Origin: Patescibacteria group bacterium
Lineage (GTDB): Bacteria; Patescibacteriota; Dojkabacteria; J137
Reading direction: 5' to 3'
Assembly: GCA_963169855.1 (NCBI GenBank)
Contig: CAUJCN010000002.1
Span: forward strand, 133,508-197,507
DNA length: 64,000 bases
Shown here: positions 1 through 64,000 of the stretch, piece after piece
How positions within the stretch are numbered: position 1 is the first letter of the stretch
Layout of the letters: each line of letters opens with the position of its first letter
Notes under the pieces: generated by a model
What the model was told of the DNA's origin: nothing
Seen by the model: the letters and a program-made list of their open reading frames with translations, nothing else
Databases searched by the model: none
Translations under genes and position numbers: made by a program

Positions 1-2
1 GA

Positions 3-287
3 CTTAACATTCTTTACAATGCAGAAATCGCATCTGGAGGATACTGGTACTTTATCGCCGCTCTTGTTGCAACTTTGTTGAATATTATCAATGCAGTTGT
101 ATTTGCTTACTATTACGCTGTAGATAAATCGAATTTAGTAAGAAATATAACAGTGGTCGAAACAATAATCTACTGTTCAGCAGCCTTTATAACAATATCT
201 GATATAAACGCTTTTGTGCTAACAAACGTTATAACTAACATCGGAGGACTACTTTTATCCATCCACTACTTCAGAAAGCTTATCTAA
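3..287 (+). CDS. 5'-truncated hydrophobic membrane protein fragment (open from the window edge)
   Basis: The frame is open from position 3 with no stop until 287. The translation is very hydrophobic (…YWYFIAALVATLLNIINAVVFAYYYAV…). The track ORF 75..287 is the same frame. Confidence 0.35.
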   Translation, partial: LNILYNAEIASGGYWYFIAALVATLLNIINAVVFAYYYAVDKSNLVRNITVVETIIYCSAAFITISDINAFVLTNVITNIGGLLLSIHYFRKLI

Positions 288-496
288 TAAGCATAATCGT
301 TATCCCTAATCTGTTGCCAACTATTGACATTTTTACCTTTTTGATCTATAATAAATATATAAAGAATCAATACAAAAGTGAAGGTAGAAGGAAAGTACGT
401 AGTCCTAACCAAGCTAAGTAACTCCACAAACCAAAGTTCCTTAAATTTGTAAGAAAGTACATAGAATCATTCATAGCTAGTAGCTATTATCGATTC

Positions 497-895
497 ATGG
501 AAAAACTTACTAAATACTCAAGAAATCTAAGAAGAGATGCTACCCTCGGCGAAAGAAGACTCTGGAAACTACTTCGTAACAGAGAGTTTGCTGGATATAA
601 ATTTCGTAGACAGCATAAGCTATTTCATAGGTTCATTGCAGATTTTTACTGCAGGCAACTTAAGCTTATCGTTGAAATTGATGGTAGTAGTCACGACGAA
701 AGCAGATACGATGCTGATAGAAAACGTCAGCGGTTCTTAGAAGATAAAGGTTTAACAGTACTACGTTTCTCGGAATACGAGGCGAGGTATCAAACGAACC
801 AAGTTCTTGAGAGCATAGAGGTGTTTGTGTGTGAAGCGTTTGAGCTCCTCACCCCAACCCTCTCCTCTAAAGAAGGAGAGGGAGCTGTAACTTAG
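497..895 (+). CDS. DUF559 (Vsr-like endonuclease fold) domain protein
   Basis: The sequence RRLWKLLRNREFAGYKFRRQ…IVEIDGSSHD…DADRKRQRFLEDKGLTVLRF is a typical DUF559 signature. The last 13 codons are encoded by a GC-rich hairpin. Confidence 0.6.
   Translation: MEKLTKYSRNLRRDATLGERRLWKLLRNREFAGYKFRRQHKLFHRFIADFYCRQLKLIVEIDGSSHDESRYDADRKRQRFLEDKGLTVLRFSEYEARYQTNQVLESIEVFVCEAFELLTPTLSSKEGEGAVT
858..882. repeat. GC-rich perfect palindrome CCCTCTCC-N9-GGAGAGGG overlapping the 3' end of the DUF559 CDS
   Basis: An 8-bp inverted repeat read directly from the sequence. Confidence 0.6.
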
Positions 896-910
896 TTAGC
901 TAAGTGCGGT

Positions 911-936
911 GCCTTCTCCCTTGTACAAGGGAGAAG
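911..936. repeat. GC-rich perfect palindrome CCTTCTCCCTT-GTAC-AAGGGAGAAGG
   Basis: An 11-bp perfect stem with a 4-nt loop. It could be a terminator or structured RNA for the DUF559 gene, but no U-tract follows. Confidence 0.6.
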
Positions 937-1036
937 GTTAGGATGAGGGATAAAAAACGTTTTACACGTGGACATCAATCTTAGATACCGAAAGGGGCTG
1001 AGAAATGTTTACGACTTTTGTACTTAGTATAAAAGA

Positions 1037-1054
1037 TCCCTGCCTACGCAGGGA
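1037..1054. repeat. Palindrome TCCCTGC-CTAC-GCAGGGA (core CCTGY-N4-RCAGG)
   Basis: A 7-bp perfect stem with a 4-nt loop. The same core recurs at 51165 and 51275. Confidence 0.55.
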
Positions 1055-1182
1055 GAACCTTAAAAACTGTAATAACATACAGTTAAAGCAATTTAGGAAG
1101 CATATTCTTCTACGCTAGAGCTATGAAGAACTGAGCCTTTTTTGTATTAACCTATGTTTACACAATCTGATAAAACGCAAAC

Positions 1183-1229
1183 CCTAGGCTACACTAAGCA
1201 GTCATCGACTCTTTAGTGTAGTCTAGGGG
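1183..1229. repeat. Inverted repeat (CCCTAGGCTACACTAA / TTAGTGTAGTCTAGGG) at the left border of the GC-rich island
   Basis: A 16-bp stem with 15/16 matches around a 15-nt loop. Local GC content jumps immediately to its right. Confidence 0.5.
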
Positions 1230-1308
1230 TCCGCCGAAAAGCCCCACTACAAAGGTTCCGCCAAATATCTGGTGGAACATTTTGGGGCGATGCCCCAAGG
1301 AGATCGAG

Positions 1309-1764
1309 ATGAAGAAAATCGCAATGATCATCATGTTTGGCGTTATCGCGTTGGCATCGGTCGGCTGCATCGACCCGCGGTGGTTCGTTCCGCCCGCGGC
1401 TCGCGGTGCGGCGAATCCCAACACCCCCGTTCCGGCGGCACCGACGGCTCTGCCCACGTTGCCCCCTGGCAACGGCGGCGCGTGCGTTCCGGTCGCGCTT
1501 GGGGTCAATTTCCCGGCGCAACTCACCGTCATCAGCCTGTCGCAGGGTGCGTACACGTTCATGCCGAACGTCGTCTTGACCGCGCCATGGATCATTGTCA
1601 TCGACAAGTTCCCGGACGGCACCAACGACCGCAGCACGAAACGTCTCGTTCGCAGCACGTACACGACCGGCATCAACGGCTCGCACGTGGTCGGCCTCGG
1701 CGGTCCGGCGATTACCAGTCCGGATCAATGCGATCCGACGCTGGAATTCAACGCCGGCAACTAG
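1309..1764 (+). CDS. Secreted lipoprotein of unknown function encoded by a high-GC (~65%) gene with foreign codon usage
   Basis: A strong RBS (AAGGAG) lies 6 nt upstream of ATG 1309. The N-terminus MKKIAMIIMFGVIALASVGC carries a signal peptide and lipobox. A Pro/Ala-rich linker follows. GC3 is near-saturated, unlike every other gene in the window. The other ORFs in this region (1194..1676, 1213..1728, 1272..1841, 1337..1579, 1595..1855) are high-GC artefacts. Confidence 0.6.
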   Translation: MKKIAMIIMFGVIALASVGCIDPRWFVPPAARGAANPNTPVPAAPTALPTLPPGNGGACVPVALGVNFPAQLTVISLSQGAYTFMPNVVLTAPWIIVIDKFPDGTNDRSTKRLVRSTYTTGINGSHVVGLGGPAITSPDQCDPTLEFNAGN

Positions 1765-1833
1765 GCATCGACGCGGACATCAGAAAGGGGAAACATGGGC
1801 GTCCCTTGCACTTCCGAAAGGAGGTGCGGGGAC

Positions 1834-1868
1834 AACCTTAAGTCAATTAGCTTAGTTGATTTAAGGTT
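1834..1868. terminator. Hairpin (AACCTTAAGTCAA / TTGATTTAAGGTT) at the right border of the GC-rich island; possible terminator
   Basis: A 13-bp stem with 12/13 matches and a 9-nt loop lies 70 nt after the lipoprotein stop. No clear U-tract follows. Confidence 0.35.
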
Positions 1869-1919
1869 GGTAACAACATCCCCGCATTCGCGAGGATTAC
1901 AAGGAAAGTTCTTTAATTT

Positions 1920-3125
1920 ATGGACATCATTTCAATATCACATTTCTTCTACCCTAGAGTAGGAGGATTGGAAAAAATGGCATACTTAGTTTTAAAACAC
2001 CTTTCAGAAAAAGGTTATTCTTGCATATCTATATTTTCTAATAATCAAAACAATTCTTACAGATCAGAAGGATTTATTTGGAAAAGTTTCAACACTTTCA
2101 ACTTAATGGGTGGAACTTATCCAATTTTTGGGCTAAAGTTCTTAGCTTACATTTTCAAAATAATCAGAAAAAATCCAAACGCATCTGTTCTAATTTACGA
2201 CAGACATTTAACTAGTAGCGTTTTTGCAGCATTAATTTGTAGAATCCTTAAAAGAGACTATATCCTTGTTTCTCAAACAACTTACTCTGGATATTTTAAA
2301 AATAGATTCATCAACTTTATTGCTGAAATTCTAGATAGAGTTGTTTTTAGTAGCGTTGTTAAAAATGCAAAGTTAGTAATTTGTGTTTCTGGAGCTAATA
2401 GAAATTACCTTTTGAACAAATTCTATAAGAAGGGATCTGCTGAATTGAAGAGAGAAATTTCTGATAAATTCAAAGTAATTTTCAACACTTATAACAATTC
2501 AGTAAAAAGACATACCCCATCAGTAAAAAGAGAAAAAACAGCAATTTTTGCTTCGAAACTAATCGGAGTTAAAGATCCCGATACTACAGCTGCAGCATTC
2601 TTACATCTTGCTCAATTATTACCTGATTGGAAATTTGTTTTTATTGGAGAAGGAAAGACAATTCTGGAAGATATCGAGGACTTACCAATTAACTTCGAAT
2701 ATATTCCAAGATTGTTAGAGCAGGATAGTCTGCATGATCTTTTATCTAGATCTGCGATTTTTGTTAACTCATCTATTCAAGAAGGATTATCGCTTGGCGT
2801 TATCGAAGCTGCAATTTTAGGAAACGAACTTGTACTTTCTGATGCACCAAGTAACTTAGAAATTCTTGAACTTGCCAGAGCAAAATCAAATTCATTCAAG
2901 AGAGGCGATGCAGAAAGCTTAGCAAACAAACTATTAGAAAAAATCCAAGAACTTGAATCAGTAAATATGATCAAAGAAGATACATGGAGAGACGAGTTCT
3001 TAATTTTATGTTCTCAAGAAGAAGTGCTTCGATCTTACGAAGGGATAATCAAATCCCATAAGGCTGCAAAAGAGTTTCAAAGTAGATTAAACTTAAAGAA
3101 AGCAGCTTTTAATTATGAAAAGTAA
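1920..3125 (+). CDS. Glycosyltransferase family 4 (GT-B, GT1-type)
   Basis: N-terminal FYPRVGGLEKMAYLVLKHLSEKGY and C-terminal EGLSLGVIEAAILGNELVLSD match the GT4 nucleotide-sugar-binding motifs. Confidence 0.7.
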   Translation: MDIISISHFFYPRVGGLEKMAYLVLKHLSEKGYSCISIFSNNQNNSYRSEGFIWKSFNTFNLMGGTYPIFGLKFLAYIFKIIRKNPNASVLIYDRHLTSSVFAALICRILKRDYILVSQTTYSGYFKNRFINFIAEILDRVVFSSVVKNAKLVICVSGANRNYLLNKFYKKGSAELKREISDKFKVIFNTYNNSVKRHTPSVKREKTAIFASKLIGVKDPDTTAAAFLHLAQLLPDWKFVFIGEGKTILEDIEDLPINFEYIPRLLEQDSLHDLLSRSAIFVNSSIQEGLSLGVIEAAILGNELVLSDAPSNLEILELARAKSNSFKRGDAESLANKLLEKIQELESVNMIKEDTWRDEFLILCSQEEVLRSYEGIIKSHKAAKEFQSRLNLKKAAFNYEK

Positions 3126-4947
3126 GTTACCAGCAATTTTAAGCGTTTGTTTAGGGGGAGTTTTCGTTCTCTCTGAAATTTTATATTCAGATCTTCTGAT
3201 TTTGAATTTAGGATTATCCCTTGCAGCATTCTTGTTTCTTCCAAAGCTAATCAAAGAAGTTTTTAATATCAAGTTTCATTTCAGCTTAATTTACTTAGCT
3301 TATCTAGGAGCTTACATTACAGCCGTTTTCTTAGCTAGAACTTTCTCTTTAGATTTATTTGTTCTTTCGACAATTATTCGATTACTCGTAGGAATTGGAT
3401 TCTATGGATTACTTTCACTCAATTTCTACGTAAGAGAATACAAAATTGATTGGAGATATATTGCTCTTTTAGTAGTTGCACTGATAGGAATTTTGTTCCT
3501 TAATTTTGGAGTTTTAAGGCAGCCAGGATCGATCATTTCTCTTGATTCGCTCCAACACCAATCTGTTGTAAATCAGAGCTACAGCGACCTTAAAATCTGC
3601 ATTTCTCCATCCCAATGTAACAATTTGTTTCTGAAGGACGGTTATACAACTACTTACCATTCAGTTCTGTTCTTTGTCTCACCTTCAGATTTCCTAACTC
3701 AAAGCAGAATTGCTGCAATGGATATTGTTTGGCTTGTGATTTCTGCGATAGCTGTATTCATGTTTGTTAAACACTTTATTAAAGATCAAAGAATGCAAGT
3801 TATAGTTACAGCAGTTTCTCTTCTTGTGTTTGTGAATGGTGCGTATGAATTCATCTTGTTTATTCCACAAACATTCTCATTCTTTATATTCATGATGTCA
3901 TTTACTAGGAAGAAATTATCGAATCTTGAACTGGTAACTTTCGCTATTTCGATGCTTTTAGTTCACTTAATAATGGGAGCTTTCTTAACTTTCTTGATGG
4001 TTATGTTTGAATTAATCAAAAGAAAGACGGTTGGACTTAAATCTATTACGCTGGTTGCTACTTTAGGCATGATTCTGACGTTTCTTTTCAGTGCTTTACA
4101 GCTTACTTTCGAAAAGATATTCCAATCTAGTGAAATTGAGTTTTTAGGAAATGCTACAAACAAAGCTTTTCCTGAGAATTTAACAGAACTTGCAAATATA
4201 AATTTAATTTTAGTAATTGGTTTACTAGCAACAACACTAGTTTACTTACTGGGATTCAGAAAAGAGAAAGCATCATTCACCCTTTTACCACTGGCTTTAA
4301 CGTCTGTAGCTGTGTATTTCTTTTCCCCGACTTACGCTAACAAGTTTTTAATCGGAATTGGACTTTACGGTGCAATAGTTGTTATCGAAATTATTAGCGA
4401 TCTTATTAAAAATGCTACTACTGAATTGATTGTGATTACTTTGTGTATTGCATTCTCAGCATTGGCATTTGTGGGGAACTACAAGCTAACTTTATCTTTC
4501 TACAAAACTGGAGATAATGTCTACTCTGCTCTGAATGGAAAAGAAAAAAGCTTAATTAACTTTTTGAAAAATACTCAACTAGATTGCGAAGTTGTTACAG
4601 ATCCATTTTCTCAAATAGCGATTACTGGATTAACAAAGTTTCAAACTTATCAAGGACAGTACATGAGCCCAGATTACAGAAAGATTATTCATAACTTCCT
4701 TCAGAAACCAAACGAAGCTACCTTGGGTGCTGTTTTAGCTTACCTTGATCAAGAGAATACATGCTTTATTTATTCTTACAGATTAGAAGAAGCAAGAGTC
4801 GAGAAAATCGACATGTGGGCGAATCAGCTTTACTACTATGTTGTAGATAGTTCGAAAACATTGAACGACGATTTAGAGCCAATCAAAGTTTTAGATAAAG
4901 ATATGAATCTTGTTTACAGAGATAAATATTATTACGTTTTTAAGTAA
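3115..4947 (+). CDS. Polytopic membrane protein (>12 predicted TM helices), possibly a GT-C-type glycosyltransferase or polymerase partner of the GT4
   Basis: The start overlaps the GT4 stop by 11 nt, suggesting translational coupling. The protein is hydrophobic throughout, and no soluble catalytic motif was recognised. Confidence 0.45.
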   Translation: MKSKLPAILSVCLGGVFVLSEILYSDLLILNLGLSLAAFLFLPKLIKEVFNIKFHFSLIYLAYLGAYITAVFLARTFSLDLFVLSTIIRLLVGIGFYGLLSLNFYVREYKIDWRYIALLVVALIGILFLNFGVLRQPGSIISLDSLQHQSVVNQSYSDLKICISPSQCNNLFLKDGYTTTYHSVLFFVSPSDFLTQSRIAAMDIVWLVISAIAVFMFVKHFIKDQRMQVIVTAVSLLVFVNGAYEFILFIPQTFSFFIFMMSFTRKKLSNLELVTFAISMLLVHLIMGAFLTFLMVMFELIKRKTVGLKSITLVATLGMILTFLFSALQLTFEKIFQSSEIEFLGNATNKAFPENLTELANINLILVIGLLATTLVYLLGFRKEKASFTLLPLALTSVAVYFFSPTYANKFLIGIGLYGAIVVIEIISDLIKNATTELIVITLCIAFSALAFVGNYKLTLSFYKTGDNVYSALNGKEKSLINFLKNTQLDCEVVTDPFSQIAITGLTKFQTYQGQYMSPDYRKIIHNFLQKPNEATLGAVLAYLDQENTCFIYSYRLEEARVEKIDMWANQLYYYVVDSSKTLNDDLEPIKVLDKDMNLVYRDKYYYVFK

Positions 4948-5383
4948 TGGTTCTCTACCTGGCGGCAGACAGGGACAAGCTCACCACTCGAAAGAGTTTG
5001 TATTGCAAGACATGGAGAAAGAAATTAAATATAACGATAATAAATTAGTTAATAAACAAAAATGTTTTACTTCTACATTTTCAAAACAAAAAAGGATCAA
5101 TACATTCAAGGTGTAACTAAGAACATGCAGACTACAATAATCGAGTACGCACTAGCCTACAAAACAGGAATAAAACTTCTGGATGTTCAAGCTTTCAAAC
5201 GAAAGAAAGATGCAGAAAGCGTTTTGCAAGAATTTCAAACTGCACCTACAGTTGTTATCGAGAGAATCGAAACTTCCAAAAAGATTTAAGTATCAATCAC
5301 CCCTTGATCCAATCAATTGGATCACTCACCTCGAGGGGAGAAAGTTCGCCACTGGCGAGCTGGAGTGGTGATACAATTTATAA

Positions 5384-6379
5384 ATGATACTTGAATTCAC
5401 TAGCAAAGGAATCTATTGCCCTCAGGGAGATTTCTACATTGATCCAATCTCCGCAGTTGAAACCGCAGTAATTACGCATGGACACTCAGATCACGCTAGA
5501 GGTGGACATAAACGATACATTGCCACACCGGAAACCATCGCCATTATGAAATTTAGGTTAAGCAAGAAGATTAATGCTGACCCACTTGAATATAGAAAAC
5601 AAATCAACATAAAAGACGTAATAGTGTCGCTACATCCAGCAGGTCACGTTTTAGGGTCTGCTCAGGTAAGAATTGAGTACGGTGGCGAGGTAGCGGTGGT
5701 TACTGGTGACTATAAAGTTGAATACGATAACGTCTCGGAACCTTTTGAGCTTGTTAAGTGCAACACTTTCGTTACAGAATGCACTTTTGGATTACCATTA
5801 TTCAACTGGCAACCTCAGGAACAAGTATTCGACGAAATCAACGAATGGTGGAAAAAGAATTCTGAACAAGGGATAAATAGTGTTCTCAATTGCTATTCCT
5901 TAGGTAAAGCTCAAAGAATATTAAAGAATATTGATCCCTCAATTGGACCAATAGTTTGCCATGATACTATTGAGGATCATAATAAAATCCACGAGCAATT
6001 TGGGATCAAGCTACCCAAAAGAACTGACGCTTCCAACCATGATAATAAAGCCTTGATCCTAACACCAACATCATCTTCCAAAACTGAATGGTTTAAACAA
6101 TTTGGAGATCACAGACTTGGAAATGCCTCTGGCTGGATGATGTTTGATGGCTTTCACAGAGGTGTTCACAAAGGATTTGTTTTATCAGACCACTGTGATT
6201 GGAAAGCCTTAAATTGGGTCATAAAAAATACAGGTGCAGATTTAATTTATTTAATGCACGGTTATACTAAAGAATACTCCAACTATTTAAACGGACAAGG
6301 AGTTTTTACAAAGGTTGTTGAAGAATTAGGAAAGACAATTTCAGAAAACTATGCAGAATCTTCCGAATATGCTGAATAG
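5384..6379 (+). CDS. MBL-fold metallo-hydrolase resembling the ligase-associated DNA-damage-response exonuclease
   Basis: The N-terminus ILEFTSKGIYCPQGDFYIDP…AVITHGHSDHARG shows the HxHxDH MBL motif in the context typical of that exonuclease family. No ligase or Lhr helicase is adjacent. Confidence 0.5.
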   Translation: MILEFTSKGIYCPQGDFYIDPISAVETAVITHGHSDHARGGHKRYIATPETIAIMKFRLSKKINADPLEYRKQINIKDVIVSLHPAGHVLGSAQVRIEYGGEVAVVTGDYKVEYDNVSEPFELVKCNTFVTECTFGLPLFNWQPQEQVFDEINEWWKKNSEQGINSVLNCYSLGKAQRILKNIDPSIGPIVCHDTIEDHNKIHEQFGIKLPKRTDASNHDNKALILTPTSSSKTEWFKQFGDHRLGNASGWMMFDGFHRGVHKGFVLSDHCDWKALNWVIKNTGADLIYLMHGYTKEYSNYLNGQGVFTKVVEELGKTISENYAESSEYAE

Positions 6380-6863
6380 TTAATCTGACCGATACTTTTA
6401 ATAGATTAATCCTCTCTTTTAAATTAACCATAATTGTTCATATAAAGTGAACACTATTTTTCTTTCAATGAATATCGTGACACTTAAATTTAAGTGTTCA
6501 TTTTTTGAACAAAACAATTTTACCCAAAATTACTCAAAAACTATTGTTATAAAAGAATATTAATTGATTATTCTCTATTGTGAGAATAATGGTAGTAAAA
6601 CATGAATTCTAGCGATGTAATATTAACGTAACACAAAAGTATAATTATATATGTTACGATTATATCTACGTAAATTATTGTGTATCAATAACACTTCTAT
6701 TTATTTACTATCCCTTTCGGACTCAACAATGGGCACATCCACACATTTGTCCTAATGTCCTAATAGCCATTCAATATATTGTGGATAAAAAGAGAAGCCC
6801 TAAAGATAAATGTATCGTATACGGAACAGATTTAACCTGCAATTTTAAGTGTGTGGATAAGTT

Positions 6864-9632
6864 TTAGTGAGTCAACGTATCTAGGTAAGTTATCAATGTG
6901 GCAACTTGCCCTCCCTCTAGGGTTAACATGTGCGATCTGTAAGACTTTCTTCCTAGCCAAGATTTCCAGCCTACAATAGTATTTTTATCGGCGAAGTTTT
7001 TAGTTATCAAAGAGAGTGCGGATGGAGTAAAAGCCTCCACGTCTACTTTATCTGCTGACTTTATACCTAATACATATTCAAGAATCTTTCTAGAAACAAC
7101 ATTTCCGTGAATCTTCCAAAAGTCTGTTAAAGAGAATCTTTTAGACAGAACTTCTTCTCCAAAAATGATACCTAGTTCCGACAAGTTACTACCACCACAA
7201 ACAAGCCCTTCGATATGTGATCTAATTTTTTCTTGTGCACCTAAAAAGATATTTCGATTACTTTTAATAAGCTCGACCACTTTACTAGCTCCTTGTAACT
7301 CGTCTCTGTAATACCCAGATTCTTCCCTTAGAACAAAGTTAATGACAAAATCGCCAACGGCTACTCCACAATTTAAAGACTCCGTCTCTAGAACAGGAAC
7401 TACAGGAAATCCAAAGAAGCTATTTAGCTGATCTGCTAATTCAACATCCTTTTTAATTTCATCCTTGACTTCTACTTTTTCAGCCATTCTTTTTTCAACG
7501 TCAATTTTCAACTGCTTAATAGAAAATCTGATTTTCTGATCAGCGAAATCATACTCGGAGACTAAATATAGATCCCCTTGAACATTGTAAAATTCGTATC
7601 CGGTATCATGATGAACTTCTCTACAGCCATCAATATTCTTTCCCCTAACAACACCTCCTCGGTTAAATATAGAGCCTTTTTCGTAAGGATATGTTCGGTT
7701 AAACCCATCCCAATCCATGTTAACATCATAATATTGAGGACTTAATCTCAGTTCAATAGCATCTTTGAGCTTTTTCAAGCTTCTACCTTCGATACTATGC
7801 TCGGCTGTTATTTTATCTATTATCGAATCTAAGCAATCAACTAATTCACCATTATATTCGTAGTTAGCAAAATCAGTTTGCGGTTTCAATTCTGGAGTAT
7901 TTACTCTCTTCATTTCCGGGATTGCAGTATTATTCTGAGGATGAGTAATGTTAAAGAAGTACTCGTTTGATTTTCCCCATCTGTTTCTGAATTTCTTATA
8001 AATTCTTTTCAAACTCTCTAAATCGAGCTCGCCCTTAAGAACTAAATCATTTAAAAAAGATAAATAGGAATTTAGTAACTTAGATACATTAGTTTTCACG
8101 ATGCTTAGGAATTCCCCAGATAGCTCAAAATCCTTCATCATCGAAACAAATTGTAAAAACTCTTCTATTTCTACATCTAAAATACCCGATACCTCTGTCT
8201 TATCTAACTGGGTAAATTGGGTTTCCATCAAGTTAATTACCTCTGAATCCCACGAATTCTTTTCATAAAGGGAGGATCCTGCCAAAAAAGATGCACATTT
8301 GTTTAGCAAGATAAGTCGCATTCTGGATCCTCCAAGTGGATTTAAATCATCGATCACAAACGACTCGAATCCAATTATCATACCAAGACTGATTCTTTGC
8401 ATTTTTCTCGACAAATTCGTCACAACACCGGTAGCATTTAAACCAGTAATATTAAGAATTGGTGCTATTTTCATAGCAAGCGAAACTAAATCAGAATGGT
8501 TTTCATAAAGACCCTTGTAGATCAACTGATAGAACCCTTTTACTGTTGCACCAAATTTGTAAAAATCCTCTGGATTGATTCCCATGTATTCTTGAACATA
8601 TGAAACCATTTGACTAAGAGGAATTTTTTCGAGATCTTGGGCATGTGTCAAAAATCTGGCAATCCAAATCGCTGCCTTTTGAGTAGAGAGATCTTCAACG
8701 CCACTAAGACTCCTAAGCGGCTCCATGTATTTCATGATTGCTGTAGTCAAGTCTCTTACTGTGTCCTCTGACAAACCTTGCTCTACAGGTTTGGCATTAT
8801 TTACTTTCCTTACAACTACAGATGGATTAGACTCAAACCAAGTAGTTCCATATAACTCCCTTCTACTCTCAACCTCTTCGGGATGATTTTTTTCTAAGTA
8901 CACCAAGTATTCATTGATTTCTTTTTCGATTTGCTTTGCAAGCACAGCTTTTTTCTCTGGAAACATCGTAGCAATATCCATAATTACATTCATCTTTTGT
9001 ATATATGAAACATCATCACTTAACGGGGCATTCCAGTACTCACGACTATATTTAGATCTATAATCAATTATGCTGTCTAGAAGTTCAGGAAGAAGGGCTT
9101 CATCTCCGAAACCAACTCCCAACGCATAAAAAGTGGATACAAAGAAATCCTCATACACTCCTGCAATAAATGATTTCTTCCATTTTCGCAAATCCAGAAA
9201 TCTAGCTTTTGTAGTAAAGTATTTAAAAAGAATCAGAAAATCTGAATCAGACATCTCTCTTTCCAGGAAATCTTCAGCGAATCTCTTTGCATAGCTTGCA
9301 AATCCATTCTCGACCAAACTAAAACCTTCGAAATCTATAGACTGCTCAAAAATTTCGGAAAGTTCTCTAATCATCTGCCTAAGAACATCAAACCCTAAAA
9401 TGCCCAATCTATCTTGGATATTCGATAAATCACTTTGAATAATTACTCTAAAGTTTACAAACAGGAATTCACACGCCATTTTTAAACGATCCTTGTCTGC
9501 AGATTGTGGAAAACGCTCCGGGTGTTTTTGAAGGACATGATCGTAAAGAAAATTCCCAAGCTTTTCAGCTTGCTGTGGAAGACCTTCACCGTGTTCAAAT
9601 ATGCTCATTTTGTCGCCAATGACTGCGACCAA
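6864..9632 (-). CDS. Large (922 aa) uncharacterised cytoplasmic protein
   Basis: A long uninterrupted ORF lies 10 nt downstream of pepF on the same strand. It has no P-loop, no HExxH, no TM segments and no recognisable domain motifs. Confidence 0.5.
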   Translation of the reverse strand: MVAVIGDKMSIFEHGEGLPQQAEKLGNFLYDHVLQKHPERFPQSADKDRLKMACEFLFVNFRVIIQSDLSNIQDRLGILGFDVLRQMIRELSEIFEQSIDFEGFSLVENGFASYAKRFAEDFLEREMSDSDFLILFKYFTTKARFLDLRKWKKSFIAGVYEDFFVSTFYALGVGFGDEALLPELLDSIIDYRSKYSREYWNAPLSDDVSYIQKMNVIMDIATMFPEKKAVLAKQIEKEINEYLVYLEKNHPEEVESRRELYGTTWFESNPSVVVRKVNNAKPVEQGLSEDTVRDLTTAIMKYMEPLRSLSGVEDLSTQKAAIWIARFLTHAQDLEKIPLSQMVSYVQEYMGINPEDFYKFGATVKGFYQLIYKGLYENHSDLVSLAMKIAPILNITGLNATGVVTNLSRKMQRISLGMIIGFESFVIDDLNPLGGSRMRLILLNKCASFLAGSSLYEKNSWDSEVINLMETQFTQLDKTEVSGILDVEIEEFLQFVSMMKDFELSGEFLSIVKTNVSKLLNSYLSFLNDLVLKGELDLESLKRIYKKFRNRWGKSNEYFFNITHPQNNTAIPEMKRVNTPELKPQTDFANYEYNGELVDCLDSIIDKITAEHSIEGRSLKKLKDAIELRLSPQYYDVNMDWDGFNRTYPYEKGSIFNRGGVVRGKNIDGCREVHHDTGYEFYNVQGDLYLVSEYDFADQKIRFSIKQLKIDVEKRMAEKVEVKDEIKKDVELADQLNSFFGFPVVPVLETESLNCGVAVGDFVINFVLREESGYYRDELQGASKVVELIKSNRNIFLGAQEKIRSHIEGLVCGGSNLSELGIIFGEEVLSKRFSLTDFWKIHGNVVSRKILEYVLGIKSADKVDVEAFTPSALSLITKNFADKNTIVGWKSWLGRKSYRSHMLTLEGGQVATLITYLDTLTH

Positions 9633-9642
9633 TTATACTATT

Positions 9643-11403
9643 CTACATTGCTTTCTGTATAGCGGATTCTACTTCAGACAAGCCTTTCTGCCAGAAAGAT
9701 GCATGAGAAATATCTAGCCCTGCTTGCTTAAAAATTTGAAGAGGAGATTGTGATCTTCCTGCTCTCATAAAATCTTTCACCTTTTCAATATTTTTTGAAT
9801 CAGCCCTGACCAAAGATTGCAAAGCCTTTGAAATCAGCAATCCAGAGGAATACGAATAAACATAGAAAAAACTTCGAATATGACTCCAATAAACCCACCA
9901 GTTCTCTGCCCCTGTATTCATCTTTACAGCATCGCCCATATAACTCTTCATATGCTTCAAAAAGATTTCTCCTATTTCTTTGGTTGATAAGAAACCCTTT
10001 TCTCTGAATGTTTTATGCAGCTCAGTTTCAAAGTTGTAGCAAGCTACTTGTCTAAAGATAGTAGAAATCTCATCATTTAATCTTTCCATTGCTAGAAGAC
10101 GTTTTTCCTGAGGCTTTAATCCTTTTTCCACTTCTTCTAAAACGAAATCCTCCATGAATGTACTTGCAACTTCCGCAGTTGCTAATGATGCTCCAAAATT
10201 GACTGAATTTTGAGCCCTAGCCAGTGTAAAATGGATCCCATGCCCAACTTCGTGTGCTAGTGTTAGAACATCATTAAGCCGGTCTGTATAGTTCATTAAA
10301 ATGAAAATTGGGTCTTTGTTGTTTAACGCCGAGCAGTAAGCTCCGCTTCTTTTCCCAGTTTTAGGATAAAAATCTACTTGTTCATTATTAATAAAATCGA
10401 AGTAGATACTTTTGAATTCTGAATCTAAGTTTCCCAAAGTCTTTCCGACTAAATCAACCCCTTCTTCAATTGTATATTTCTTTTCTACATCGCCAACTGG
10501 AACATTTCGCTCATGGTAATCAAGTTGCTTAACTCCTAAATATTTTGCTTTCAGCCTGTAATACTCTTGGGCCAGATGAAAGTTAGAAGTCACAGTTTGA
10601 ACTAGTGCGTCTACTACATAAGATTCAATATCATCAGACATATGTCTTTGACTATCAGGTCTATCGAACCCTCTCAGCTTGTCTGTATTGAACTTATCCT
10701 CAAGAATTGAATTCAATTCGTAGGTAGCAGCTTCTGAGTGTTTTTTGTTAATTTTATGAACTAACTTAGCTGCGGAATCTCTTTCAACTTTATCTGTGCT
10801 GTTAATTTTAGACATAATTTCGGAGAATGGAACAACTTCAGATTTACCTTTAGAATTTGTAACTTTGCCTTTTTCTTTTGCAATGAAATCAGAAACCATC
10901 TGAACCCAGTTACTTTTCGAAGTCTTGGATTTTATATTCATAATCTTTTCTTGGTCCTCTGTTAACCAGTGTTTTGCATTGTTATATGCCATTTCCAAGA
11001 AGTGCTTATACTCCGAAAGTAAAACACTTTCCAGCATAGCTTTCTGATTCGCTACAGGAGTTTTTGCAACTTTAAGATTGAAGAATTCAACTTGATTGTA
11101 TAAATCGATAGCTTTTACATGTAGCTTATTAATCCTAGCTTTGATTTCGGTATTTTCTTGCTCTAAATCCTCCCATAATCCTAAGTACTGACTTTCTCTA
11201 GCGTAAAAATCGTAATCAGTTGTTAAAACGCAGTATTCATCCAAGGCTTCTTTAAGAACTTTATCCGAAGTTTGAAAATCATCTCTAACTGACCATTTTT
11301 TTATAAAAGCTTCAGTCTTCATTAGAACTTCAGATTCGTATTCTGCAATATACTTTTCTTCATCTTTGAAAAGTTTAGAAAGATTCCATTTTGTTTTAAT
11401 CAT
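9643..11403 (-). CDS. pepF: Oligoendopeptidase F (peptidase family M3B)
   Basis: The HEVGHGIH zinc motif, the DFYPKTGKRSGAYCS motif and the overall ~590 aa length match PepF. Confidence 0.8.
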   Translation of the reverse strand: MIKTKWNLSKLFKDEEKYIAEYESEVLMKTEAFIKKWSVRDDFQTSDKVLKEALDEYCVLTTDYDFYARESQYLGLWEDLEQENTEIKARINKLHVKAIDLYNQVEFFNLKVAKTPVANQKAMLESVLLSEYKHFLEMAYNNAKHWLTEDQEKIMNIKSKTSKSNWVQMVSDFIAKEKGKVTNSKGKSEVVPFSEIMSKINSTDKVERDSAAKLVHKINKKHSEAATYELNSILEDKFNTDKLRGFDRPDSQRHMSDDIESYVVDALVQTVTSNFHLAQEYYRLKAKYLGVKQLDYHERNVPVGDVEKKYTIEEGVDLVGKTLGNLDSEFKSIYFDFINNEQVDFYPKTGKRSGAYCSALNNKDPIFILMNYTDRLNDVLTLAHEVGHGIHFTLARAQNSVNFGASLATAEVASTFMEDFVLEEVEKGLKPQEKRLLAMERLNDEISTIFRQVACYNFETELHKTFREKGFLSTKEIGEIFLKHMKSYMGDAVKMNTGAENWWVYWSHIRSFFYVYSYSSGLLISKALQSLVRADSKNIEKVKDFMRAGRSQSPLQIFKQAGLDISHASFWQKGLSEVESAIQKAM

Positions 11404-11669
11404 ACTTTTAATATAACTTCGTAAGCACCCTTTTGGCCATTAAAGTAACCAGCTTCCGAAAACTCCTTTACCAATCTGTGAGTCTTCAGTAGCTTTGCCA
11501 CTAATGGTTTAACCATCTTACCAGTGCCTGTAATAATTAATAAAGCTTTATTTCCACTAACATGCTCATCCTCCAAGTATTCGTTCAAAATCTTTTCTAC
11601 ATCGAAATGATCCAATATTCCAAACTCATGAAAATCCAATTTTGACTGGTATAGAAATTTTAATCTCAT
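11400..11669 (-). CDS. Smr (small MutS-related) domain protein
   Basis: LDFHEFGILD…ALLIITGTG…NGQKGAYEV resembles the Smr domain pattern (LDLHG…vIhGkG…GGdGa). The stop overlaps the pepF start by 4 nt. Confidence 0.5.
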   Translation of the reverse strand: MRLKFLYQSKLDFHEFGILDHFDVEKILNEYLEDEHVSGNKALLIITGTGKMVKPLVAKLLKTHRLVKEFSEAGYFNGQKGAYEVILKV

Positions 11670-11754
11670 TTTTTTATTTTAGCAAAAATGTTGTTGAAAC
11701 ATACTTTTTTGACATTGTTAGCTGACAAAAACAGATTACATGTTATAATTCGGC

Positions 11755-12849
11755 ATGTACAGAGAAGCTGTAAGAACATTTCCAAAGGACTATTCGGAGA
11801 CTAATGTCAGAAGAATAGTGGGTGCAATAGACATCTCACGCTCGCTGACAGTCTTCGCACCTCAAGGTTATGGCAAAAGCGTCTTAGCTAGATATCTAGT
11901 ATATAACAGTCGCTTCAAAAGAAAATACAGTAAAATGAGAAATATCCACATGGTTTACGTAAATCTCACTGAACTGTCTGCCGAAGCATTCGATGAGATT
12001 ACAATTAACAACATTCAGCCAGAAAATAACAAACAACGTAGATTCTTAGAAATTTTGGCAAAGAGCATATTTAATTCCTATACAGAACTTTCTCAAACGC
12101 AGCTACAAGAAAAATTAAGACCTATTGTCGAAAATGCTGATTATAAAAATGAATTCTACAGAATCTTTGAGAGCTTCTTAAACAATGTTAAATACAAAAC
12201 AGTATTCTTTGTTCTTGATGGAATGGAATCTATAGCTGGAAAACGGTTCGAAGCTCAAAGAGAGTTTTTAAGTACATTGCGAGAGCAGCAAATCCCAAGA
12301 ATCGAATATATTTTCTTCATGGGAGATTTAGAATTCTTGGCGAATATTCATCGAGAACAATGGGGAAGCCTAGCCAACATAATTGCCTCTAAAATTCTTT
12401 TGATGAAGATGCCCGAAACAGCAGAGTCTATTTTGCCAATGCATTTTGACCAGAGTCGGTTCAGATTCAATTTCTTTACGAAACGAACATCTGCCTTTAG
12501 AGAAAGACTGAAGCTTATCAGGAAAATAACGGGAGGTTATCCACCATACTTTAAGTATTTGTTCAAACTAAGAAGTACTCGTGAACTAGAGACTGCAGTC
12601 CTAAGCAGGGAATTGCACTCAGTTTCTCAGAGCCTTTACGATTCTCTAAACTCTGAACATAGAGAACTCCTTATTCAATTACTTTCAGGAGAAAGAATTA
12701 GCCAGTCATCCCAAGCAGCAATTGAATTAATTGCACTTGGAATTTTGATTCCCCACGGGAAAGAGATAGGTATGTTCTCGGCAATTTTTGAACACTTCAT
12801 TAGAAACGAAGTGAAAAAACTACACCAGAATTCCCAACAGCCTCAATAG
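11755..12849 (+). CDS. Degenerate P-loop NTPase (AAA+/STAND-like) with a C-terminal helical domain
   Basis: It has a Walker A-like FAPQGYGKS and a Walker B-like VFFVLDGME. It is divergent from the Smr-pepF-922aa operon. Confidence 0.45.
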   Translation: MYREAVRTFPKDYSETNVRRIVGAIDISRSLTVFAPQGYGKSVLARYLVYNSRFKRKYSKMRNIHMVYVNLTELSAEAFDEITINNIQPENNKQRRFLEILAKSIFNSYTELSQTQLQEKLRPIVENADYKNEFYRIFESFLNNVKYKTVFFVLDGMESIAGKRFEAQREFLSTLREQQIPRIEYIFFMGDLEFLANIHREQWGSLANIIASKILLMKMPETAESILPMHFDQSRFRFNFFTKRTSAFRERLKLIRKITGGYPPYFKYLFKLRSTRELETAVLSRELHSVSQSLYDSLNSEHRELLIQLLSGERISQSSQAAIELIALGILIPHGKEIGMFSAIFEHFIRNEVKKLHQNSQQPQ

Positions 12850-14193
12850 GTTTATTGAAATAATTGACATCAGAATCAATACTGCAACCACAACAACCTT
12901 TCTTATTATCTTTTTCCATTTAGTTTCAAAGAATTGAAACTCACTTCTTATCAAGAAAGGTTCAACTTTATCACTTTCGGTTAGGACGAACAAGAAAATT
13001 AGGCTCATGTAAATTCCCAACGGTACAAATAAGCTTGTTACAGCTATTGTCACTAAAACAAGAATATTCAATATCGAGTTCAAGCTTAAAGCCGATTTCA
13101 GTTTACCTCCATTAATAGCTTCTCTTCTGAACAAGTAGAAGAAAATAGATAAGTATCCTGTCAAGCCTAAGAGTCCAAAAGAACTAATAATTCCAAACAG
13201 AGTCGAACTAGTTTTAACCGATGGTAATACACCTCTTCCTGCTATTATTTGCATAAAGTCCTGACCATCAAGATCACCAAAATTCGAGAAATATGTAATT
13301 AACTGCTTTAGAGCATTAAATTCAACTTTCGTAGATAATAGTACAAAAAGCAGAACTACTAAGCTAACTACTCCAGATACAACATACAGCTGAAGCACCT
13401 TATTATTTAAAAACTCTGCTTTAAAATTCTTCAATCCAACTCTTTTAATTGCTCTTAGTACCAATACATAAAAGAATAAAACTAAAACAAAAGTCAGAAT
13501 AATTAGGAGTTCTGGAGAAACTGATCTGAAAAGGAGAGCTGCAGTTACTAAAAAGACCATCACATTTACAACTCGAACTTTAAAATCAGCGACCTTTAAA
13601 GCAAAGAGAAAGTTAGCAAAGATAGTTGCAAAAGCTAATCCGCCAGCTAAGTAAAGGGATGAGGTATCTCTAGGAGTCCACAAAGTGTAGTTTATTATTA
13701 ATCCGAATAGAATTGAAATGTTCGAAACTACAGCAACTACTGGAAGGTTTCTTTTAAGTCTACTTCCAATATTAAACAGATTTATAAAGTAGAAGGCCAT
13801 CACAAAAAGAATCGCTGCAAGTCCAGAAATGGTTCTTGCTCCAATTAATCCGAATGTATTAGCAGAAGTTCCTGGAGATGTAGCAACCGAAGGAATAATT
13901 ATTAACAATGCAAAGATAAGAACGTTCAAAAAACCTGCAGGATCCAGGAAAAGATTTCTTCCTTTGTACAGAAACAATCCAACAAACGCACCAACAGTCA
14001 GTAACACAGCACATGCAAAAATCCCAAATGCCAGTTCTTCGTTGTATAAATTAGCCGAGGTAACAAACATCAACGGAGTTAGAAATAAAATTGAAGTTAA
14101 TAAACCTCTTCCCATACGAAAAAGAGTTTTAATAACATTTGGTTTTTCGACTTTAATAATTCTGTCGTTGAATTTTAACTGGATTGCTTGCAT
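12820..14193 (-). CDS. Polytopic membrane protein, O-antigen ligase/polymerase (Wzy_C)-like
   Basis: There are about 12 hydrophobic segments with a periplasmic loop pattern. The call rests on weak similarity only. Confidence 0.4.
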   Translation of the reverse strand: MQAIQLKFNDRIIKVEKPNVIKTLFRMGRGLLTSILFLTPLMFVTSANLYNEELAFGIFACAVLLTVGAFVGLFLYKGRNLFLDPAGFLNVLIFALLIIIPSVATSPGTSANTFGLIGARTISGLAAILFVMAFYFINLFNIGSRLKRNLPVVAVVSNISILFGLIINYTLWTPRDTSSLYLAGGLAFATIFANFLFALKVADFKVRVVNVMVFLVTAALLFRSVSPELLIILTFVLVLFFYVLVLRAIKRVGLKNFKAEFLNNKVLQLYVVSGVVSLVVLLFVLLSTKVEFNALKQLITYFSNFGDLDGQDFMQIIAGRGVLPSVKTSSTLFGIISSFGLLGLTGYLSIFFYLFRREAINGGKLKSALSLNSILNILVLVTIAVTSLFVPLGIYMSLIFLFVLTESDKVEPFLIRSEFQFFETKWKKIIRKVVVVAVLILMSIISINLLRLLGILV

Positions 14194-14207
14194 ATAGATT
14201 ATTAAAT

Positions 14208-15242
14208 TTAATTACTTATCCCTTGAAGGATATTACCAAATACACCTCCTGAAACAACAACTATTGCCAGGATGACAAACAAAGCTAGATGAAAATGGCT
14301 TAAGCTTTTTCCGTTTCCAACTATATTTGTCTTGTATATTAAGAATAAATCTCCTAAAAAGATCATTATAACTAATACTACAAATATGAGGTTAATATTA
14401 CTTTTTAAATCTATAGAAATTCCTGAAGTCTGCAAGTCTTCGATATCTCTTCCTTCGTACCTAATTACAACGTTAGATGGAGCAACAACGGTATTTGGAT
14501 CAGGAGAAGAGAATACTAAACTATTGTTTCCTTGAATTAAATTGTTTACTGGTATTTTAAAACTACTATCCATTAAGTTGTAGTTTGTTACAATCCCATT
14601 TAAATCAACAGTAAAGTTTGCTTCCGAGTTACTAACTCCGTCTAAATCAAGAGGGAGTGAAGTTACTACTTCCCCATCAATAGGGCTTAGTATGTTTATT
14701 CTATTTGTATTCATTACTGCTCCACTTTTGGGAGTTCCAAAGTGTGCTACAACAATTGTATTTCCTTCTCTCCCCTGGTAGTTTCCAGAAATAATTCCAA
14801 AACCAACTTCAGTGAACTCGGTTCTCATAATGTTTTCCTTATGAGTTTTGCTATTCATCCAAGCAGTCATTGCCGTATTTGAATTTGCAAAACCTTCCGC
14901 AAGATTTTCACCTGCAAATACATATTGATAACCAGATTCAGAGAAAAACTCCCAAGGAGATTTTCCATCAGGGCAGTAGTGGTCCCAACAGTTGGAATTC
15001 AACATAGCTAACGCCTTGCTTTCTGCAGATAAATTGAGCGATTCATTAAGTCTAAGACTACCTAAACCACCTTCAGCTCTGACTTGATTATGTTCTTTAA
15101 GTAACTGATCTATTGTAAGTGCTGTATTATCAGCTTTTACTGGGATAAAAACGTTAAACGCAAAAATAAAAATTGTTACGAGAAGAAGTATCCCTCTTCT
15201 AAATTTGTTATGATTCTCTACGATGTTACTCGAATGTATCAT
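14208..15242 (-). CDS. Secreted CAP/SCP/PR-1 domain protein with an N-terminal signal anchor and a C-terminal TM helix
   Basis: LKEHNQVRAEGGL…YVFAGENLAEGF…WMNSKTHKENIMRTEFTEVGFG matches the CAP domain signatures (HN.R, GEN, HxxN). Confidence 0.65.
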   Translation of the reverse strand: MIHSSNIVENHNKFRRGILLLVTIFIFAFNVFIPVKADNTALTIDQLLKEHNQVRAEGGLGSLRLNESLNLSAESKALAMLNSNCWDHYCPDGKSPWEFFSESGYQYVFAGENLAEGFANSNTAMTAWMNSKTHKENIMRTEFTEVGFGIISGNYQGREGNTIVVAHFGTPKSGAVMNTNRINILSPIDGEVVTSLPLDLDGVSNSEANFTVDLNGIVTNYNLMDSSFKIPVNNLIQGNNSLVFSSPDPNTVVAPSNVVIRYEGRDIEDLQTSGISIDLKSNINLIFVVLVIMIFLGDLFLIYKTNIVGNGKSLSHFHLALFVILAIVVVSGGVFGNILQGISN

Positions 15243-15291
15243 TTTCGTAAAAGATTTATGATATATTTAACTTATTCAGTATATTATTTAC

Positions 15292-16110
15292 ATGAGATTT
15301 AGTAAACGTTTTTTGACAATAGCACTTTATTCTCTAGGAGTAACCGGTGCAATCTACATATCCATAACGAGATTGGTGCGTGAAGGAAATTCATCTGTTT
15401 TTGTCATTTTTGCTCTTTTAGCTCTGTTCATCTTTGTTTCTGAAATTTTTATTGACTATGTCTACAAGAATAAAAAACTCGAAATTAACTTTGATATTAA
15501 CGACGAAGTTAATGAAGCCAGCGAAGTTTTGAACAAAATACTCTTGCCGTTTCTACTATTTATTGCATTGTTTGGTTATACATACTTCAACTTTTCAGCA
15601 AGATTTGTATTTATTGTATACGCAATTATTTATGTATCTTTCTTAATGCTATTCTTGAACATTAAGGCATTTTTTGAACTTGACGTAAAAACTCAGAAGA
15701 ATACTAATTTGGTTTATGATTTAATAAAGTTTGTGACCTTCTTTTGCTTTGTCGATACTATACTCAATTTATTTAATGCAGGTACAATTTCCAGTGTAGC
15801 TTATGTGATTCTATACCTGGCTCTTTTTGTTATCTTGAGTTATCTGTTCTTAATTAGATACGTTAAGGAAAACCAGCAAATTAGAAGATTTTTGTGGATT
15901 CAGTTTTTTGCGGGGTTGTTCTCGTTAACAATCATCTTTTTACTTGGGAACTACTCACCCCTACTCTTATCTTTATCAGCATTCTTTGTTTTCTACTCCT
16001 CTTTAGCTGTAATTCACCACATAGTAGACAACACTTTGTCGAAATGGGTTGTGTTTGAATATGCCCTAGTATTAGTTATGGCACTCAGCGTTTTGATAGG
16101 TGTTGGATAG
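15292..16110 (+). CDS. Hypothetical integral membrane protein
   Basis: An ORF with about 8 hydrophobic helices. Confidence 0.4.
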   Translation: MRFSKRFLTIALYSLGVTGAIYISITRLVREGNSSVFVIFALLALFIFVSEIFIDYVYKNKKLEINFDINDEVNEASEVLNKILLPFLLFIALFGYTYFNFSARFVFIVYAIIYVSFLMLFLNIKAFFELDVKTQKNTNLVYDLIKFVTFFCFVDTILNLFNAGTISSVAYVILYLALFVILSYLFLIRYVKENQQIRRFLWIQFFAGLFSLTIIFLLGNYSPLLLSLSAFFVFYSSLAVIHHIVDNTLSKWVVFEYALVLVMALSVLIGVG

Positions 16111-16147
16111 CCTTAAATCCGTTTCCTTGATATAATTCCAAGTCTAC

Positions 16148-16218
16148 TCGGGGATCGTCTAGTGGTAGGACTACAGTTTCTGGAACTGTCGACTGGGGTT
16201 CGAATCCCTGTCCCCGAA
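16148..16218 (+). tRNA. tRNA-Gln (anticodon CUG), no encoded CCA
   Basis: The cloverleaf was folded by hand from the + strand. The acceptor stem UCGGGGA/UCCCCGA has a U1-A72 pair. The D-arm is GUCU/GGAC, the anticodon stem ACAGU/ACUGU with loop UUCUGGA, and the T-arm GGGG-UUCGAAU-CCC. Position 37 is G, which is unusual for Gln. Confidence 0.75.
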
Positions 16219-16284
16219 ATAGTTCAAGTTTAAGTCTCCAGTTCAAGTTCTTAAACTTACACCTAAACATAAACTTACACTACC

Positions 16285-17532
16285 TCATCTAAATCTCTGA
16301 AGCTTTACTGATTTCTCCCCTCCTTGGCTTACTTTGATCAAAGTTGCAACAGAAATTAAAGAAATAACCGTACTACTACCTCCATACGAAATGAAAGGAA
16401 GTGTGATTCCTCCAAAAGGAATAACTGCAAGATTGGCGGCAATGTTCAGGAACGCTTGCGAAGCAATTCCAGTCGTGATTCCTGTTGCCAAAATGTTATC
16501 GAACTTACTGGTCGTGCTTTTAGCTATCGTATATCCTTGAGAAATAAATACCATGAATAAAACCATCACACTAACAGAGCCAACTAAACCAAATTCTTCA
16601 CCAACAATTGCGAAAATAGAGTCTGTGTAGGCCGCTTCTTGCAAGAAGAATAATTTCTGCCTAGATTCTCCGTAACCCAAACCGAAAATACCTCCTGAAC
16701 CAATACCAACTAACCCATTCCAGACTTGAAAACCTTCATCTGCTTTTGCTGCGTTTGACGGTTCACCATCTACAAGAATTTGCACAAATGCATTAACTCT
16801 TTCTCTTCTGTATTCAACGCCAACTAAAGCAAAGATACTTGCGATAATTCCCATTAGAGTTACAACCACAATCGCAGTTTTTTGATACTTTTTATCCACA
16901 CCTATATAGTAAGCAGCAATGAAACCCACATAAATAATTACTATTGTGTCAAAGTCTTTCTGTAACAAAATTAAAAGCGAACCCAGCAAAACGACGACGA
17001 CAGGGAATAGCAGGTAAATAAAGTTTAAAAGTTTGTATGTGTATTCTCTATCTCTATAGTTCTTAAGGAATTGCTCAATGCTTTTCTGGGTTGAAGAACT
17101 CATCGTAAGCCAAGCTGCCGTAAAGATAATTATTCCGAATTTAAAAAGCTCACTGGGCTGAAGGTCAAACAACCCTAAATCGATCCATCTTGTAGCTCCA
17201 TTTAAAGTATTTACAAGAGGCATATCAATATTAAATAGCGCTTTGGGGAGAGTATAAACAATCAGTAGAAGAGAAAACCCTGTAAAAATGTAACCTAGCT
17301 TTCTTAACCCTTCGTACTTAATCTTAATAAAATAGTAACCAACTAAACAACCTAGAATGATCCATATACCTTGTCTCTTAAAGTAGTAAAACAAGTCACC
17401 ATCTCTATACACATATGCTAACGAAGAACTTGCGCTGTAAATCATCAGAAGTCCAAAAACAAGAAGAATTGCAACAACTATTACAAGCCCTAGATAACTT
17501 TTAGGTTTTTCTTTATTTGCGTAAACATCCAT
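16285..17532 (-). CDS. SEDS family peptidoglycan glycosyltransferase (FtsW/RodA)
   Basis: The N-terminus LGLVIVVAILLVFGLLMIYSASS and the ~10 TM topology are typical of FtsW/RodA/SpoVE. Confidence 0.8.
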   Translation of the reverse strand: MDVYANKEKPKSYLGLVIVVAILLVFGLLMIYSASSSLAYVYRDGDLFYYFKRQGIWIILGCLVGYYFIKIKYEGLRKLGYIFTGFSLLLIVYTLPKALFNIDMPLVNTLNGATRWIDLGLFDLQPSELFKFGIIIFTAAWLTMSSSTQKSIEQFLKNYRDREYTYKLLNFIYLLFPVVVVLLGSLLILLQKDFDTIVIIYVGFIAAYYIGVDKKYQKTAIVVVTLMGIIASIFALVGVEYRRERVNAFVQILVDGEPSNAAKADEGFQVWNGLVGIGSGGIFGLGYGESRQKLFFLQEAAYTDSIFAIVGEEFGLVGSVSVMVLFMVFISQGYTIAKSTTSKFDNILATGITTGIASQAFLNIAANLAVIPFGGITLPFISYGGSSTVISLISVATLIKVSQGGEKSVKLQRFR

Positions 17533-17606
17533 AAAAACATTCTACAATATACACCTAATTGATTGATATTACTGTATAATTTGTATATTAAATTGACTAC
17601 TGTACT

Positions 17607-19019
17607 ATGAGAAAGTTCTTTAATTTATTGTTGATTATTCTAGGAATTCTAGCATTTGCTGGATTTACAATTTTCATTCTTCTTTACGCGCAGGGAAAGA
17701 CATTTGATGGATCAACTGGATTCACAGAAACCGGGATTGTAAGAATCAATTCGAATCCTAAGGATGTAGAAGTGTATGTAAATGGTGAAAAAAGACCTAT
17801 GGTTGAAAGCAAAATTGATAATCTTAAGCCAGGAAAAGTGAATTTCACTTTAAGAAAAGATGGTTATTATGATTGGAGCAAAGAAATACTTGTAGAAGCA
17901 GGAATTTTAAAAGACTTATTTGCTCAAATGATTCCAACTACAATTGAACTATCTGAAGTTACAAACGACGAAATCACGCAGATTCTACCTTCCAACTTAA
18001 GCGATTACATTTACTACATTAGTCTCGAAAACGGAACTAGTGAACTAAAAAAGATCAAAATTAGAAGAGATTTCTTGGATTTCGCAGAACCATCAGCAGT
18101 TAGAATTAAAGCTTTATCCAATATCGAACTCGAAGTTCTTACCATGAGTGAAATTCTAAAGGTTTCGCCAAACAACTCATTACTTCTTTTTAGTAACAAT
18201 CCTAGAAGTTTAACTGGAACTATAAATCTAGATAACGGAGAAATCACATATATTACAGACTTACCTACAAAAGTGAATACAACAATTAGTTGGTTGAATG
18301 GATCGAATTCGATTTTAGTCACTTCTTCGGGGAATCTTAACTATGAATATACATTAGCTCCAAAGGTTTCTACTATCATTGCTTTTGAGCCATTAGCTAT
18401 TTACGAATCAGTTAATTTTGCTATTTATAAAACTGCAGCGGGAGTTTCTTTATACGAAAATCAAAGGACATTACCTCTTACGACAAGCACATCAATTAAC
18501 GGTGTATTGCTTGCTAGCTCTAATATTATTCCAAATCGAACTACAACTAAGATCTTTGCTGTTCAAGATGCAGAGAAACATATAACGCTATTCGATTTAG
18601 ATCGAAATTTAACTTTAAAATCTAACTTAACTGGAGATATTATCTTCTCGTCTTCGGATGCTACACATTTTGTTGTAGAAAAAGATGGCGGTGTATTTTC
18701 AATAGGTTTTGAATATTCAATTGCTACTAGCACATACAAATTATCTGAAGGAGTATTACTGAAAGATCAAGCAATTAGTAGCACAGACGTTATTACTTAC
18801 GAATTCTACAACAACAATAAGAATCTGCTTTACACAGCAAAATCCAATATTTTCACATCTGATATAGATGGTGGAAATTTTAGAGAAATCTCTATCCCAG
18901 AAGGTTATAGCGTTTTGGAAGCAAGCATTACAGCAGACAACCAATTCATCTACACAATTCTTAAGGATAACGAAACTCAAGCAATCAAGATTTACAAAAT
19001 CAGTATTGTTTTGAAATAA
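17607..19019 (+). CDS. PEGA domain-containing secreted/membrane-anchored protein
   Basis: An N-terminal TM anchor is followed by PKDVEVYVNGEKRP…LKPGKVNFTLRKDGYYDW (PEGA-like) and then a long beta-rich region. Confidence 0.5.
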   Translation: MRKFFNLLLIILGILAFAGFTIFILLYAQGKTFDGSTGFTETGIVRINSNPKDVEVYVNGEKRPMVESKIDNLKPGKVNFTLRKDGYYDWSKEILVEAGILKDLFAQMIPTTIELSEVTNDEITQILPSNLSDYIYYISLENGTSELKKIKIRRDFLDFAEPSAVRIKALSNIELEVLTMSEILKVSPNNSLLLFSNNPRSLTGTINLDNGEITYITDLPTKVNTTISWLNGSNSILVTSSGNLNYEYTLAPKVSTIIAFEPLAIYESVNFAIYKTAAGVSLYENQRTLPLTTSTSINGVLLASSNIIPNRTTTKIFAVQDAEKHITLFDLDRNLTLKSNLTGDIIFSSSDATHFVVEKDGGVFSIGFEYSIATSTYKLSEGVLLKDQAISSTDVITYEFYNNNKNLLYTAKSNIFTSDIDGGNFREISIPEGYSVLEASITADNQFIYTILKDNETQAIKIYKISIVLK

Positions 19020-19037
19020 GACAAAGTAAGCAAAAGA

Positions 19038-19066
19038 AAAAGCTAGGAGTATTTCTAGCTTTTTTA
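19038..19066. terminator. Bidirectional rho-independent terminator between convergent genes
   Basis: AGCTAG-GAGTATTTC-CTAGCT followed by TTTTT. An A-tract lies on the other side. Confidence 0.6.
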
Positions 19067-19085
19067 TATTCGAAATTAGAGTTTC

Positions 19086-20792
19086 TTACATCATGAATTG
19101 CTTCTCGTCTTCTATGTCTCTTAAATCTGTAACTCTTTTTGTAGCGTAGAAATTATTCTTATTGTATCCTTCCTCTACTTTCTGAACAATTTGTTGTAAC
19201 TCAGCAACATCAGAAGCTGTGTAAAGTTTATCTTTCTCATCTGCACTCAAAAGAGAGTTTAATGATGGAAGTTTTGCTTTCCACCCTTCTCCAAAAAGAA
19301 TAACTGGCTTATGCTTTCCGTAATACATTTTTTGCATCGCTAGCAAGAACATAATGTCTGTTAGGTTTACCAATCCATGTGTGTCTACAACAATAAACAA
19401 TTCAGAACTTGTGTATAAATATCTAAGTCTTTCTACGATATTCGAGAATAAAGTTTCTGTATAGTTCTTTAAATCAGGAATTTCTCCATTAGGTTCATCT
19501 GAATATGCAGAGAAGTATGGTCTTAGGTAAGCACCATTAATCTCCAAATTTGTAGCATCTTTTAACTCATCCATAACAACCTTTCCATATCCTTGTGACG
19601 AGTCTAAGAATATTCTAGAAATCGATGATTTAAGTGCTGAAACTAACGATCTTAATGTTGATTCGTAGTTAGAGTCGTTCAAGTCCGAGTTCAATCCAAT
19701 GAAAGCAACATCTTTGAAATACTTAAGTTCTAAGTTAGAAACTGACTTACTTGGAACTTTCTCTACAGCAGGAGCTTTAGGCAGATCAAATTTTGATGCA
19801 TCTAATGGATTAGCCGCCTCTGTCTTTGGTTTTACAAATTCGACAGGAGTGATTTCCTCAAATTGCTTTGGAATCCCCTTTGGTGCTTCATTTTTAGGTG
19901 CAGGGGCAATATCTTCAAACTCTTTAGCAGGTCCTTGTGGTTTTAAATTTTGAAACGATTCCTTCTTTGGAGCTGGTTGAACGTTTTCGAATTGCTTTGG
20001 AGTCGTATTGCTCATTGTTTGTTGCGTAGCATTATTCACAGTCTCAGGAGAAAATTCATCTAGCCAACTCAAATCTAATTCTTTATTTTCGCCACCAGCT
20101 ATAGGTGCGACAGGCTTAACTGGAGATTCATTTGCTGATCCTGTAAGCTGTGACCAATCAATCTGAGGCATGTTTGTAGTTTGTGCGGGAACATTGCCCT
20201 TGCTCGAAACTGTTTCCGAAACACTAGGTGCGGGCTGGAAAGACATATCAAGTTCATCATTTAGTGATTTTGCAGGTGTAGGTGGTTGTGAGTTAAAAAC
20301 AACAGAATCCATAGCTGGGTCGAAGTTAAATTTCGTTGTGTTTTCAACTACAGGTTCTTGTTGAACTGATGGTGCAGGTGTGTCTAAACTAATTTTAGGT
20401 AACTCTTCATTAAAATCTAAATCAATTCCACCCAAGTCCAACTTATCATTCTGACTAGGATTTTGCTGAGTAGTCATGCTAACCCCATCGTTCATCATTG
20501 CAGTTTGTGTAGAAGATGATTGCACATTACTTTGAGCAAATTGATTAGGATCAATTGCTGAATTCTGTGCAGGATTTGTTTGAGGACTAGCTTGGCCTCC
20601 ATAATTTGGAGTCAATGGCGCTCCGGCTGATGGAAGCGGATAAGATACAGATGAATTGCCAAAGAAACTTCCGTAACTGGCTTGAACATCATTGTTATCA
20701 TCATCGTCGTTTTGTGTTTGAAAAGATGCAGCTCCCTGCTGTGAGTTGGTATCTTGCTGCGGACTCTTCTTTAAAAAATCTAATACGCCCAT
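19086..20792 (-). CDS. LOG/SLOG-like (TIGR00730-type Rossmann) domain protein with a ~380-aa Q/N/P/S-rich disordered N-terminal region
   Basis: The C-terminal FIVVDTHGLVNLTDIMFLLAMQKMYYGKHKPVILFGEGW resembles the LOG PGGxGTxxE…KPxxL motif. The N-terminal two thirds are low-complexity. Confidence 0.45.
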   Translation of the reverse strand: MGVLDFLKKSPQQDTNSQQGAASFQTQNDDDDNNDVQASYGSFFGNSSVSYPLPSAGAPLTPNYGGQASPQTNPAQNSAIDPNQFAQSNVQSSSTQTAMMNDGVSMTTQQNPSQNDKLDLGGIDLDFNEELPKISLDTPAPSVQQEPVVENTTKFNFDPAMDSVVFNSQPPTPAKSLNDELDMSFQPAPSVSETVSSKGNVPAQTTNMPQIDWSQLTGSANESPVKPVAPIAGGENKELDLSWLDEFSPETVNNATQQTMSNTTPKQFENVQPAPKKESFQNLKPQGPAKEFEDIAPAPKNEAPKGIPKQFEEITPVEFVKPKTEAANPLDASKFDLPKAPAVEKVPSKSVSNLELKYFKDVAFIGLNSDLNDSNYESTLRSLVSALKSSISRIFLDSSQGYGKVVMDELKDATNLEINGAYLRPYFSAYSDEPNGEIPDLKNYTETLFSNIVERLRYLYTSSELFIVVDTHGLVNLTDIMFLLAMQKMYYGKHKPVILFGEGWKAKLPSLNSLLSADEKDKLYTASDVAELQQIVQKVEEGYNKNNFYATKRVTDLRDIEDEKQFMM

Positions 20793-20898
20793 AAGAAATT
20801 TAGTTAACTTAGTTACTAGTTATAAAATACTATAAATTTAAGATGACTACAAGTTTATTTGAGTTTTAAGTAGAATTGAGAATGTTTATCTGCAAGGG

Positions 20899-21150
20899 CT
20901 ATTCGGCGTCAATGTCATCTTCAGAATCATTTAAAATACTTTCTAAATGTTCTACCATGTCCTGAAAATCTTCACCTTCGATTCCATGAAGTCCAGCACC
21001 TTCGATTAGATTATCAAATCCTGAGAAAAGGCAATTCACACAATGGAATTCATAATCTTCAGTAAGTACATCCACAAGTTGTGGGTATGTATCAATTAGA
21101 TCCGAGATCTGCATATTTGGATCAAGTTTTATTTTCTTATCTTTTCCCAT
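20899..21150 (-). CDS. Small acidic Cys-containing protein, DUF1858-like
   Basis: An 83-aa protein with ISDLIDTYPQLVDVL…HCVNC; the family assignment is tentative. Confidence 0.35.
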   Translation of the reverse strand: MGKDKKIKLDPNMQISDLIDTYPQLVDVLTEDYEFHCVNCLFSGFDNLIEGAGLHGIEGEDFQDMVEHLESILNDSEDDIDAE

Positions 21151-22460
21151 ACTTCTGAAATTTTAAAATTCATTTCTTCCGGCTTTAAAGTAGATACGGC
21201 TCCAATATTTAGTTGATCCCAATTGTAAGTTCTTCGAATTTCTTCTAAGATCTCTTCAAATTGAATTCCTTTTACAAGCTCGATGTATTCTTCTAAAGTG
21301 TAGCTTTTTCCATGAAGTTCTTGTTCCTTATCTTGTTTAATTATCCAATTAAGTACTTGCTCAGGATTATCGTAACGCATTTCTTCTGTATCAACCACTC
21401 TCTTTACAATCATCTTGAAAATCTCTTCGCCTTCACCTTTTTCTTTAATTCTCTCTAAGCCTGAGTAGGCTTCTTCTAAAACTGTTTGAAGATTTTCTGG
21501 AGCAAACGAAGTCTCGATGTAATTCATAGATCTACTGAACAGCCCTAAATTATCTGCGTAAACTCCGTAAACCATTCCTAATTCTTCTCTCAACCTTCTC
21601 CATAAAATCGATTTCTGAAACTGTGGATTTGCTATTACAAAATTAGCGAATTTAGCAATCAATCTGTTTCTGAAGGTGTCGTGTTTAACGCTTAATCCTG
21701 GGAAACTTAAAGTTAGGTATAGCTGATCAACATCCCCTTTAAATTTAGATTGCACTGTAAACCCTGTATATTCAGGGAATTGCGTTTCGTAAGAATGCAA
21801 CGATTGATTAGAATTCTTTAAGCCTCCAAAATGTTTCTCGAGTGATTTTTTCAGATCATCAATTTCGAAATTTCCAACCACAAAAATCTCAATATTGCTT
21901 GTAGTATAGTTTTCTTCGTAAAAATTTCTTAAATCATCTCTAGAATACTTTTTAAGATTCTCAACAGTTCCGATGATTTGTCGGTTAAAAGGTGTTTCTT
22001 TTTCAGCAAATCTTGATTCCATTAGAACCTCTATTACTTTTGTGTCTACAGAGTCTGCATCGCGTTTTAATTCATCAAGAATAATTCCCCTTTCTTTTTC
22101 CACGTCTTCTTTTGTATGGTTTGGGTGAATTACAAGCTGACTGTAGTATCTGATTGCGTCGTCCAAATATCTATATGGATAAACTCCATGATATGAGGTC
22201 ACATCGAAAGTAGTATATGCATTTCCATTTCCACTAATTGAGTTTGAAAAATCATCAATTTCTTCCCATGTTTTAAAATCTCGAGTACTATCAAAAGCTA
22301 AATGTTCTAAGAAGTGAGAAATACCTGTTGTATCTTTGGTTTCGTCTAACGAACCGATTTTTACACTTACATTTATGCTTACTGAGTGAATATCTGTAAC
22401 TCTATAACATATACACTTTATACCGTTTTCAAGTTGAAATTTGTAACTTTGTCCTTTCAT
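21129..22460 (-). CDS. M16 family (pitrilysin/insulinase-type) zinc peptidase
   Basis: It carries the inverted zinc motif GISHFLEHLAF (HxxEH). Confidence 0.75.
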   Translation of the reverse strand: MKGQSYKFQLENGIKCICYRVTDIHSVSINVSVKIGSLDETKDTTGISHFLEHLAFDSTRDFKTWEEIDDFSNSISGNGNAYTTFDVTSYHGVYPYRYLDDAIRYYSQLVIHPNHTKEDVEKERGIILDELKRDADSVDTKVIEVLMESRFAEKETPFNRQIIGTVENLKKYSRDDLRNFYEENYTTSNIEIFVVGNFEIDDLKKSLEKHFGGLKNSNQSLHSYETQFPEYTGFTVQSKFKGDVDQLYLTLSFPGLSVKHDTFRNRLIAKFANFVIANPQFQKSILWRRLREELGMVYGVYADNLGLFSRSMNYIETSFAPENLQTVLEEAYSGLERIKEKGEGEEIFKMIVKRVVDTEEMRYDNPEQVLNWIIKQDKEQELHGKSYTLEEYIELVKGIQFEEILEEIRRTYNWDQLNIGAVSTLKPEEMNFKISEVWEKIRK

Positions 22461-22577
22461 TCATATGTCTTAACCGCAAGTATTATACCACTCATGGATT
22501 AAGATCGAAGTTAGAAGCTTGAAGATAGAAAAGACGAAGAGTCGAAGATGTTAAGATGAGAAAACAAAGATGTCATA

Positions 22578-23309
22578 GTGAGCAGCGAGGCACGAGCGTG
22601 TCGAACTATTGAACATTATAAGAATAACCCGTATTATAGTTGTATGATCGATGTTAATAAACTACAAAGTGTAAAATTATTCAGATGGACTAGAGACTAT
22701 CTATTCCAAGTAATTGCAAAGATTGTGATTGATGATCCAATTCTTCTCTCTGCTTTTAAAGAGATAGACAGAGCTGATTTTGTGCCTGAAAAGCTTCTAG
22801 ATTCTGCATATGCTGATTCTGAGTTAGAATTAGCCTACGGAGAAAAACTTACCAGCCCTATAATTGTTGCTGATATGCTGAACCAAGTAAAACCAGTCCC
22901 TGGTGGAGTTTATCTTGATATTGGAACAGGCACTGGATATGTAGCTGCTCTTCTGGCGTATTCTGCTACCGAAACTGGAAAGGTTTACAGCATAGAAAGA
23001 ATACAATGGTTATGGGAAGCAGCAAGATCAAATGTTAGGAAATATAAATTCAGTAACGTAGAAATTGTCTATCGAGACGGGATGGAAGGACTTCCCTTAA
23101 AAGCACCTTTCGATGGAATTCATGTTTCTTTTATTCTTGACGACGCTACTGTAGATAGATTAAAAACACAATTGAGAAATAATGGTGGCAAGTTAGTCTA
23201 TCCTGATTCAAACAACAATATTATTGTATTAGAACGGTCAGGAGATAACTATACAACAGAAATAGTAAAAGGACATGTTTTTCAAACTGGGAAAATTGGA
23301 CTTAGTTAA
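22578..23309 (+). CDS. pcm: Protein-L-isoaspartate O-methyltransferase
   Basis: YLDIGTGTGYVAALLA…TGKVYSIERI is the SAM-binding motif in PCMT context. The true start may be the internal Met at 22644 (MIDVNKL…). Confidence 0.7.
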   Translation: MSSEARACRTIEHYKNNPYYSCMIDVNKLQSVKLFRWTRDYLFQVIAKIVIDDPILLSAFKEIDRADFVPEKLLDSAYADSELELAYGEKLTSPIIVADMLNQVKPVPGGVYLDIGTGTGYVAALLAYSATETGKVYSIERIQWLWEAARSNVRKYKFSNVEIVYRDGMEGLPLKAPFDGIHVSFILDDATVDRLKTQLRNNGGKLVYPDSNNNIIVLERSGDNYTTEIVKGHVFQTGKIGLS

Positions 23310-23631
23310 TTTTTGAGATTTTACCTTCTCCAACTAAGTAAACAGCAGGGATTGAAATATCGTATTGGTCTAATTGACCTTCAGTCAGCTTTTCAGCACT
23401 AATTTTATACCCTTTGATTGATCTTAGTGTAGTTTCACTCTGAAGTTTAGCATCGCACCATCCACACCAATTTGTTTCTACAACCAATACGCTCAAGTTA
23501 GATGAGTTTATTAAGGAATCGATTTCGGAAATTTCTTCCACAGCATCGTTAGAATATACGTCTACTTTAAGGTATCCGCCGAATACCAAGACTCCAACAA
23601 TCAATAATGTAACCAAAAAATATTTTTTCAT
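23302..23631 (-). CDS. Thioredoxin-like protein with N-terminal signal anchor
   Basis: It has a WCGWC redox motif and an N-terminal hydrophobic helix. It overlaps pcm convergently by 8 nt. Confidence 0.5.
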   Translation of the reverse strand: MKKYFLVTLLIVGVLVFGGYLKVDVYSNDAVEEISEIDSLINSSNLSVLVVETNWCGWCDAKLQSETTLRSIKGYKISAEKLTEGQLDQYDISIPAVYLVGEGKISKIN

Positions 23632-23705
23632 ATTTTGCGATATATAGAATATCAGTAATTCAATACTATGTAAAGAGATATGACCATTGTGTTGTATAAT
23701 TAATT

Positions 23706-24512
23706 ATGATCAATTTTAATAAAAACGTTACCCTACTTGGTGGACAGGCTTTTAATTGGATGCCAAAAAATGACATTTTTGTAGGCTTCTTTACTGACAA
23801 AATTGTTGTTGTCTCAGACAAAATTGAAGTTTTCGGTAACGATAATTTTGATGCGGAAACATACTTTAATCCAAATAAAAACTTGGATGAGATACGAAAA
23901 TCATATTCAAATGATCAGTTTGTAACCGAATCAATGTCTAAATACCGCGATTTGAGGGTGCTAAATCAAGATTTCGAGGTAACCTTACTCAGCTTTATCT
24001 TAACTTCCCATAAAAATATCAAAGCTGTTAGGAAATTGGTATCTGACCTTACACAAAAATATGGAAGAGAAATTGAGACTCCTTACGGAATTTTCAAGAC
24101 TTTTCCATCTGCTGAAAATATAGCTAATGCTTCTGAGAAGGAACTGCGAGATATTGGTGCTGGTTTTAGAGCAAAATATCTTTTACAAGCTGCCCAAAAA
24201 CTTGCGAATGAAAAAGAAAAATACTCTACTTTCACTACAAGACAAGAATGGGAGGACTATTTGATAAGTTTTACAGGAATTGGGGAGAAAATCCGAGACT
24301 GCATTCTCGTTTTTGGACTAGGATTCACTGATATAACCCCTTTAGATGTATGGGGAAAAAGAGTTCTGACTGATTTTTATGGTGTTGATCCTAAACTTTC
24401 TTACGAACAAATGCGAAATAAATTTACTGAAATGTTTGGTGAGAATACTTCCATTATCGGCCAGTATTTATTTGAGTATATTAGAGAGTTCAAAGCTGAA
24501 AAGCTTTTATAG
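23706..24512 (+). CDS. HhH-GPD superfamily DNA glycosylase (Ogg/AGOG-like)
   Basis: FTGIGEKIRDCILVFGLGFTDITPLDVWGKRV contains the helix-hairpin-helix and the Gly/Pro…Asp motif. Confidence 0.55.
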   Translation: MINFNKNVTLLGGQAFNWMPKNDIFVGFFTDKIVVVSDKIEVFGNDNFDAETYFNPNKNLDEIRKSYSNDQFVTESMSKYRDLRVLNQDFEVTLLSFILTSHKNIKAVRKLVSDLTQKYGREIETPYGIFKTFPSAENIANASEKELRDIGAGFRAKYLLQAAQKLANEKEKYSTFTTRQEWEDYLISFTGIGEKIRDCILVFGLGFTDITPLDVWGKRVLTDFYGVDPKLSYEQMRNKFTEMFGENTSIIGQYLFEYIREFKAEKLL

Positions 24513-25055
24513 ATCGTTAACTTCTTCTCTATTTTTCTTTTTCAGTTCTGCTGCCGTGTAAAGCTCTTGCGGATTTTCTACATATCTTAGAAATAGTTTT
24601 CCATCTAAGTGATCAATTTCGTGCTGAAAAACATGAGACTGATAATCTCTAACTCGGACTACTTTCTCTTCTCCATTAATATCTAGAAATTTCACTTCTA
24701 CTTCAACTGGCCTTGCTACCTTCCCAAAAAGATCACCATCTTTAATACTTAGACAACCTTCCCATTCTGTAGATAGTTCTTCTGATCTATACGTGATTTC
24801 TGGATTAATAACTACTTCCCAGATCATTTCTTTTGATTTAGGATTAGCTTCTTCAATATCAAATCTCCTTAAAACTGTAATTCTTTTGCCGTAACCAATT
24901 TGGGGTGCTGCAAGCCCAGCTGCATGGTCTAACCTAGATTCGATTGTCTCGAAGAGATCTTCAATAATTTTGGTCACTTCAGATGACATTGGATTTTTTA
25001 CGTTTTCTGCAGGAGTCTCCAGGATTGGATTTCCCATTTGAATGATTTTTCTCAT
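24507..25055 (-). CDS. def: Peptide deformylase
   Basis: The three conserved motifs GLAAPQIG, EGCLS and HEIDHLDG are present. Confidence 0.85.
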   Translation of the reverse strand: MRKIIQMGNPILETPAENVKNPMSSEVTKIIEDLFETIESRLDHAAGLAAPQIGYGKRITVLRRFDIEEANPKSKEMIWEVVINPEITYRSEELSTEWEGCLSIKDGDLFGKVARPVEVEVKFLDINGEEKVVRVRDYQSHVFQHEIDHLDGKLFLRYVENPQELYTAAELKKKNREEVNDL

Positions 25056-25456
25056 TATCTTTCTCTAGCAACTAGTATAAATGTTAGTACAGCGGTAATT
25101 ATACTAAATACTAGTAAAGAAATGGTAGCGTCTGGGAATTCTATAGGCTGAATAGAATTTATACCTAGATTTATTGTAGATTTTGTAAATACCAAAAGTC
25201 TTAGTAAATAAGAAGATCCAAGAGCAAATGCCAAAGATAACAGAACAGTAGAAACTAACAGAAGAACGTTATTCACTTGAAGTTTAAAGAATTTGAGAAT
25301 ATTTCTAGAGAATGAAACAGTTACACCATATAAAAGACCAACTAAGACTTTATCCAAAACACCTGATGAAGTATTCAATCTTACTGCACCATCCAAAACT
25401 GTCACAACAAAGAAAAAAATGATTGTATTTACAAGAATGTCGTTTAACTTTTCCAT
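25055..25456 (-). CDS. Small integral membrane protein
   Basis: It has 3-4 hydrophobic helices. Its stop overlaps the def start. Confidence 0.35.
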   Translation of the reverse strand: MEKLNDILVNTIIFFFVVTVLDGAVRLNTSSGVLDKVLVGLLYGVTVSFSRNILKFFKLQVNNVLLLVSTVLLSLAFALGSSYLLRLLVFTKSTINLGINSIQPIEFPDATISLLVFSIITAVLTFILVARER

Positions 25457-25494
25457 AAGTTTATTATGAATAAATTAAAAATAAAAAGCAATAG

Positions 25495-26439
25495 TTACTT
25501 GGTTGAGTCTATGCGTACCCAAGTCTTTTTGAAAGATTTTTTTAAAATTTTTCTTTCCCAGAAAATTGTTATCCACAGCCACAGTCTTGTTGGATAAAGC
25601 ATAATTGACCAGAACAATTCTTTTAGATTTGTAGCGTATTTTATAGGAAACCAGAAATACTCCAGTTCTCTCCAAAACGATCTAGTTTTAGTTTCGGTCT
25701 TAACAATTCCGTAATCCCAAAGTTGAACGTAGCCTCCAACAGATCTCTTCTTTTGTTTAAAGTAATCTGAAGAATTTTTAGGATATTTGACATAAACAAT
25801 TGCATTTGGCTCGTATTCGATTTTAAATCCTCGGTTGAAAATTTCGTATGAAAAGTATGCATCCTCAACCAAAGTATCTACAGGTGCCCTGATATCTGAT
25901 TTTCGCATTGCGAAAAGATATCCACTGACTGGGAAGAACGGTCTTTTTTTAACAAATGTAGAGGATTTTCCAGAAGTTTCGTTTGATAAGTCGATCATTC
26001 TTTTATGATGAGCCGCGTCAGATAAAAGATGCCCGAAGTATTCCATCATTGAGTTTTTTGAGTCTGAAGATCTAGGTCTTCCTGTTACAGCAAATACTTC
26101 TTCGTTCTCAAAATGCTTTAGCATTTGATTGATAACGTTTTCTCCGTAATGAACATCTCCATCTCCGAAGAACCAGATATCACCTTTTGCGTTATCCATT
26201 AGGTAATTAAGTTCTGCTGGTTTACCTTTACCTTTTCCATCTTTTACAAAGTCAGAAACCCAAACTTTATCTTCAATTCCTAACTCTCTTACTTTTTCTA
26301 AAGCTTTAGCAATTGTCTCTTGATCTGGAATACCTAAAAGCACCTCAAAATCGCCTCTAAAACCGTTTAGGAACGTTTCGATACATTTACCGATAGTTTC
26401 CTCTTCGTGCCAAGCTGTAATTAGTAATGAGATTTTCAT
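25495..26439 (-). CDS. Glycosyltransferase family 2
   Basis: The GT-A features (ISLLITAWHEEETIGKCIE…WFFGDGDVHYGENV) include a DxD-like motif. Confidence 0.7.
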   Translation of the reverse strand: MKISLLITAWHEEETIGKCIETFLNGFRGDFEVLLGIPDQETIAKALEKVRELGIEDKVWVSDFVKDGKGKGKPAELNYLMDNAKGDIWFFGDGDVHYGENVINQMLKHFENEEVFAVTGRPRSSDSKNSMMEYFGHLLSDAAHHKRMIDLSNETSGKSSTFVKKRPFFPVSGYLFAMRKSDIRAPVDTLVEDAYFSYEIFNRGFKIEYEPNAIVYVKYPKNSSDYFKQKKRSVGGYVQLWDYGIVKTETKTRSFWRELEYFWFPIKYATNLKELFWSIMLYPTRLWLWITIFWERKILKKSFKKTWVRIDSTK

Positions 26440-26466
26440 AACGAAATTATACCTTATCCTGATAAT

Positions 26467-26934
26467 TTAGATTAAAGGAAGTTGCTCTATTTCAACTAAA
26501 TGTTCTTGAATATGTTCTATATCAACATTTATTGATTTGTGTGGAGTATCTTCTGCACTTGGACCGTACTGAGATTTCCAGTTATCCAACGATAAAGATT
26601 TATACTTGTTGAGTAAGTTGCCCCAAGAAGCGGTAAACTCATCGTAAATTTGATCCCATGACTTTCCAGAACGTTTTTCTACTTCATATTTATTAAAAGC
26701 ATCAAGCTGACTATCTTTTATCCAATCCATTGGCGGTTTTCCGGAAGTAAGCAGACCCAGCTGTTTAATAGTTAACAAATTCCAACCGCTGAAGTGTGAC
26801 ATAACGTCCTTAATTGTCCATTCACCGAATACAATCTCATTTCTTTTATTTTCTGGAAAGTTATTGACCGCAGAAGTCATTTCTTTTATTGCTGATTCCA
26901 ATTCAGTGATCAGCAGATTAACATCATTCAACAT
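26467..26934 (-). CDS. DinB/ClbS-like four-helix-bundle protein (tentative)
   Basis: A 155-aa helical protein with WTIKDVMSHFSGW; the family assignment is weak. Confidence 0.3.
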   Translation of the reverse strand: MLNDVNLLITELESAIKEMTSAVNNFPENKRNEIVFGEWTIKDVMSHFSGWNLLTIKQLGLLTSGKPPMDWIKDSQLDAFNKYEVEKRSGKSWDQIYDEFTASWGNLLNKYKSLSLDNWKSQYGPSAEDTPHKSINVDIEHIQEHLVEIEQLPLI

Positions 26935-27033
26935 AATAATTCTAAGTGATTAATAATAAAATTATACATATTGTTGATGGAAGTGTCGAACTATAAATGA
27001 GATGGCAACTTAGAACTTGTAAAAAATTCCGCA

Positions 27034-27537
27034 ATGAATATACAATGTAATATGGAACAGAAACCAGAATTTGAAACTGTTTTAAACCTTCTAGCTGATA
27101 TTGCTGGATACTTCGATGCTCTAAAAGTAAACTATCTCGTTTACGGCTCAATAGCTTATCTCATTTTTACAAAAGATTTGGGTCTTTACGTGAATGACAT
27201 AGATATTATCGTAAGCAAAGATGACTTTGACAGAATATCCGAAGTTTTCGCAAACAACGATCTTCCTTACAATTTAAATATCACTGAAAACGCAATTCAT
27301 GCTAATCACAAAACACTAACAGGTAATGATGGTAAGCCCTTCGATGTATCGTTAGATTCCTTCGAACACTATTTCGAAGGACGGGGAATAACATTCGAAG
27401 ATTTCACTTCTGTCAAAATTGACGGAGCTGAAGTCAAAGTACTACCAAAAAACAAACTGATTGAGCTTTATGAAGGTAAGAGCAAGGATCAGATTGTGGC
27501 GAGACAGCGATTAGAAACACTTATGAGGTCAGCCTAA
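27034..27537 (+). CDS. Nucleotidyltransferase of the ANT(2'')/Lnu (PF10706-like) family
   Basis: LKVNYLVYGSIAYLIFTKDLGLYVNDIDIIV resembles the Gly-rich hG(G/S) and DxD catalytic region of ANT(2'')-Ia and Lnu(A). The size (167 aa) also fits. Confidence 0.5.
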   Translation: MNIQCNMEQKPEFETVLNLLADIAGYFDALKVNYLVYGSIAYLIFTKDLGLYVNDIDIIVSKDDFDRISEVFANNDLPYNLNITENAIHANHKTLTGNDGKPFDVSLDSFEHYFEGRGITFEDFTSVKIDGAEVKVLPKNKLIELYEGKSKDQIVARQRLETLMRSA

Positions 27538-27930
27538 TTGATTTAATATCCTCAACTGCAAGCCAAGCAGCAGCACTTCCAAAACCTTTCTTATTAATTT
27601 CAAATGGACTTTCAGTTTTTGGATTAGTTAATCTGATGAGAGTTACAAATCTTTTTGGTTGATAAAATTCACTGTAAGTTCTATCAATCAAACAAATATC
27701 ATCTCCATAATCTCTTACAATTTTGTAGAACAAACTTTCATCTAAATTCTCAAACCGGATAACTTCGGAAACTTCTGCTGAAGCTGTAACTGGCTTTCCA
27801 GAATCTTTGAAGAATATTGTGTCGTCTTTACGTACCTTTCCCTAAGGAGTGATTTTGTTTACAGATCAACGTGATTCGATAACTTTTTCGCCAGAAAGTA
27901 TTTTGGAAATGTAGCCATATTTTTTATTCA
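27521..27930 (-). pseudogene. Disrupted ASCH-domain gene (in-frame stop and frameshift)
   Basis: The minus strand from ATG 27930 reads MNKKYGYISKILSGEKVIESRW*, an ASCH-like N-terminus. After a shift it continues …GKVRKDDTIFFKDSGKPVTASAEVSEVIRFENL…, joining the track ORF 27521..27733. Confidence 0.5.
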
Positions 27931-27949
27931 TTATGGCAACGTGATGCAT

Positions 27950-28570
27950 TTACTTCAGACTAGTTATTAATCCCGATTCTATCTCATCTTTGACTGTATC
28001 TTCGATAGTTTTATCTGTGAACTTAACTTCCCACAAATCATTCATTTTGAATATTAAAGTTCTGTGATGACCGTTATCTGATCTTACGAATTCTAAATCC
28101 CTTAAACCAAATTCTTTTTCAAGTTCATCAAAGTTAGGAACCCAAATTTCTGCATGGTCCAATCCAGATTTAAATGTCCCAACTTTTTCTGGCTTCGGCT
28201 CCATTATTTCTAAATAGAAAACACTACCAAAAGATGTAGTTTCAATTGCATTCTTAAGTCTAACTGTGGTGATCCTCCGATTATTCATCTGGATGTAATT
28301 TGCTGAGGCGAAAAAAGCAAGGTTATCATTTATAAAGTTTTCATACTCTGAAGTATCTGAAAGCTTTACGGCAATGTGATCTATTTTATAAGGTACTAAA
28401 TCTCGTAACCCTTTCACATCAAGATACTCTGTTAGAACACCTTCATATTCTTCAATTTTAGATACTAAAGTTTCTAATGTTAGTTTCTGCATATCATTTT
28501 GTGAATAAATATATTTCAAATAAACCTGTAGAATATGACGAGACTCGAACTCGTCTTTCGTAAAACTCAA
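27950..28570 (-). CDS. VOC (glyoxalase/bleomycin-resistance)-like protein (tentative)
   Basis: IDHIAVKLSD and LDHAEIWVPNFDE resemble VOC metal-binding strands. The first 12 codons overlap a tRNA T-arm-like fragment, so the true start may be Met27 (28492). Confidence 0.35.
   Translation of the reverse strand: MSFTKDEFESRHILQVYLKYIYSQNDMQKLTLETLVSKIEEYEGVLTEYLDVKGLRDLVPYKIDHIAVKLSDTSEYENFINDNLAFFASANYIQMNNRRITTVRLKNAIETTSFGSVFYLEIMEPKPEKVGTFKSGLDHAEIWVPNFDELEKEFGLRDLEFVRSDNGHHRTLIFKMNDLWEVKFTDKTIEDTVKDEIESGLITSLK
28538..28556 (-). repeat. Duplicate of the tRNA-Gly T-arm/3' end (GACGAGTTCGAGTCTCGTC) about 40 nt downstream of the intact tRNA
   Basis: A 16-nt stretch is identical to the T-arm of tRNA-Gly at 28603..28620 and no acceptor partner is found. 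It could be an att-site or recombination scar. Confidence 0.5.
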
Positions 28571-28595
28571 GAGAGACTTATGTTGAAATCTTAAA

Positions 28596-28668
28596 AGCGA
28601 TGGACGAGACTCGAACTCGCGACCTTTTCCTTGGCAAGGAAACGTTCTACCAATTGAACTACCATCGC
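28596..28668 (-). tRNA. tRNA-Gly (anticodon GCC), no encoded CCA
   Basis: The cloverleaf was folded by hand. The acceptor stem is GCGAUGG/CCAUCGC, the D-arm GUUC/GAAC, the anticodon stem UUUCC/GGAAA with loop UUGCCAA, and the T-arm GCGAG-UUCGAGU-CUCGU. Confidence 0.8.
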
Positions 28669-28690
28669 TTTTAAGATTCTAACTGTACTT

Positions 28691-28753
28691 CCTTGGCAAG
28701 GTGAGAAATGCCTCGGAGGCATTTCGGAATTCTACCAATTGAACTACATCTGC
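28691..28753 (-). pseudogene. Degenerate 5'-half copy of tRNA-Gly with an inserted GC hairpin
   Basis: The acceptor and D-arm GCAGATGTAGTTCAATTGGTAGAA show 22/24 identity to tRNA-Gly. An inserted hairpin GAAATGCC-TCCGA-GGCATTTC follows. An anticodon-arm-like CCTTGCCAAGGAAG follows that. There is no T-arm. Confidence 0.5.
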
Positions 28754-28843
28754 GTTTCAAGATTATATCAGATGAAAAGCATTATGGTAATCCCACCAAA
28801 GTGTTTCATCGTAATGAAACTCAAATAAGTGATACAATAAGTT

Positions 28844-29239
28844 ATGGCATACAACGAACTTACAAACGAAGAAAAAAGAGTAATCGAAGACAAGGGAACT
28901 GAACATCCTTTTACAGGAGAATACGATGATTTTTACGTGACAGGAACTTTTATTTGCCGTAGATGCAATCTCCCATTGTTTAGTTCCAAAGCAAAATTCA
29001 ATGCAAACTGCGGATGGCCAGCTTTTGATGATACATTTCCAAATGCGGTGAAAAGACTTACAGATACAGATGGGTACAGAACTGAAATTGAGTGCGCGAA
29101 TTGCGATGCTCATTTGGGACATGAATTTACTGGTGAAGGATTTACCAAAAAAGATACTCGTCATTGTGTAAATTCAGTTTCAATAAAATTTGTTCCAGAA
29201 GGCGAAACATTGCCGGAAGGTTTAACACAACAAACATGA
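28844..29239 (+). CDS. msrB: Peptide-methionine (R)-S-oxide reductase
   Basis: The zinc motifs CRRC and CANC are present, as is the GCGWPAF…HLGHEF catalytic motif. Confidence 0.85.
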   Translation: MAYNELTNEEKRVIEDKGTEHPFTGEYDDFYVTGTFICRRCNLPLFSSKAKFNANCGWPAFDDTFPNAVKRLTDTDGYRTEIECANCDAHLGHEFTGEGFTKKDTRHCVNSVSIKFVPEGETLPEGLTQQT

Positions 29240-29721
29240 AAGGAGAGGATTACATAACACAAGGGTTAATTTTGGAATTCCAAGGAAAGGCAGATACTTA
29301 CGGAGAAAGAACAGATTCAAATGGCCAAGAAGTTAAGTTTGCTGAGGTTAAAAACCCAGATTTCAGATATACTGATACCTATCTAAATGCGAGAATTTCC
29401 AGTGGGGTAGACGAAGCAACATTCCCAGGAGGAAAGATAACAAGGGAATACGGCGGGCAAACAGAAGATGCTTCAGTTTTAGAACCCCTCGGAATAACCG
29501 AAGCCGAAGTGTTTGAATTTCTTATTGAAATTATCTTAGCTAATGGTCCATTAACAAGATTAGCAAACGATTTTTCAACAACTGATGATGATTGGAAATA
29601 CGAGTACATAGTAACTTACAAGGACAAAGATGAGACTGAAGTTTTAGGCACAGAGAAAATTTTCTACAAAGGAGTTCAGGTATTCATACATTACTTCGAC
29701 ATCAAAGTAACCGAAAGCTAA
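29236..29721 (+). CDS. Hypothetical protein
   Basis: ATG 29236 overlaps the msrB TGA stop (ATGA). The track ORF 29164..29721 is the same frame. No family was recognised. Confidence 0.4.
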   Translation: MKGEDYITQGLILEFQGKADTYGERTDSNGQEVKFAEVKNPDFRYTDTYLNARISSGVDEATFPGGKITREYGGQTEDASVLEPLGITEAEVFEFLIEIILANGPLTRLANDFSTTDDDWKYEYIVTYKDKDETEVLGTEKIFYKGVQVFIHYFDIKVTES

Positions 29722-29762
29722 TCATTCAAGCTCAAATTTCCGGATTCAAACTTCTGGCTTCT

Positions 29763-29790
29763 AGCTTTTAGCTTTTAGCTTTTAGCTTTT
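29763..29790. repeat. Tandem heptamer (AGCTTTT)x4
   Basis: Read directly from the sequence in the intergenic spacer. Confidence 0.7.
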
Positions 29791-29852
29791 TAAGTATTAT
29801 CTTCAAAACCACATGGTTTTAATATAGTATGTAAGAGTAACATCACAAAATT

Positions 29853-31100
29853 ATGTATCACGTTTACGATTGCATTATAGTTGGAGGCGGAATTTCCGGT
29901 CTTGTTTGTGCGCACGAATTAAAAAAGCAAGGTAAAGATGTTTTAGTAATCGAATCTGGAAGTATTGGCGGAAGGATGGAAACTATAGAAATGCATGGAC
30001 ACAAGATAGATCTAGCTGCAGGATTCATTCTCGACTCTTACAAGGAGTTACTCAAGGTAGCTAAGGACGTTGGATTAAAGCCTGTTAAAAGTAAAATTGA
30101 AATGAATATTGGTATTGTAGAGAAAAATCGAAAAATCAAAGATGCATCACCTATTCATACAAGCCTGGCTACCAAAGTTGAACTTGTAAAAACTGCAGTT
30201 TTAAACCTACACCAACTAGCAACCCACGATATTACAGACTATTCAACTTTAACAAAAAAAGACGAAAACTTAGCCGCTTGGCTTAATCAACAAATCAATC
30301 ATGAATTTCTCGATGAGATTATCAACCCTCTTAGTAACGATTTATTTTTTTACGGAGCAGAACATTTCTCAAAAAACCTTTTCTTTGGACTGATGCGTTA
30401 CGTAATTGGTAGCAATCAAATGAACTTTCCTAACGGAATTGGCGAACTAAGTAAGAAGCTAGCTGAGAATCTTTCAATAATCGAAAACACACGAATTGGC
30501 AGTATAGTTGAGAAAGCAGATCATGTTGAACTTACATATGGTTCTTTCCCATTTAGAAAGAAGATAAAAGGGAGAAAAGTGATAGTTTCTGTTCAAGGTA
30601 ATCGGGTACTAAACTTGCTGTCTGTTCCAACTGAATCACAGAGAAACTTTTTCAAACAGATAAAATACTCATCTACAATAAAGCTGTTTGGGATAAGTAA
30701 CGCAGATGAATTTAAGTCTCATAATCGCGTTTACTTTAATGGTCATAAATCCCTTGCATCTGTGAACGTAGTTAATCAGGAGGAAAATGAATCATTAATC
30801 TCAGTTGGCTTAAAACACGAGTATTCAAAACATATTTTAGATGAAAAGTGGAGTGATAATCATATTATTCAGGAAGTAAAGAAACTCGATCCTAGTCTAG
30901 CAAATGTAAAATTTATAAAAGTTCAGAGATGGGCATCGGCTGTACCTATGTTTACACCTAATCACATTCAAAACATAGACTCATACCAAAACACGATTAA
31001 TACTAGTGGGATAGTATTCTGCGGTGATTATTTAGTTGGTCCTTTTGTAGAAGGCGCTGTTATTTCAGGACTTCGTGCAGCAGAGAAAATATTAGGTTAA
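29853..31100 (+). CDS. FAD-dependent oxidoreductase, amine-oxidase/protoporphyrinogen-oxidase-like
   Basis: The N-terminus DCIIVGGGISGLVCAHELKKQGKDVLVIESGSIGGRM has the GxGxxG dinucleotide fold. The C-terminal GDYLVGPFVEGAVISG motif is typical of the amine oxidase family. Confidence 0.6.
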   Translation: MYHVYDCIIVGGGISGLVCAHELKKQGKDVLVIESGSIGGRMETIEMHGHKIDLAAGFILDSYKELLKVAKDVGLKPVKSKIEMNIGIVEKNRKIKDASPIHTSLATKVELVKTAVLNLHQLATHDITDYSTLTKKDENLAAWLNQQINHEFLDEIINPLSNDLFFYGAEHFSKNLFFGLMRYVIGSNQMNFPNGIGELSKKLAENLSIIENTRIGSIVEKADHVELTYGSFPFRKKIKGRKVIVSVQGNRVLNLLSVPTESQRNFFKQIKYSSTIKLFGISNADEFKSHNRVYFNGHKSLASVNVVNQEENESLISVGLKHEYSKHILDEKWSDNHIIQEVKKLDPSLANVKFIKVQRWASAVPMFTPNHIQNIDSYQNTINTSGIVFCGDYLVGPFVEGAVISGLRAAEKILG

Positions 31101-31147
31101 CCTTCCGCTGCTTTCCATATCACAGAAAATATACGATAATAGAACTT

Positions 31148-32062
31148 ATGAAAAAATTTGCAAATATAATTCGAGGTTTTGTAATGGGAGTGGCCGAAAT
31201 AGTTCCAGGGGTAAGCGGATCAACATTAGCGCTAGCTATGGGAATTTACGATGACTTTATTGGACTGCTTTATTCTGTTGCTGAATTTGCAAAGACTTTA
31301 ACAAGATTTGTAATTCGAAAAACTGATTTGGCGTCTCTTAAAAAGTCTTTCTTCGACATTAAATTTGAGTTTGGAATCCCACTAGTTGTGGGAATGGGAA
31401 TTGCGATCGCACTACTGGCAGGAGTATTGTCTCACTTACTAGAAACTAATAAGCCGGAAGTATACGCATTCTTTTTTGGACTTGTGTTGACATCAATATA
31501 CCTTCCATATAAAGAACTTACCAAGTTTGGCTTTAGAGAATTTTTAATCGCAGCAGTAACTTTTGGCATATTTTTCATTCTTTTCAGTTTGAATTCGGTA
31601 GAATTTACAGAATTGCCTTCTCCAATCTACTTCTTCGGTGCCGGTATGCTTGCTATTTCAGCAATGGTGTTACCTGGTGTTAGCGGTTCATTCATAATGG
31701 TTTTACTAGGAGTTTACGATTTCGTTTTAGGATTTATTAAAAAACTTCTGTCCTTCGAAATTAGCCAGTCAGAATTCATTTCATTTGCCTTATTCGGTTT
31801 TGGAATTCTTTTAGGATTTATATTCTTCGTAAGACTATTGAAATACACTTTAAATAATTACTCTAACGTTGTATTTTCTTTCCTGATAGGAATTATGATA
31901 GCTTCTTTGAAAGTACTATGGCCATTTGATGCAGGAAGTTCTGCAACTCCACTTGCACTAGTTCTATTAGTAGCGATTGGAGGATCGGTGACTTTCTTAG
32001 TAACTTGGGTTTCGAATCAAAGCAACAAAGACAAACTCGAAATAAAGCCTGAACCAGTTTAA
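31148..32062 (+). CDS. DUF368 family membrane protein (putative polyprenyl-phosphate transporter)
   Basis: The duplicated signature VPGVSGS (EIVPGVSGSTLALAMG and MVLPGVSGSFIMVLLG) is present in about 8 TM helices. Confidence 0.7.
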   Translation: MKKFANIIRGFVMGVAEIVPGVSGSTLALAMGIYDDFIGLLYSVAEFAKTLTRFVIRKTDLASLKKSFFDIKFEFGIPLVVGMGIAIALLAGVLSHLLETNKPEVYAFFFGLVLTSIYLPYKELTKFGFREFLIAAVTFGIFFILFSLNSVEFTELPSPIYFFGAGMLAISAMVLPGVSGSFIMVLLGVYDFVLGFIKKLLSFEISQSEFISFALFGFGILLGFIFFVRLLKYTLNNYSNVVFSFLIGIMIASLKVLWPFDAGSSATPLALVLLVAIGGSVTFLVTWVSNQSNKDKLEIKPEPV

Positions 32063-32122
32063 GGTTCAATTAATCTTCCTCTATATGCCATCAACACAGC
32101 TTTTACTGTATAATCCAACAGT

Positions 32123-34036
32123 ATGAATAATATTAGAAACTTTTGCATAATCGCACATATAGATCACGGCAAGTCAACTCTTGCGGATAGACTTATTGAG
32201 TACACAGGTGCAGTTGCAAGCCGAGAAATGAAGGACAGAATGATGGACACCTTGGAATTGGAGCAAGAAAGAGGTATTACTATCAAATTACAGACAGCAA
32301 GATTGAATTATCCCTACAAGGGTGACAAAGCTGAAAAGGGTGCTTACATTCTTAATATGATCGATACTCCAGGGCATGTAGACTTTAGTTACGAGGTTTC
32401 TAGATCTGTAGCTGCTTGCGAAGGATGTTTGCTATTGGTAGACGCTACTCAAGGAATTCAAGCTCAAACTCTAACAACAGTTTACAAGGCAATGGAATAC
32501 AATCTACAAATTATTCCTGTACTGAACAAAGTAGATATGGATATTGCAGAAGTCGATAGAGTAAAAAAAGAAATGATCGACACTTTTGGATTTAAAGATG
32601 AAGACATAATTTTGGCTTCTGGTAAATCAGGAATTGGAGTTCCAGAAATCTTAGATACTATTGTGGAGAAAATCCCAGCTCCCGATTTAGATATGAGTTT
32701 GATCTTTACGCCTGATAAAGGTTTTGCTACTCAACCACCAAAAGCTTTAGTTTTTGATGCATTTTATCACGAATACAAAGGAGTAACCGCTTTAGTAAAA
32801 GTACTTTCAGGAGAATTCAAATTTGGGGATGAAATGTATTTGCTTGGAACTAGTGAAAAAATCTCTCCAATTGAAGTTGGGTACTTAACTCCAAAAATGT
32901 TCAAATCAAATGTTATTAAACAAGGCGAAGTAGGATACATCGCAACTGGACTTAAAGACATTCATAAAGTTCATTCTGGAGATACAATCACAAAAGTTTT
33001 AGATGATGAGCAGCAGCTTTTAGTCGAACCAATTACTGGATATAAATCTCCGCAGCCAATGGTTTTTGCCAGTTTATACCCTGTAGAAGCTAACGACTAC
33101 GAACAATTCAAAGAAGCTTTAGAGAAACTATCTTTGAACGATGCAGCGTTGACTTATCAAAAAGAATATTCTGCAGCATTAGGAACTGGCTTTGTCTGTG
33201 GATTTCTTGGACTATTACACTTAGAAATTACTCAAGATAGATTAGAAAGAGAATATGGAATTGATTTGATTGGAACAACACCAACTGTAGAATTCAGAAT
33301 TAAATTATCAACAACAGATTATTCAAAAGTCTCTAATATCAACGTTTCAAATATTGATACCGAAACAAATATCGCAACAATCAGAACTGCCGCAGAATTC
33401 CCGGATGGAAGTTTATTCTCTGTAGTTTACGAACCATTTGTAAATTTGGAAATCTTAACCCCAGAAGAATATATTGGACCAATAATGCAATTGTGTCAGG
33501 AGAAAAGAGGGACATACAAATCTATGGATTTCTTGACTAAAACAGCTTCAGAAAAGAAGCATGCAATTTTGAAATATGAAATGCCAACTGTAGAAATTAT
33601 TGTTAACTTCTTCGATAAGTTAAAGTCAATTTCTCATGGATACGCATCCATGGATTATTCTTTCCTAGATTACAAACCAGGAGATATTGTTAAAGTTGGG
33701 ATTCTTGTAAACGACGAACCAGTCGAAGCGTTATCGTTCTTGACACATAGAGGAAACGCGGCTAGAAGAGGAAAAGAAGTTGTAGAAAAGTTGAAAGAAA
33801 TTATTCCAAGACAAAACTTTAAAGTGCCTATTCAAGCAGCAATCGGAGGACAAATTATTGCAAGAGAAACAATTCCTCCATTCAGAAAAGACGTTTTAGC
33901 TAAACTTTACGGAGGAGATGTTACTAGAAAATTAAAGTTGTTAGAAAAACAGAAAAAAGGAAAGAAAAAGATGAAGACTTTTGGAAGTGTTGAAATTCCT
34001 AAGGAGGCGTTCTTGGAAGCGTTAAAGGTAGATTAA
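32123..34036 (+). CDS. lepA: Translation elongation factor 4
   Basis: NFCIIAHIDHGKSTLADRL, DTPGHVDF and NKVD are the GTPase motifs, and the LepA C-terminal domain is present (637 aa in total). Confidence 0.95.
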   Translation: MNNIRNFCIIAHIDHGKSTLADRLIEYTGAVASREMKDRMMDTLELEQERGITIKLQTARLNYPYKGDKAEKGAYILNMIDTPGHVDFSYEVSRSVAACEGCLLLVDATQGIQAQTLTTVYKAMEYNLQIIPVLNKVDMDIAEVDRVKKEMIDTFGFKDEDIILASGKSGIGVPEILDTIVEKIPAPDLDMSLIFTPDKGFATQPPKALVFDAFYHEYKGVTALVKVLSGEFKFGDEMYLLGTSEKISPIEVGYLTPKMFKSNVIKQGEVGYIATGLKDIHKVHSGDTITKVLDDEQQLLVEPITGYKSPQPMVFASLYPVEANDYEQFKEALEKLSLNDAALTYQKEYSAALGTGFVCGFLGLLHLEITQDRLEREYGIDLIGTTPTVEFRIKLSTTDYSKVSNINVSNIDTETNIATIRTAAEFPDGSLFSVVYEPFVNLEILTPEEYIGPIMQLCQEKRGTYKSMDFLTKTASEKKHAILKYEMPTVEIIVNFFDKLKSISHGYASMDYSFLDYKPGDIVKVGILVNDEPVEALSFLTHRGNAARRGKEVVEKLKEIIPRQNFKVPIQAAIGGQIIARETIPPFRKDVLAKLYGGDVTRKLKLLEKQKKGKKKMKTFGSVEIPKEAFLEALKVD

Positions 34037-34068
34037 AATGATTCGTGAAGTAAGTATTTAGCTCCTAC

Positions 34069-34449
34069 CTACTCTTCAGCTCTACTTCTCATATGTAGGA
34101 GTAAAGAGTCCAACTCACTCTGAGTAAAGAAATAACTTTTTACTCCAGTGATTTTCTCCCATACAATAGCGATGATACATATAGGAACTAGGCCATAAAT
34201 CAATAAAAAATAACCTGCAAAAAGTACACTATCCCAAAATCTCCAGCCTGAATAGGTAAGGATAACAATAGAAAATACTAAAATTAGTAAGGCCGAAATA
34301 ACCATAATGCTAATAATCTTATCTAACAGGCCTTTCCATGTAAAACCCTTTACAATTATGTATATTGCAGATGAGTCTGGAGTTAAAAAGCATTGTCCAT
34401 AGGAATAGTTCACTGCTAAAACGTATTCTGCCAATGTATGCCCTGCCAT
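34069..34449 (-). CDS. Small membrane protein
   Basis: A 126-aa ORF with 3 hydrophobic helices. Confidence 0.3.
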   Translation of the reverse strand: MAGHTLAEYVLAVNYSYGQCFLTPDSSAIYIIVKGFTWKGLLDKIISIMVISALLILVFSIVILTYSGWRFWDSVLFAGYFLLIYGLVPICIIAIVWEKITGVKSYFFTQSELDSLLLHMRSRAEE

Positions 34450-34501
34450 AAATACTATAAAACTAATGCATTATACACTTAAATATTCTGTTTTATAATT
34501 G

Positions 34502-35572
34502 CTATCTATTGTCTTCAATTCTCTTCAAAACTTCCTTCACGTCTCCAGATCGATCTCTTCTGCAAATAAATAGAGCTTCATCTGTGTCTACGATAACCAA
34601 GTTATCTACACCAATTGTCGCGATGATTTTCCCTTTTTTACCTTTGATTAAAGAATTTGTAGTATCGATGTCTATGATATCTCCGTCTTTGTAATTCTCT
34701 CCTTTTCCTTGAACAGAATATTCATAAAGAGAATCCCAAGTTCCTACATCTGTCCATTTGAATGGAAGCATAAAAACCGCACCCGATTCTTCAAAAATGT
34801 GACTTGTTACCTCTTCGATATTTCCTGGATTGGTAATTTCAGAATAAAGTTTTTCTGTTAATTCATCTTCATTATGTTTGCCGAAAGTATCTCGAATCTG
34901 AATCATTTTCTCGTACCAATCGTTGTGATACTTTTGAGTAGCTTCTAAGAGTAGATCTGAATACCAGCTCAAGTGATTACAGTGTATTACCACATGGAAA
35001 TTATCAACCATAGCTTTGGTTTCTTCATAAGTTGGCAACCTTCCGAGAAATTTCTTAACTCCATAAATTTCTGCGTTTCCTTCTGAGGGAATTTGATTTG
35101 ATAATTCAAAATAGTCTACTCCCATTACTGGATAAAGAGGATTTCGAACACCTGTTGTGATTTTTTTATGTGTTGAAACGAATTTATCGGTTTGATTAAT
35201 TAGATCAAGAAATTTATGATTTGGTTCTCGAATACAATCAGATTGAACAACATAGAAAGGTTCTCCAGGATACATGTAGTCAGTTTTCATTGCTGAGTAA
35301 AGAGTTCCAGGACCTTGGTTCTTTTTAGCATCTGGCTCAGCAATAATGTTTTTCTTAAGAATTTCTGGTGTCTGATTTAATACATGATCAACATACATTT
35401 TCTTTGTCGAGATGATAATGTCTTCCGGTCTGAAACCTTCCAATAATCCATACACAGTATCTTGGAATAAAGTCTGGTTCCCTACAACACTTTGAAAATG
35501 TTTCGGCTTTTTTTCGGTACTGTATGGCCACATCTTTGTTCCTTGGCCTCCAGCTAAGACTATTAATTTCAT
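34502..35572 (-). CDS. manC: Mannose-1-phosphate guanylyltransferase-like nucleotidyltransferase
   Basis: The N-terminus MKLIVLAGGQGTKMWPYSTEKKPKHF matches the ILAGGxGTRLWPLS…PKQF signature. Confidence 0.65.
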   Translation of the reverse strand: MKLIVLAGGQGTKMWPYSTEKKPKHFQSVVGNQTLFQDTVYGLLEGFRPEDIIISTKKMYVDHVLNQTPEILKKNIIAEPDAKKNQGPGTLYSAMKTDYMYPGEPFYVVQSDCIREPNHKFLDLINQTDKFVSTHKKITTGVRNPLYPVMGVDYFELSNQIPSEGNAEIYGVKKFLGRLPTYEETKAMVDNFHVVIHCNHLSWYSDLLLEATQKYHNDWYEKMIQIRDTFGKHNEDELTEKLYSEITNPGNIEEVTSHIFEESGAVFMLPFKWTDVGTWDSLYEYSVQGKGENYKDGDIIDIDTTNSLIKGKKGKIIATIGVDNLVIVDTDEALFICRRDRSGDVKEVLKRIEDNR

Positions 35573-35579
35573 GTTAAGT

Positions 35580-36035
35580 TTAGTTAAACTCTAAAGTAAA
35601 TTTATATCCAAGGTTATCACCAACAAGCTCTTTATTCATCAGTTTTAATTGTTTAGGAGAGATTCTAAAAACACCTGCAGTATTACCTTCAGCTGTTTGT
35701 TTGGCATCATATTTCTCTGGAGTATCTGTCCATTCATTTATAAACCACTGAACTTTATCAACATCCGTAATTCTTTCTATTGTTCCCCAAGCTTGAACTG
35801 CCTCTTTATTTCCATGAACTTCCTGTGGAGAATCAGCAACAGTTAATGCAGCTTTTCCATTCTTTAACGCTTGCTGAACGTGGATTGTGCTTAACGAGGA
35901 GTAGAAATAAATGTTAAAATCTTTATCTACAACATACCAGACAGTACAAATCCAAGGATGAGTTTCATCGTATGTAGAAATAACAATTTGCTTTCTAGAT
36001 TTAAGAAAATTATAAATGTGCTCTCGAAGTTCCAT
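35580..36035 (-). CDS. Pyridoxamine 5'-phosphate oxidase-like FMN-binding split-barrel protein
   Basis: A 151-aa protein with QIVISTYDETHPWICTVWYVVD…AALTV, the PNPOx-fold pattern. Confidence 0.45.
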   Translation of the reverse strand: MELREHIYNFLKSRKQIVISTYDETHPWICTVWYVVDKDFNIYFYSSLSTIHVQQALKNGKAALTVADSPQEVHGNKEAVQAWGTIERITDVDKVQWFINEWTDTPEKYDAKQTAEGNTAGVFRISPKQLKLMNKELVGDNLGYKFTLEFN

Positions 36036-36054
36036 TCAACTTAATTAACTAACG

Positions 36055-36609
36055 CTATTTTACACCATTAACTAATGGTTTTACTAAAGATAGGAAAGTT
36101 TCATCTCCTTCAGTCAATTCCATGAACACTTCTGGGTGAAATTGAAATCCAATTTGTGGTTTAAGATTATGTTTAACAATTTCTATTCCATCTTGTGACT
36201 CTCCTAGGATTTCGAAATCATCACTCAATCCGTTCACAATCCACTTGTGCCTAGAGGAAGCAGTAATTGTTCTTCCATCAGCTAATTCAATAGTAATAAT
36301 ATCTTTAGTTGGTTCGATCATTCGCATCATAGTGCCACCATAAGCCTTACATAACAGCTGGAATCCAAAACAAACTCCAACTACAACTTTGTCGGTTTCA
36401 GTGATGAATCTCATTATATGCTGAAAGTTTTCGGAATCGTTATCAACGTTGTACGTACTACTTCCAGAGAAAACAACAATTTCGTCTTCTACCAATTCTG
36501 GATGAAAAACTTCTACACTTACAACTCTGACTGGGCCAAGTTTGCTCAGTAGTTTAACTAGTAGGCCAAGTGAGTTAGTCCCATTGTTAACAACTAGAAT
36601 GTTTTTCAT
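36055..36609 (-). CDS. Class I glutamine amidotransferase
   Basis: The GVCFGFQLL motif carries the nucleophilic Cys. FQFHPE, downstream in the sequence, carries the catalytic His. Confidence 0.65.
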   Translation of the reverse strand: MKNILVVNNGTNSLGLLVKLLSKLGPVRVVSVEVFHPELVEDEIVVFSGSSTYNVDNDSENFQHIMRFITETDKVVVGVCFGFQLLCKAYGGTMMRMIEPTKDIITIELADGRTITASSRHKWIVNGLSDDFEILGESQDGIEIVKHNLKPQIGFQFHPEVFMELTEGDETFLSLVKPLVNGVK

Positions 36610-37313
36610 TAGTATTTCTCTCCAAAAACATTTGAATACCCTTTAATTAGAAGCATTGTTTTAACATCCTCAACCATTTCTGGATTTCCACAAATATAAA
36701 ATTCATCTGATTTACTATAGTTGATAAGATTTTCTTGTAGAAATTTTGTTACTCTTCCATTAAAAAATAATGCGCTTGGAAACCTTGTCGTATCTGAATT
36801 TTCCTCTTTCGTAATACACTGTATGTACCTAAAGTTCTGATTTATGAATGGTTCGAAATATTCGTAAGAAACTTCGTTTTCAAAGAATCTACATCCAAAT
36901 AAGAAATCTATCTGAACATTTTCCATTTCATTTGAGTTCTTAATTTGCTCAACCATTGGATAAAAAGGAGCTATTCCAGTTCCAGTCGAGATAAAAACTT
37001 TCTTATTTACACTTGGCTTCAAAGTGAATCTTCCGTAAGGACCAACTATTAAATTTTCTGCACCAACTTGAACTTGCTCAAAATATTGAGATGCGATTCC
37101 TCCAGGAATTGTATCGATCAAAAACCAGATTCCATCTTCATCAGTTTTGAAAATTGAGTAAGCTCTTCGGTGGGTTGGGGTTGTTTGAATCCCCACATAC
37201 TGTCCTGGGACAAATGAAAAGCTCTTGTCGATCGAATATTTAAATAGATAAGTAGTTTCAGCAATTTGAATTTTTTCTAAAAGTTTTTCAGTTTTATTAT
37301 AGAAATTCAGCAT
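36609..37313 (-). CDS. FNR-like FAD/NAD(P)-binding oxidoreductase
   Basis: RAYSI (RxYS), GPYGRF and ISTGTGIAPF motifs are present. The stop and start overlap the neighbouring genes (ATGA). Confidence 0.6.
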   Translation of the reverse strand: MLNFYNKTEKLLEKIQIAETTYLFKYSIDKSFSFVPGQYVGIQTTPTHRRAYSIFKTDEDGIWFLIDTIPGGIASQYFEQVQVGAENLIVGPYGRFTLKPSVNKKVFISTGTGIAPFYPMVEQIKNSNEMENVQIDFLFGCRFFENEVSYEYFEPFINQNFRYIQCITKEENSDTTRFPSALFFNGRVTKFLQENLINYSKSDEFYICGNPEMVEDVKTMLLIKGYSNVFGEKY

Positions 37314-38125
37314 TATCCAAAAAGTGTAAGTTCAGTTAAATATTCATACTGATCAATATGATCTTCGATATTTCTTCCAATTATATAATTAATATCGAAA
37401 GCTTTGCACCCATTATTTTCTAACAACAGATATCTTCCACGAAGCCCTAGAAATTTCCCAACCAAGTTGTGATCATTTTGAATCACATTGTAGTCTTCTG
37501 GATAAAAATAATAGTCTGTAAGATCTACTAAATTACCTTTTTCGTTAATTCCCAAAGTTTCCATTTTTGAGTCGAAAATCTTTTCTACATTCTCTTTTTT
37601 GGGTTTAATTCCCAAGTATTTTGATTTGTGAACAGACTTTACAGAAGTTGTGAGATTTAGTTTTATAGATACTTCTTTTTCCTTTTTCTGAATTTCAAAA
37701 CCATCAGATTCATCTATAAATGAATAAAATTGAGCATCTTGTTCTAACAATCTTTTTTCACCTCTATCTACATTTGCAGTGCCCACTTTTACCAATCCGG
37801 GTTCAAAATAGGCTAAATACAAAAAATGTTTTTTCTTTAAATATTTGTTCATTTCTTCGTTGGGAGTTGCATTCATAAAGAATGCTGACTTAAATCCTAT
37901 CGCTCTTTCACAATCATCACACAACACAGATTTCTCACCTATCTTGTTCCCTCTTAAACATTTCTGAAAAGTACCATTTTTAAAATAGCCTGGGCAAAAT
38001 TTCTCTACTGAAAGTTTAAAATCGAATTTGTAATTTTCTAAAGGAATGGACGAAACCGAGGAATCCGAAATTAGATCTAAGTAAACTTTCCGATCTGATT
38101 TGTAGTAAATATCTAGTATAGTCAT
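37313..38125 (-). CDS. Hypothetical Cys-rich protein, first gene of an operon with the FNR-like, GATase1 and PNPOx-like genes
   Basis: It is 270 aa with a CPGYF…C…CDDC cysteine cluster. No family was recognised. Confidence 0.4.
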   Translation of the reverse strand: MTILDIYYKSDRKVYLDLISDSSVSSIPLENYKFDFKLSVEKFCPGYFKNGTFQKCLRGNKIGEKSVLCDDCERAIGFKSAFFMNATPNEEMNKYLKKKHFLYLAYFEPGLVKVGTANVDRGEKRLLEQDAQFYSFIDESDGFEIQKKEKEVSIKLNLTTSVKSVHKSKYLGIKPKKENVEKIFDSKMETLGINEKGNLVDLTDYYFYPEDYNVIQNDHNLVGKFLGLRGRYLLLENNGCKAFDINYIIGRNIEDHIDQYEYLTELTLFG

Positions 38126-38193
38126 AATATTGAGTGTATGGATTCGACAGGCTCACCATGACACTCAATTGTCATCCTGAGCTTGTCGAAGGA

Positions 38194-39549
38194 TTATCCG
38201 ACACTTCCCTTCATCGACATCTTGATTAGCTCATTCATTTCAACTGCATACTCCATTGGAAGTTCTTTTGCTATTGGTTCCACAAATCCTGCAACTATTA
38301 ATCCACCAGCTTCTTCTTCAGAAAGGCCTCTAGACATTAGATAGTAAAGCTGGGATTCACTAACCCTAGAAACACTTGCTTCATGTTCAACTTTAGCAAG
38401 TTTTTCGTTAATTTCATTGTAAGGATACGTATCTGTTTGGGAAATGTTATCCAAAATTAATGCATCACAAACAACTTTCACTTTCGCATTCTTTGCTCCT
38501 TTAGTAACTTTGACTTGTCCTCGATAACTTGTTCTACCACCATTTTTGCAAATGGATTTAGTGGTGATTACACCACTGGTGTTTTTTCCAATGTGGATCA
38601 TTTTTGCTCCCGTATCTAAATGCTGACCTTTATCTGCAACCGCTATCGACAAAACCTCTCCGTGTGATCTATTTCCTACCAAAATTACGCTTGGATACTT
38701 CATAGTTTTCTTCGATCCCATATTGCAATCAACCCATTCAATTGTCGCATCTTCGTAAGCCAAGCCTCTTTGCGTTACTAGGTTATACACATTTTTAGAC
38801 CAGTTTTGAATTGTTGTATATCGTATTCTTGCACCTTTTAAGGCAATCAGTTCTATTACTCCAGAATGCAGTACATCTGTCGAATAAGTAGGTGCTGAAC
38901 AACCTTCCACATACTGAACTTCAGACCCTTCGTCAGCGATAATCAAGGTTCTTTCAAACTGACCTAGGTTAGCGGTTTTAATGTAGAAATATGCTTGTAA
39001 CGGAACTTCAACCTTGACTCCTTTTGGAACATAAACGAAACTTCCTCCACTCCAGCATGCTGTATTCAAAGCTGCATATTTGTTGTCTGTTGAAGGTATT
39101 GCTTTACCAAACCATTGTTTAAATAGTTCTGGATATTTTTTCAAAGCAGTATCTGTATCTGTAAAAATAACACCTTGTTTTTCCCACACTTCTTTAACTT
39201 TTCCATAAACTACACTCGAATCATACTGAGTCTCTACTCCTGCTAGAAATTTTCTTTCAGCTTGAGGAATTTTAAGCTTATCGAACGTTTCTTTCATCTC
39301 TTCAGGAACTTCATCCCAAGTTCTAGATTTTTTAGACTCTGGAGTTACATAAAATCTAATGTCATCTTCTTTTAGTTCTGATAAGTCGACACCCCAAGTC
39401 GGCATAATTCTTTCCTCATAATGATCATAGGCTTTCAGTCTATTTTCTGTCATCCATTTCGGCTCTTCTTTAAATAGAGATAGAGCTTCAACCACATCTC
39501 TGCTCAATCCTGGTTTGGATAGAATGTCTTTTGCTTCTTGAATATTCAT
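38194..39549 (-). CDS. sufB: Fe-S cluster assembly protein SufB
   Basis: FERTLIIADEGSEVQYVEGCSAPTY and the C-terminal beta-helix region are typical of SufB. Confidence 0.85.
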   Translation of the reverse strand: MNIQEAKDILSKPGLSRDVVEALSLFKEEPKWMTENRLKAYDHYEERIMPTWGVDLSELKEDDIRFYVTPESKKSRTWDEVPEEMKETFDKLKIPQAERKFLAGVETQYDSSVVYGKVKEVWEKQGVIFTDTDTALKKYPELFKQWFGKAIPSTDNKYAALNTACWSGGSFVYVPKGVKVEVPLQAYFYIKTANLGQFERTLIIADEGSEVQYVEGCSAPTYSTDVLHSGVIELIALKGARIRYTTIQNWSKNVYNLVTQRGLAYEDATIEWVDCNMGSKKTMKYPSVILVGNRSHGEVLSIAVADKGQHLDTGAKMIHIGKNTSGVITTKSICKNGGRTSYRGQVKVTKGAKNAKVKVVCDALILDNISQTDTYPYNEINEKLAKVEHEASVSRVSESQLYYLMSRGLSEEEAGGLIVAGFVEPIAKELPMEYAVEMNELIKMSMKGSVG

Positions 39550-39658
39550 GATCTGATTATATCATTTCGGATTGTGAAGAAATTTTCAAATTTGTATTCC
39601 AACACAATGTTTAGAATTCTCATCATCTCTATATTGAAGGAAGTTAATATTTTTTTAT

Positions 39659-40405
39659 ATGAAAAATCCTACAAAAAAGGTAATGACTTTTTTTGCACTA
39701 GGGACGATTATGTTTTCAATGTTACAAGCACCAGTACATGCGGTGGCAGGACAATGGTCGGCAAATGGGAATTCTATTTACTACATGGATGGATCTTTAG
39801 GAATAGGCTCTACCAACCCGGCAGGAAAGTTTACAGTTGTAGGTAACGATTCAAGTGTTAATACAACTATACTCAAACTGGGAAATCTTGATGCAAGGAA
39901 CTGGCACTTCGTTGCAGCTAAATATCAGCATAATGCTTATGGAGACTATGCTTTGGTTTTGTCTCAACCTGCATATTCTGGGGGATGTGCTAACGCTTGT
40001 AGAGGGGATTTAGTCTTACAGCCAGGCAGAAATACAGTGATAAATACAGGCAACGTAGCCATAGGAACTAATAATCCTGGCAATTATAAGCTTGCAGTCA
40101 ATGGAACAATAAAGGCTAAGGAAATTGTCGTTTCCATGAATAATTGGGCAGATTACGTATTTGAAGACGATTACAAATTACTGCCACTTAACGATGTTAA
40201 GTCATTCATTGAAGCAAACAAGCACCTACCTGGAATACCTTCTGCTAAAAACATCGAATCTAGTAACTTACCTATTGGAGAAATGCAACGTTTACAGATG
40301 GAAAAAATTGAAGAATTAACTTTGCATTTGATTGAAAAGGATGAAGAGATTGGCGAGTTAGAAGAAAGGTTGGAGAGATTAGAATATTTAGTTAGTTTAA
40401 ATTAA
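39659..40405 (+). CDS. Secreted protein with a Gly/Asn-rich beta-rich N-terminal region and a conserved C-terminal domain ending in a coiled coil (tail-fibre-like)
   Basis: It has a signal peptide (…MLQAPVHAVAG). The C-terminal WADYVFEDDYKLLPLNDVKSFIEANKHLPGIPSA…EKIEELTLHLIEKDEEIGELEERLERLE resembles a domain seen in tail-fibre-like surface proteins. Confidence 0.45.
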   Translation: MKNPTKKVMTFFALGTIMFSMLQAPVHAVAGQWSANGNSIYYMDGSLGIGSTNPAGKFTVVGNDSSVNTTILKLGNLDARNWHFVAAKYQHNAYGDYALVLSQPAYSGGCANACRGDLVLQPGRNTVINTGNVAIGTNNPGNYKLAVNGTIKAKEIVVSMNNWADYVFEDDYKLLPLNDVKSFIEANKHLPGIPSAKNIESSNLPIGEMQRLQMEKIEELTLHLIEKDEEIGELEERLERLEYLVSLN

Positions 40406-40411
40406 GAGCAT

Positions 40412-41704
40412 ATGAATAAGAAAGCAAAATTCCTGGTAATGTTTTTGCTGCTGGTTGCGATGGTACCAGCGGGAATGTATTCGATTGTAGAAGGCCGGGT
40501 TGTGAGTGGTGGTGTTGAGGGTATCTCAGAAGATGCTTCTCGAATAAACTCACTTCCGGAACTCCCACCAGGCACAGAATTGGACTATGATACAAGTGAC
40601 CTACAGGAGCTATATTCAAAGGATGAGATTGCGAGGTTAGTTAATACAACTAGAGTTGTTTATAAGCATAAAACTTCATCACTAAAATTCAAGGTAGATT
40701 CTACTATTATTCCAGAATCTTTTGAGAATAACGCCGCTTTCAACTCTATTAATTGGCAACGTACATTTATGTTAGCCTCTGGAGAAGCTGTGCAAATTTC
40801 AGTATGGAACCTTGATAAAAAGAAAGCTGCAAAAGCACTTCATGAAGCATTGGCGAATCGGGACGGTTGTTCAATAGACATATCAAAATATTGCACAACT
40901 AATTTTCCTGCACAACCACGAGTCAGCTCGGCATACTTTAAGTATCATATATTTGAAAACTCATTGGTAAGAGTTATGTATACTTTTACGGAACTTTACG
41001 AAGTTGAAGCATTTAAACAAATTGCTAATAGCGTAAAAGTAGATGGAGTAAAATTATTCGAGAAAAAAGATTTTAAAATTTTAGAAGGAAATATAAAAAT
41101 ACGGACAACTAGTGCTTTGCGTGGAGCAAATACATGTGGAGGCCTCACGGATACAAACAATCCTTATAATTGTTGTTCCAGTAGCATAACGGGACAACAC
41201 AATGCCAATTGTACGTGGTATGCGGCATATAAAAGACCCGATTTAAAAGGTATCATAACCCAGTACCCGGGTGGTCTTTGGAATCAAGTTATAGAGACCA
41301 AACCCGAATTAATCAGTTCAACCCCTGTAGCAGGAGCATTAATTGTTTGGGAGTTGCATGTTGCATATGTAGAATCTTCTGACAGTAACTCTGTGACTTG
41401 GTCTGAACAAAACTGTTACAACGCATGGTACCATGCAGATGGAAGCTATGGTGGCGCAGTAAACTCATTCAATGCAGCTGTAACTAAACACTCCCATTCC
41501 CCAGACTATGGTGCAGGATACTTTTTGGGGTATATCCTACCGCAAGGTGGAACTAGTTCAAATTCATGCAGTGGGAATAATCCTGTAATGGCTAATTGGA
41601 ATAGTTCTGGGGGATTATCATGCTCACCCACAGGGACGTTAAAAATACATCCTACCAGTACCTTGCAGAGTACGACTGGAGATATTAATATTAAACCAAG
41701 ATAG
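40412..41704 (+). CDS. Secreted CHAP-domain protein (putative peptidoglycan amidase/peptidase)
   Basis: It has a signal peptide. The Cys (NCTWYAAYKRPDL) and His (LIVWELHVAYVES) of the CHAP catalytic dyad are in the correct spacing. Confidence 0.6.
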   Translation: MNKKAKFLVMFLLLVAMVPAGMYSIVEGRVVSGGVEGISEDASRINSLPELPPGTELDYDTSDLQELYSKDEIARLVNTTRVVYKHKTSSLKFKVDSTIIPESFENNAAFNSINWQRTFMLASGEAVQISVWNLDKKKAAKALHEALANRDGCSIDISKYCTTNFPAQPRVSSAYFKYHIFENSLVRVMYTFTELYEVEAFKQIANSVKVDGVKLFEKKDFKILEGNIKIRTTSALRGANTCGGLTDTNNPYNCCSSSITGQHNANCTWYAAYKRPDLKGIITQYPGGLWNQVIETKPELISSTPVAGALIVWELHVAYVESSDSNSVTWSEQNCYNAWYHADGSYGGAVNSFNAAVTKHSHSPDYGAGYFLGYILPQGGTSSNSCSGNNPVMANWNSSGGLSCSPTGTLKIHPTSTLQSTTGDINIKPR

Positions 41705-41717
41705 TTAAAAGTATTAT

Positions 41718-42815
41718 ATGAAAAAAACATACATAATCGTTTCGATTTTATTACTAATAACTTTATTAGTAGTACCATTAGCTTTCATACTCTTAAGGAC
41801 GAATTCCGAAACCCTAAATGTATCCACGAATTCTCAGTCAGTCGAGGACACTGTTGAAGTTGATCCGTTTCACTCGTCCATTTATTACGTTCATTTAAAT
41901 AATGTTCATTTTTTGCATGAGGATAATTCTATAAAGCTGACAGACTTTCCAGAATCTGAGGATTGGAACTTCACCGAAATAACTAGGTTTGGGGATAAAC
42001 TTGGATTTGGAGTTTGCGCTACAGAATTAAATAATTTTGGATGCGAGATAATGTTGGTGAATATTAATACCCAAGAACTGGTTACAATTTTCTCACTAAC
42101 GCCAGATGATCTATTGGAAAACCTAACCTTTCACTCTGAAAATACATACGCATTCGATTACTTCAGAAATGGCAATAGTTGGATACTAGAACTGCACAGC
42201 AATGGAACTAGAAGCCAGCTACACAACATCGAATTTGACGGTTACGGCCGAAACAGGAGTATCAATGATGCTGACTATCTTTCGTTTTCTCCTGAAGGAA
42301 ATCATTTATTGCAAATCGCTACTGATTCACCACGCAGCCAGGTAGATTTTAATACTTACATTTACGATGTAGATACCCGTGAACAAAATGTGGTTAGTAA
42401 TGCAACCCATCCGACATGGGCAACAAATGATTCTATTATATTTAAGAACTATCCGGATGGTGGTCTCTCTAGCTACAATATTGAAAACAGTTCAACTCAA
42501 GCTGTTGACGAAAGCGCCTCTGCATTAATAATTGAAAGAGTTGGAAATTTGATACTTTATCTTGCTGGTGGGGTCATTAATTCAGTTGGTAACGATAGTA
42601 TAACGAACCTAAACGACGGCGCAGTTTATAAGTTTAGAGGTTATGATAATCTAGTAGTCTATCAAATTACTGAACCTTGTTTGGGACCAGATTGTCTGGG
42701 AAGGAACAGCGACTACCAGCTTAGCGAATATTTAATTATGGATACTCTGACAGGCGAATTGTTAGATCTTGAGATACCGAAGGATACTGTCTTGTTTCAT
42801 AAAGGAATGTTTTAA
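41718..42815 (+). CDS. Secreted/anchored hypothetical protein
   Basis: It has an N-terminal signal anchor (MKKTYIIVSILLLITLLVVPLAF) and a beta-rich sequence. Confidence 0.4.
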   Translation: MKKTYIIVSILLLITLLVVPLAFILLRTNSETLNVSTNSQSVEDTVEVDPFHSSIYYVHLNNVHFLHEDNSIKLTDFPESEDWNFTEITRFGDKLGFGVCATELNNFGCEIMLVNINTQELVTIFSLTPDDLLENLTFHSENTYAFDYFRNGNSWILELHSNGTRSQLHNIEFDGYGRNRSINDADYLSFSPEGNHLLQIATDSPRSQVDFNTYIYDVDTREQNVVSNATHPTWATNDSIIFKNYPDGGLSSYNIENSSTQAVDESASALIIERVGNLILYLAGGVINSVGNDSITNLNDGAVYKFRGYDNLVVYQITEPCLGPDCLGRNSDYQLSEYLIMDTLTGELLDLEIPKDTVLFHKGMF

Positions 42816-42904
42816 AAAATATGAGCCATAAAACAAAAAAATACATTTTAATCTGATTAGGACTAGGCTTAGTTTTAATAATCTCGCTTTTAGTAAATTA
42901 TCTA

Positions 42905-43516
42905 GTGAGTATAAGGGTGAACCTTAATACAGCCCCTGTCTCCTATCTTACCGAAGAGCCTCCTCTAGAACTTATTGAATACAGTGGTGAATTTCTGAGA
43001 GCAAAGTTACCTCCAGACTGGGACATACAAGAGCTTACAAACATCGATGGAATGGATGATTTGAGGACAAACGCAGACTACATAGGCCTGACTGGTATAA
43101 ATGTTTTAAAGAATGGTGAAACCCTTATGCAGTTAAGGGGTGTTGATGGAATTGGAGGAATTAAAGTTTGTTCAGAACTACATCAATTCTTGGATACTAA
43201 TCCAAGTTACATAGAAAATAATGTTCTATTTGCACGAGAACAAGGCTTAAGTGATCCTATAGTAGTTGATCTTAGCGAGCATGATTTTGTAGAGATAGAG
43301 ATTTTAGGTCATGATGTCAGAAAAGTTGGGGATAATTACTATTGGAATAATTCCAACTCATCATCAGAATTTAACCCAATATGCGGAGATTTAGGATCTA
43401 TTCAAGAGTTGGAGGGTTTGAGCTTTTCTATTGAAAACACCGCAAAACCAATATTGGAGCTGTACAAAGTAACTTTCGCCGATAATCTTACTGATTCAGA
43501 CTTTAAAGGTGATTGA
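42905..43516 (+). CDS. Hypothetical protein (GTG start; start uncertain)
   Basis: An open frame with no ATG before 42905. No family was recognised. Confidence 0.3.
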   Translation: MSIRVNLNTAPVSYLTEEPPLELIEYSGEFLRAKLPPDWDIQELTNIDGMDDLRTNADYIGLTGINVLKNGETLMQLRGVDGIGGIKVCSELHQFLDTNPSYIENNVLFAREQGLSDPIVVDLSEHDFVEIEILGHDVRKVGDNYYWNNSNSSSEFNPICGDLGSIQELEGLSFSIENTAKPILELYKVTFADNLTDSDFKGD

Positions 43517-43571
43517 AAGTATAGTTAACTCATTGGAGTTTAACGATGTGGATTAACTTTAATGCCAGTAA

Positions 43572-43910
43572 CTACTCCACAGGAAAAATCATCTCCCCCG
43601 TTTCTTTGTCAAAAATCTTAATGGCAAAGACGGGACATGATTGTGCTCCCATTAAAATATCGTCATCAGAATCAAAATCTTCTGATTCGGTATTAATTTC
43701 AGCTCTGTTCTCATCATTCATTACAAAAGTTAGAGGTGCAATTACCGCACAACTCGCTGCACCAATACATTGATTCTTATCATATTCAACGATGTACTTT
43801 GAATTCACTGATGTTGCCCTGTACAATCCAGGACCAATCTCTTCTACCGTAATATTACCTTTTTTGAAAACCTTTTTAGGTTTTGTATTTTCGTCATTTG
43901 TATCTTCCAT
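43572..43910 (-). CDS. Ferredoxin (single [3Fe-4S]/[4Fe-4S] cluster type) with an acidic insert
   Basis: The Cys pattern CIGAASCAVIAP…CP is present. Confidence 0.5.
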   Translation of the reverse strand: MEDTNDENTKPKKVFKKGNITVEEIGPGLYRATSVNSKYIVEYDKNQCIGAASCAVIAPLTFVMNDENRAEINTESEDFDSDDDILMGAQSCPVFAIKIFDKETGEMIFPVE

Positions 43911-43992
43911 TACTCAATTTTAACAAAGAATTCATTATAAATCGCTGATATATGTTTTTGGATTTTGTTTTTAACTATGATACACTATAGGA

Positions 43993-45327
43993 ATGCTTGA
44001 ATTTAACCACGTCTCAAAAATATACGATAACAATATAGTAGCTGTAAATGACATTTCGTTCAAAGTCAAAGAAGGAGAATTTGTTTTTCTAATCGGTGCT
44101 TCTGGAAGTGGAAAAACCACAGCTATTAAAATGTTGATTCGTGACGAGAACCCAACTACGGGAGCTGTATACTTCAGAGATCGAGACATCACAAAGATCG
44201 GTAGGTCAAGAGTTTATAAATTAAGACGAGAAATCGGAGTTATTTTTCAAGACTATAAACTTATTCAAGATAAAACCGCATACGAAAATGTAGCTTTCGC
44301 AATGGAAGTTGCAGGTAAGAAGAATAAAGAAATCAAAGAAACTGTACCATACGTTTTAGATATTGTAGGACTTAATCATAGATCGAACTCTTTCCCTAGA
44401 CAATTATCCGGAGGGGAACAGCAGAGAGTTGCTATCGCAAGAGCTATTGCGAATAGTCCAAAAGTATTGATTGCTGATGAACCGACAGGAAACCTTGACC
44501 CTTCAAGTGCATGGGACATTGTTCAAATTTTGAACAAAATAAACAACTGGGGAACAACTATTATCATGTCTACCCACGGTACCGACATTGTCAATTCTCT
44601 TAACAAAAGAGTTATTCAAATGGAGTCTGGAAGAATCATTCGAGATGACAGTAAGGGGCAATACGAATTAGCTCAGAAAAAAGACTTTGAACAAAAAATG
44701 GATCAAAATGCTGAGGAAGTTGTAAAGAAGAAAGACAAATTAAAAATCAAAATCGATATGGATGAACCATCCGAAGAACCAGAGTTGGAAGTCGAAGAAG
44801 GATTAGAAATTTCTGAAGCTCCTCGTAAAGGAATTTTTGGATTCTTTAAAAGAGTAAAACCAAGAGTAGAAACATTCAATGCCTTAGAGCAGATATTAGG
44901 AAAGCCTTCAAAAGAGAACGATAGCCAAGAATACGAATTAGAAGAAGAAACAGATTCTGAAGCAATAAATAACATCGAGGAAAATACTGTAGCAAATCAA
45001 ATGCAAACTTCAGAGAAGGAAGACAAGAAAAAAATCAAAAAAGAATCTGTAAAAAAAGAAGTTAAGAAAAAGCCAACAAAGAAATCCAGACCATTGAGTA
45101 TGGATAACTCTAATGGAGAAATTCACACTGGGTTAGGAAACACTTCTCTTGACCAGCTTGAATTAGAACCTGAGTTAATAGAAGTATTAAAAGAAGCAGG
45201 GTACAATAATGTAGAGGAAATAATAAACGATGGGGTTGAAAACCTAAGAGAAAAAGTTGATTTAAGTAAAAGAGAATTATTAAAAATAGCTAGATCAATA
45301 AAATCTACTCATTCATCAGAAGAATAA
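43993..45327 (+). CDS. ftsE: Cell-division ABC ATPase FtsE with a ~220-aa C-terminal K/E-rich extension ending in a helix-hairpin-helix (RNAP alpha-CTD-like) domain
   Basis: Walker [10 protein letters not shown], the signature [14 protein letters not shown] and Walker B LIADEPTG are present. The tail ends in [42 protein letters not shown]. Confidence 0.85.
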
Positions 45328-45328
45328 A

Positions 45329-46330
45329 ATGTTATCAAGAATATTAGCAAATACAAAAAAACAGATTCAACGAAGCGGATGGGCTGGTTGGGGATCTGTA
45401 AGTGTTATGACACTAGCTCTGTTAGTAGCTATTATTTTTGGAGGGTTAGCTTACTTCAGTAATCTTTGGATCCAATACATCGAATCCAGAAGTAACATTT
45501 TAGTTTTCTTCGAAGTTGGAATGGACAAGGAAGTTGTAGAAGCTCTTAAGGAGAAATGGGAAATGAATCCTCAGATCAAATCTATAAACTACACTACAGA
45601 AGAAGAAGCTTACTCTATCTATGGCGACTATTCTTCAAAAGTTCAACCTATTCAATATGAAGTTCTAAGCACCAATCAATTTATCGATGGAAAGCTTCCA
45701 TCGAGTTTAGATATTCAAATTTACACACTAAACGATCTTAAATCAGTTACAGAACTTGTTAAGAAAGATATTGATAGTGAGGTTAAGAAATTAGAAATTA
45801 TCCCAGCAGATTCAAGCAAACCTGTTGAGTATAAGTATTCTCAAGATCCAACAGTACCACCTATTACTTTAAGAGTTGATAGTGAAAGTCTAGACAAATT
45901 ACGAGAAGTTTTACTCACTTTAAGAATTGCTGGAATTGCAGTTATAACATTGCTTTTTGTTGTCATTTTCTTCTTCACATTCATGACAGTTGAGTTCAGA
46001 TTATATAACCAGATGGAGGAAATTGGAGTCATGCAACTGGTCGGTGGAAGCCTCTACTTTATACGTACACCCTATATTCTCGAGGGAAGTTTCTACGGAT
46101 TTATTGGTGCATTGATTTCTACGTTCTTAATTGGAACCGTTTTAACTGTAGTATTCGTTCTTAACCCAACTTCTGCAATTAGTGTATTCTTATACGAGAA
46201 TTTTGCAAGATTACCGTGGCCACAAGTGACACCTTTCGGTTGGGCGGGAGTTATTGCTTTAATAGGATTTGTTGGTGCATTTATCGGAGGATTCAGTACA
46301 TGGTTCTCTATCAGAAGATATATCAGATAA
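45329..46330 (+). CDS. ftsX: Cell-division permease-like protein FtsX
   Basis: It lies 2 nt after ftsE. It has an N-terminal TM helix, a large periplasmic domain and three C-terminal TM helices, which is the FtsX topology. Confidence 0.8.
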   Translation: MLSRILANTKKQIQRSGWAGWGSVSVMTLALLVAIIFGGLAYFSNLWIQYIESRSNILVFFEVGMDKEVVEALKEKWEMNPQIKSINYTTEEEAYSIYGDYSSKVQPIQYEVLSTNQFIDGKLPSSLDIQIYTLNDLKSVTELVKKDIDSEVKKLEIIPADSSKPVEYKYSQDPTVPPITLRVDSESLDKLREVLLTLRIAGIAVITLLFVVIFFFTFMTVEFRLYNQMEEIGVMQLVGGSLYFIRTPYILEGSFYGFIGALISTFLIGTVLTVVFVLNPTSAISVFLYENFARLPWPQVTPFGWAGVIALIGFVGAFIGGFSTWFSIRRYIR

Positions 46331-46372
46331 AACCTAAAACTTCTATACCCTCTATTCATAGACTATCGTATA

Positions 46373-47860
46373 ATGACTAAAACCAGCGATTATATGATTG
46401 AATTTACAAAAAAAACATTCCTAGAAAAAATTCCCGACTATGTGATTTCTATTGCCGAAACTCTACAGAAAGCCGGTTTTCAGTCTTATCTAGTAGGTGG
46501 CAGTATCAGAGATATCTTACTTGGAAAAACTCCCTTAGATTTCGACATTGCAACCAATGCGTACCCAGAAGATGTGCAGAAAATATTTCCTAAAAGTGTG
46601 CCTACAGGTGCTAAATTTGGGACTATAACTGTAATTGGGACATCCAATACTGGAGAAAACTTTGACGTTCAAATAACAACATACAGAAGTGAAGCTGACT
46701 ATTTTGGAGGCAGATGGCCAGCTAAGGTTGAGTTCGCAAGGACAATTGAAGAAGATCTATCTCGTAGAGACTTTACTATCAATGCTATTGCTCTAGATTT
46801 GCAGAACTTCGATAATGAGCAAATTGACGTGATGAATTTATTTGTAGATCCATTTAACGGATTAGAAGATTTAAAAGCTGGCGTGATTAAAGCTGTTAGA
46901 GAACCTATGGAAAGACTTACAGAAGATGGATTAAGGGCAGTTCGGGCTTGTAGATTAGCTTCTCAACTTGGATTTCAGATAGATGCAAATACCTTGAAAG
47001 CTATCAAAGAAACGAATCATGTTACTGCTCAAGTTTCTGTAGAAAGATTCAAAGATGAATTTCTAAAGATTTTGTACAAAAGTAGTAAACCTTCAGTTGG
47101 TTTAAATTTACTAAAAGAAACAGGAATTCTAAAACTATTTATTCCAGAGCTTTTAGAAGGAATAGATGTAGTCCAACCAGAGTTCCATACAGATGATGTT
47201 TTTACACACTCGCTTCAAGCCTGTGATATTGCTGAAGACAGAGTAAAAGTAGCAGCTTTACTGCATGATATTGGCAAATCTCGAACCAGAACAGAAGATG
47301 AAAAAGGAATCCATTTTTATGGACACGATGTTGTGGGAGCACGAATGACCGAAGAAATTTTGAAAAGGCTAAAATTTCCAAATGACGAAGTTGAGCGAAA
47401 CATTAGATTGGTTAGATGGCACATGTTCTACTACCCTTCAGCAGATTGGAGAAAATCTGATGATGAAATAAAAAAAGGAGAAGATATGGGATGGACGGAT
47501 GGTGCTATTAGAAGATTGATTATTAATGTCGGAGGTGAGGAGGGAATTGACGATTTACTCAGACTTCGCATCGCTGATGCTGCATCCAACCCAAAAAACG
47601 ATTTTGACCCAAAGGAGCTTGATGAATTAGCTTCCAGAGTAGCTTCCGTTAGAGCAAATGATATGGCTCTTAAAATCACTGATTTAGATATAAAAGGACA
47701 AGATCTTGTGGAGAATTTTGGATTACAACCAGGTCAAAAGTTGGGTGAAACTCTCAAGTTCTTACTCGAGAAGGTTTTAGACGATCCAGCACTGAATAAA
47801 AAATTAGATTTATTAAGATTAGCAAAGAGCTTTTTAGATAGTCACCAAAGTTCCGTTTAG
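46373..47860 (+). CDS. cca: CCA-adding tRNA nucleotidyltransferase (class II NTase head plus HD domain)
   Basis: GGSIRDILLGKTPLDFDIAT is the polymerase-beta-like head. HTDDVFTHSL…LLHDIGK is the HD motif. Confidence 0.8.
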   Translation: MTKTSDYMIEFTKKTFLEKIPDYVISIAETLQKAGFQSYLVGGSIRDILLGKTPLDFDIATNAYPEDVQKIFPKSVPTGAKFGTITVIGTSNTGENFDVQITTYRSEADYFGGRWPAKVEFARTIEEDLSRRDFTINAIALDLQNFDNEQIDVMNLFVDPFNGLEDLKAGVIKAVREPMERLTEDGLRAVRACRLASQLGFQIDANTLKAIKETNHVTAQVSVERFKDEFLKILYKSSKPSVGLNLLKETGILKLFIPELLEGIDVVQPEFHTDDVFTHSLQACDIAEDRVKVAALLHDIGKSRTRTEDEKGIHFYGHDVVGARMTEEILKRLKFPNDEVERNIRLVRWHMFYYPSADWRKSDDEIKKGEDMGWTDGAIRRLIINVGGEEGIDDLLRLRIADAASNPKNDFDPKELDELASRVASVRANDMALKITDLDIKGQDLVENFGLQPGQKLGETLKFLLEKVLDDPALNKKLDLLRLAKSFLDSHQSSV

Positions 47861-47918
47861 TGCTTCTAGCTTCATTATTGGGTCAAAAAATGATATAATT
47901 ATGTGGTAAAAAACTTTT

Positions 47919-49589
47919 ATGGCAAAGAATATAAATAAAACAAGAACAGATGTCATTTTAGAGAAAGTGCCTCCTCTAATGGGTGTTGTATTACTATTAA
48001 CCCCACTTGTTGTGAGCTTTATTAGTCCAGAAATTGCAGCTGTAATAATCATTCTTTTGAATGTATTTTTCTTATACAAATCCTTCTCATTTGCCGTTCT
48101 ATTCGCAATCTCTCTAGTGAGAATTCGAAGAGAAGAGTCTGTCAATTGGAGAAAAAGACTAGATTCGTTACTAAATATTGGTGATGCTATTAAGCAAATC
48201 GATTTAAACATTGATGGAGCTAGGAAACTTACTTATCAAGAATACTTGGTTGCTAACACTAATAAGAAAGTTTCTCGTCTTAGATTCTGGCTTGATAAAT
48301 TCGAGACTCTAAGATTCCTAAAGATAGAAAGAAACGAGTTAAGAAGAGTACAAACAAATGTAACCGACTGGAAAGACATTCAACATGTGGTAATTGTCCC
48401 ACATGTTAAAGAACCTGAGTCCATCCTAAGAGCTACAATGGAACATTTAAAGAATCAATCCTTTCCTACAAAGCAAATCAGTGTTGTTTTAGCAGCAGAA
48501 GCTGCAGACCCAAATGGTGTTATCGTTTCCGAAAAGTTACGAGAAGAATATAAAGAAGTATTCAATAACATCTGGGTAACAAACCACATACTTCAAGAAG
48601 GAGAAGCTGTTGGAAAATCTGCAAACATGGCATGGGCCGGAAAAGAAGTTACTCAACATATTAATAAGCTTGGATGGGACAAAAAGAGAGTAACTTTAAC
48701 AAGTTGCGATGCTGACTCTAAACTTCCTAAGGACTATTTCTCTTACCAGACTTATCTATTCTCAACTACCCCAGATAACGAGTATCTGTACTTCAACGGA
48801 GCATTGGTTCTTTACAACAACATCTGGAGGTTACCTTTCTATGCTAGAGTTAAAAATTCGATGTCTACTATTTACAACGTTGGAAGACTTGTTAGAACTG
48901 ACAAATTAGTGCCTTTTTCTACCTACACAACTACTCTTTGGTTAATCGAAGAAATTGGATACTGGACACCTTGGGTTACACCAGAAGACTTCCATATGTT
49001 CTTTAAAGGATTATTCAAATACCCTAAGAAAGTACGAACTATCCCAATGTACATGAAGATTATGTCAGACGCTGCTGAAGGAGAATCTCACTGGGAAACT
49101 ATTAGAAACAATTACAAGCAAGAAAGAAGATGGCAATGGGGAATTTCTGACGATGGGTGGGTTCTGAAAAATTTATTCACAACTCCGTTCTCAAAACTAT
49201 CTCCACGAATGATTTACCTATCTGTACATACAATTTTTGACCACATCTTTGGTCCAGTAGGATCTTTAATGATTCTAGTTGGAGGAAATATTCCTGCATT
49301 GATTAGTCCTGAATTCGGTTATACAGTATTTGGTGCGAATTTACCTAGAGTTTCTTCTAGCATTATTCAACTTACATTATTCTGCTTCATACCTGTAATC
49401 ATTTTGGATATTTTCTTAAAACCTCAAAGTAATAAGTCGATTATTACGAGAATTAGATACTTACTTGAATGGGTTACCCAGCCATTTGTGGGCTTTATTC
49501 TATCGGTATTACCAGGTTTAGAGGCTCATACAAGACTAATATTCGGAAGATATCTTGAGTATTACGTTACTAAAAAGAAGGGAGATTAA
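47919..49589 (+). CDS. Membrane-embedded processive GT2 glycosyltransferase (cellulose/chitin-synthase-like)
   Basis: N-terminal TM helices are followed by a GT-A core (VIVPHVKEPE…TSCDADS) and the QxxRW-type motif QERRWQWG, then C-terminal TM helices. Confidence 0.55.
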   Translation: MAKNINKTRTDVILEKVPPLMGVVLLLTPLVVSFISPEIAAVIIILLNVFFLYKSFSFAVLFAISLVRIRREESVNWRKRLDSLLNIGDAIKQIDLNIDGARKLTYQEYLVANTNKKVSRLRFWLDKFETLRFLKIERNELRRVQTNVTDWKDIQHVVIVPHVKEPESILRATMEHLKNQSFPTKQISVVLAAEAADPNGVIVSEKLREEYKEVFNNIWVTNHILQEGEAVGKSANMAWAGKEVTQHINKLGWDKKRVTLTSCDADSKLPKDYFSYQTYLFSTTPDNEYLYFNGALVLYNNIWRLPFYARVKNSMSTIYNVGRLVRTDKLVPFSTYTTTLWLIEEIGYWTPWVTPEDFHMFFKGLFKYPKKVRTIPMYMKIMSDAAEGESHWETIRNNYKQERRWQWGISDDGWVLKNLFTTPFSKLSPRMIYLSVHTIFDHIFGPVGSLMILVGGNIPALISPEFGYTVFGANLPRVSSSIIQLTLFCFIPVIILDIFLKPQSNKSIITRIRYLLEWVTQPFVGFILSVLPGLEAHTRLIFGRYLEYYVTKKKGD

Positions 49590-49706
49590 TAAAACAAGTT
49601 CGAATAAAAGAAACTCGAAGTTCGAAAGTTAAGGTAATCTTCTTCCAAGTCTCGAAAGCTCTATTATTTTGACCTCCTAGTCTTTCTAGCCTTTGATCTT
49701 TTCTTA

Positions 49707-49778
49707 AGGTAACGGCGGGATTCGAACCCGCGGATAAGAGTTTTGCAGACTCTCGCCTTACCACTTGGCCACGTCACC
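49707..49778 (-). tRNA. tRNA-Cys (anticodon GCA), no encoded CCA
   Basis: The cloverleaf was folded by hand. The acceptor stem GGUGACG/CGUUACC has one G-U pair. The D-stem is 3 bp (GCC/GGC), the anticodon stem AGAGU/ACUCU with loop CUGCAAA, and the T-arm GCGGG-UUCGAAU-CCCGC. Confidence 0.8.
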
Positions 49779-49794
49779 ATTTATTTCTTTTTCT

Positions 49795-49860
49795 TTTGCA
49801 GACTCTAGCCTAGACTTTATCCTTCGTAGCGTAGCGAAGGGGGAACTTGGCCACGTCACC
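49795..49860 (-). pseudogene. Degenerate 5'-half copy of tRNA-Cys with an inserted GC hairpin
   Basis: The first 16 nt (GGTGACGTGGCCAAGT) are identical to tRNA-Cys. An inserted hairpin CCTTCG-CTACGCTA-CGAAGG follows. Then AGAGTCTGCAAAA is identical to the anticodon 5' stem and loop. The 3' half is missing. Confidence 0.5.
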
Positions 49861-49926
49861 GTTTAGAAATTTTCTTTTCGATTATACCTTTTCAAGGTGA
49901 AAAATCCTACCCCAACTGAAGAATCA

Positions 49927-50583
49927 TTACTTATCCATTACCCAAAGGAAACCTTCATTTGTAATAAACACAGTATATTCATGTGGCTGACTTGTAATAG
50001 GTTGTCCTTCTGAACTGATTTGCGTTGAGTCAACTATACCTCGTACAATCCATCCCCAGAAACCATTATCATTTTGATAAAATTCAAAAACTCTTTGCCA
50101 ATCCGAAATGCCTCCATTTATATCCCAAGACGAGAAAGCTTCATCAGGTCTGTTTTCTTCAGCTTCGTTATTAAAATTGTATCTTCCATAAACCTGACCC
50201 AGTTTGAAGATTGTCTTAAAGTTAACAAAAATAAGTTCATTTCTAAATTTGATGATTGGGCCAGAAAGATGCACAGTATCTCCATACACTTTAAAGCTGT
50301 ATTCTTCTAACTTTGCCTCCTCTGGTGTGCTTCCAGCACCAAAAAGCTGACCTAGTGCAGTATTTTCTGATTTCTTTATTTTGAGATAAACATCTGCATA
50401 CGTTCCATTAGAATCAACTTTTCTCTCCGAAACCGTTACTTTTGCTACCTCTTCTCTTTGAGTAAATACAGAATATGTCCTTAATAGCAACGCAGTATAG
50501 CCTCCAACTGTTATAATTAGACAGATTACTAGGAATAAGCAGAATAACAAAAGGGTTGCAGTTACTTTTACAATGCTTCTCAT
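49927..50583 (-). CDS. Hypothetical protein with N-terminal signal anchor
   Basis: The N-terminus is hydrophobic (VTATLLLFCLFLVICLIITV), so the protein is probably exported. Confidence 0.4.
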   Translation of the reverse strand: MRSIVKVTATLLLFCLFLVICLIITVGGYTALLLRTYSVFTQREEVAKVTVSERKVDSNGTYADVYLKIKKSENTALGQLFGAGSTPEEAKLEEYSFKVYGDTVHLSGPIIKFRNELIFVNFKTIFKLGQVYGRYNFNNEAEENRPDEAFSSWDINGGISDWQRVFEFYQNDNGFWGWIVRGIVDSTQISSEGQPITSQPHEYTVFITNEGFLWVMDK

Positions 50584-50615
50584 ATATAATTTAAACTACA
50601 TTTCAATTATACAAG

Positions 50616-51119
50616 ATGGGAAAGTTTATAGAAAGACAAAAGGAATTCAGAGGTGATTTTCTTAAACGAAGAAAAAATAAAATAATTTTGGTTTTAGATA
50701 ACTTCAGAAGCGCTACTAATGTGGCATTGGTGATGAAAACTGCTTACGCACTTGGTGTAGATCGCGTTTATCTAGTTGGGGTCACTGCAAAACCTCCTTT
50801 TGGAAAGGAACTAGCTATAGTTTCTGATGGTGCAGAAGGAAGATTGGATATTCGGGAAAGTGTTTCGACAAAAAAACTAATTCAACAACATAGAGAAAAA
50901 GGCTTCCTAACAATAGCCGTAAACATGGTTCGTGATACCGTTTCTTTGGATACTGTAGACACTACAGATACCGATGTTTTAATAGTCCTTACTGATCAAA
51001 ATCTATCCAAGGAGGTTATGAATGAGTGTTCTTATATTATTGCTACAAACAAATTCAGAAAGTATACCGATGCTGGATTAATTAACGATTTGGCAATAAT
51101 CCTCTACTCGATTAGATAG
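50616..51119 (+). CDS. SPOUT (SpoU/TrmH-like) RNA methyltransferase (tentative)
   Basis: IILVLDNFRSATNVALVMKTAYALGVDRVYLVG resembles SpoU motif 1. Confidence 0.4.
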   Translation: MGKFIERQKEFRGDFLKRRKNKIILVLDNFRSATNVALVMKTAYALGVDRVYLVGVTAKPPFGKELAIVSDGAEGRLDIRESVSTKKLIQQHREKGFLTIAVNMVRDTVSLDTVDTTDTDVLIVLTDQNLSKEVMNECSYIIATNKFRKYTDAGLINDLAIILYSIR

Positions 51120-51164
51120 TTTTACGCCATTGACGAGAAGCAGCTTCATTATCTCCAAAACGTC

Positions 51165-51184
51165 ATCCCTGTGAATACAGGGAT
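51165..51184. repeat. Perfect palindrome ATCCCTGT-GAAT-ACAGGGAT
   Basis: An 8-bp stem with a 4-nt loop and the core CCTGY-N4-RCAGG. Confidence 0.6.
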
Positions 51185-51274
51185 CTCGTGTGTAAAAGTA
51201 TTAACAAAACAAACTCTTTGATTGGGAAATCGTGAAGAATGCTATCTTGAATTATCGTAACTTACCAAAACAAG

Positions 51275-51294
51275 ATTCCTGCTTTCGCAGGAAT
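51275..51294. repeat. Perfect palindrome ATTCCTGC-TTTC-GCAGGAAT
   Basis: An 8-bp stem with a 4-nt loop and the same core, 90 nt from the previous palindrome. Confidence 0.6.
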
Positions 51295-51321
51295 GACATT
51301 GTTGGTTATTTTGAGTTTAGA

Positions 51322-51789
51322 TTAAAACGGTAGATCTGATGGATCGATATCGTCTTCACCTCCTGTAGATTCAGGTAGAATCTCAGAATCAGCATCAGAT
51401 TTGCTAGAAGATGATTTTGCTTTTGGAGTGTAACTTGAACCTCCCTCGCTATTGTCCCCTTCGAATCTTGCAATCAGGATTACTTTTTCTGCAACAACTT
51501 CTGTTTTGTATTGCTTCTTTCCATCTTGCCCATCCCAGCTTCGTGTTTGAATTCTTCCTTGGATCAAAATTCTTGTTCCTTTCTTAATTCTTTGAGCTAA
51601 TGATTCTGCATTATTCCAAACTACAATATTATGAAAAGATGGCTCATCTACCCACTCTTCTCCTTTTTTATATCTTCGGTTTGTTGCTAAGCTAAATGAA
51701 ACAACTCCTGCTCCACTTGGTGTATATCTTAAATCTGGATCTTTTGTGATGTTTCCTAATAAGGATACTTCGTTTAAATCGCCGAACAT
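51322..51789 (-). CDS. ssb: Single-stranded DNA-binding protein
   Basis: An OB-fold N-terminus (LLGNITKDPDLRYTPSGAGVVSFSLATN) is followed by a Gly/Ser-rich linker and an acidic C-terminal tip DDIDPSDLPF. Confidence 0.85.
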   Translation of the reverse strand: MFGDLNEVSLLGNITKDPDLRYTPSGAGVVSFSLATNRRYKKGEEWVDEPSFHNIVVWNNAESLAQRIKKGTRILIQGRIQTRSWDGQDGKKQYKTEVVAEKVILIARFEGDNSEGGSSYTPKAKSSSSKSDADSEILPESTGGEDDIDPSDLPF

Positions 51790-51852
51790 AAAAATGTTTT
51801 TAACAGTTATTGCTTTATTATAAGTTAAATTTTGGATTTCGTAAAAGACTTA

Positions 51853-52341
51853 TTATGATTCAGGAAATTCCATAATAACTCCTGCACTTAACAATGCTTG
51901 CATGTTTGTATAGTACCTGTACAAAGGCTTATCCGCTTTCACTTTTGGATTACACCAATGAGGATCAGACTCAAACTCTGCAGGAGTTTGAATAACCAAA
52001 TCGGGTTTGTTTGCTAATTGAATTTTAAAGAAAGCCAATTGCTCGAACGACATAGGGTGTTTTTGTATAGCGAAGATTGGAGTTACCTGTTCAGGAGATA
52101 CTATTATTCCTGTTTCTTCCCATACTTCTCTTAACAAACACTCCAGTAAAGTCTCTCTTTTACCTCTTATGAATTCTCTTTTTCCACCCACCAACGAAAC
52201 AGTTTCTGCACCATTCATAGATTTTCTTCTATGAAAACAAACATCTCCATCATCCGCGACAATGATTGCTATACATCCTGTTATGCTCTCATACTCTAAA
52301 GTAAGATCTAATTTTGTAACTGGCTGATTAAACTTTTCCAT
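51853..52341 (-). CDS. NUDIX hydrolase
   Basis: The Nudix box is GGKREFIRGKRETLLECLLREVWEETGI. Confidence 0.7.
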   Translation of the reverse strand: MEKFNQPVTKLDLTLEYESITGCIAIIVADDGDVCFHRRKSMNGAETVSLVGGKREFIRGKRETLLECLLREVWEETGIIVSPEQVTPIFAIQKHPMSFEQLAFFKIQLANKPDLVIQTPAEFESDPHWCNPKVKADKPLYRYYTNMQALLSAGVIMEFPES

Positions 52342-52534
52342 CCGATGATTATACCTTGCAAGAAACTTTTCTGTATAATGATTTTATGAAGAGATTGTTT
52401 AAGTATTTGTTCCTCGCACTACTTATTTTAATAATAGGGACGTTCTTGTTATATCTTTCAAGAAATATGAAGCCTAACGAGCTACCAAAGAAGGATAATT
52501 ACGTAACTCCACGAACTTTCGAAGTTCTGTTAAG

Positions 52535-53053
52535 CTAGCTTTCAAAATAATATTCTTTGATCTTTCCATCTTCGTATAGAACAGTTCCTTGAACAATTTG
52601 ACCATAGAGAACTTTGTTCAAAAATAATTTATTATCCTCCCACATCTCATCAAAAGGAATGTCATCAAAAGCATATGGACCAACTGGTTCCATTGCATCA
52701 CTTGCAACAGGTGTACCTTCCCACTCTGTACACACAAAAATCTCCATTACAAAATCGTATTTATTATTTACGTTTAAGTATGTAATGGTTCCTGAGCTTT
52801 CGAATTTTGAAGGCTTACACACAATATTTCCATCTTTATCTGTTCCAAATTCTTCGATAAATTCTCTTACAAATGCTTCCTCGTTGGTTTCTCCTGATTC
52901 TGGTTTGCCGCCCACCCCTGCAATTAAACCAGGACCTAAATTGTTCGACACCTTAACTCTTCTTCCTAGTATCACAGAATTATCTTTAACTAAATAACCT
53001 ACTACAGTTGGAATAAAAGTCCTTTCAGTTTTTAAATACTTTTCAATGTTCAT
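52535..53053 (-). CDS. NUDIX hydrolase
   Basis: The Nudix box is GGKPESGETNEEAFVREFIEEFG. Confidence 0.7.
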   Translation of the reverse strand: MNIEKYLKTERTFIPTVVGYLVKDNSVILGRRVKVSNNLGPGLIAGVGGKPESGETNEEAFVREFIEEFGTDKDGNIVCKPSKFESSGTITYLNVNNKYDFVMEIFVCTEWEGTPVASDAMEPVGPYAFDDIPFDEMWEDNKLFLNKVLYGQIVQGTVLYEDGKIKEYYFES

Positions 53054-53366
53054 ATTCGTGTTCTATAACTAGATTCTTTATAGCAGCCTCAATTAGCTTT
53101 GCATAGTCAACTAAACTTGAGTATGTTTCATCATCGGCATCTGTAAGTGGTTTTACATTCTGAAGATCACAAAATCTATCCATCAAGCCTCCCGCTGAAT
53201 CTAACAATTGAAGCCTTACTGCCTCTCTGGGTAATCCTTCTTTCATTGAAATCTCTGCAATCTCGAGAAATTGTTTTCTTACATTTTCATCTCCGAGCAA
53301 TGCTTCGTATTGTTCGCTATTTTTAAGTTGTTCCATATAGGTTATTAATATGATTTGAGTATACAA
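53043..53366 (-). CDS. Small hypothetical helical protein upstream of the NUDIX pair
   Basis: A 107-aa ORF (possibly starting at the internal MEQLKN) that overlaps the NUDIX start. Confidence 0.3.
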   Translation of the reverse strand: MYTQIILITYMEQLKNSEQYEALLGDENVRKQFLEIAEISMKEGLPREAVRLQLLDSAGGLMDRFCDLQNVKPLTDADDETYSSLVDYAKLIEAAIKNLVIEHEYEH

Positions 53367-53385
53367 ATTTTATGCCAAAATCGTC

Positions 53386-53417
53386 TATGCACATCTTGCA
53401 CATTTTTTGCACATAGA
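53386..53417. promoter_or_regulatory. Three TGCACAT repeats in the divergent promoter region (candidate operator of the RHH protein)
   Basis: In CTATGCACATCTTGCACATTTTTTGCACATAG the repeats are spaced 10 and 11 nt apart and are flanked by CTATG/CATAG. Confidence 0.45.
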
Positions 53418-53431
53418 GTTATCATCACTTT

Positions 53432-54031
53432 ATGAAAATTTACTACACATGCTCCACTTCTGAGTTTTTGAAGTATGAGAAAAACTATAATGCAATTAGA
53501 GAATTTTTGATTAAAGAAAATCATATTCTTACAAGAGATTGGATTCCCCATACAAAAGAAATGATTGTTAACGACAAGATTGCAGTACGAGATATTAAGA
53601 AAATCTATAAGGAATGCATGCGAGCAATAAACGAAGCTGATCTAGTAATCATTGAAGACACTGTTTCTAACTTTAGTACTGGACACCAAGTTACAGTTGC
53701 TTTGCAAAGACAGAAGCCAACTTTAGTTCTTTGGGCGAAACCTAAACAGGCTCATTTTAATACATCATTTATACAAGGAGTAGAATCTGATCTTTTAGAG
53801 TTCCAAGTTTACAACGAAGAGACTTTGCCAAAAATTCTAAAGGCATTTATAAAGAAATACGAAAACGCAAAACAAAAGAATCGATTTCACTTGGTGATAA
53901 ATGATGTTGAAAGAAAGTATCTTGATTGGGCTCAGTTTAGTAAAGGAAAAAGTAGAACTAATTTAATTAGAGAATCGTTAAGAAAAACAATAGAAGGTGA
54001 CAAGGACTATTCTAAATATTTAAGTGAATAA
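53432..54031 (+). CDS. Fusion of a nucleoside 2-deoxyribosyltransferase-like (NDT/SLOG-fold) domain and a C-terminal ribbon-helix-helix DNA-binding domain
   Basis: KIYYTCSTSEF and ADLVIIEDTVSNFSTGHQVTVALQRQKPTLVLW fit the NDT pattern kiYlAgP…D.GT.fElGyA.algKPvi. The tail RFHLVINDVERKYLDWAQFSKGKSRTNLIRESL fits an RHH (CopG/Arc-like) domain. Confidence 0.5.
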   Translation: MKIYYTCSTSEFLKYEKNYNAIREFLIKENHILTRDWIPHTKEMIVNDKIAVRDIKKIYKECMRAINEADLVIIEDTVSNFSTGHQVTVALQRQKPTLVLWAKPKQAHFNTSFIQGVESDLLEFQVYNEETLPKILKAFIKKYENAKQKNRFHLVINDVERKYLDWAQFSKGKSRTNLIRESLRKTIEGDKDYSKYLSE

Positions 54032-54034
54032 AAA

Positions 54035-54059
54035 AGATCCCGCATCAAGTGCGGGATCT
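54035..54059. terminator. Stem-loop AGATCCCGC-ATCAAGT-GCGGGATCT downstream of the NDT-RHH gene
   Basis: A 9-bp perfect stem sits 4 nt after the stop codon. It has no U-tract, so it may act for the convergent helicase gene or as an RNA stability element. Confidence 0.4.
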
Positions 54060-54126
54060 GCGTTCGAACTTATCGATAAATCTTCAATGTATCGGACTTG
54101 TCCGACGAAGCTTTAGCGTAGTCGGA

Positions 54127-55746
54127 TTAACCAACAAATGTTAAAGCTTTACCTTTCTTTCCGTATCTTCCTGTTCTTCCAATTCTATGAACGTAATCTT
54201 CGTAAGATTGCGGTTCATCGTAGTTAATCACAAGAGTAATATCTGGTATGTCCAAACCTCTAGCAGCAACGTCTGTTGCAACTAAAATGTTAATCTGGTC
54301 TGTCTTAAACTTAGAAATTACTTTGTTTCTAATATACTGTGATTTATCTCCATGAATTGCATCAACTTGTAAATTTCGTGCGTACAAATTATCAGATACT
54401 CTGTCAGCTTCTCTCTTAGTCTTTGTAAAGATAAGAATCTTCTGATTAGGTTCTGATTCGATAATTTCAACAAGTTTATCAATTTTACTTCCGTCTCTTC
54501 CTACTCTTACAATATCTTGATCAACACTCTTTGTAGGAGATGTTCTAGCAAGTTCGATTGTAACTGGATTTCTCAATAATGAATGAGCAATCTTTTCTAC
54601 AGGAGTATCCATAGTTGCAGATAAGAATAATGACTGTCTTTCTGATGGAAGTTTAGCAATCAATGCTTTGATTTCATCAACAAATCCCATGTCTAACATT
54701 CTATCCACTTCGTCTAGAACAATTGTATTGAAGTTTTCAAGTTTTAACACTCTTCTATCTTCTAAATCTTTAAGTCTACCTGGTGTTCCGATAACAAATT
54801 GAGGATTTCTTCTTAATCCAGAAATCTGTCTGTAAGCACTAGCTCCTCCGATAATAGTTTCAGCTCTTAGGTTAGTTCCTTTGTTAAGAGATCTGAATTC
54901 TTCATAAATCTGAGTTGCTAATTCTCTAGTAGGAACAACAACTAATACCTGAGTATCGTTCTTAGTAATCGCTTTATTCATTAGTGGAACTAAGAATGCA
55001 GCTGTTTTACCTTGTCCAGTAGATGCTAATCCAACAACATCTTTTCCAGCAAGAATATGCTTTATAGTTTTGTCTTGAATTTCTGTTGGATGAGTGTATC
55101 CTTTTTCTTTGATGTTAGCTTTGATTGTTGAATCGATATCCATTTCCTCGAAAGATGTACTTGCTACATAACTGTTGATCTGTTCTAGAGTCTCAGCTTT
55201 TGCAATATATTTTTCGTGACCGATTTTCTTTCCTTCAAATCTACCACCCCTTGATCCTGAAGATCTTCCTCTTCCACCAGATCTGAATCCTCCAGAGCTT
55301 CTTCTACCTCCGAACGAAGATCCACCTCGAGAACTGTTTCTTCCGAAACTTCCTCCTCTATCTCCATATGATCTTAAAGAAGATTCGCTTGAGTCATTTC
55401 TGTCATAGCTATCACTTCTTTCTGATCTTTCTGAGTTTGAAGATCTATCACCATAAGATGATCGTCCTCCAAAAGATCTTCCTCCTCTAGATGAACCACC
55501 TCTTCTATTATTGAAAGGTCTTCTTTCTTGAGAGTCTCCGAATGATCTACTTTCTGAACGTTCTGGTCTTGTTGGTGTTTCTAGAAAGTCTTTTTTGTTG
55601 CTAGTCCAAGTTCTTACGTCTCTTCTTTCTGAAGAACCTTCTGATCTTGAATTAGTTGATCTACCGCCTCTTTCTCCTCTGTACCCTGAATTAGATCTGT
55701 CTCCAGATCTAGACGTGGAATACTTACGTCTGGTTTTATTGAACAT
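54127..55746 (-). CDS. DEAD-box ATP-dependent RNA helicase with a ~180-aa N-terminal Arg/Gly/Ser-rich disordered region
   Basis: The motifs found are PTEIQ, AQTGSGKT-like (ASTGQGKT), PTRELA, GTPGRL, DEVD, SAT and HRIGRTGR. The N-terminus has RGG/RSS repeats. Confidence 0.85.
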   Translation of the reverse strand: MFNKTRRKYSTSRSGDRSNSGYRGERGGRSTNSRSEGSSERRDVRTWTSNKKDFLETPTRPERSESRSFGDSQERRPFNNRRGGSSRGGRSFGGRSSYGDRSSNSERSERSDSYDRNDSSESSLRSYGDRGGSFGRNSSRGGSSFGGRRSSGGFRSGGRGRSSGSRGGRFEGKKIGHEKYIAKAETLEQINSYVASTSFEEMDIDSTIKANIKEKGYTHPTEIQDKTIKHILAGKDVVGLASTGQGKTAAFLVPLMNKAITKNDTQVLVVVPTRELATQIYEEFRSLNKGTNLRAETIIGGASAYRQISGLRRNPQFVIGTPGRLKDLEDRRVLKLENFNTIVLDEVDRMLDMGFVDEIKALIAKLPSERQSLFLSATMDTPVEKIAHSLLRNPVTIELARTSPTKSVDQDIVRVGRDGSKIDKLVEIIESEPNQKILIFTKTKREADRVSDNLYARNLQVDAIHGDKSQYIRNKVISKFKTDQINILVATDVAARGLDIPDITLVINYDEPQSYEDYVHRIGRTGRYGKKGKALTFVG

Positions 55747-55984
55747 AGTATTTTGTATAATAATTAATTTTCGGCCTCCTACACTTATTTCTAAGAGTTT
55801 GACCCTTCCCGCCTAAATGCGAGGTACAATCAAAATAGACTGCGAAAACCAATTAACCAAAATACTTATCGCAGAGAGCTACTTTGAAGTTATACAACTA
55901 TTATATCATATTTCCAGGAAGAAAAGTAGAAAATATATACCCTATAGTCTGAGCGGTTTAAACGATAACCTTTAATATTTCAGG

Positions 55985-56941
55985 CTATAGAAGCTTAAGC
56001 ACGGCCACGTTTCGCCATGGATCTTCTAGCTCGTATGTATTTTCTGATGTTTTTATGTAAGATACACCTTTTTCATCCAAGACAGAGATAATTGAATTGT
56101 AAAGTTCAGAATCGATGTAATTGATTGCAAAACTCTTTAATCCCAGTTGAAGGGGCACTCTTCTTCCTGCATTAGCACTCTCCCAAATATTCATACCAAT
56201 ATGATGATGATAATTGTCTTTCGACACAAAAAGTGTTTGTGGATTCATCGACATAATATCGAATTGAAGTAGATCTACGTAAAATTTTCTTGCTTCTTCA
56301 ATATTTCCAACTTTAAAATGAATGTGACCTACTTTTATAGACTCCTTATTAGTGACCGTATTTAGATGGTTAGCTATGTAAAGTTCTTCATTAATATAGA
56401 CACTTCCCATAATTGGTTTCCCCGAAGCATCAAATTTAACTTCTTCCAAGGGCTTATCGAAGTATAATTCCAACCCATTTCCTTCTGGGTCTCCAAAATA
56501 AAAGGCTTCGGTAGCTCCGTGATCAGAACTTCCTTGGTAAATTTGAGGCATACTATCGAGAATTCTATCTACTGCATTTGCTAGCATTTCTCGAGTCTCA
56601 AAAACTAATGCTGAGTGGTAAAGACCCGCAGATCTTGAACTTGGCAGAGTATATTCAGGCTCTTCGATAAGCTCCAAAACACCTTTTCCATTAGAACCTA
56701 GCAAAACCGAGTTATCCGCAGAATTAATTGTTTCAAGTCCAACCATTTCTGTATAAAACTCGCGCTGAAGATCTATATCACTAACATACAGCTGTATTGT
56801 TGATAGTTCAATTGATTTTTTTGAATTCATATTATTAATTATACTGATTATTAAAAGTCCTGCGACAATTATTGTTGGGATTGCAGCCAAAATGTAAAAA
56901 CCGTATTGTCTGAGCTTAGATGTTTTAATCTGAATAGTCAT
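55985..56941 (-). CDS. Membrane-anchored VOC family protein with two glyoxalase/extradiol-dioxygenase-like modules
   Basis: An N-terminal TM helix is followed by two beta-alpha-beta-beta-beta modules (LSTIQLYVSDIDLQREFYTEMVGLE and VGHIHFKVGNIEEARKFYVDLLQFD). Confidence 0.5.
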   Translation of the reverse strand: MTIQIKTSKLRQYGFYILAAIPTIIVAGLLIISIINNMNSKKSIELSTIQLYVSDIDLQREFYTEMVGLETINSADNSVLLGSNGKGVLELIEEPEYTLPSSRSAGLYHSALVFETREMLANAVDRILDSMPQIYQGSSDHGATEAFYFGDPEGNGLELYFDKPLEEVKFDASGKPIMGSVYINEELYIANHLNTVTNKESIKVGHIHFKVGNIEEARKFYVDLLQFDIMSMNPQTLFVSKDNYHHHIGMNIWESANAGRRVPLQLGLKSFAINYIDSELYNSIISVLDEKGVSYIKTSENTYELEDPWRNVAVLKLL

Positions 56942-56987
56942 AAGTTTTTAGTAATTAAGCTTATTACTCGATTCAACTTAGGATATT

Positions 56988-57698
56988 TCAGCCATAAGTT
57001 TTTTTCTCCCAGAACTTCTCGTAAAGTTTCTGAATATCTCTCGATAGATCTGGAATTTTAAATTCTTCAAAATATTTCTCAATATTTTTAATATCTTGAG
57101 AAAATTTTTGATAACAGTTTGGATTTTTTGAAATATTCAGTACTTGCGGGAAATCTATTACCACAGGATGACCTTTAAACCACAAAATATTGTACTCAGA
57201 AAAATCGCCATGCACAAAGTCTTGATCTATAAACAGATTTAAGCAATCAATTATTTCCTCGAGACACTGTTGAGCTTCGGAATTACTCAATTCCACATCA
57301 GAAAGTCTTGGTGCAGGAACATCATTCTCACCTATAAATTCCATTAATAGATAGTCTTTCCCAAACAAATATACTTTTGGAATATTTGAACTTAACTGAG
57401 ATAGCATTCTCATTATTTTAAATTCTCTTTGAGTCCACTCAGCCATAAATGAGTCCTTTCCTTTATTAGTTTTGTTCTTCATTGCACGAGCCATTCTCTG
57501 ATCGCCTATTTCTCCAATACCAAGATAATCGTGTTTACTAGAATACTTTTGATTTTCTTTATAGATTTTAAGGGCGAAATTCTCTCCATCTGCCTTTATT
57601 AAATGAACAGATGCTTCTTTTCCTGATCGAATTTCCTTTACATACTCAACTTCTGAATACGTAGATAGTAATTCGTTAAAAATTATTTCAATTTGCAT
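56988..57698 (-). CDS. RIO-type atypical serine protein kinase
   Basis: SGKEASVHL…ALKIYK is the nucleotide-binding loop and Lys. VHGDFSEYNILW…VIDFPQ are the catalytic and metal-binding motifs typical of RIO1. Confidence 0.55.
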   Translation of the reverse strand: MQIEIIFNELLSTYSEVEYVKEIRSGKEASVHLIKADGENFALKIYKENQKYSSKHDYLGIGEIGDQRMARAMKNKTNKGKDSFMAEWTQREFKIMRMLSQLSSNIPKVYLFGKDYLLMEFIGENDVPAPRLSDVELSNSEAQQCLEEIIDCLNLFIDQDFVHGDFSEYNILWFKGHPVVIDFPQVLNISKNPNCYQKFSQDIKNIEKYFEEFKIPDLSRDIQKLYEKFWEKKTYG

Positions 57699-57841
57699 AA
57701 AATGTGAAGATCCTTAGGATTTCAGTTGTGGATTTGCGAAGTTATTTACCCTGTAGAATAATTCGATCCATTGATTGTGGTTTGATTCCTGAAGTTTCCA
57801 TGGGATCGAATTAATAAGTAAATGCCTAATTATAACAGAAA

Positions 57842-58249
57842 TTACTGTTCAATCTGAATATTAACACTGTACTCAAACGATTGGCTGAGTATCTCATCCT
57901 CGATGTATCGCTCCAACTGGCTCTGTAGGAATACTAGTGAATCTTCTAAAGTAGAAAATGGCAGGAGAACTCTGAGCCTTGAAGTATCGTCAGAAAAGTA
58001 AAAGTCTTCTTCTGTAGGGAAAAGTGGTATATATTGTGGTAACTTAAGCAAAAGTCCTGTAAAACAACCCAGAATGTATTGCCTAGATTTTAATCCTCCA
58101 TCTTCTAGATTCCCTATCGCTTCAACATAATTAGCTTTCGATAAAGTTTCAGAACCTCCTAATGCAGAATTAATAACATCAACGAGAACATCGTTCTCTT
58201 CGTGTCTTCTAGTACTCGAAACTAAAATTTCTGCTGTTGCGTATTCCAC
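57842..58249 (-). CDS. Hypothetical protein
   Basis: A 135-aa ORF with no recognised family. Confidence 0.3.
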   Translation of the reverse strand: MEYATAEILVSSTRRHEENDVLVDVINSALGGSETLSKANYVEAIGNLEDGGLKSRQYILGCFTGLLLKLPQYIPLFPTEEDFYFSDDTSRLRVLLPFSTLEDSLVFLQSQLERYIEDEILSQSFEYSVNIQIEQ

Positions 58250-58312
58250 TAAGTTTGACTAATCGATTGATTATACAAAGCTATCGCATGGAAACGCAAT
58301 CAACAATTAGTT

Positions 58313-58720
58313 TTAGTCCTTTTTCCCTATGTAAACAATTTCGAATAGAATTTTGTCTGGAGATTCAAACATTATTTGATAGTAAGTTTCTGATTGGTCT
58401 CGCGTAAATTCTGGTCTATGTTTTGGAGTGTCGAAAAGCATGTCAGAAGCCATTTCTGTTACCACTTTTGCAATCTCATCTACATCAGATTGTTTAGAAA
58501 CTTTGATAGAAATGTGGTTTGTTCCAAAAGCGTCGTAATTTTGCTTTTCTTGAACATCAGCATCTGAAAACCACAGACTAACTCCAGCTTGATCAGAGAA
58601 TCCCAACATTGATTCGTCATCGTAGATTTCGTTCCAACCAAGAGCTTCCATAAGTTGGCCATACCAAGCTTTGTTTTCGATATTTACATTTACTTGAAGA
58701 TGGTAAAAAGATGATTGCAT
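58313..58720 (-). CDS. Hypothetical protein (possibly a VOC-like fold)
   Basis: A 135-aa ORF with a weak beta-alpha-beta-beta-beta pattern. Confidence 0.3.
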   Translation of the reverse strand: MQSSFYHLQVNVNIENKAWYGQLMEALGWNEIYDDESMLGFSDQAGVSLWFSDADVQEKQNYDAFGTNHISIKVSKQSDVDEIAKVVTEMASDMLFDTPKHRPEFTRDQSETYYQIMFESPDKILFEIVYIGKKD

Positions 58721-58768
58721 AATTTTGTTTTAACTAAAAACATTATTACATAAAATTACTGTTGAAGA

Positions 58769-59584
58769 CTATCTAAACAATTTCTTAAATCCCAGTGTCA
58801 AAAAGAAAATTGAACTAAGAACCAGAATTATTGTTGCGCCAGTTGGGATATTTAAATAATAAGAAAGATACAGTCCAATTACGCTAGAAATCAAACTTAG
58901 CAGAATTGTTAAGTAAATCATTTCATCGATTCTTCTAACCATTAGCCTAGAAGTTACAGAGGGAATAATTAATAAAGCTATAACAAGAATGTTTCCGACA
59001 GCTTGGATTGAGATAACAACAGTTATCGCAACAAAAATATTCATTAGCAAATCGAGCCTGTTTGTGTTTATTCCCAACGCATCAGCATATTCTTTGTCAA
59101 ACGCGGCAATTACAAACCTCTTATAAAACATTGTGAATGTAATTACCAAAACAATAGTAAAGATCAAAGTTATTAGTAAATCCAAAGCGGAAACACCTAG
59201 AATGTTTCCAATCAAAAATTCTGATAAAGACGCTGCAGTATTTACAGTTAATCCTCGAATAATTATTCCGAGCGCAAACAAAGTAGTAAAAAAAATCACA
59301 ATTGAATTGTTTTCTGAAATTCGTTTATCTCGAGAAGTTAGTGTAATTCCAACAATCGAAAGAATTCCAACAATCATTGCTCCTATGATATTACTGACTC
59401 CGAAAACAAAAGACAAAACGATTCCTGGGTAAACTCCGTGAGAAAGACCTTCACTGATGAAAGCTGTGTTCTTCAAAACCAAGAACGTACCGATCAAACC
59501 AGCAATGATAGAAATCAGCACCAATTCAAGCAAAGCTCTTTGCATGAATGTGTTTAGAAATGGATTTATTAAAAATTCAAACAT
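58769..59584 (-). CDS. znuB: Metal (Zn/Mn) ABC transporter permease, ABC-3 family
   Basis: It has about 8 TM helices and the N-terminus RALLELVLISIIAGLIGTFLVLKN typical of ZnuB/MntB. It is adjacent to the ATPase and binding-protein genes. Confidence 0.8.
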   Translation of the reverse strand: MFEFLINPFLNTFMQRALLELVLISIIAGLIGTFLVLKNTAFISEGLSHGVYPGIVLSFVFGVSNIIGAMIVGILSIVGITLTSRDKRISENNSIVIFFTTLFALGIIIRGLTVNTAASLSEFLIGNILGVSALDLLITLIFTIVLVITFTMFYKRFVIAAFDKEYADALGINTNRLDLLMNIFVAITVVISIQAVGNILVIALLIIPSVTSRLMVRRIDEMIYLTILLSLISSVIGLYLSYYLNIPTGATIILVLSSIFFLTLGFKKLFR

Positions 59585-59585
59585 A

Positions 59586-60320
59586 TTAATGATGATGATG
59601 ATCGCTTAAAGTAATATCTCCCGTTTCCGAAGAGATTAAAATATTCTGTCTAAATGTTTCTAATAAATGTTCTTTTGTGCAAACATCTTTAGGACTTCCG
59701 TAACAAACAACTGTTTTATTCAATAGTACAATTTTAGTGGAAATTTCTTGTGCCTGTTTCAGATTATGAGTAGACATCAAAACTGTTTTTCCTTCTTTAA
59801 CGAGATCCTTAATCAAAATCAGCAAGGATTCTTCGGTGATCGCATCAGTATTACTGAATGGTTCATCTAAAATAATTAAATCCGAATCTTGAGCTAATGC
59901 TCTTGCAAGAAAAACTCTCTGAAGTTGTCCTCCAGAAAGTTCAGAAATATTTCTTTCTTCTAAGCCTTCAAGCTGAACATTTTGAATTGCATCAGAAACT
60001 TTCTTTTTGCTGAATCTTTTACCTAATTGTGATTGCTCTACAACTTCTTGAACCGTGATTGGGAAATTCACGTCTACATCACTTGATTGAGGCATGTAAC
60101 CAATTTTATTGAATTGATTTTTGGATGACTTTCCTTTGAATTTAATTTCTCCAGAGTAATCGAGTAAATTTAATACTGCTTTGAAAAGTGTACTTTTACC
60201 AGAGCCATTTGGTCCTATAATGCTTACGAGTTCTCCGTTCTCAATAGAAACATTAACTGACTCTAAAGCAGGAATTTCTCCGTAATGTACATTCAAATTT
60301 TTTAGCTCAATAATGCTCAT
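59586..60320 (-). CDS. znuC: Metal ABC transporter ATP-binding protein with a C-terminal His tail
   Basis: GPNGSGKST, LSGGQLQRVFLARA and LILDEP motifs are present. The protein ends in SDHHHH. Confidence 0.8.
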   Translation of the reverse strand: MSIIELKNLNVHYGEIPALESVNVSIENGELVSIIGPNGSGKSTLFKAVLNLLDYSGEIKFKGKSSKNQFNKIGYMPQSSDVDVNFPITVQEVVEQSQLGKRFSKKKVSDAIQNVQLEGLEERNISELSGGQLQRVFLARALAQDSDLIILDEPFSNTDAITEESLLILIKDLVKEGKTVLMSTHNLKQAQEISTKIVLLNKTVVCYGSPKDVCTKEHLLETFRQNILISSETGDITLSDHHHH

Positions 60321-61253
60321 CTATATTAGTGCTTTTACAATTTCTAAAGTATTGAACATCATCATTTCAATATAAGTATCTCCCTTCGATCCTTCTCTAC
60401 CCAATGTATCACCAAACAAAGTAGAAATCACCTTTGTGCCTGTTTCGTTAGCAATCTGGCTTGCTAGCTTTGTACTTGCAGTGTTTTCAATAAAAATTGC
60501 TTTAACATTTTGTTCTTTGATTTTTTGAATCAATTCTGCTGTCTCTGCAGGAGTTGGTTGATCTTCAGTAGAAAGACTTGGAATAACTGACCCAACATAC
60601 TCTAAATCATAAGCTTTTACATAATATCCAAAAGCATCATGGTTAGTTACCAATTTTCTATTTTCTTCAGGAATTCTTTGTATCTGAATTTTTATATACG
60701 TATCTAATGCTTCTAATTCATTTAAATATTCTCCTGTATTTGTTCTGTAAATTTCTAGATTATCAGAATCCATTTCTGAAATTTTATTTTTAATACTCGT
60801 TACAATTTTAATCACATTCGAAACATCAAACCAAATATGTGGATCTCCAGCCTCGTGACCATGATCTTCTTCTGTTTCTGACTGTTCTTCATGGGATTCC
60901 AATATTTCTAAAGATTCGGAAGCATTTAGTTTTTGTGCGCTTGATTCTTCGATTGTATCTTCTATCGCGTGTTCTAAATCAACCCCGTTAAAAATAATTA
61001 AATCTGCTGATTGAAGTTTTTCGATATCTGCTGGCGTTGGTTGATATTCGTGAGGATCTGTATTTGAAGAAAAGATTACTGCTAAATCGACATTTTCTCC
61101 AACAATATTCTTGGTAATATCGTAAAGTTGTGTTGTTGTTGTTACAACTTTTAGTTTATCAGAAGCTACTTTGCTACTTAAGAATCCAACAATAACTATT
61201 GTGAGCAATGCAATCAAAACGAAGCCGATTAATAATAGGAATTTCTTTTTCAT
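60321..61253 (-). CDS. znuA: Metal ABC transporter substrate-binding protein (TroA/ZnuA cluster) with a His/Glu-rich loop
   Basis: A signal anchor and the metal-coordinating His positions are present. The acidic His-rich insert is ESHEEQSETEEDHGHEAGDPH. Confidence 0.75.
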   Translation of the reverse strand: MKKKFLLLIGFVLIALLTIVIVGFLSSKVASDKLKVVTTTTQLYDITKNIVGENVDLAVIFSSNTDPHEYQPTPADIEKLQSADLIIFNGVDLEHAIEDTIEESSAQKLNASESLEILESHEEQSETEEDHGHEAGDPHIWFDVSNVIKIVTSIKNKISEMDSDNLEIYRTNTGEYLNELEALDTYIKIQIQRIPEENRKLVTNHDAFGYYVKAYDLEYVGSVIPSLSTEDQPTPAETAELIQKIKEQNVKAIFIENTASTKLASQIANETGTKVISTLFGDTLGREGSKGDTYIEMMMFNTLEIVKALI

Positions 61254-61268
61254 AAAATTGAATAATAA

Positions 61269-61622
61269 TTATTTACAGTCCGGACAAATGCCTTTTAAAT
61301 TTAATTCGAAATCTTCAAAATCAATTCCTTGAGGAAGTATACTTTTGATTTTTTCAACATCAACTTCTACAGGAATAATTTTTTCGCAATCATCACAAAT
61401 AAAATGCTGATGGTAATCTCCTTGTTTATTTAATTCGTAGCTTGTGATCCCTTTTTTGACATTAACTTCTCTTAAGATTCCTTTCGCTGAAAGCATAGCT
61501 AAATTTCGATAGATAGTAGCTCTGTCAATTTCTGGAACTAAACTACAAACTTCTGTAGCCGTTAATAAATCTCCCTTTTCGAAGATTGAAATAATTTGTT
61601 GTCTTTTTTTGCTGTGCTTCAT
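61269..61622 (-). CDS. zur: Fur-family metalloregulator (Zur-like)
   Basis: A winged helix (ATIYRNLAMLSAKGIL) is followed by the HQHFICDDC…CPDC metal sites. It is the first gene of the zinc-uptake operon. Confidence 0.75.
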   Translation of the reverse strand: MKHSKKRQQIISIFEKGDLLTATEVCSLVPEIDRATIYRNLAMLSAKGILREVNVKKGITSYELNKQGDYHQHFICDDCEKIIPVEVDVEKIKSILPQGIDFEDFELNLKGICPDCK

Positions 61623-61623
61623 A

Positions 61624-61662
61624 TGCGACTTAGTTGCATAATAATAACGCGACTTAGTTGCA
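61624..61662. promoter_or_regulatory. Two direct copies of the near-palindromic 15-mer TGCGACTTAGTTGCA (candidate Zur boxes) immediately upstream of zur
   Basis: The copies are at 61624..61638 and 61648..61662 and abut the zur start codon. Each is an imperfect inverted repeat around the central TA, as in Fur/Zur boxes. Confidence 0.55.
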
Positions 61663-61731
61663 AAGTCAACTTTGTATATCGAATATTGTGGGTTAAAATA
61701 TAGCAGGTACTTTATTTCTTAGAATTGTTAT

Positions 61732-61983
61732 ATGGATCCAGAACTAATACCTATACTTGCACCAATTGACGCTCAAATTTTACAAGCAGCTGCAATTCTT
61801 AAGTTTCCTTCGGATGAGCTAAAAAGAATTCATTCTATGAGATCAGAAATTGATGACCGAATCAGAACTGTTAGGGAAGAAATTATAAGAAAGAGTAAAG
61901 AATTAAAAGAGGAAGTTGAAAGAAGAACAAAAGAAATCAACACTAGAATTTCTACAACGATCACTAATATTCCAGCAAACTAG
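61732..61983 (+). CDS. Small coiled-coil hypothetical protein
   Basis: An 83-aa charged helical ORF. Confidence 0.3.
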   Translation: MDPELIPILAPIDAQILQAAAILKFPSDELKRIHSMRSEIDDRIRTVREEIIRKSKELKEEVERRTKEINTRISTTITNIPAN

Positions 61984-62040
61984 AAATTCCCTCTGCACTC
62001 TATGGTATACAAAGGGAATTCAATCTTTCAGACGGGTATC

Positions 62041-62598
62041 TTATCTCATCATTGGCGGCACTCCACCATGTCTACTCATTCTAGGATCAAAGTCCAAATT
62101 TGCAGATCTTGCAGCCTCCCGTGTAGACTCAAGTTCTTCTAAGGTAGTATTTAAACCTTGTTCATTTAATGCATCTACTAGCTTCTGATCTCGTTCATCT
62201 TTCATTTCGCCAAAGTGAGCTTGTCGCTCTTCTTCTGTCAGTTCTGACCAATTCTGTCGCTCAAGAAGTCCACGATCTTTTGGGCGAATGGTTTCGAAAG
62301 CTTCGTACAGTGCAGCTAAAATCTCTCCTTGACGTTCAGTCAAAGTTCCATCTGTAACTGCCTGAGTAATTGCGGCTTCCCGCTCGACCTCATGTTCTGA
62401 TCTAATTTCTGTATGAACCGATTCAACAGCAGTCTCCACTGTAGCTTCATCTATTCCTAGCTTCTCTGCTAACTTCTGCACAAAAGTATTAACTTCTTCT
62501 GGATTTTCTGCAGCGTATACCCCAAAGGGGATTAATGTACTTACACCTCCAATTACAGCAACTCCCATCGTACCTAATAATAATTTTTTGTTTTTCAT
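62041..62598 (-). CDS. Secreted acidic helical hypothetical protein
   Basis: A signal peptide (MKNKKLLLGTMGVAVIGGVSTLIPFGVYA) is followed by a Glu-rich helical sequence. Confidence 0.4.
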   Translation of the reverse strand: MKNKKLLLGTMGVAVIGGVSTLIPFGVYAAENPEEVNTFVQKLAEKLGIDEATVETAVESVHTEIRSEHEVEREAAITQAVTDGTLTERQGEILAALYEAFETIRPKDRGLLERQNWSELTEEERQAHFGEMKDERDQKLVDALNEQGLNTTLEELESTREAARSANLDFDPRMSRHGGVPPMMR

Positions 62599-62759
62599 TT
62601 TTGTTTATTTTAATAATTAAATAGTTTCTAATTTTAACTTTGTCGACCTAAAGTAAATTAGATTATGTTCATAATAAAACCGACATGTGAATTTGGTATT
62701 AATTTATCGAGAAAATTATCAGAATACGATATAATATATATAATCACTATTTAATAAAA

Positions 62760-63269
62760 ATGAACAATTCAGTTTTAGAACTTTACAAATTAGAACTAGT
62801 ACCTGAGCGTAAATTTTTCATAAATTCTGTACCTTCAAGGGATTTATTTGCTTCTCAATTAGGAATTCGACAAGATAGCATGACCAGAGCAATAAGAATC
62901 ATTTCGCAGTGCCCAGAAGATATTTCCCTTGAGGAATTGGAATCCAGGACATTAGCAATTAATCCGACCTATACTGGAGTTTATGACCATCCGACTTTAC
63001 TAGGAGTAGTTCGGGATACAAAAAAAGGTCAAAGAAAAACTTATATAGTTCTAGGAGGCCATCACAGAATTGCAGCTGCTAAACTTTTCTCGAAATCAAT
63101 AGAGGTTGTTTTATACGAATCTGATTTTAATATAGGGACAAGATACGGCATTAATTCAGACTACACAGACAAAATCAAAAGTAGCAACCACCCATCCGCT
63201 CTTCTTCTCAATCAGATACCTTATTTAGTAAATTTCTCTGTGATTACAAATCCGTTTAAGGAAGTTTAA
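62760..63269 (+). CDS. ParB/Srx-fold (ParB N-terminal nuclease-like) domain protein
   Basis: TYIVLGGHHRIAAAKL contains the GxHR(x)xA motif of the ParB/sulfiredoxin fold. Confidence 0.5.
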   Translation: MNNSVLELYKLELVPERKFFINSVPSRDLFASQLGIRQDSMTRAIRIISQCPEDISLEELESRTLAINPTYTGVYDHPTLLGVVRDTKKGQRKTYIVLGGHHRIAAAKLFSKSIEVVLYESDFNIGTRYGINSDYTDKIKSSNHPSALLLNQIPYLVNFSVITNPFKEV

Positions 63270-63944
63270 TCACATATCTCGAACAACTGCCTTAAGAAAT
63301 TCTCCCATATCACCCACGAGATATTGCTTACCATCTGACGTTCTTAAGTACATCGCACCATCCACAGAGTGACAAATTACTGCGCAACTAATTATTAAGT
63401 CGAACTCTACACCATATTGTTGCTTAATCTTTTCTGCTTCTTCGAGAACTTTATTATAACCATCTACAGTAGAAACTATAATTGGCATCACTATTTGTGA
63501 TGGCCTGTAACCTTTTTCAAACATTAATCTAAGACTGGCAACCTGACTCATACCAGTACTTAGACAATCGTCAAACAAAATGAACTGTCTTAAGGTTTCG
63601 ATATCATACTGTGATGGTTCAGCTACATCACCAGTTCCTACTGCGTAATCTCCATCTTTTCCTCCGAGTCTTTTTACCTCTACTTCAATTTTCTTATCTC
63701 CGAAGAACTTTGCATAAATTTGTTCAAAAAATTTTGCACCACGTAAAGCTTCCCAAGCTGCAGTTTCGTCTGGTGAGTATCTTGAAATATCATCTTCGTG
63801 TGCTTGTGCTATTAATCCAGCAATCATCCTTATAGATTTCTGATACTTCAACTTATCTTCATCTTTTTCCGAATCTCCATTGTTTGCCAGATTTGTAACT
63901 TCTGAGAAATACTCCTTAACAAGAATTTGATCGATTTCTAGCAT
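63270..63944 (-). CDS. Type I phosphoribosyltransferase-domain protein with an ~80-aa N-terminal extension
   Basis: FILFDDCLSTGMSQ is the PRPP-binding motif (hhhhDDhhxTGxT). Its stop abuts the stop of the convergent ParB-like gene with 0-nt spacing. Confidence 0.5.
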   Translation of the reverse strand: MLEIDQILVKEYFSEVTNLANNGDSEKDEDKLKYQKSIRMIAGLIAQAHEDDISRYSPDETAAWEALRGAKFFEQIYAKFFGDKKIEVEVKRLGGKDGDYAVGTGDVAEPSQYDIETLRQFILFDDCLSTGMSQVASLRLMFEKGYRPSQIVMPIIVSTVDGYNKVLEEAEKIKQQYGVEFDLIISCAVICHSVDGAMYLRTSDGKQYLVGDMGEFLKAVVRDM

Positions 63945-64000
63945 TCTATTTTCTAACTCACTTGGTATAGGAAATTCTCCAACTCTGCCTACACAATGCA

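Follow-up and report, generated by a model that had tools for sequence, protein, structure and literature searches.

We analyzed a 64-kb stretch of DNA (64,000 nucleotides, termed the window) and found that a 922-codon open reading frame (ORF) in it encodes a protein outside known families. The reading that we consider likely is that the locus consists of a backbone, formed by smr-pepF and a convergent exonuclease gene, with lineage-specific additions, and that the big gene is an orphan that evolves rapidly and is dispensable. A functional module of four genes is unsupported because the big gene is, on this reading, a dispensable orphan inserted beside an ordinary Smr-PepF pair. The four ORFs, their junctions, and an AT-rich spacer were all located where the sequence-only reading of this DNA had placed them (Table 1).

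Table 1. Positions of the genes and sequence features of the locus in the window
Feature	Position	Strand	Remarks
Ligase-associated DNA damage response exonuclease (MBL/beta-CASP)	5384..6379	+	TIGR04122 1.5e-119, above cut-off
AT-rich non-coding spacer	6380-6863		Between the convergent big gene and exonuclease gene
Palindrome TGTTCA-N7-TGAACA	6435..6453		Near the spacer's exonuclease end
Second palindrome TGTTCA-N5-TGAACA	6495..6512		60 bp from the first
Palindrome ATTATTCTC-N6-GAGAATAAT	6567..6590		Named in the sequence-only reading
Imperfect box ACATCCACA	6735..6743	+	7/9 positions, opposite orientation
Second perfect TTATCCACA	6780..6788	-	72 bp from the first, same orientation
Perfect TTATCCACA (DnaA-box consensus)	6852..6860	-	3 nt past the big gene's stop codon
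Orphan large protein ORF	6864-9632	-	922 aa from TTG start
pepF-big gene junction	9606..9645	-	pepF stop TAG (9645-9643), AATAG
ACAAA then ATG (codon 9 of big ORF)	ATG 9608-9606	-	
5-bp hairpin GTCGC-N8-GCGAC in junction	9629-9612	-	
TATAAT box in junction	9637-9632	-	
M3-family oligoendopeptidase (PepF-like)	9643-11403	-	586 aa
Smr-domain protein	11400-11669	-	89 aa
Promoter-like site CTGACA-16-TGnTATAAT	11722-11749		Upstream of NTPase ORF start 11755
STAND-like P-loop NTPase	11755-12849	+	364 aa

The family searches revealed no match of the big protein in Pfam, NCBIfam, PADLOC, PHROGs, or the PDB sequences, which bears out its earlier placement outside known families; even with the limit relaxed to E<=10, its C-terminal 337 aa had no match in Pfam. 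When 1.84 billion representative proteins were scanned exhaustively with HMMER, a sole relative was identified, P0002 (936 aa, E=3e-100), which was about 31% identical and aligned end to end. P0002 derives from a wastewater Candidatus Saccharibacteria MAG, in which the gene occupies the same position (locus L003). Word-indexed and profile searches returned the self-match only, and scans of GTDB genomes, JGI metagenomes, and IMG/VR revealed no further relatives. The 922-aa protein is therefore the first of an orphan family whose two known members both come from one narrow lineage of Candidatus Saccharibacteria.

A motif scan detected no Walker A, HExxH, or CxxC motif in either the 922-aa protein or its 936-aa homologue, and neither a TM segment nor a signal peptide was found in the former. 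No TM helix is indicated because the top 19-residue hydropathy was only 1.36; the motif scan and hydropathy thus agree with the earlier statement that the protein lacks Walker motifs, a zinc-protease motif, and TM helices. Its pI was 5.2. The GC content of the gene equaled that of its neighbours, and the gene therefore bears no mark of mobile or foreign origin. The alignment of the two homologues revealed a protein in two parts. The N-terminal approximately 520 aa were helical, hypervariable, and almost unalignable (10-28% identity over residues 1-520), and the C-terminal approximately 335 aa were conserved, contained two cores (residues 641-720 and 841-922; 52-65% identity), and shared YLDTxTH at the very end. 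The sole catalytic-type pattern conserved in both homologues was GD687-x10-D698-Q-K700, which falls within the block of highest conservation, where a strand-strand-strand-helix succession is predicted. Patterns of the D-x10-DxK type are easily matched by chance, and this nuclease-like motif is a lead only. The two AlphaFold2 models were of unusably low confidence (pLDDT 37.8 and 34.8), the Foldseek matches were noise, and neither a profile nor a fold supports any function.

The junction between pepF and the big gene suggested a revised start codon. The TTG start lies 10 nt from the pepF stop codon. In this junction, TAGAATAGTATAAT and GGCGACAAAATG, which flank the hairpin, were identical in L003 (at 4145-4184), although the flanking-gene 4-fold sites of the window and L003 were saturated (0.36 identity). 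The hairpin was predicted in both carrier genomes (-7.7 and -8.4 kcal/mol; z-scores -1.3 and -2.6), and a promoter-like site was flagged at 9661..9632 (10/12). This conservation with the only homologue suggests that the TTG start is wrong and that the true start is probably the codon-9 ATG at 9608, which would yield a 914-aa product and a 34-nt junction to pepF. The conserved TATAAT box and the hairpin before the ATG further suggest that the big gene probably has its own promoter, and with a -10 box of its own the short junction is weak operon evidence. No terminator was found between pepF and the big gene, and on that ground the gene may be co-transcribed with smr-pepF. The co-transcription that had been proposed for all three genes was thus upheld in part: smr and pepF are probably co-translated, given their 4-nt overlap (ATGA), but a separate -10 box seems to serve the big gene.

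The neighbouring genes were readily classified. PepF matched PF01432 (3.9e-38) and PF08439 (1.3e-6) in Pfam, and its NCBIfam matches (TIGR02290, 2.5e-111; TIGR00181, 6.3e-85) were both under the equivalog/subfamily cut-offs; it is therefore a member of the M3 family and not a certified PepF equivalog. Its zinc motif HEVGH is intact, and its homologues, at 47-53% identity, number in the thousands across the CPR as well as other bacteria; in relatives at this level of PepF identity, the Smr neighbour is lost. The Smr protein is a stand-alone domain (PF01713, 1.9e-11) with the motifs LDFHE and ITGTGK, and the 89-aa form aligned from residue 1 in all relatives (68-80% identity). Gene callers annotated it as a 79-aa form. 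Smr and PepF are ordinary housekeeping-type proteins, and their adjacency is lineage-level synteny. The exonuclease protein, 72-75% identical in all relatives, is encoded by a convergent neighbour that belongs to the conserved backbone and lies outside the finding.

The 364-aa protein, encoded divergently from smr, matched NPHP3_N (NACHT-like; 1.1e-5) with 26.1 bits against a cut-off of 24.8, and its earlier designation as STAND-like was therefore confirmed, if narrowly; AAA_16 and AAA_22 were under their cut-offs, and its C-terminal half was helical. The description of this NTPase as degenerate was correct for the Walker B motif FFVLDGME (151-158), which has lost the second acidic residue where relatives keep VFVIDDLE, but not for Walker A, since APQGYGKS (35-42) fits the canonical [AG]x4GK[ST]. 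Its orthologues in L003 and L007 were 70-71% identical, and L007 has it without the big gene; we therefore conclude that this minimal STAND-like NTPase evolves at a normal rate and is uncoupled from the big gene. In sub-clade B, it is absent, and an ABC transporter stands in its place.

To place the big gene in its lineage, we compared the window with seven related loci (L003, L005, L006, L007, L008, L009, and L010). The smr-pepF adjacency was kept in all seven, and the big gene was present in L003 alone (2/8 with the window counted), a pattern drawn from few metagenomic contigs, some of them short. A tblastn search found no big gene in L007/L008, L005, L006, L009, or L010, which keep smr, pepF, and the exonuclease gene; the four genes thus form no conserved module, as six of the seven loci with smr-pepF lack the 922-aa gene. 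The flanking genes of L007/L008 were 91-95% identical to those of L003 (PepF 91% and exonuclease 95% in L003 versus L007), yet only L003 carries the big gene, which lies exactly between the pepF stop codon and the conserved spacer. As judged from these comparisons, the big gene appears to have been lost recently in a close relative, which would make it dispensable. It also evolves far faster than its neighbours, whose proteins were 52-79% identical between the window and L003, compared with approximately 30-31% for the big protein.

The spacer had been described as an unusually long AT-rich element of 480 bp, and the analysis supported this description: with 484 bp (27% GC), it exceeds every other ORF-free gap of the window in length (median, 56 bp). 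It was colinear with the spacers of L003 and L007, which were 62% identical to each other versus 48-50% at flanking-gene 4-fold sites. No ORF was conserved in any frame, no Rfam match was obtained, and the consensus RNA fold was weak on either strand. The spacer is present in L007, which lacks the big gene, and absent in clade B, whose gap at this site measures 10-29 bp; it is thus a conserved non-coding element that exists independently of the big gene. Among the four perfect TTATCCACA copies in the 64 kb, the two outside the spacer both lie inside genes, and the TCCACA core occurred at 6.2 per kb in the spacer versus 0.53 per kb in the window. The box next to the big gene's stop codon corresponds to TTCTCCACA in L003 and CTGTCCACA in L007, and the spacing of approximately 72 bp between the boxes was common to the three genomes. 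TGTTCA/TGAACA palindromes occurred at three sites in 64 kb (6 strand matches versus 0.41 expected, a level reached in 0/100 shuffles), and the one at 6435..6453 recurs at the corresponding position of L003 and is half-conserved in L007. The earlier claim of several palindromes was correct for ATTATTCTC-N6-GAGAATAAT, which is present; its pairs were not conserved in L003 or L007, taken alone it could have arisen by chance, and perfect palindromes as a class were at chance level (2 observed versus 0.58 expected, P=0.14).

These results bear on several other explanations of the locus. The 922-aa ORF genuinely encodes a protein (more likely one of 914 aa), and its interpretation as an annotation artefact, namely a chance ORF, a pseudogene, or a two-gene fusion, is effectively refuted. 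A homologue in one other genome only, the poor structure predictions, and the non-ATG start would fit an artefact. However, approximately 7% of random codons are estimated to be stops at this base composition, and 922 stop-free codons would therefore arise by chance with an estimated probability of approximately 1e-29; moreover, the homologue aligns over its whole length, an identical copy of the protein occurs in several independent assemblies, and a proper ATG start is conserved with L003. It is highly improbable that the big protein and spacer form a replication module, whether as a plasmid- or phage-like rep gene that integrated together with its origin or as the chromosomal oriC or a DnaA-box cluster. 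Two perfect boxes and an imperfect third in a spacer that adjoins the gene, their conserved spacing in three genomes, and several conserved palindromes are consistent with such a module. Nevertheless, the spacer occurs without the gene in L007 and is missing at this site in clade B, the boxes depart from the consensus at position 3 in L003 and at positions 1 and 3 in L007, and the window contains neither a dnaA hallmark nor a dif-like site. GC skew tracks gene strand, and no switch occurs in the 6.4-6.9 kb interval. The genes on either side of the spacer point toward it, not away from it. In the big protein, no signature of an NTPase, a primase, or a winged-helix Rep was detected, and it has no phage or plasmid family matches.

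The proposal that Smr, PepF, the 922-aa protein, and the divergent NTPase constitute one stress/quality-control or anti-phage defence module is improbable and largely refuted, because the presence/absence pattern in the seven related loci splits the components. Tight gene spacing with the smr/pepF overlap, the same four genes in the same order in L003, and a STAND-like NTPase with a faint PADLOC mad8 match (E=7e-4) spoke for it, but the L003 match is whole-region synteny of approximately 17 kb rather than specific linkage. Furthermore, the big gene alone of the four is missing in L007, only Smr and PepF remain in clade B, more distant pepF genes have no Smr neighbour, no PADLOC defence model passes, and the rates of the big protein and its neighbours are discordant (30% versus 69-77% identity). 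A possible, although unlikely, explanation is that the big gene is under relaxed constraint and heading for loss in a shrinking genome, with no conflict role or notable enzyme activity (e.g., a structural or scaffold protein). Very low identity over residues 1-520, outright loss in L007, the lack of a detected catalytic family, and a native-like composition agree with this explanation. By contrast, the intact ORF of approximately 2.8 kb in both copies in an AT-rich genome, the conserved C-terminal cores and terminal motif, and the conserved -10 box and hairpin indicate that purifying selection still acts on part of the protein and on the signals for its expression. As for function on the reading that we favour, the product is probably a soluble, acidic, two-part protein, in which the hypervariable all-helical part would serve recognition or as a scaffold and the conserved alpha/beta C-terminal module would be the working part. 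A tentative guess, of low probability, is that this module may be a Mg-dependent PD-(D/E)xK-type nuclease or a nucleic-acid-binding domain and that the protein would act alone in a conflict-type role (defence or interaction with the host bacterium); such a role would fit the rapid divergence and the presence/absence pattern. Relaxed constraint accounts for fast evolution and loss equally well.

Several known systems resemble parts of this locus. Similar to E. coli datA and the B. subtilis DBCs, the spacer has clustered TTATCCACA boxes in non-coding DNA with no dnaA in the window; unlike these elements, it has only 2-3 candidate boxes, which deviate from the consensus in relatives, and also holds other conserved palindromes. 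The NTPase shares with STAND/NACHT-like NTPases (NPHP3_N, AAA_16) a Walker A motif, an hhhhD Walker B, and a helical region that follows the NTPase domain, but it has only 364 aa, no sensor repeats, no effector domain, a Walker B in which G replaces the second acidic residue, and no defence-system model match. PepF aligned over its full length with oligoendopeptidase F (M3B, TIGR00181/TIGR02290), including an intact HExxH, but scored under the NCBIfam equivalog and subfamily cut-offs. SmrB cleaves mRNA on collided ribosomes. The 89-aa protein resembles E. coli SmrB and SmrA and the MutS2 C-terminal domain in its PF01713 match and its LDxH and TGxG-type motifs; unlike SmrB and SmrA, it is a bare domain with no N-terminal extension, its SmrA/MutS2 equivalog scores are far under the cut-offs, and its link to pepF was seen in this lineage only. 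The GD-x10-DxK pattern of the big protein falls where a beta-beta-beta-alpha succession is predicted, has the acidic E680 upstream, and fits the catalytic motif spacing of the PD-(D/E)xK superfamily; this is a resemblance only, and the protein has no profile match to any PD-(D/E)xK Pfam family. A further parallel is with lineage-restricted Patescibacteria/CPR ORFan accessory genes, which the big gene resembles in its product without a family, its narrow range, its rapid divergence, its differing presence between close relatives, and its small genome (818-kb contig). It differs from typical ORFans in its unusually large product, its two-part conservation, and its conserved expression signals; the latter two features suggest that a function has been retained and speak against an annotation artefact.

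The sequence-only reading had proposed that a gene for an uncharacterized 922-aa protein (the orphan gene; residue numbers refer to this form), pepF, smr and a divergent NTPase gene form a stress, quality-control or defence-like module. We anchored a neighbourhood comparison on PepF and inspected its closest relatives, and the results did not support a four-gene module. Only one (L003) of seven related smr-pepF loci from other genomes carries the orphan gene; in L007 the NTPase gene is present without it, and in clade B (L005, L006, L009, and L010) both genes are missing. The gene order of L003 is that of the window, namely NTPase (-), Smr, PepF, orphan gene, spacer, exonuclease (-), then genes for a 75-aa protein, a 610-aa membrane protein and a glycosyltransferase, and the match is one of whole-region synteny with no specific linkage. 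In L007 and L008, whose PepF is 71% identical to that of the window, the NTPase, Smr and PepF genes are followed by 716 bp of non-coding DNA and the exonuclease gene, and the orphan gene is absent. The clade B loci (PepF 65-67% identical) contain an ABC transporter, Smr, PepF and the exonuclease 10-29 bp downstream, with no NTPase gene, orphan gene or spacer, and relatives with a PepF 47-53% identical have no Smr beside PepF. A defence-like system likewise failed to emerge from PADLOC-DB 2.0, in which the orphan protein, PepF and Smr had no match and the NTPase matched only mad8, faintly (E=7e-4, 17 bits). The locus is a conserved smr-pepF/exonuclease backbone to which three lineage additions have been made: the NTPase gene, a non-coding element and the orphan gene.

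The previously reported ORF coordinates agreed with a six-frame ORF list, and the junctions were as described: smr and pepF share 4 nt (ATGA), and the TTG at the head of the long ORF lies 10 nt from the pepF stop codon. Smr, PepF and the STAND-like NTPase are ordinary proteins. Smr matched PF01713 with 44.4 bits (Pfam gathering cut-off 25.7; E=1.9e-11). LDxH and (H/T)GxG are conserved motifs of the Smr family, and the translation contains both, as LDFHE (residues 11-15) and ITGTGK (residues 46-51). Public gene calls give Smr 79 aa in the window's genome; the 89-aa form aligned with all seven relatives from its first residue, suggesting that the annotation probably sets the start too far downstream. 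PepF matched PF01432 (Peptidase_M3; 132 bits, E=3.9e-38) and PF08439 (Peptidase_M3_N; 28.9 bits), retains the zinc motif HExxH as HEVGH and has homologues numbering in the thousands. Its alignments to TIGR02290 and TIGR00181 were full length, and its scores reached neither the M3_fam_3 level of the former (373.5 bits vs 561.7) nor the pepF equivalog level of the latter (286 bits vs 490.6); by these profiles PepF is an M3 family member and no certified equivalog.

Features of the locus and identity of the encoded proteins to their L003 counterparts
Feature	Coordinates	Strand	Length	Identity	Remark
Exonuclease gene	5384-6379	+		75%	convergent
Spacer	6380-6863
TGTTCA palindrome	6435-6453
TGTTCA palindrome	6495-6512
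Perfect inverted repeat	6567-6590
DnaA-type box, 7/9 positions	6735-6743	+
DnaA-box consensus, perfect TTATCCACA	6780-6788	-			same spacing in L003 and L007
DnaA-box consensus, perfect TTATCCACA	6852-6860	-			directly after orphan gene's stop codon
Orphan gene	6864-9632	-	922 aa	about 30-31%	six-frame ORF list
pepF	9643-11403	-	586 aa	69%	six-frame ORF list
smr	11400-11669	-	89 aa	77%	six-frame ORF list
NTPase gene	11755-12849	+	364 aa	71%	divergent; six-frame ORF list
TGTTCA palindrome	44520-44536
Glycosyltransferase				79%
Membrane protein			457 aa	59%
Membrane protein			610 aa	52%

The convergent gene beyond the spacer encodes a ligase-associated DNA damage response exonuclease (TIGR04122, 1.5e-119, above cut-off). 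Such an exonuclease is usually accompanied by ligase, Lhr helicase and phosphoesterase partners, and none of these stands beside it here; upstream of it lie a 75-aa protein of unknown function and the 610-aa membrane protein. Elsewhere in the window, positions 1000-2000 form a GC-rich island (51-52% vs approximately 35% GC in the genome) that holds only overlapping ORFs of 160-189 aa on both strands and gave no Pfam match and no Rfam match at E<=1. A DUF559/Vsr-like endonuclease gene (497-895) lies on one side of it and a glycosyltransferase gene on the other, and relatives have different small unknown ORFs at its position. The island may be foreign DNA or a structured RNA not yet described.

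The NTPase had been described as degenerate. Its Walker A, APQGYGKS, fits the canonical pattern [AG]x4GK[ST] (APYGYGKS in L003 and L007), and Walker B (residues 151-158; pattern hhhhD[DE]) reads FFVLDGME in the window and VFVIDDLE in both orthologues, the second acidic residue being gone in the window copy. Given this loss, the window's NTPase may bind ATP without hydrolysing it. The protein passed the NPHP3_N cut-off marginally (26.1 bits, cut-off 24.8), and its AAA_16 and AAA_22 matches fell below the Pfam cut-offs. Pfam, NCBIfam and PDB sequence searches revealed no sensor repeats, effector or further domain, for which a total of only 364 aa leaves no room; neither PDB sequences nor NCBIfam gave any match, and a scan of JGI metagenomes found none.

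To the orphan protein no family could be assigned, as the sequence-only reading had held. Searches of Pfam, NCBIfam, PADLOC and PHROGs returned only noise for the whole protein, its halves and its homologue, residues 586-922 matched no Pfam family at E<=10, and PDB sequences gave 0 matches at E<=10 with either the single sequence or a two-sequence profile. A word-indexed search of 5.8 billion clusters matched the protein only to itself (one copy on an 818-kb contig, others in several read-set assemblies), and the corresponding profile search recovered it alone. Exhaustive HMMER comparison with 1.84 billion representatives identified one relative (P0002; 936 aa, E=3e-100, approximately 31% identical), encoded in L003 on a contig of 17 kb; the MAG, named "uncultured Candidatus Saccharibacteria bacterium", comes from a Polish wastewater and river study (PMC9405806). 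Back-translated motif scans found only this MAG among GTDB genomes and nothing in JGI metagenomes or IMG/VR; no paralogue exists within the window, and the locus was not found in the literature. A 673-aa protein of clade B was tried as a counterpart and dropped, being of low complexity with a different C-terminal domain; exhaustive HMMER gave no link between the two. The ORF is nonetheless real, since 922 stop-free codons would arise by chance at approximately 1e-29 by our estimate for this base composition and the homologue aligns over its whole length.

With a pI of 5.2 the protein is acidic, and it has no signal peptide. The earlier observations that it lacks Walker motifs, a zinc-protease motif and transmembrane helices held, in that a scan of both homologues found no Walker A, HExxH or CxxC and the maximum hydropathy was 1.36; no internal repeats were found. 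Identity to the L003 homologue is sharply divided along the sequence, being 10-28% over residues 1-520, 42% around residues 521-560, and 52-65% within the two cores formed by residues 641-720 and 841-922, and the last residues, YLDTxTH, are conserved. AlphaFold2 models were of low confidence, with a pLDDT of 37.8 for the full-length single sequence and 34.8 for residues 520-922 from a two-sequence alignment; residues 1-520 were all helices in the low-confidence full-length model, and Foldseek comparison of the 520-922 model with the PDB found nothing at E<=0.001.

The sole catalytic-type pattern common to both homologues is GD(L/V)YLV(S/T)EYDFADQK, in the best-conserved block, which was placed in a predicted strand-strand-strand-helix stretch of the model with pLDDT 34.8. 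It contains D...(D/E)xK in both proteins (GDLYLVSEYDFADQK and GDVYLVTEYDFADQK), a loose pattern that is easily matched by chance. We looked for the alpha-beta-beta-beta-alpha-beta core in the same model (pLDDT 34.8), and the best Foldseek probability was <=0.15. Because neither a profile nor a fold supports the motif, membership in the PD-(D/E)xK superfamily is a lead only.

The orphan gene is probably expressed independently and probably has a -10 element of its own. After the pepF stop codon, the window and L003 share the arrangement TAG-AATAG-TATAAT, a hairpin and GGCGACAAA-ATG, in which the stretches TAGAATAGTATAAT and GGCGACAAAATG are identical in a comparison where 4-fold sites of flanking genes are saturated (0.36 identity). 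The two loci share the 3' arm and the 8-nt loop of the hairpin but not its 5' arm (-7.7 and -8.4 kcal/mol). The ATG aligns with the start of the homologue, suggesting that the protein is most likely 914 aa. The supposed TTG start overlaps with the TATAAT box. No terminator was found between pepF and the orphan gene. In L007 no TATAAT-hairpin block directly follows the pepF stop codon, in line with the block being part of the orphan-gene cassette.

A codon-level comparison revealed that L003 and L007 are close (PepF 91% and exonuclease 95% identical) and that the window's genome is their outgroup (69-75%). The most parsimonious account is thus an ancestor of this sub-clade that had the orphan gene, followed by its recent loss in L007. 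The search for a remnant in L007 gave no significant result: loose tblastn returned a 15-codon match to the extreme C-terminus (E=3), and blastn nothing beyond a 12-nt match. The stretch at L007 2863-2907, with a mutated stop codon, may be a relic of the last 15 codons of the gene (GDVLAAVTSFSIETH compared with GDIAVLLTYLDTETH). The orphan gene is dispensable and fast-evolving, and the NTPase gene, also an addition, evolves at a normal rate.

The spacer downstream of the orphan gene had been singled out as unusually long and AT-rich, correctly so: it comprises 484 bp at 27% GC, and no other ORF-free gap in the window is as long. Of the palindromes claimed for it, the one at 6567-6590 exists, and the class is not enriched (2 perfect inverted repeats vs 0.58 expected from Markov shuffles, P=0.14). 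The spacers of the window, L003 and L007 are colinear, and approximately 600 bp of L003 and L007 align at 62-66% identity vs 48-50% at the 4-fold sites of the flanking genes, an excess indicating that the spacer is under some constraint; in L007 it persists without the orphan gene. We considered a structured non-coding RNA and rejected it, since Rfam gave no match at E<=1 and RNAalifold of both strands yielded a weak consensus (-30 and -22 kcal/mol across an alignment of 456 columns) to which covariation contributed approximately zero, each for three sequences. A conserved ORF was likewise absent, promoter-like and terminator-like sites were no more frequent than in shuffles, and neither the window nor the clade B loci contained a further copy.

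The spacer carries putative DnaA boxes, two perfect and one matching at 7/9 positions, which form a cluster within 126 bp. The TCCACA core is enriched approximately 12-fold, and the two perfect boxes lie in the same orientation 72 bp apart, a spacing kept in L003 (6998-7006 and 7070-7078) and L007; perfect TTATCCACA occurs four times in the 64 kb, the other two copies being inside genes. The conserved spacer blocks include a TGTTACGTAA block. TGTTCA-N4-7-TGAACA, which looks like a candidate operator of some regulator, has three sites in the window where approximately 0.2 are expected, two of them in the spacer at a distance of 60 bp, of which one is conserved in L003. An origin or terminus is not indicated, since GC skew tracks the coding strand with no switch at the spacer, no real ORF of the window carries a DnaA DNA-binding signature, no dif-like site lies within the window, and the flanking genes are convergent. 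The spacer is possibly a DnaA-box cluster or another protein-binding regulatory region. Between the boxes of L003 and L007 lies a promoter-like TTGAAA-16-TGnTACTAT. The species of these two loci also carry an intergenic repeat of approximately 50 nt (containing GATCTTCAAATTTCTnATTTC; L003 7560-7609, 2328-2374, and 15474-15506; L007 3510-3567 and 1031-1084). Its copies lie in the part of the spacer nearest the exonuclease gene, between smr and pepF, and at one further site; the window's genome lacks the repeat.

For practical purposes the outcome is mostly negative: the pairing of a nuclease, a peptidase, an unknown protein and a STAND NTPase reflects an accident of synteny at this locus and hence should not be carried forward as a defence or quality-control candidate. 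The orphan gene itself is large, has a sharp hypervariable/conserved split and differs in presence between close relatives, and is a reasonable candidate for a role in conflict or host interaction, in a lineage of epibionts with reduced genomes in which genes of this kind are poorly known. Our best guess, one of low probability, is that its product is a stand-alone conflict-type protein, in which the hypervariable helical N-terminal region would recognize a fast-changing target and the conserved C-terminal module, possibly nuclease-like, would act as a new effector, the role being either anti-phage defence or attack on the host bacterium. The main rival explanation is relaxed constraint in a shrinking genome, to be set beside the loss of the gene in L007 and the 10-28% identity of residues 1-520 on the one hand and the two conserved cores on the other. 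Orphan genes are common in Patescibacteria. That the conflict-type protein would constitute a new Saccharibacteria-specific single-gene system, and separately that the spacer would be a new regulatory or DnaA-titration locus, are propositions in which we place little confidence. A conserved 0.5-kb spacer with consensus DnaA-type boxes is unusual against the median intergenic gap of 56 bp in the window, and in an ultra-small genome the paired boxes and other palindromes might serve regulation or DnaA titration.

Compared with STAND/NACHT-like NTPases, the NTPase does not have their multidomain architecture but shares with them the Walker A motif and a profile match. The orphan protein has no profile similarity to any member family of the PD-(D/E)xK superfamily in Pfam or PDB sequences, and the spacing of its motif is that of a PD-(D/E)xK nuclease motif.

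Follow-up and report, generated by a model that had tools for sequence, protein, structure and literature searches.

The decay of tandem tRNA duplicates into pseudogenes is an ordinary form of tRNA gene turnover in bacterial genomes. Partial tRNA copies also arise at integrative elements that target tRNA genes, e.g. in the Thermococcales (bioRxiv 10.1101/2022.07.05.498093) or as a 5’ fragment of tRNA-Thr in Caldiarchaeum (PMC3293823). In these known cases kilobases of element DNA with an integrase or recombinase lie between the copies, and the gene is restored as a fusion of resident and element sequence (bioRxiv 10.1101/2022.07.05.498093; PMC3293823). In CPR bacteria short insertions without ORFs have been described at recurrent sites in functional rRNA genes, and these insertions are presumed to be excised by RNase III or through splicing (PMC11270868); the same report contains 0 occurrences of tRNA. 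Finally, split, permuted and intron-containing tRNAs in Archaea and red algae have their 5’ half and 3’ part separated. The locus described here shares some traits with each of these systems.

We analyzed a DNA stretch of 64 kb (referred to as the window) of an uncultured Dojkabacteria (CPR) bacterium. ARAGORN, run with or without introns, and Rfam detect only three intact tRNA genes in the window. Partial tRNA copies are found next to tRNA-Gly(GCC) and tRNA-Cys(GCA), while tRNA-Gln (16148-16218) has no comparable partial copy nearby. All features of the tRNA-Gly and tRNA-Cys loci are located on the minus strand and are listed here in the direction of transcription.

28762..28790, minus strand: promoter-like site TTACCA-17 nt-TG-n-TATAAT, with 10/12 matches and the TG of an extended -10
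28688..28753, minus strand: upstream tRNA-Gly pseudo-copy (A), with 5’ acceptor strand GCAGATG, D-arm, inserted palindrome and degenerate anticodon arm TCACC/TTGCCAA/GGAAG
28705..28725, palindromic and given without strand: perfect 21-nt palindrome GAAATGCCTCCGAGGCATTTC, that is GAAATGCC-TCCGA-GGCATTTC, between D-arm and anticodon arm of A
28669..28687, minus strand: left flank of the live tRNA-Gly, TACAGTTAGAATCTTAAAA, with a -10-like TAGAAT without a -35; it resembles the leader of A and pairs with the trailer
28596..28668 (ends at 28595/6 and 28668/9), minus strand: intact tRNA-Gly(GCC) (B), called by ARAGORN and by Rfam (tRNA, 71.7 bits)
28559..28595, minus strand: trailer of the live tRNA-Gly, its first 15 nt complementary to the leader
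28530..28558, minus strand: downstream relic (C), with variable-region remnant, perfect T-arm GACGAG-TTCGAGT-CTCGTC and decayed 3’ acceptor CATATTC-T
49794..49878, minus strand: upstream tRNA-Cys pseudo-copy, consisting of 18 nt of leader, GGTGACGTGGCCAAGT, a 33-nt D-loop insert with a hairpin, and AGGCTAGAGTCTGCAAAA
49707..49778, minus strand: intact tRNA-Cys(GCA), called by ARAGORN and Rfam

Three exact direct repeats link the live tRNA-Gly to its flanks. Two belong to the upstream copy, namely 18 nt of the D-arm (28730-28747 = 28645-28662) and 13 nt of the anticodon stem-loop (28689-28701 = 28627-28639). The third comprises 17 nt of the T-arm (28537-28553 = 28603-28619) and starts 42 nt past the 3’ end of the tRNA. 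In BLAST searches against the whole 64-kb window the 18-mer, the 17-mer and the 13-mer have E-values of 8e-5, 3e-4 and 0.08, respectively. The collinear arrangement of all three copies, none of them more than 150 nt away from the gene, excludes a chance origin. An assembly artefact as source of the fragments is ruled out as well, because the region is identical base for base in three independent assemblies (ERR10655380, SRR24928191, ERR10655382).

The original prediction, made from the same window and given with no strand, described the upstream piece as a copy of acceptor, D-arm and anticodon arm with 22/24 identity. The copy is real in its D-arm and anticodon arm, but this identity is reached only with gaps, and the acceptor strands are unlike (GCAGATG in A vs GCGATGG in the live gene). 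The predicted GC hairpin behind the D-arm was confirmed as a perfect palindrome, and the 3’ half is indeed missing: A has no variable loop, no T-arm and no 3’ acceptor strand. The T-arm duplicate was likewise found to be an exact copy. It had been placed across the start of the next ORF, but it overlaps only the longest possible ORF (TTG, 28570); the called gene starts at ATG 28492, 38 nt past the relic.

A permissive cmscan of positions 28400-28900 (E<=10) yields no match of A to tRNA or any other Rfam family. When the palindrome is removed from A and the remainder is joined to C, ARAGORN calls a tRNA-Gly(GCC), with mismatches in 2/7 acceptor pairs and 2/5 anticodon-stem pairs. The 3’ acceptor strand of C (CATATTC-T vs the ancestral CATCTGC-T, see below) pairs at 5/7 positions with the GCAGATG of A. 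To all appearance A and C represent opposite ends of one old, dead tRNA-Gly copy. The live gene unit forms a 129-nt insert within this copy, between its anticodon arm and its T-arm.

Only one sigma-70-like site is present at the tRNA-Gly locus. It ends 7–9 nt ahead of A, and the transcription start predicted from it (~28753-28755) coincides with the first base of A. A terminator-like site was not found at the locus. Leader and trailer of the live gene pair with each other and extend its acceptor stem to 22 bp in the minimum-energy fold (arms 28582-28603 and 28662-28683, a 91% complementary inverted repeat). We also considered whether these complementary flanks are terminal inverted repeats that mark the live gene as a transposon-like cassette. 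This was ruled out, as the ordinary tRNA-Gly of related genomes shows a similar leader-trailer complementarity (10 bp in the relative L169).

A comparison with related genomes, proposed in the original prediction as a search for an empty site, proved informative at both loci: L168 and L169 show an older state at tRNA-Gly, and the tRNA-Cys site is empty in L165 and L167. The tRNA-Gly comparison covers two independent lineages. MsrB of L168 and L169 is 85–86% identical to that of the window and the gene order from MsrB to LepA is the same. In both relatives the 5’ 24 nt of the intact tRNA-Gly equal those of pseudo-copy A and not those of the live gene B, and the 3’ end of this old gene, GTCATCTGCT, resembles relic C (GTCATATTCT). 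Beside the intact gene both genomes carry a hairpin-bearing tRNA-Gly pseudogene of full length. It shares with A the features GAAT-T (T26), the position of the hairpin and TCACC-TTGCCAA-GGAAG. The hairpin-bearing element is located downstream of tRNA-Gly in the relatives and upstream of it in the window. The promoter and leader ahead of A align with those ahead of the intact tRNA-Gly of the relatives (p = 0.0015 vs shuffles); for the flanks of B the similarity to the relatives’ flanks is not significant (p = 0.14). Gene B itself differs from the relatives’ tRNA-Gly at 10/73 positions, all of them in five compensated base pairs, vs a change of only 1–2 nt in tRNA-Cys over a similar divergence. 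On the basis of these alignments B does not appear to be the simple vertical descendant.

The Gly pseudogene has decayed in different ways: in L168 the T-loop is deleted, in L169 two extra palindromic inserts are present, and in the window we find the 129-nt insert. One of the inserts in L169 belongs to a dispersed family, unlike the hairpins of the window. In L168 there is an additional partial 5’ copy containing hairpin filler, which is lacking in its close relative L169, and the process generating partial copies thus seems to recur in the clade. The gene content beside tRNA-Gly also varies (a YecM-like ORFan in the window, for which a homolog search gave almost no homologs, vs DUF2200 to NYN in the relatives, with Ser_hydrolase on the other side). 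More distant MsrB relatives (P0125, P0126, P0133) have another gene order and no tRNA-Gly nearby. Starting from LepA, the nearest genome is a Dojkabacteria MAG (72% identity) that shares no gene order and contains no tRNA; in metagenome contigs LepA identity reached at most 52%. The LepA comparison provided the taxonomic placement and background tRNAs, while orthologous loci were detected in neither set. Extension of the source genome from proteins at the window ends added less than 2 kb. A donor lineage with the acceptor GCGATGG was not found.

A similar arrangement of 5’ part plus hairpin had been predicted at tRNA-Cys, and we could recover it. Two copies lie upstream of the gene, one of 34 nt with 79% identity (49845-49878, of which 16 nt are exact and 18 nt belong to the leader) and one of 18 nt with 94% identity (49794-49811). 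Between them a hairpin with a 6-bp stem is located at 49821-49840 (CCTTCG-CTACGCTA-CGAAGG). The pseudo-copy has no tRNA or Rfam match in a permissive cmscan of positions 49550-49950 (E<=10). In L165 and L167 the adjacent glycosyltransferase is 80–81% identical to that of the window, and a tRNA-Cys differing by 1–2 nt is located between the same two genes, directly after a TATAAT box. The upstream copy is absent at both of these orthologous loci. In the closest relative at this locus, L166 (glycosyltransferase 87% identical), the contig ends inside the tRNA. The live tRNA-Cys is the vertical ortholog of the relatives’ gene. Because the orthologous site is empty in two relatives, the upstream copy appears to be a recent and lineage-specific partial duplication. 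It would comprise the leader and the 5’ half of the gene, and the hairpin would be a chance feature of filler DNA. We rejected a relic downstream of tRNA-Cys: neither a 9-nt match (TTACCTTAA) nor further similarities exceed chance expectation, and the closest relative gives no support.

We consider it probable (roughly 0.7) that the pieces flanking tRNA-Gly and tRNA-Cys are non-coding relics of tRNA gene turnover, and neither working RNAs nor integration scars. The pieces show collinear identity with the adjacent tRNA that reaches into the leader, and essential parts are missing. At orthologous loci the copy is either absent (Cys, in L165 and L167) or differently decayed (Gly, in L168 and L169). 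Abortive duplication of a tRNA gene, one of the candidates put forward originally, is essentially right in the light of the empty Cys site in two relatives, but it is only part of the story at tRNA-Gly. There the duplication reading has to be modified: the fragments would be the remains of an ancestral resident gene and its pseudogene, and the intact gene would be the newcomer.

The ancestral tRNA-Gly locus would have consisted of a promoter, an intact tRNA-Gly(GCC) with the acceptor GCAGATG/CATCTGC and a tandem pseudo-copy alongside. The pseudo-copy would already have borne the palindromic insert after the D-arm, a state that is still present in the two relatives. In the lineage of the window a second tRNA-Gly(GCC) (acceptor GCGATGG/CCATCGC, anticodon stem TTTCC/GGAAA) may then have been inserted into the pseudo-copy together with its leader (~19 nt) and trailer (37 nt), and the body of the old resident gene would have been lost. 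The most likely route is a recombination between the identical D-arm blocks, which would have fused the old promoter, the leader and the first 24 nt to the pseudo-copy. The locus would then look like a live tRNA gene enclosed by a dead one with an identical anticodon. The upstream relic may have been retained because it bears the only good promoter. It is probably transcribed as a 5’ leader of ~85 nt, which RNase P would remove and which would then be discarded. For the live copy B, another lineage and a paralog are both candidate origins. The leader of B resembles the leader of A, as would be expected if a local duplication took place and the acceptor stem then changed unusually fast.

The tRNA-Gly locus is comparable to the decay of tandem duplicates insofar as in the relatives a tandem copy is decaying behind the intact gene; tRNA-Cys represents a simple local partial duplication. 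The tRNA-Gly locus differs in that the surviving tRNA-Gly of the window does not match the ancestral sequence and sits inside the dead copy, and in that the dead copies carry palindromic inserts. Some points speak against the turnover model. The persistence of a pseudogene of 70–150 nt in a small CPR genome since the lineages split is somewhat unexpected if the sequence is useless, and the Gly hairpin may be under constraint.

The Gly palindrome folds as RNA with -11.7 kcal/mol (z = -4.5). The whole element A forms its own long stem-loop (-24.8 kcal/mol, z = -3.0), and the version of L168 reaches z = -2.05. In L168 and L169 the homologous hairpin is GAATGCAC-AAC-GTGCATTC, likewise with a perfect stem. 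The stem of 8–9 bp is perfect in both lineages, although the sequences are set apart by two indels at paired positions and their loops are unlike. Selection may have acted on the structure; as an alternative, template-switch correction of quasi-palindromes in the DNA may produce the same result. Only two distinct sequences of the hairpin exist, which MAFFT misaligns and which differ symmetrically between the lineages. A templated origin was also considered for the Gly hairpin on account of a 14-nt match in a 218-aa gene, yet the relatives’ versions give no support. Each of the Gly and Cys hairpins is unique in the window when up to 3 mismatches are allowed, and neither has a match in IMG/VR. 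A dispersed palindromic repeat of the REP/MITE type was rejected for lack of related copies in the window or IMG/VR. The rRNA insertions of CPR bacteria (PMC11270868) are alike as short structured inserts in structural-RNA genes. In contrast to them, the inserts described here occur only in dead tRNA copies, at varied positions and with no sign of removal.

If the hairpin-bearing tRNA-like element were a working RNA, as in the leader or decoy candidate of the original prediction, it could act as a structured leader (a trailer in the relatives) for processing or stability of the precursor, or as a decoy presenting D-arm and anticodon loop. The element is located within the tRNA-Gly transcription unit in both lineages, and its stable fold and the stem preserved through sequence change are in line with such a role. 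Perfect GC-containing hairpins are moreover rare in the compared loci (1–3 per 6–22 kb), and a similar architecture is found again at tRNA-Cys. However, the Cys element is lacking in L165 and L167, and the Gly element switches from one side of the gene to the other and decays differently in each of three genomes. The two hairpins are inserted at different tRNA positions and share no sequence. Furthermore, the outer stem of the element corresponds to a complementarity between D-loop and anticodon loop present in any tRNA-Gly(GCC), and the element matches no Rfam family. A working RNA is thus an unlikely explanation. A T-box or other tRNA-sensing leader was rejected specifically, as there is no Rfam match and no terminator-like site and the element precedes a tRNA, not an mRNA. 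We regard it as similarly doubtful that in Dojkabacteria, and perhaps in other CPR bacteria, incoming tRNA genes land within or next to a resident gene for the same isoacceptor and take its place (a pattern seen in L066, see below), in a directed manner with the tRNA sequence as target, and/or that the Gly hairpin element is a functional structured RNA.

Integration or excision scars with att-like duplications had been named first among the candidates, the partial copies being left by a tRNA-targeting mobile element that has since been mostly deleted. The attL/attR duplications of Islander-type islands are alike in providing complete and partial copies on the same strand, of which the partial ones are non-functional and can confuse annotation. 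This process is known to leave a complete tRNA copy at one end of the integrated element and a partial copy at the other (bioRxiv 10.1101/2022.07.05.498093; PMC3293823), and the different neighbours of tRNA-Gly in window and relatives are typical of a tRNA-linked variable region. Here, however, the copies are separated from the live tRNA-Gly by only 19 nt upstream and 42 nt downstream, with no element in between, and the genes flanking the locus in the window, L168 and L169 encode no integrase or recombinase domain. What lies upstream is not a displaced 3’ part but a 5’ part, and it has retained the ancestral promoter. In itself the live gene is consistent and no hybrid of resident and element: GCGATGG fits CCATCGC, and neither strand corresponds to the ancestral type in A and C. 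In the relatives the pseudo-copy has full length, as expected for a duplicated gene, and is not att-sized. The exact 5’ sequences of tRNA-Gly and tRNA-Cys have no match in IMG/VR, and a phage origin of either tRNA was rejected on this account. The scar reading is not supported for these pieces and we rate it as quite improbable.

The outer pieces could finally be parts of a working interrupted tRNA (intron-containing, split or nested) from which the inner tRNA is excised by RNase P and RNase Z. The parted 5’ half and 3’ part and the complementary flanks of the inner tRNA recall split and permuted tRNAs. In a variant, the product is a tRNA with a long variable arm that uses the hairpin loop CUCCGAG as anticodon loop, and indeed ARAGORN calls a tRNA-Arg(CCG) when A including the hairpin is joined to C. 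L066, another CPR genome, provides a clean example of nesting: a tRNA-Val sits in the anticodon loop of the orthologous tRNA-Val, and the outer halves form a perfect acceptor stem around the inner gene. We nevertheless dismiss this reading as highly improbable: the outer stems at tRNA-Gly have decayed (see above), the homologous loop of the relatives has 3 nt (AAC) and cannot serve as anticodon loop, ARAGORN with introns of 0–400 nt and cmscan with Rfam find no intron-containing tRNA of greater length in the native sequence (the case that would have refuted the original prediction), no bulge-helix-bulge motif is present at the outer halves, and with an intact gene between them the halves are dispensable. 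The organism is moreover a bacterium (LepA and peptide deformylase are present), and bacteria are not known to have an enzyme system for rejoining such tRNA halves.

These findings show tRNA gene turnover in a very small and poorly sampled CPR genome, in which the upstream Gly fragment would represent a dated fossil of the ancestral acceptor sequence. They also indicate that tRNA fragments beside tRNA genes are not automatically boundaries of prophages or islands. If the nested pattern turns out to be widespread among CPR bacteria, this would suggest an unrecognised in-place replacement of essential RNA genes, and if the hairpin element is constrained, it would represent a new tRNA-linked RNA.

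Three intact tRNA genes lie in the window, on which ARAGORN and Rfam agree, and the tRNA-Gly(GCC) gene is accompanied by partial copies on both sides:

16148-16218, plus strand: intact tRNA-Gln
28753-28688, minus strand: pseudo-copy A, with exact blocks in common with B
28596-28668, minus strand: intact tRNA-Gly(GCC), the live gene B
28558-28530, minus strand: relic C, with an exact T-arm block in common with B
49707-49778, minus strand: intact tRNA-Cys(GCA)

On the minus strand a promoter-like site is followed by A, a 19-nt spacer, B, a 37-nt trailer and C; the start codon belonging to a YecM-like gene comes 38 nt later. A shares with B an exact D-arm block of 18 nt and an exact anticodon block of 13 nt, and C an exact T-arm block of 17 nt (BLAST E-values against the whole window 8e-5, 0.08 and 3e-4, respectively). 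These values together with the collinearity of the blocks and their adjacency to B exclude a chance origin. Between the two blocks of A lies a perfect 21-nt palindrome that is single-copy in the window. The tRNA-like partial copies which the original prediction had described at tRNA-Gly and tRNA-Cys are confirmed, and for the Gly region the sequence is the same in three independent assemblies. No comparable flanking copy was found at tRNA-Gln. A 64-aa ORF at 28708-28902 (plus strand), annotated by gene callers in two public assemblies, covers the complement of A, runs into the MsrB start and is probably spurious.

Two relatives, L168 (NCBI GCA_964650085.1) and L169 (ENA), have MsrB orthologs of 85–86% identity and share the gene order MsrB / 161-aa / 415-aa / LepA with the window. 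Each carries an intact tRNA-Gly(GCC), GCAGATG-TA-GTTCAATTGGTAGAAC-G-CTTCC-TTGCCAA-GGAAG-AGGTC-GCGAGTTCGAGTCTCGT-CATCTGC-T, whose first 24 nt are exactly those of A, whereas B carries GCGATGG instead. The 3' end of this gene (GTCATCTGCT) is nearer to C (GTCATATTCT) than to the 3' end of B (GTCCATCGCT), and the promoter and leader preceding A align with those preceding the intact gene of the relatives (p = 0.0015). ARAGORN calls a tRNA-Gly(GCC) from an in-silico fusion of C to A minus the palindrome; 5 of 7 positions pair between the acceptor strands. Judged from these comparisons, A and C are most likely the fragments of the old tRNA-Gly gene. If the hairpin is kept and only 28559-28687 is removed from 28530-28753, ARAGORN calls the joined outer pieces tRNA-Arg(CCG), with the hairpin loop CUCCGAG serving as anticodon loop and a long variable arm supplied by the old anticodon arm of Gly. 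This call is probably a coincidence, since the hairpin of the relatives has a 3-nt loop.

L168 and L169 also contain a pseudo-tRNA-Gly 13 nt downstream of their intact gene (...GTGTAGATTCAATTGGTAGAAT-T-ACGAATGCACAACGTGCATTC-TCACC-TTGCCAA-GGAAG-TCGCGAG...). Three pseudo-copy-specific traits are common to it and A: the D-arm ends in GAAT, not GAAC, the hairpin occupies the identical position, and the anticodon stem reads TCACC, not CTTCC. The hairpin element thus appears to predate the split of the window lineage from L168/L169. Because the 5' 24 nt of A match the intact gene of the relatives while the three traits match their pseudogene, A is a chimera, in which promoter, leader and first 24 nt of the old gene are followed by hairpin and anticodon arm of the old pseudogene. 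Recombination between the two identical D-arm blocks with deletion of the intervening DNA would produce exactly this arrangement. As to decay of the pseudogene, the T-loop is gone in L168, L169 has two additional GC-rich inserts complementary to each other, and in the window a 129-nt insert (B and its flanks) separates GGAAG from the T-arm. Directly upstream of its intact gene L168 has an extra partial tRNA-Gly copy (4849-4905, minus strand; first 12 nt plus 7 nt), broken by a 30-nt filler of two 15-nt hairpin units (TCACTCGGAGAGTGA, TCACCCTCTGGGTGA); this copy is very recent, as it has no counterpart in the close relative L169.

Upstream of tRNA-Cys, a copy of the leader and the first 16 nt is followed by 33 nt of inserted sequence containing a 6-bp hairpin, and then by an 18-nt copy of the anticodon region. 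In L165 (GCA_964561155.1) and L167 (JGI), whose orthologs of the glycosyltransferase converging on tRNA-Cys are 80–81% identical, a tRNA-Cys 1–2 nt apart from that of the window is flanked by the same two genes. There a TATAAT box directly precedes the gene, at 11–12 nt. The site is thus empty in these relatives: the 5'-half copy is absent from both orthologous loci, so the pseudo-copy arose in the lineage of the window after the split from L165/L167. It represents a partial duplication (leader and 5' half) with filler. A candidate 3' relic downstream of tRNA-Cys was rejected, its similarity being no better than chance.

B differs from the tRNA-Gly of L168/L169 at 10 of 73 positions, all within five compensated base pairs, namely pair 27:43 and four acceptor-stem pairs (equivalent to one pair removed and another added); over comparable divergence tRNA-Cys changed by 1–2 nt only. 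The ancestral acceptor strand is kept in the neutral relic A and not in the selected gene B. The simplest reading would be that B is a different gene version, from another lineage or a paralog, which later took over. No donor was identified, and similarity between the flanks of B and those of the relatives is not significant. A local duplicate with unusually fast stem evolution is possible, since the leader of B (TAGAATCTTAAAA) resembles that of A (TATAATCTTGAAAC). Leader and trailer of B are complementary and lengthen the acceptor stem to 22 bp. We rejected transposon ends as an explanation because the ordinary tRNA-Gly of the relatives has a similar 10-bp stem extension (TGTGTAAAAA / TTTTTACACA); leader-trailer complementarity is characteristic of these tRNA-Gly genes.

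Among known categories, the closest is that of partial tRNA genes adjoining complete ones, which usually are products of integrative elements (bioRxiv 10.1101/2022.07.05.498093; PMC3293823). Such elements leave a hybrid restored gene and displace a 3' part, whereas B is not a hybrid and the displaced piece is not a 3' part; moreover, no element or integrase is present between the repeats at tRNA-Gly. With all three defining features missing, the integration scar considered originally is not supported; the original interpretation is borne out in part, as partial duplication had been listed beside it. An intron-containing or split tRNA is dismissed: at a cutoff as lax as E≤10 neither A nor the tRNA-Cys copy matched the tRNA model or any Rfam family, and ARAGORN in intron mode gained nothing beyond the intact genes. 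The features likewise do not correspond to a T-box leader, nor the window hairpins to a REP-like element. Short ORF-less insertions occur in CPR rRNA genes (PMC11270868, where tRNA genes are unmentioned). The Gly and Cys features are most likely tRNA pseudogene relics left behind when genes were locally duplicated and replaced, with the nested arrangement and the palindromic inserts as their distinctive traits.

The one sigma-70-like site at the tRNA-Gly locus, with an extended -10, ends 7–9 nt before the first base of A, and as judged from this predicted promoter the transcript would begin at A. A and the spacer would then form a 5' leader of ~85 nt, cut off at the 5' end of B by RNase P, the enzyme that removes such leaders. 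Both relics most likely have no function; A may have persisted because its deletion would endanger the promoter. C is short and lies within the 5' region of the next gene, with no evident reason for its persistence.

The Gly hairpin has a perfect 8–9-bp stem in both lineages despite two indels at paired positions and a different loop. Selection on structure would explain this symmetry, as would template-switch repair, which makes DNA quasi-palindromes perfect. At least three times in this small clade a 5' part has been duplicated together with filler that forms hairpins (tRNA-Cys of the window, the L168-specific copy upstream of its tRNA-Gly, and the old pseudogene), which points to mutation by a recurring route at these tRNA genes. 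The Gly and Cys hairpins of the window have no further copies in the window or in IMG/VR. A 14-nt stretch, TCCGAAATGCCTCC (left arm and loop of the Gly hairpin, 28713-28726), recurs exactly at 50102-50115 (plus strand) inside the 218-aa gene beside tRNA-Cys (minus-strand translation NGGISDW), against a chance expectation of ~0.01 matches of this kind. The L165 ortholog of this gene differs at the spot, and the hairpin of the relatives has no match in their own gene. In the pseudo-tRNA of L169 the D-loop contains an inserted 20-nt palindrome, CCTGCCTGTCGGCAGACAGG (4767-4786, minus strand). This motif is also present in an unrelated metagenome contig (L104, 76-95) and in 23 IMG/VR viral-contig stretches (L177-L199) with up to 4 copies per stretch (e.g. 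L198, 7353-8396), a pattern that suggests a dispersed family of palindromic repeats; in L198, the one stretch read, the copies are apparently intergenic.

The examined loci contain 36 tRNA genes, several counted more than once because their locus recurs in the set. Exact self-copies of ≥11 nt flank tRNA-Gly and tRNA-Cys of the window, tRNA-Val of L066 and L046, and tRNA-Lys of L101; a later scan added tRNA-Gly of L168. Where named, the hosts are CPR bacteria; the sample, small and not chosen for a frequency estimate, only hints that relics of this kind occur commonly in CPR genomes. In L066 (Parcubacteria MAG JACPHD010000029.1, 14377-14564) a tRNA-Val(CAC) gene, intact and with complementary flanks (11 bp), occupies positions 14430-14506 within the anticodon loop of a second tRNA, a clean example of nesting in an ortholog. 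The two outer halves (5' 14377-14408, 3' 14530-14564) form a perfect 7-bp acceptor stem and when joined give an ARAGORN tRNA call; at the 3' end (...GTCCACA) they agree with the syntenic tRNA-Val in L007, L046 and L082. In L046 (14634-14735) the anticodon stem-loop and 3' part of tRNA-Val are copied downstream of the gene; a ~47-nt insert follows TTCACA and divides the copy, whose T-loop (TCCGAGT) is odd and of a type also present in the L066 outer tRNA. In L101 the 3' end of tRNA-Lys recurs as an 18-nt copy at 10275-10292, 140 nt downstream beyond a structured stretch.

The host is a CPR bacterium with a G+C of about 35%. Its LepA best matches, among species-representative genomes, a Candidatus Dojkabacteria MAG (72% identity), and homologs of the glycosyltransferase near tRNA-Cys carry the source names Dojkabacteria or WS6. 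The neighbourhood of tRNA-Gly is a variable region, with no integrase visible. Gene content 3' of the tRNA in the window (26467-28492; a YecM-like ORFan, hardly any homologs of which exist in a set of 5.8 billion proteins) is unlike that of L168 (1043-5559) and L169 (2299-5496), where genes DUF2200 to NYN are found, and in both relatives MsrB and the tRNA are separated by a Ser_hydrolase gene that is missing from the window. Elsewhere, at 850-1850, GC-rich perfect hairpins are clustered (858-882, 912-937, 1037-1054, 1282-1298, 1457-1474) among overlapping 160-189-aa ORFs on both strands, with G+C slightly above the rest of the window; at E≤1 Rfam gave no meaningful match, the two miRNA-family hits being far below gathering scores.

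In all likelihood the Gly and Cys features are fossils left by the turnover of tRNA genes.

Follow-up and report, generated by a model that had tools for sequence, protein, structure and literature searches.

A fibre-like protein and a predicted CHAP peptidoglycan hydrolase in a replaceable cassette of a probable patescibacterial chromosome

Genes and domains of the cassette

The 64,000-nucleotide stretch of DNA analysed here, referred to as the window, contains four consecutive reading frames, g1, g2, g3 and a fourth ORF, which the ORF list places on the + strand (Table 1). Gaps of 6, 13 and 89 nt separate g1 from g2, g2 from g3, and g3 from the fourth ORF, in agreement with the closely spaced, same-strand genes of a preliminary description. 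The block is probably an operon on the chromosome of a bacterium, probably patescibacterial, whose genome is very small and low in GC. Three of its four genes (g1, g2 and g3) are intact. All N-terminal signal and anchor calls are those of a hydropathy (Kyte-Doolittle) and charge heuristic only; by this measure the first three proteins do have the N-terminal signal peptides or anchors earlier ascribed to them.

Table 1. Features of the cassette, by position in the window
Feature	Position	Strand	Description	Basis
g1	39659..40405	+	short fibre-like protein, 248 aa: signal peptide, one beta-helix module, conserved helical C-terminal domain	ORF, homologous clusters, AF2, Foldseek
g1 signal peptide (predicted)	39659..39742	+	residues 1-28, MKNPTKK, hydrophobic core, VHA	hydropathy/charge heuristic, alignments
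g1 capping-loop motif 1	39791..39844	+	residues 45-62, GSLGIGSTNPAGKFTVVG	alignment; G45 and G50 invariant
g1 variable body	39793..40271	.	without nucleotide homology to L053, L055	blastn break points
g1 capping-loop motif 2	40049..40120	+	residues 131-154, GNVAIGTNNPGNYKLAVNGTIKAK	family profile, PHROG
g1 family-defining C-terminal domain	40121..40402	+	W-A/P-D-Y-V-F ... NKHLPGIPSA ... MEKIEELTLHLIEKD, ending in 42-residue helix	AF2, alignment
conserved junction	40272..40510	.	runs from the 3' end of g1 over the 6-nt spacer and ~100 nt into g2	blastn
g2	40412..41704	+	predicted secreted or anchored peptidoglycan hydrolase, 430 aa	ORF, family of 9 clusters, alignment
replaced segment	40511..43568	.	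g2 body, g3, g4; without nucleotide homology to congeners	blastn
g2 middle domain	40649..41101	+	residues 80-230, PsbP/DcrB/TiME/Tsi3-like fold	AF2, Foldseek
g2 Cys-rich lead-in and CHAP domain	41129..41521	+	C267, H316, E332, N334	invariant columns, PF05257, profile
g2 catalytic codons	C267 41210-41212, H316 41357-41359, E332 41405-41407	+
g2 C-terminal two-Cys tail	41555..41701	+	residues 382-430 (summarised as 47 aa)	tblastn, hhalign
g3	41718..42815	+	signal-anchored protein, 365 aa, ~330-aa extracytoplasmic domain, probably beta-propeller	ORF, hydropathy, homologues
fourth ORF as listed	42905-43516	+	203 aa	ORF list
g4	42821..43556	+	decayed gene, membrane-anchored two-Cys domain family	sequence, HMM

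The N-terminus of g1 is predicted to be of the cleavable Sec type, with three K/R residues, a 15-residue hydrophobic core (Kyte-Doolittle 1.97) and then VHA/AVA; A28, G31 and W33 are invariant in alignments of patescibacterial-type homologues. The family profile matches the Bdellovibrio fibre Bd2133 (8OND) through the second capping loop at E=2.1e-6, the best value among these fibres, and also Bd1334, Bd2439 and Bd3182, while PHROG 9942, a tail fibre, is matched at E=1.1e-4. Structure prediction, which had been proposed as a check, produced Foldseek matches of the g1 model to 8OND (E=1.2e-4) and to viral S74/tail-fibre proteins (E=4e-5 to 1e-3), though with low TM-scores of 0.14-0.31 and, in the AF2 monomer, a pLDDT of 50-70 for the beta-helix region. 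The C-terminal domain is modelled with confidence (pLDDT 84-98, and above 90 at residues 170-248). It includes a helix at residues 206-247, and in the alignment W163, D165, V167, F168, L190, P191, K216, E218, E219 and L220 are invariant. This domain occupies the place of the S74 chaperone in phage fibres, and no relative of it was found in the PDB or Pfam. Homologues of g1 fill more than 2,141 clusters, and both the tail-fibre-like character of the protein and its conserved C-terminal domain with coiled coil, as first described, are upheld. We infer that g1 trimerises and is displayed at the cell surface as a short beta-helical fibre, in which one beta-helix module lies between two capping loops.

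The g2 protein begins with three K/R residues and a hydrophobic core (Kyte-Doolittle 2.59), which together suggest a signal peptide or anchor. The middle domain (AF2 pLDDT about 70-89) has no match at the sequence level, but Foldseek relates it to PsbP, BT_1490, TiME and Tsi3 (E 1.6e-3 to 4e-2, probability 0.8-1.0). The g2 family encompasses nine clusters, the long homologues of which join a secreted subtilase to CHAP, and C267, H316 and E332 are invariant across its alignment. PF05257 is matched by eight of the nine members, although the Pfam search misses CHAP in the g2 protein itself, and the family profile matches the solved CHAP domains 2lrj (5.9e-11) and 2k3a (2.1e-8) as well as PcsB and the phage ORF56 CHAP protein (9euf/9eum). 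NCBIfam gives g2 a single match, a weak one (E=0.031) to the CHAP region of PcsB. The AF2 model, with a mean pLDDT of 59.6, has no coiled-coil domain, and its Foldseek matches to the CHAP fold, which it was meant to confirm, are weak (E 0.016-0.12). On sequence grounds, g2 is predicted to be a peptidoglycan hydrolase of the CHAP type, as originally proposed, in which the Cys-His-Glu(Asn) set is intact, except that the Cys-rich region assigned to its N-terminus lies mid-protein, at residues 240-258, directly before the catalytic Cys. The two-Cys tail is also found on the M23 peptidase of locus L056 and on the free-standing CHAP protein of L055 (tblastn, 55% identity over 47 aa, E=3e-11; hhalign, 96% probability, tail included). 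The PsbP-like domain and the tail may be accessory modules for regulation, targeting or docking.

The N-terminus of g3 is a predicted signal anchor with a 23-residue hydrophobic core (Kyte-Doolittle 3.13), and the protein contains a TolB/PD40-like motif, LSFSPEGNHL. In L007/L008 (27% identity, precomputed Tricorn_N) and in L056 (29% identity, E=1e-31, weak DPPIV_N) a homologue of g3 comes after the hydrolase gene, and g3 is probably a membrane-anchored, beta-propeller-like accessory protein. The true start of g4 is an ATG at 42821, and an in-frame TGA at 42854-42856 falls inside the membrane anchor. Such an N-terminal anchor is present in all 33 aligned members of a family numbering 193 at E<=0.001 and 143 at E<=1e-10 in the representative library. 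A -1 frameshift is probable near the 3' end (~43497-43503), since the HMM match of 191.8 bits lies in one frame and continues weakly in another. The g4 sequence, which is identical in five assemblies, is a pseudogene, the remnant of a membrane-anchored gene. Of the exported attack or attachment arsenal originally envisaged, a co-directional exported cassette centred on a CHAP hydrolase and its tail-fibre-like neighbour is retained, whereas the fourth exported protein is not.

Chromosomal setting and replacement among relatives

The cassette is flanked by housekeeping genes. Integrase, terminase and capsid genes are absent within 10 kb on either side, the GC content shows no anomaly, and a tblastn search of 50,697 GenBank phage records returned no match; on these grounds a prophage identity was rejected. 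It had also been suggested that the block is the remnant of a phage tail/lysis module, and a prophage or tailocin origin for a cassette now outside any mobile element would account for the fold and motif that g1 has in common with tail fibres and for the match to ORF56. Tail-associated lysins typically carry CHAP or M23 domains. A g1-like gene also occurs in a few viral contigs, one of which encodes a 1,284-aa tail fibre and a reverse transcriptase 1.7 kb upstream of that gene. However, such loci number 18 in 2.9 million viral contigs as against the more than 2,141 cellular clusters, the chromosomal site is shared by three congeners, and each protein has a Sec-type N-terminus, a feature that to our knowledge is absent from virion proteins. 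Together with the lack of nearby phage genes, this makes a phage remnant very improbable.

The flanks in the two congeneric genomes (L053 and L055) match those of the window, with SufB 93%, FtsX 91%, CCA 85% and ferredoxin 84-85% identical and flanking proteins mostly in the range 73-93%. Between sufB and the ferredoxin gene, however, both hold other cassettes, in which the fibre body differs and the hydrolase is an M23 peptidase or a free-standing CHAP protein. The comparison of synteny suggested at the outset thus finds a locus that is syntenic in three congeners and whose contents are swapped. By blastn, nucleotide homology within the cassette is confined to the g1 5' end (39659-39792) and the g1/g2 junction, and resumes at the ferredoxin gene. 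The junction is 83% identical to both congeners, compared with about 75% in the housekeeping flanks, and is therefore a probable recombination anchor. Residues 1-47 of g2 are 62-68% identical to the second genes of L053 and L055, which are otherwise unrelated to g2. The cassette appears to evolve by replacement between these conserved anchors, which would explain why congeners differ in fibre body and hydrolase class (CHAP or M23).

The pairing of g1 with a hydrolase recurs in all nine related loci and exceeds chance. Where loci were reached via g2 homologues, a g1 homologue lies immediately upstream in 3 of 3; where they were reached via g1 homologues, a Pfam-confirmed CHAP or M23 gene follows one or two genes downstream in 5 of 5, and each patescibacterial-type g1 locus examined has such a gene within two genes downstream. 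In the Bacteroidota-type loci, surveyed as a convenience set of 20 single-copy loci rather than a census, the next gene encodes a secreted peptidase or glycosidase (8/20), a BNR/sortilin propeller (3/20) or other T9SS cargo (4/20), which points to outward-acting payloads. Conserved pairing, mosaic replacement and CHAP/M23 interchange lend weight to the view that these genes form a functional module.

Foreign or own cell walls as the target

We propose, with belief and doubt about evenly balanced, that the cassette is a diversifying fibre-plus-lysin module directed at foreign cell walls, possibly those of a host to which the bacterium may be attached. The g1 protein would be exported through Sec, trimerise into a short beta-helical fibre and recognise or adhere to a foreign cell surface, whether of host, prey or competitor. 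The exported g2 enzyme, putatively coupled physically to the fibre, would cut peptidoglycan with its CHAP Cys-His-Glu(Asn) site and so open the foreign wall locally, with g3 as a membrane-anchored, propeller-like accessory and g4 as a dying gene. Phage receptor-binding proteins acting alongside tail-associated lysins would be one parallel to this arrangement, and the MAT fibres of Bdellovibrio another. Contents swapped at the same site in close relatives are expected for genes acting on other cells. There is a precedent for a cell-wall-attacking role in a patescibacterial parasite, which reportedly encodes enzymes for degrading arabinogalactan, a polymer of the host cell wall (PMC11880426).

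A counterpoint to the foreign-wall reading is that ftsEX lies only 0.5 kb downstream of the cassette. The module could instead serve the cell's own envelope, with g1 as a surface-coat or cell-wall fibre and g2, or the M23 enzyme of relatives, as an autolysin used in growth or in separating daughter cells, perhaps under the control of the adjacent FtsEX. CHAP and M23 enzymes also serve as ordinary autolysins, and known FtsEX partners carry domains of these types, with a coiled coil and CHAP in PcsB and a coiled coil and LytM/M23 in EnvC. Both in the window (43993-46330) and in the two congeners, the ftsE and ftsX genes come shortly after the block, PcsB is among the profile and NCBIfam matches of g2, and a long coiled-coil helix ends g1. 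Nevertheless, the coiled-coil domain is absent from g2, an opposite-strand ferredoxin gene separates the block from ftsE, and ftsEX does not adjoin the cassettes of L054, L056, L057, L006 and L007. An exchange of enzyme class along with neighbouring genes, among congeners with flanks about 75-93% identical, is unexpected for a housekeeping autolysin, and the partners in Bacteroidota-type loci are secreted proteases and glycosidases. We consider an own-envelope role unlikely.

The hydrolase might also act as a secreted bacteriolysin of the lysostaphin or zoocin kind, killing neighbours while an accessory protein (a PsbP/Tsi3-like domain or small membrane proteins) protects the producer and the fibre is incidental. 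Swapped enzyme classes, and conserved 5' parts with variable bodies, resemble polymorphic toxin loci. Foldseek also relates the PsbP-like fold of g2 to the immunity protein Tsi3 (E about 0.02), and the gene directly after CHAP in L055 encodes a stand-alone, membrane-anchored PsbP_2 protein. The g2 domain and this PsbP_2 protein align with an hhalign probability of 10%. Fusion of the PsbP-like domain to the enzyme, as in the window, is unusual for an immunity protein, and the fibre gene that always leads the operon is left unexplained. Such a bacteriolysin, which we judge decidedly unlikely, overlaps with the main proposal in that a foreign wall is the target in both.

Comparison with known systems

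Among the closest known counterparts of g1 are the mosaic adhesive trimer (MAT) fibres of Bdellovibrio bacteriovorus, such as Bd2133 and Bd3182, which are surface-displayed trimers for prey recognition (Caulton et al. 2024, PMC10769870). Both have a signal peptide and, by the profile and Foldseek matches, a beta-helix module between GxVGIGT..P...L-type capping loops, and mosaic evolution and a proposed recognition of another cell are also common to both. However, MAT fibres reach about 1,000 aa as against 248 aa, and the approximately 16 residues between signal peptide and first loop leave no room in g1 for their ~130-aa conserved N-terminal beta-rich domain. Compared with the MAT consensus V-G-G/N-pi-x-x-P-x-x-x-L (PMC10769870), the g1 loop is longer by one residue ahead of the Pro, and g1 has a helical C-terminal domain of its own instead of the S74 or lectin/TNF-like tip. 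Unlike MAT fibres, g1 shares its operon with a hydrolase.

Phage S74-chaperone fibres with tail-associated lysins resemble g1 and g2 in the beta-helical stalk fold, in having a C-terminal domain at the chaperone position and in the logic of a binder with a local peptidoglycan cutter. In contrast, g1 has neither the SDxxxK dyad nor a Peptidase_S74 match in Pfam, and the cassette has a predicted Sec signal on each protein, a housekeeping chromosomal context and no tblastn match to GenBank phages. FtsEX-controlled PcsB (CHAP) and EnvC (LytM/M23) belong to the same catalytic domain classes as the cassette hydrolases, which lie near ftsEX in this genus, whereas the cassette hydrolase is without a coiled-coil regulatory domain, the adjacency to ftsEX does not extend beyond the genus and the locus is hypervariable.

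Bacteriolysins such as lysostaphin and zoocin A, together with polymorphic toxin/immunity cassettes, likewise have secreted M23/CHAP enzymes, bodies replaced behind conserved 5' segments and small accessory genes after the enzyme. Here, by contrast, there is no recognised SH3b or TRD targeting domain, a fibre gene always leads the operon and any immunity gene is putative. Finally, a Bacteroidota family annotated as hypothetical, 'cell wall anchor' or 'bZIP' has the g1 capping loop and the W-P/A-DYVF...KHLP.IPSA...KIEELTL domain at 35-66% identity. Its members are longer than g1 and often form tandem arrays of 8-12 paralogues, while in other cases the gene that follows encodes a protease, glycosidase or propeller secreted by T9SS, and not a peptidoglycan hydrolase.

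Layout and chromosomal setting of the cassette

The cassette is an operon of predicted exported proteins that combines a fibre-type module with a hydrolase whose CHAP active site is intact. It consists of four consecutive ORFs, termed g1 to g4, and the close same-strand spacing noted in the preliminary description was borne out, with intergenic gaps of 6, 13 and 89 nt. The genes are flanked by sufB and a ferredoxin gene, and beyond the latter lie ftsE, ftsX and the gene for the CCA-adding enzyme. A promoter and terminator scan performed no better than it did on shuffles. No rRNA gene was found in the window. The FtsE encoded here is composed of an ABC ATPase and a Lys/Glu-rich extension of about 220 aa, which ends in a helix-hairpin-helix-like segment with a weak RAD51D_N match at residues 391-434.

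Features of the cassette and its flanks (window numbering)
Feature	Position	Strand	Description
sufB	38194-39549	-	one side of cassette
g1	39659-40405	+	ORF, 248 aa; fibre-like protein
g2	40412-41704	+	ORF, 430 aa; CHAP hydrolase
g3	41718-42815	+	ORF, 365 aa
g4, as annotated	42905-43516	+	ORF, 203 aa
g4, full extent	42821-43556	+	decayed gene
Ferredoxin gene	43572-43910	-	other side of cassette
ftsE	43993-45327		444 aa

Export signals were judged by a heuristic based on hydropathy and charge. The N-terminus of g1 has three K/R residues, a 15-residue hydrophobic core and a VHA/AVA site, which fits a cleavable Sec signal, and an A-x-A-G-Q-W junction at this signal peptide is conserved in the alignment of homologues. 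The three K/R residues and strong hydrophobic core of g2 fit either a signal peptide or an anchor, and the 23-residue core of g3 fits a signal anchor. By the same heuristic, g4 read from its annotated start has no signal or anchor segment. The block had been described as encoding four exported proteins; this holds for the first three but not for the fourth, which is decayed and carries a TGA within its anchor.

The same description allowed that the block might be the remnant of a phage tail or lysis module, an idea that now appears very unlikely. Within 10 kb of the block in both directions, every gene is a housekeeping gene and none encodes an integrase, terminase or capsid protein, the GC content of the block (0.36-0.375) does not deviate from that of the window (about 0.35), and tblastn of g1 and g2 against 50,697 phage records returned no match. 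The cassette is found without a phage context.

The CHAP hydrolase and the genes downstream of it

From its sequence, g2 is a multidomain CHAP hydrolase with an intact predicted active site. It belongs to a small family of only nine related clusters, and the CHAP domain recognized earlier was confirmed through these relatives, since the Pfam scan of g2 itself gave no match at E<=1, and so missed CHAP, whereas 8 of the 9 family members match PF05257 (best 6.5e-11). A profile of the C-terminal half of the family matches solved CHAP domains, namely 2lrj (at 5.9e-11), 2k3a, 5t1q, PcsB and phage ORF56, and in these alignments C267, H316 and E332 of g2, all invariant in the nine family sequences, fall on the catalytic positions. 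The Cys, the His and the Glu/Asn third element stand in CHAP order and spacing (PF05257, peptidase C51), in the contexts NCTWYAAYKR (C267), HVAYVE (H316) and SEQN (E332 and N334). Single-sequence PDB searches with g1 and with g2 gave no useful match. Structure prediction gave the CHAP fold of g2 only weakly; in this region the AF2 pLDDT is 50-75 and the Foldseek matches to Ly7917, Gsp amidase and PlyGRCS have E values of 0.016-0.12. The Cys-rich stretch that had been placed at the N-terminus of g2 is in fact found at residues 240-258, immediately ahead of the catalytic Cys.

Residues 80-230 of g2 form a separate domain (AF2 pLDDT about 70-89), whose fold matches PsbP, DcrB, TiME and Tsi3-type proteins with high probability (Foldseek E 1.6e-3 to 4e-2). 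The PsbP-like (Mog1/PsbP/DcrB) matches at E 1.6e-3 to 1e-2 have a probability of 0.97-1.0 and a TM to target of 0.4-0.5. Pfam and profile searches gave no sequence-level support for a PsbP-like identity, and hhalign with the PsbP_2 protein of L055, a related cassette, gave a probability of 10%. With the second genes of M23-type cassettes, hhalign detected no homology (probability 0.5%). The protein ends in a tail of 47 residues with two Cys. Five long g2 homologues (706-742 aa) carry an additional N-terminal subtilase; in these proteins (P0004-P0008; L006 10001-12121), the PsbP-like, CHAP and tail modules are joined to the subtilase, whose His motif is GHGC rather than the usual GHGT.

The product of g3 is likely a membrane-anchored beta-propeller, as predicted from a TolB-like SFSPEG motif and from homologues encoded 3' of the hydrolase gene in other cassettes. 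Those in L007 and L008 (27% identity) have a precomputed Tricorn_N match, and the one in L056 (29% identity, E=1e-31) has a weak DPPIV_N match. A word-index homology search with g3 found g3 itself only, and profiles of g3 and of g4 had no match in the PDB. A relationship between g3 and the fourth gene of the L053 cassette was not supported, the match being confined to the membrane anchor.

The last gene, g4, is a decaying member of a larger family: in the representative library, a threshold of E<=0.001 recovers 193 members and one of E<=1e-10 recovers 143. Each of the 33 that were aligned begins with a membrane anchor, which a linker joins to a domain of about 180 aa with two conserved Cys. 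The anchor of g4 is found upstream of the annotated start, in frame from the ATG at 42821, and is cut by an in-frame TGA at 42854-42856. At the other end, beyond about 43497-43503, the last helix of the family (LKVIESIVNSLEF) is encoded in a different frame that reaches a stop at 43554-43556, with weak HMM support for this continuation. Five assemblies, all from one strain, share exactly these lesions. Recoding of UGA (tables 4/25) was rejected as an explanation, since elsewhere in the window TGA acts as a genuine, if rare, stop: it ends 5 of the 69 long ORFs, and the four other than g4 (e.g. 28841-29239 and 16285-17541) stop where the protein naturally ends. A single internal in-frame TGA was found in the genes of the window. 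An assembly error is also unlikely, because the five assemblies agree at every one of 4,022 nt, though all come from one strain. In two g4 homologues, P0132 and P0160, the two-Cys extracytoplasmic domain is fused via a membrane segment behind ECF sigma-70 region 2 and region 4, in a single-chain sigma/anti-sigma-like layout, and the two-Cys domain is duplicated in P0132.

Pairing of fibre and hydrolase genes and their replacement between congeners

The coupling of fibre and hydrolase genes is conserved. Every locus reached via g2 homologues (L005, L006 and L007-L010) has a g1 homologue directly upstream, and every locus reached via the closest g1 homologues has a Pfam-confirmed peptidoglycan hydrolase within two genes downstream. 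This hydrolase is an M23 enzyme in L053, L054 and L056; in L057 it is a 505-aa M23 protein, with a giant M23/SH3 protein further downstream, and in L055 it is a CHAP protein followed by the PsbP_2 protein.

The identities of the flanking proteins (SufB 93%, FtsX 91-92%, CCA-adding enzyme 85%, ferredoxin 84-85%) mark L053 and L055 as congeners of the window genome. The site and its flanks are kept in these relatives, but the contents of the sufB-to-ferredoxin interval are replaced by different cassettes, which in L053 consist of a fibre, a 209-aa protein, an M23 enzyme and a 212-aa membrane protein, and in L055 of two fibres, a 239-aa protein, the CHAP protein and PsbP_2. Nucleotide homology with the congeners ends at 39792 (39759 for L055), returns inside the cassette only at 40272-40510, which covers the 3' end of g1 and the 5' end of g2, and resumes beyond it at 43569. 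The replacement is mosaic and occurs at conserved anchors. At the g1/g2 junction, nucleotide identity between the congeners is 83-86%, against about 75% in the housekeeping flanks, which would fit an exchange in the recent past or a recombination anchor under selection. Because about 47 residues at the start of g2 are common to the second cassette genes of L053 (8811-9440) and L055 (5974-6693), at 62-68% identity, and the remainder is unrelated, a conserved export leader appears to have been grafted onto different bodies.

The hydrolase classes interchange while bearing a common tail. With 55% identity (E=3e-11), the C-terminus of the L056 M23 peptidase matches the two-Cys tail of g2, which is also borne by the CHAP protein of L055; beyond g2, the tail holds only for these two enzymes. 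Its presence on the M23 enzymes of L053, L054 and L057 was unsupported against shuffles, L053 being marginal (2 of 1,000 shuffles scored at least as high) and L054 and L057 failing the test.

A metagenome scan with the g1 family recovered 79 Bacteroidota-type loci, many of them tandem arrays. As home-made CHAP and M23 HMMs proved insensitive on these loci, missing the CHAP of L055, Pfam scans of neighbouring genes were used instead. For 20 single-copy loci, the immediate downstream neighbour encodes a secreted peptidase or glycosidase (M23, M43, M12, C10 or GH44) in 8, a BNR/sortilin propeller in 3, other T9SS cargo in 4, OmpH in 1 and a protein with no recognisable domain in 4. In such single-copy loci (L134, L067, L095, L101, L091, L092, L135, L131, L064, L125 and L093), the protein encoded a few nucleotides downstream of the g1-family gene is usually a secreted hydrolase, in many cases bearing a T9SS sorting domain, or else a BNR/sortilin propeller. 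In Sphingobacterium spiritivorum (L058, 3244-14863) and Pedobacter (L059, 221-7756), the family is arranged as tandem runs of 8-12 consecutive same-strand paralogues, and no Pfam domains are present in these paralogues. Among 2.9 million viral contigs, a g1-like gene was found in only 18. On one IMG/VR contig (L036, 1-8118), a reverse transcriptase, possibly part of a diversity-generating retroelement, accompanies a 1,284-aa tail-fibre gene, with a 197-aa g1-family gene 1.7 kb downstream.

The preliminary description saw in the block a candidate arsenal for attack on, or attachment to, a host cell, a plausible idea that we infer and that the conserved pairing and cassette swapping strengthen. 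In such a scheme, g1 would trimerise, be displayed on the surface and recognise a foreign surface, g2 would cut the peptidoglycan of that foreign cell locally, and the PsbP-like domain, the tail and g3 may act in regulation or docking. A foreign target is favoured because the cassette is hypervariable among congeners and the payloads in Bacteroidota act outwards; we regard it as having roughly an even chance of being correct. The main rival, an autolysin system that acts on the cell's own wall and is perhaps tied to FtsEX, seems unlikely: the known partners of FtsEX are indeed CHAP or M23-type proteins (PcsB/EnvC type), but the coiled-coil regulatory domain is absent from the g2 model, linkage to ftsEX does not extend beyond this genus, and congeners have swapped the cassette. 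A bacteriolysin with immunity, which overlaps with the idea of a foreign target, is rather improbable.

The fibre-like protein and its relation to known fibres

The g1 family is large, with more than 2,141 clusters at E<=1e-3. Among the matches listed, the closest relatives are proteins of 215-280 aa from metagenome or MAG records with the same signal junction, and remoter relatives are found in the Bacteroidota genera Sphingobacterium, Pedobacter, Chitinophaga and Mucilaginibacter. No Pfam or NCBIfam model matches g1, the C-terminal domain of the family being without a model in the Pfam library searched, and the sole significant match from Pfam, NCBIfam and PHROG scans of g1-g4 is a PHROG tail fibre. 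The conserved anatomy has four parts: the signal peptide; motif 1 at residues 45-62 (GxVGIGT..P..KL.V.G), followed by a variable stretch; motif 2; and the C-terminal domain. Residues 131-154 repeat the motif of residues 45-62. The C-terminal domain is strongly conserved (W-A/P-DYVF.DYKL..L...E.FI..NKHLP.IPSA ... MEKIEELTLHLIEKD) and ends in a long helix.

The AF2 monomer model of g1 has a mean pLDDT of 74, rising above 90 at residues 170-248, with a helix at 206-247, and falling to only 50-70 in the beta region. In a Foldseek search of the PDB, the sole significant matches are the beta-helix domains of Bd2133 (8OND, E=1.2e-4) and Bd3182, two of the mosaic adhesive trimer (MAT) fibres of Bdellovibrio bacteriovorus. 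A profile of motif 2 and the C-terminal domain matches Bd2133 at E=2.1e-6, then Bd1334, Bd2439 and Bd3182, and all of these alignments pass through the g1 motif. The conserved C-terminal domain, coiled coil and tail-fibre likeness first proposed for g1 agree with this profile match and with the predicted helix. The motif element is described as a capping loop of the trimeric beta-helix, and the same study ties it to S74-bearing phage fibres (PMC10769870). Against viral models, Foldseek gave 17 matches at E<=1e-3 (tail-fibre, endosialidase and 'intramolecular chaperone' proteins), whose low TM-scores indicate that the similarity is local. The Pfam scan found no Peptidase_S74 match in g1 at E<=1, the MyRF ICA domain matched at E=5.2 only, and PDB searches by single sequence and by profile found no solved relative of the C-terminal domain.

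Tentatively, these observations may be joined into a two-part module that crosses phyla, in which a short trimeric beta-helical fibre is paired with an adjacent, interchangeable secreted hydrolase and, in Patescibacteria, docks on and breaches the host wall. The payloads would be CHAP, M23 and subtilase-CHAP enzymes in the ultra-small Patescibacteria, and T9SS-secreted proteases and glycosidases in Bacteroidota; the C-terminal domain of the fibre would be non-proteolytic and take the position of the S74 chaperone. If so, cassette swapping at conserved anchors would set host range.

The individual domains, CHAP and beta-helical fibre, are of known kinds. Our literature search found no description of the C-terminal domain family of g1, of a systematic coupling of this family to secreted hydrolases, or, in an ultra-small genome, of a fibre-plus-lysin cassette that can be swapped. 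To our knowledge, little is understood, beyond type IV pili, of how episymbiotic ultra-small bacteria recognise hosts and breach their walls. An operon that is compact, evolves fast and pairs fibre with lysin offers a testable candidate and could mark how host range varies between strains. Lytic activity is perhaps worth screening for among the modular hydrolases (CHAP, M23 and S8-CHAP, with a shared tail), and the location of the g1 family beside secreted hydrolases in Bacteroidota hints at a general principle for the targeting or display of extracellular enzymes, unannotated today.

In comparison with known systems, g1 shares with the MAT fibres (Caulton 2024) a signal peptide, as judged by the heuristic, and a beta-helix with two capping loops. 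However, the conserved beta-rich domain of about 130 aa that comes right after the signal peptide in MAT fibres is absent from g1, where only about 16 residues separate the signal peptide from the first loop, and the whole protein has 248 aa against about 1,000 aa in MAT fibres. The S74 chaperone fibres carry an SDxxxK Ser-Lys dyad, whereas this is absent from the g1 sequence after the second loop. Because the capping-loop and Foldseek matches come without an S74 dyad, and with a C-terminal domain that lacks a solved relative, g1 is best described as fibre-like yet outside both the MAT and S74 families, consisting of one capped beta-helix module and, where the chaperone would be, a novel helical domain at the C-terminus.
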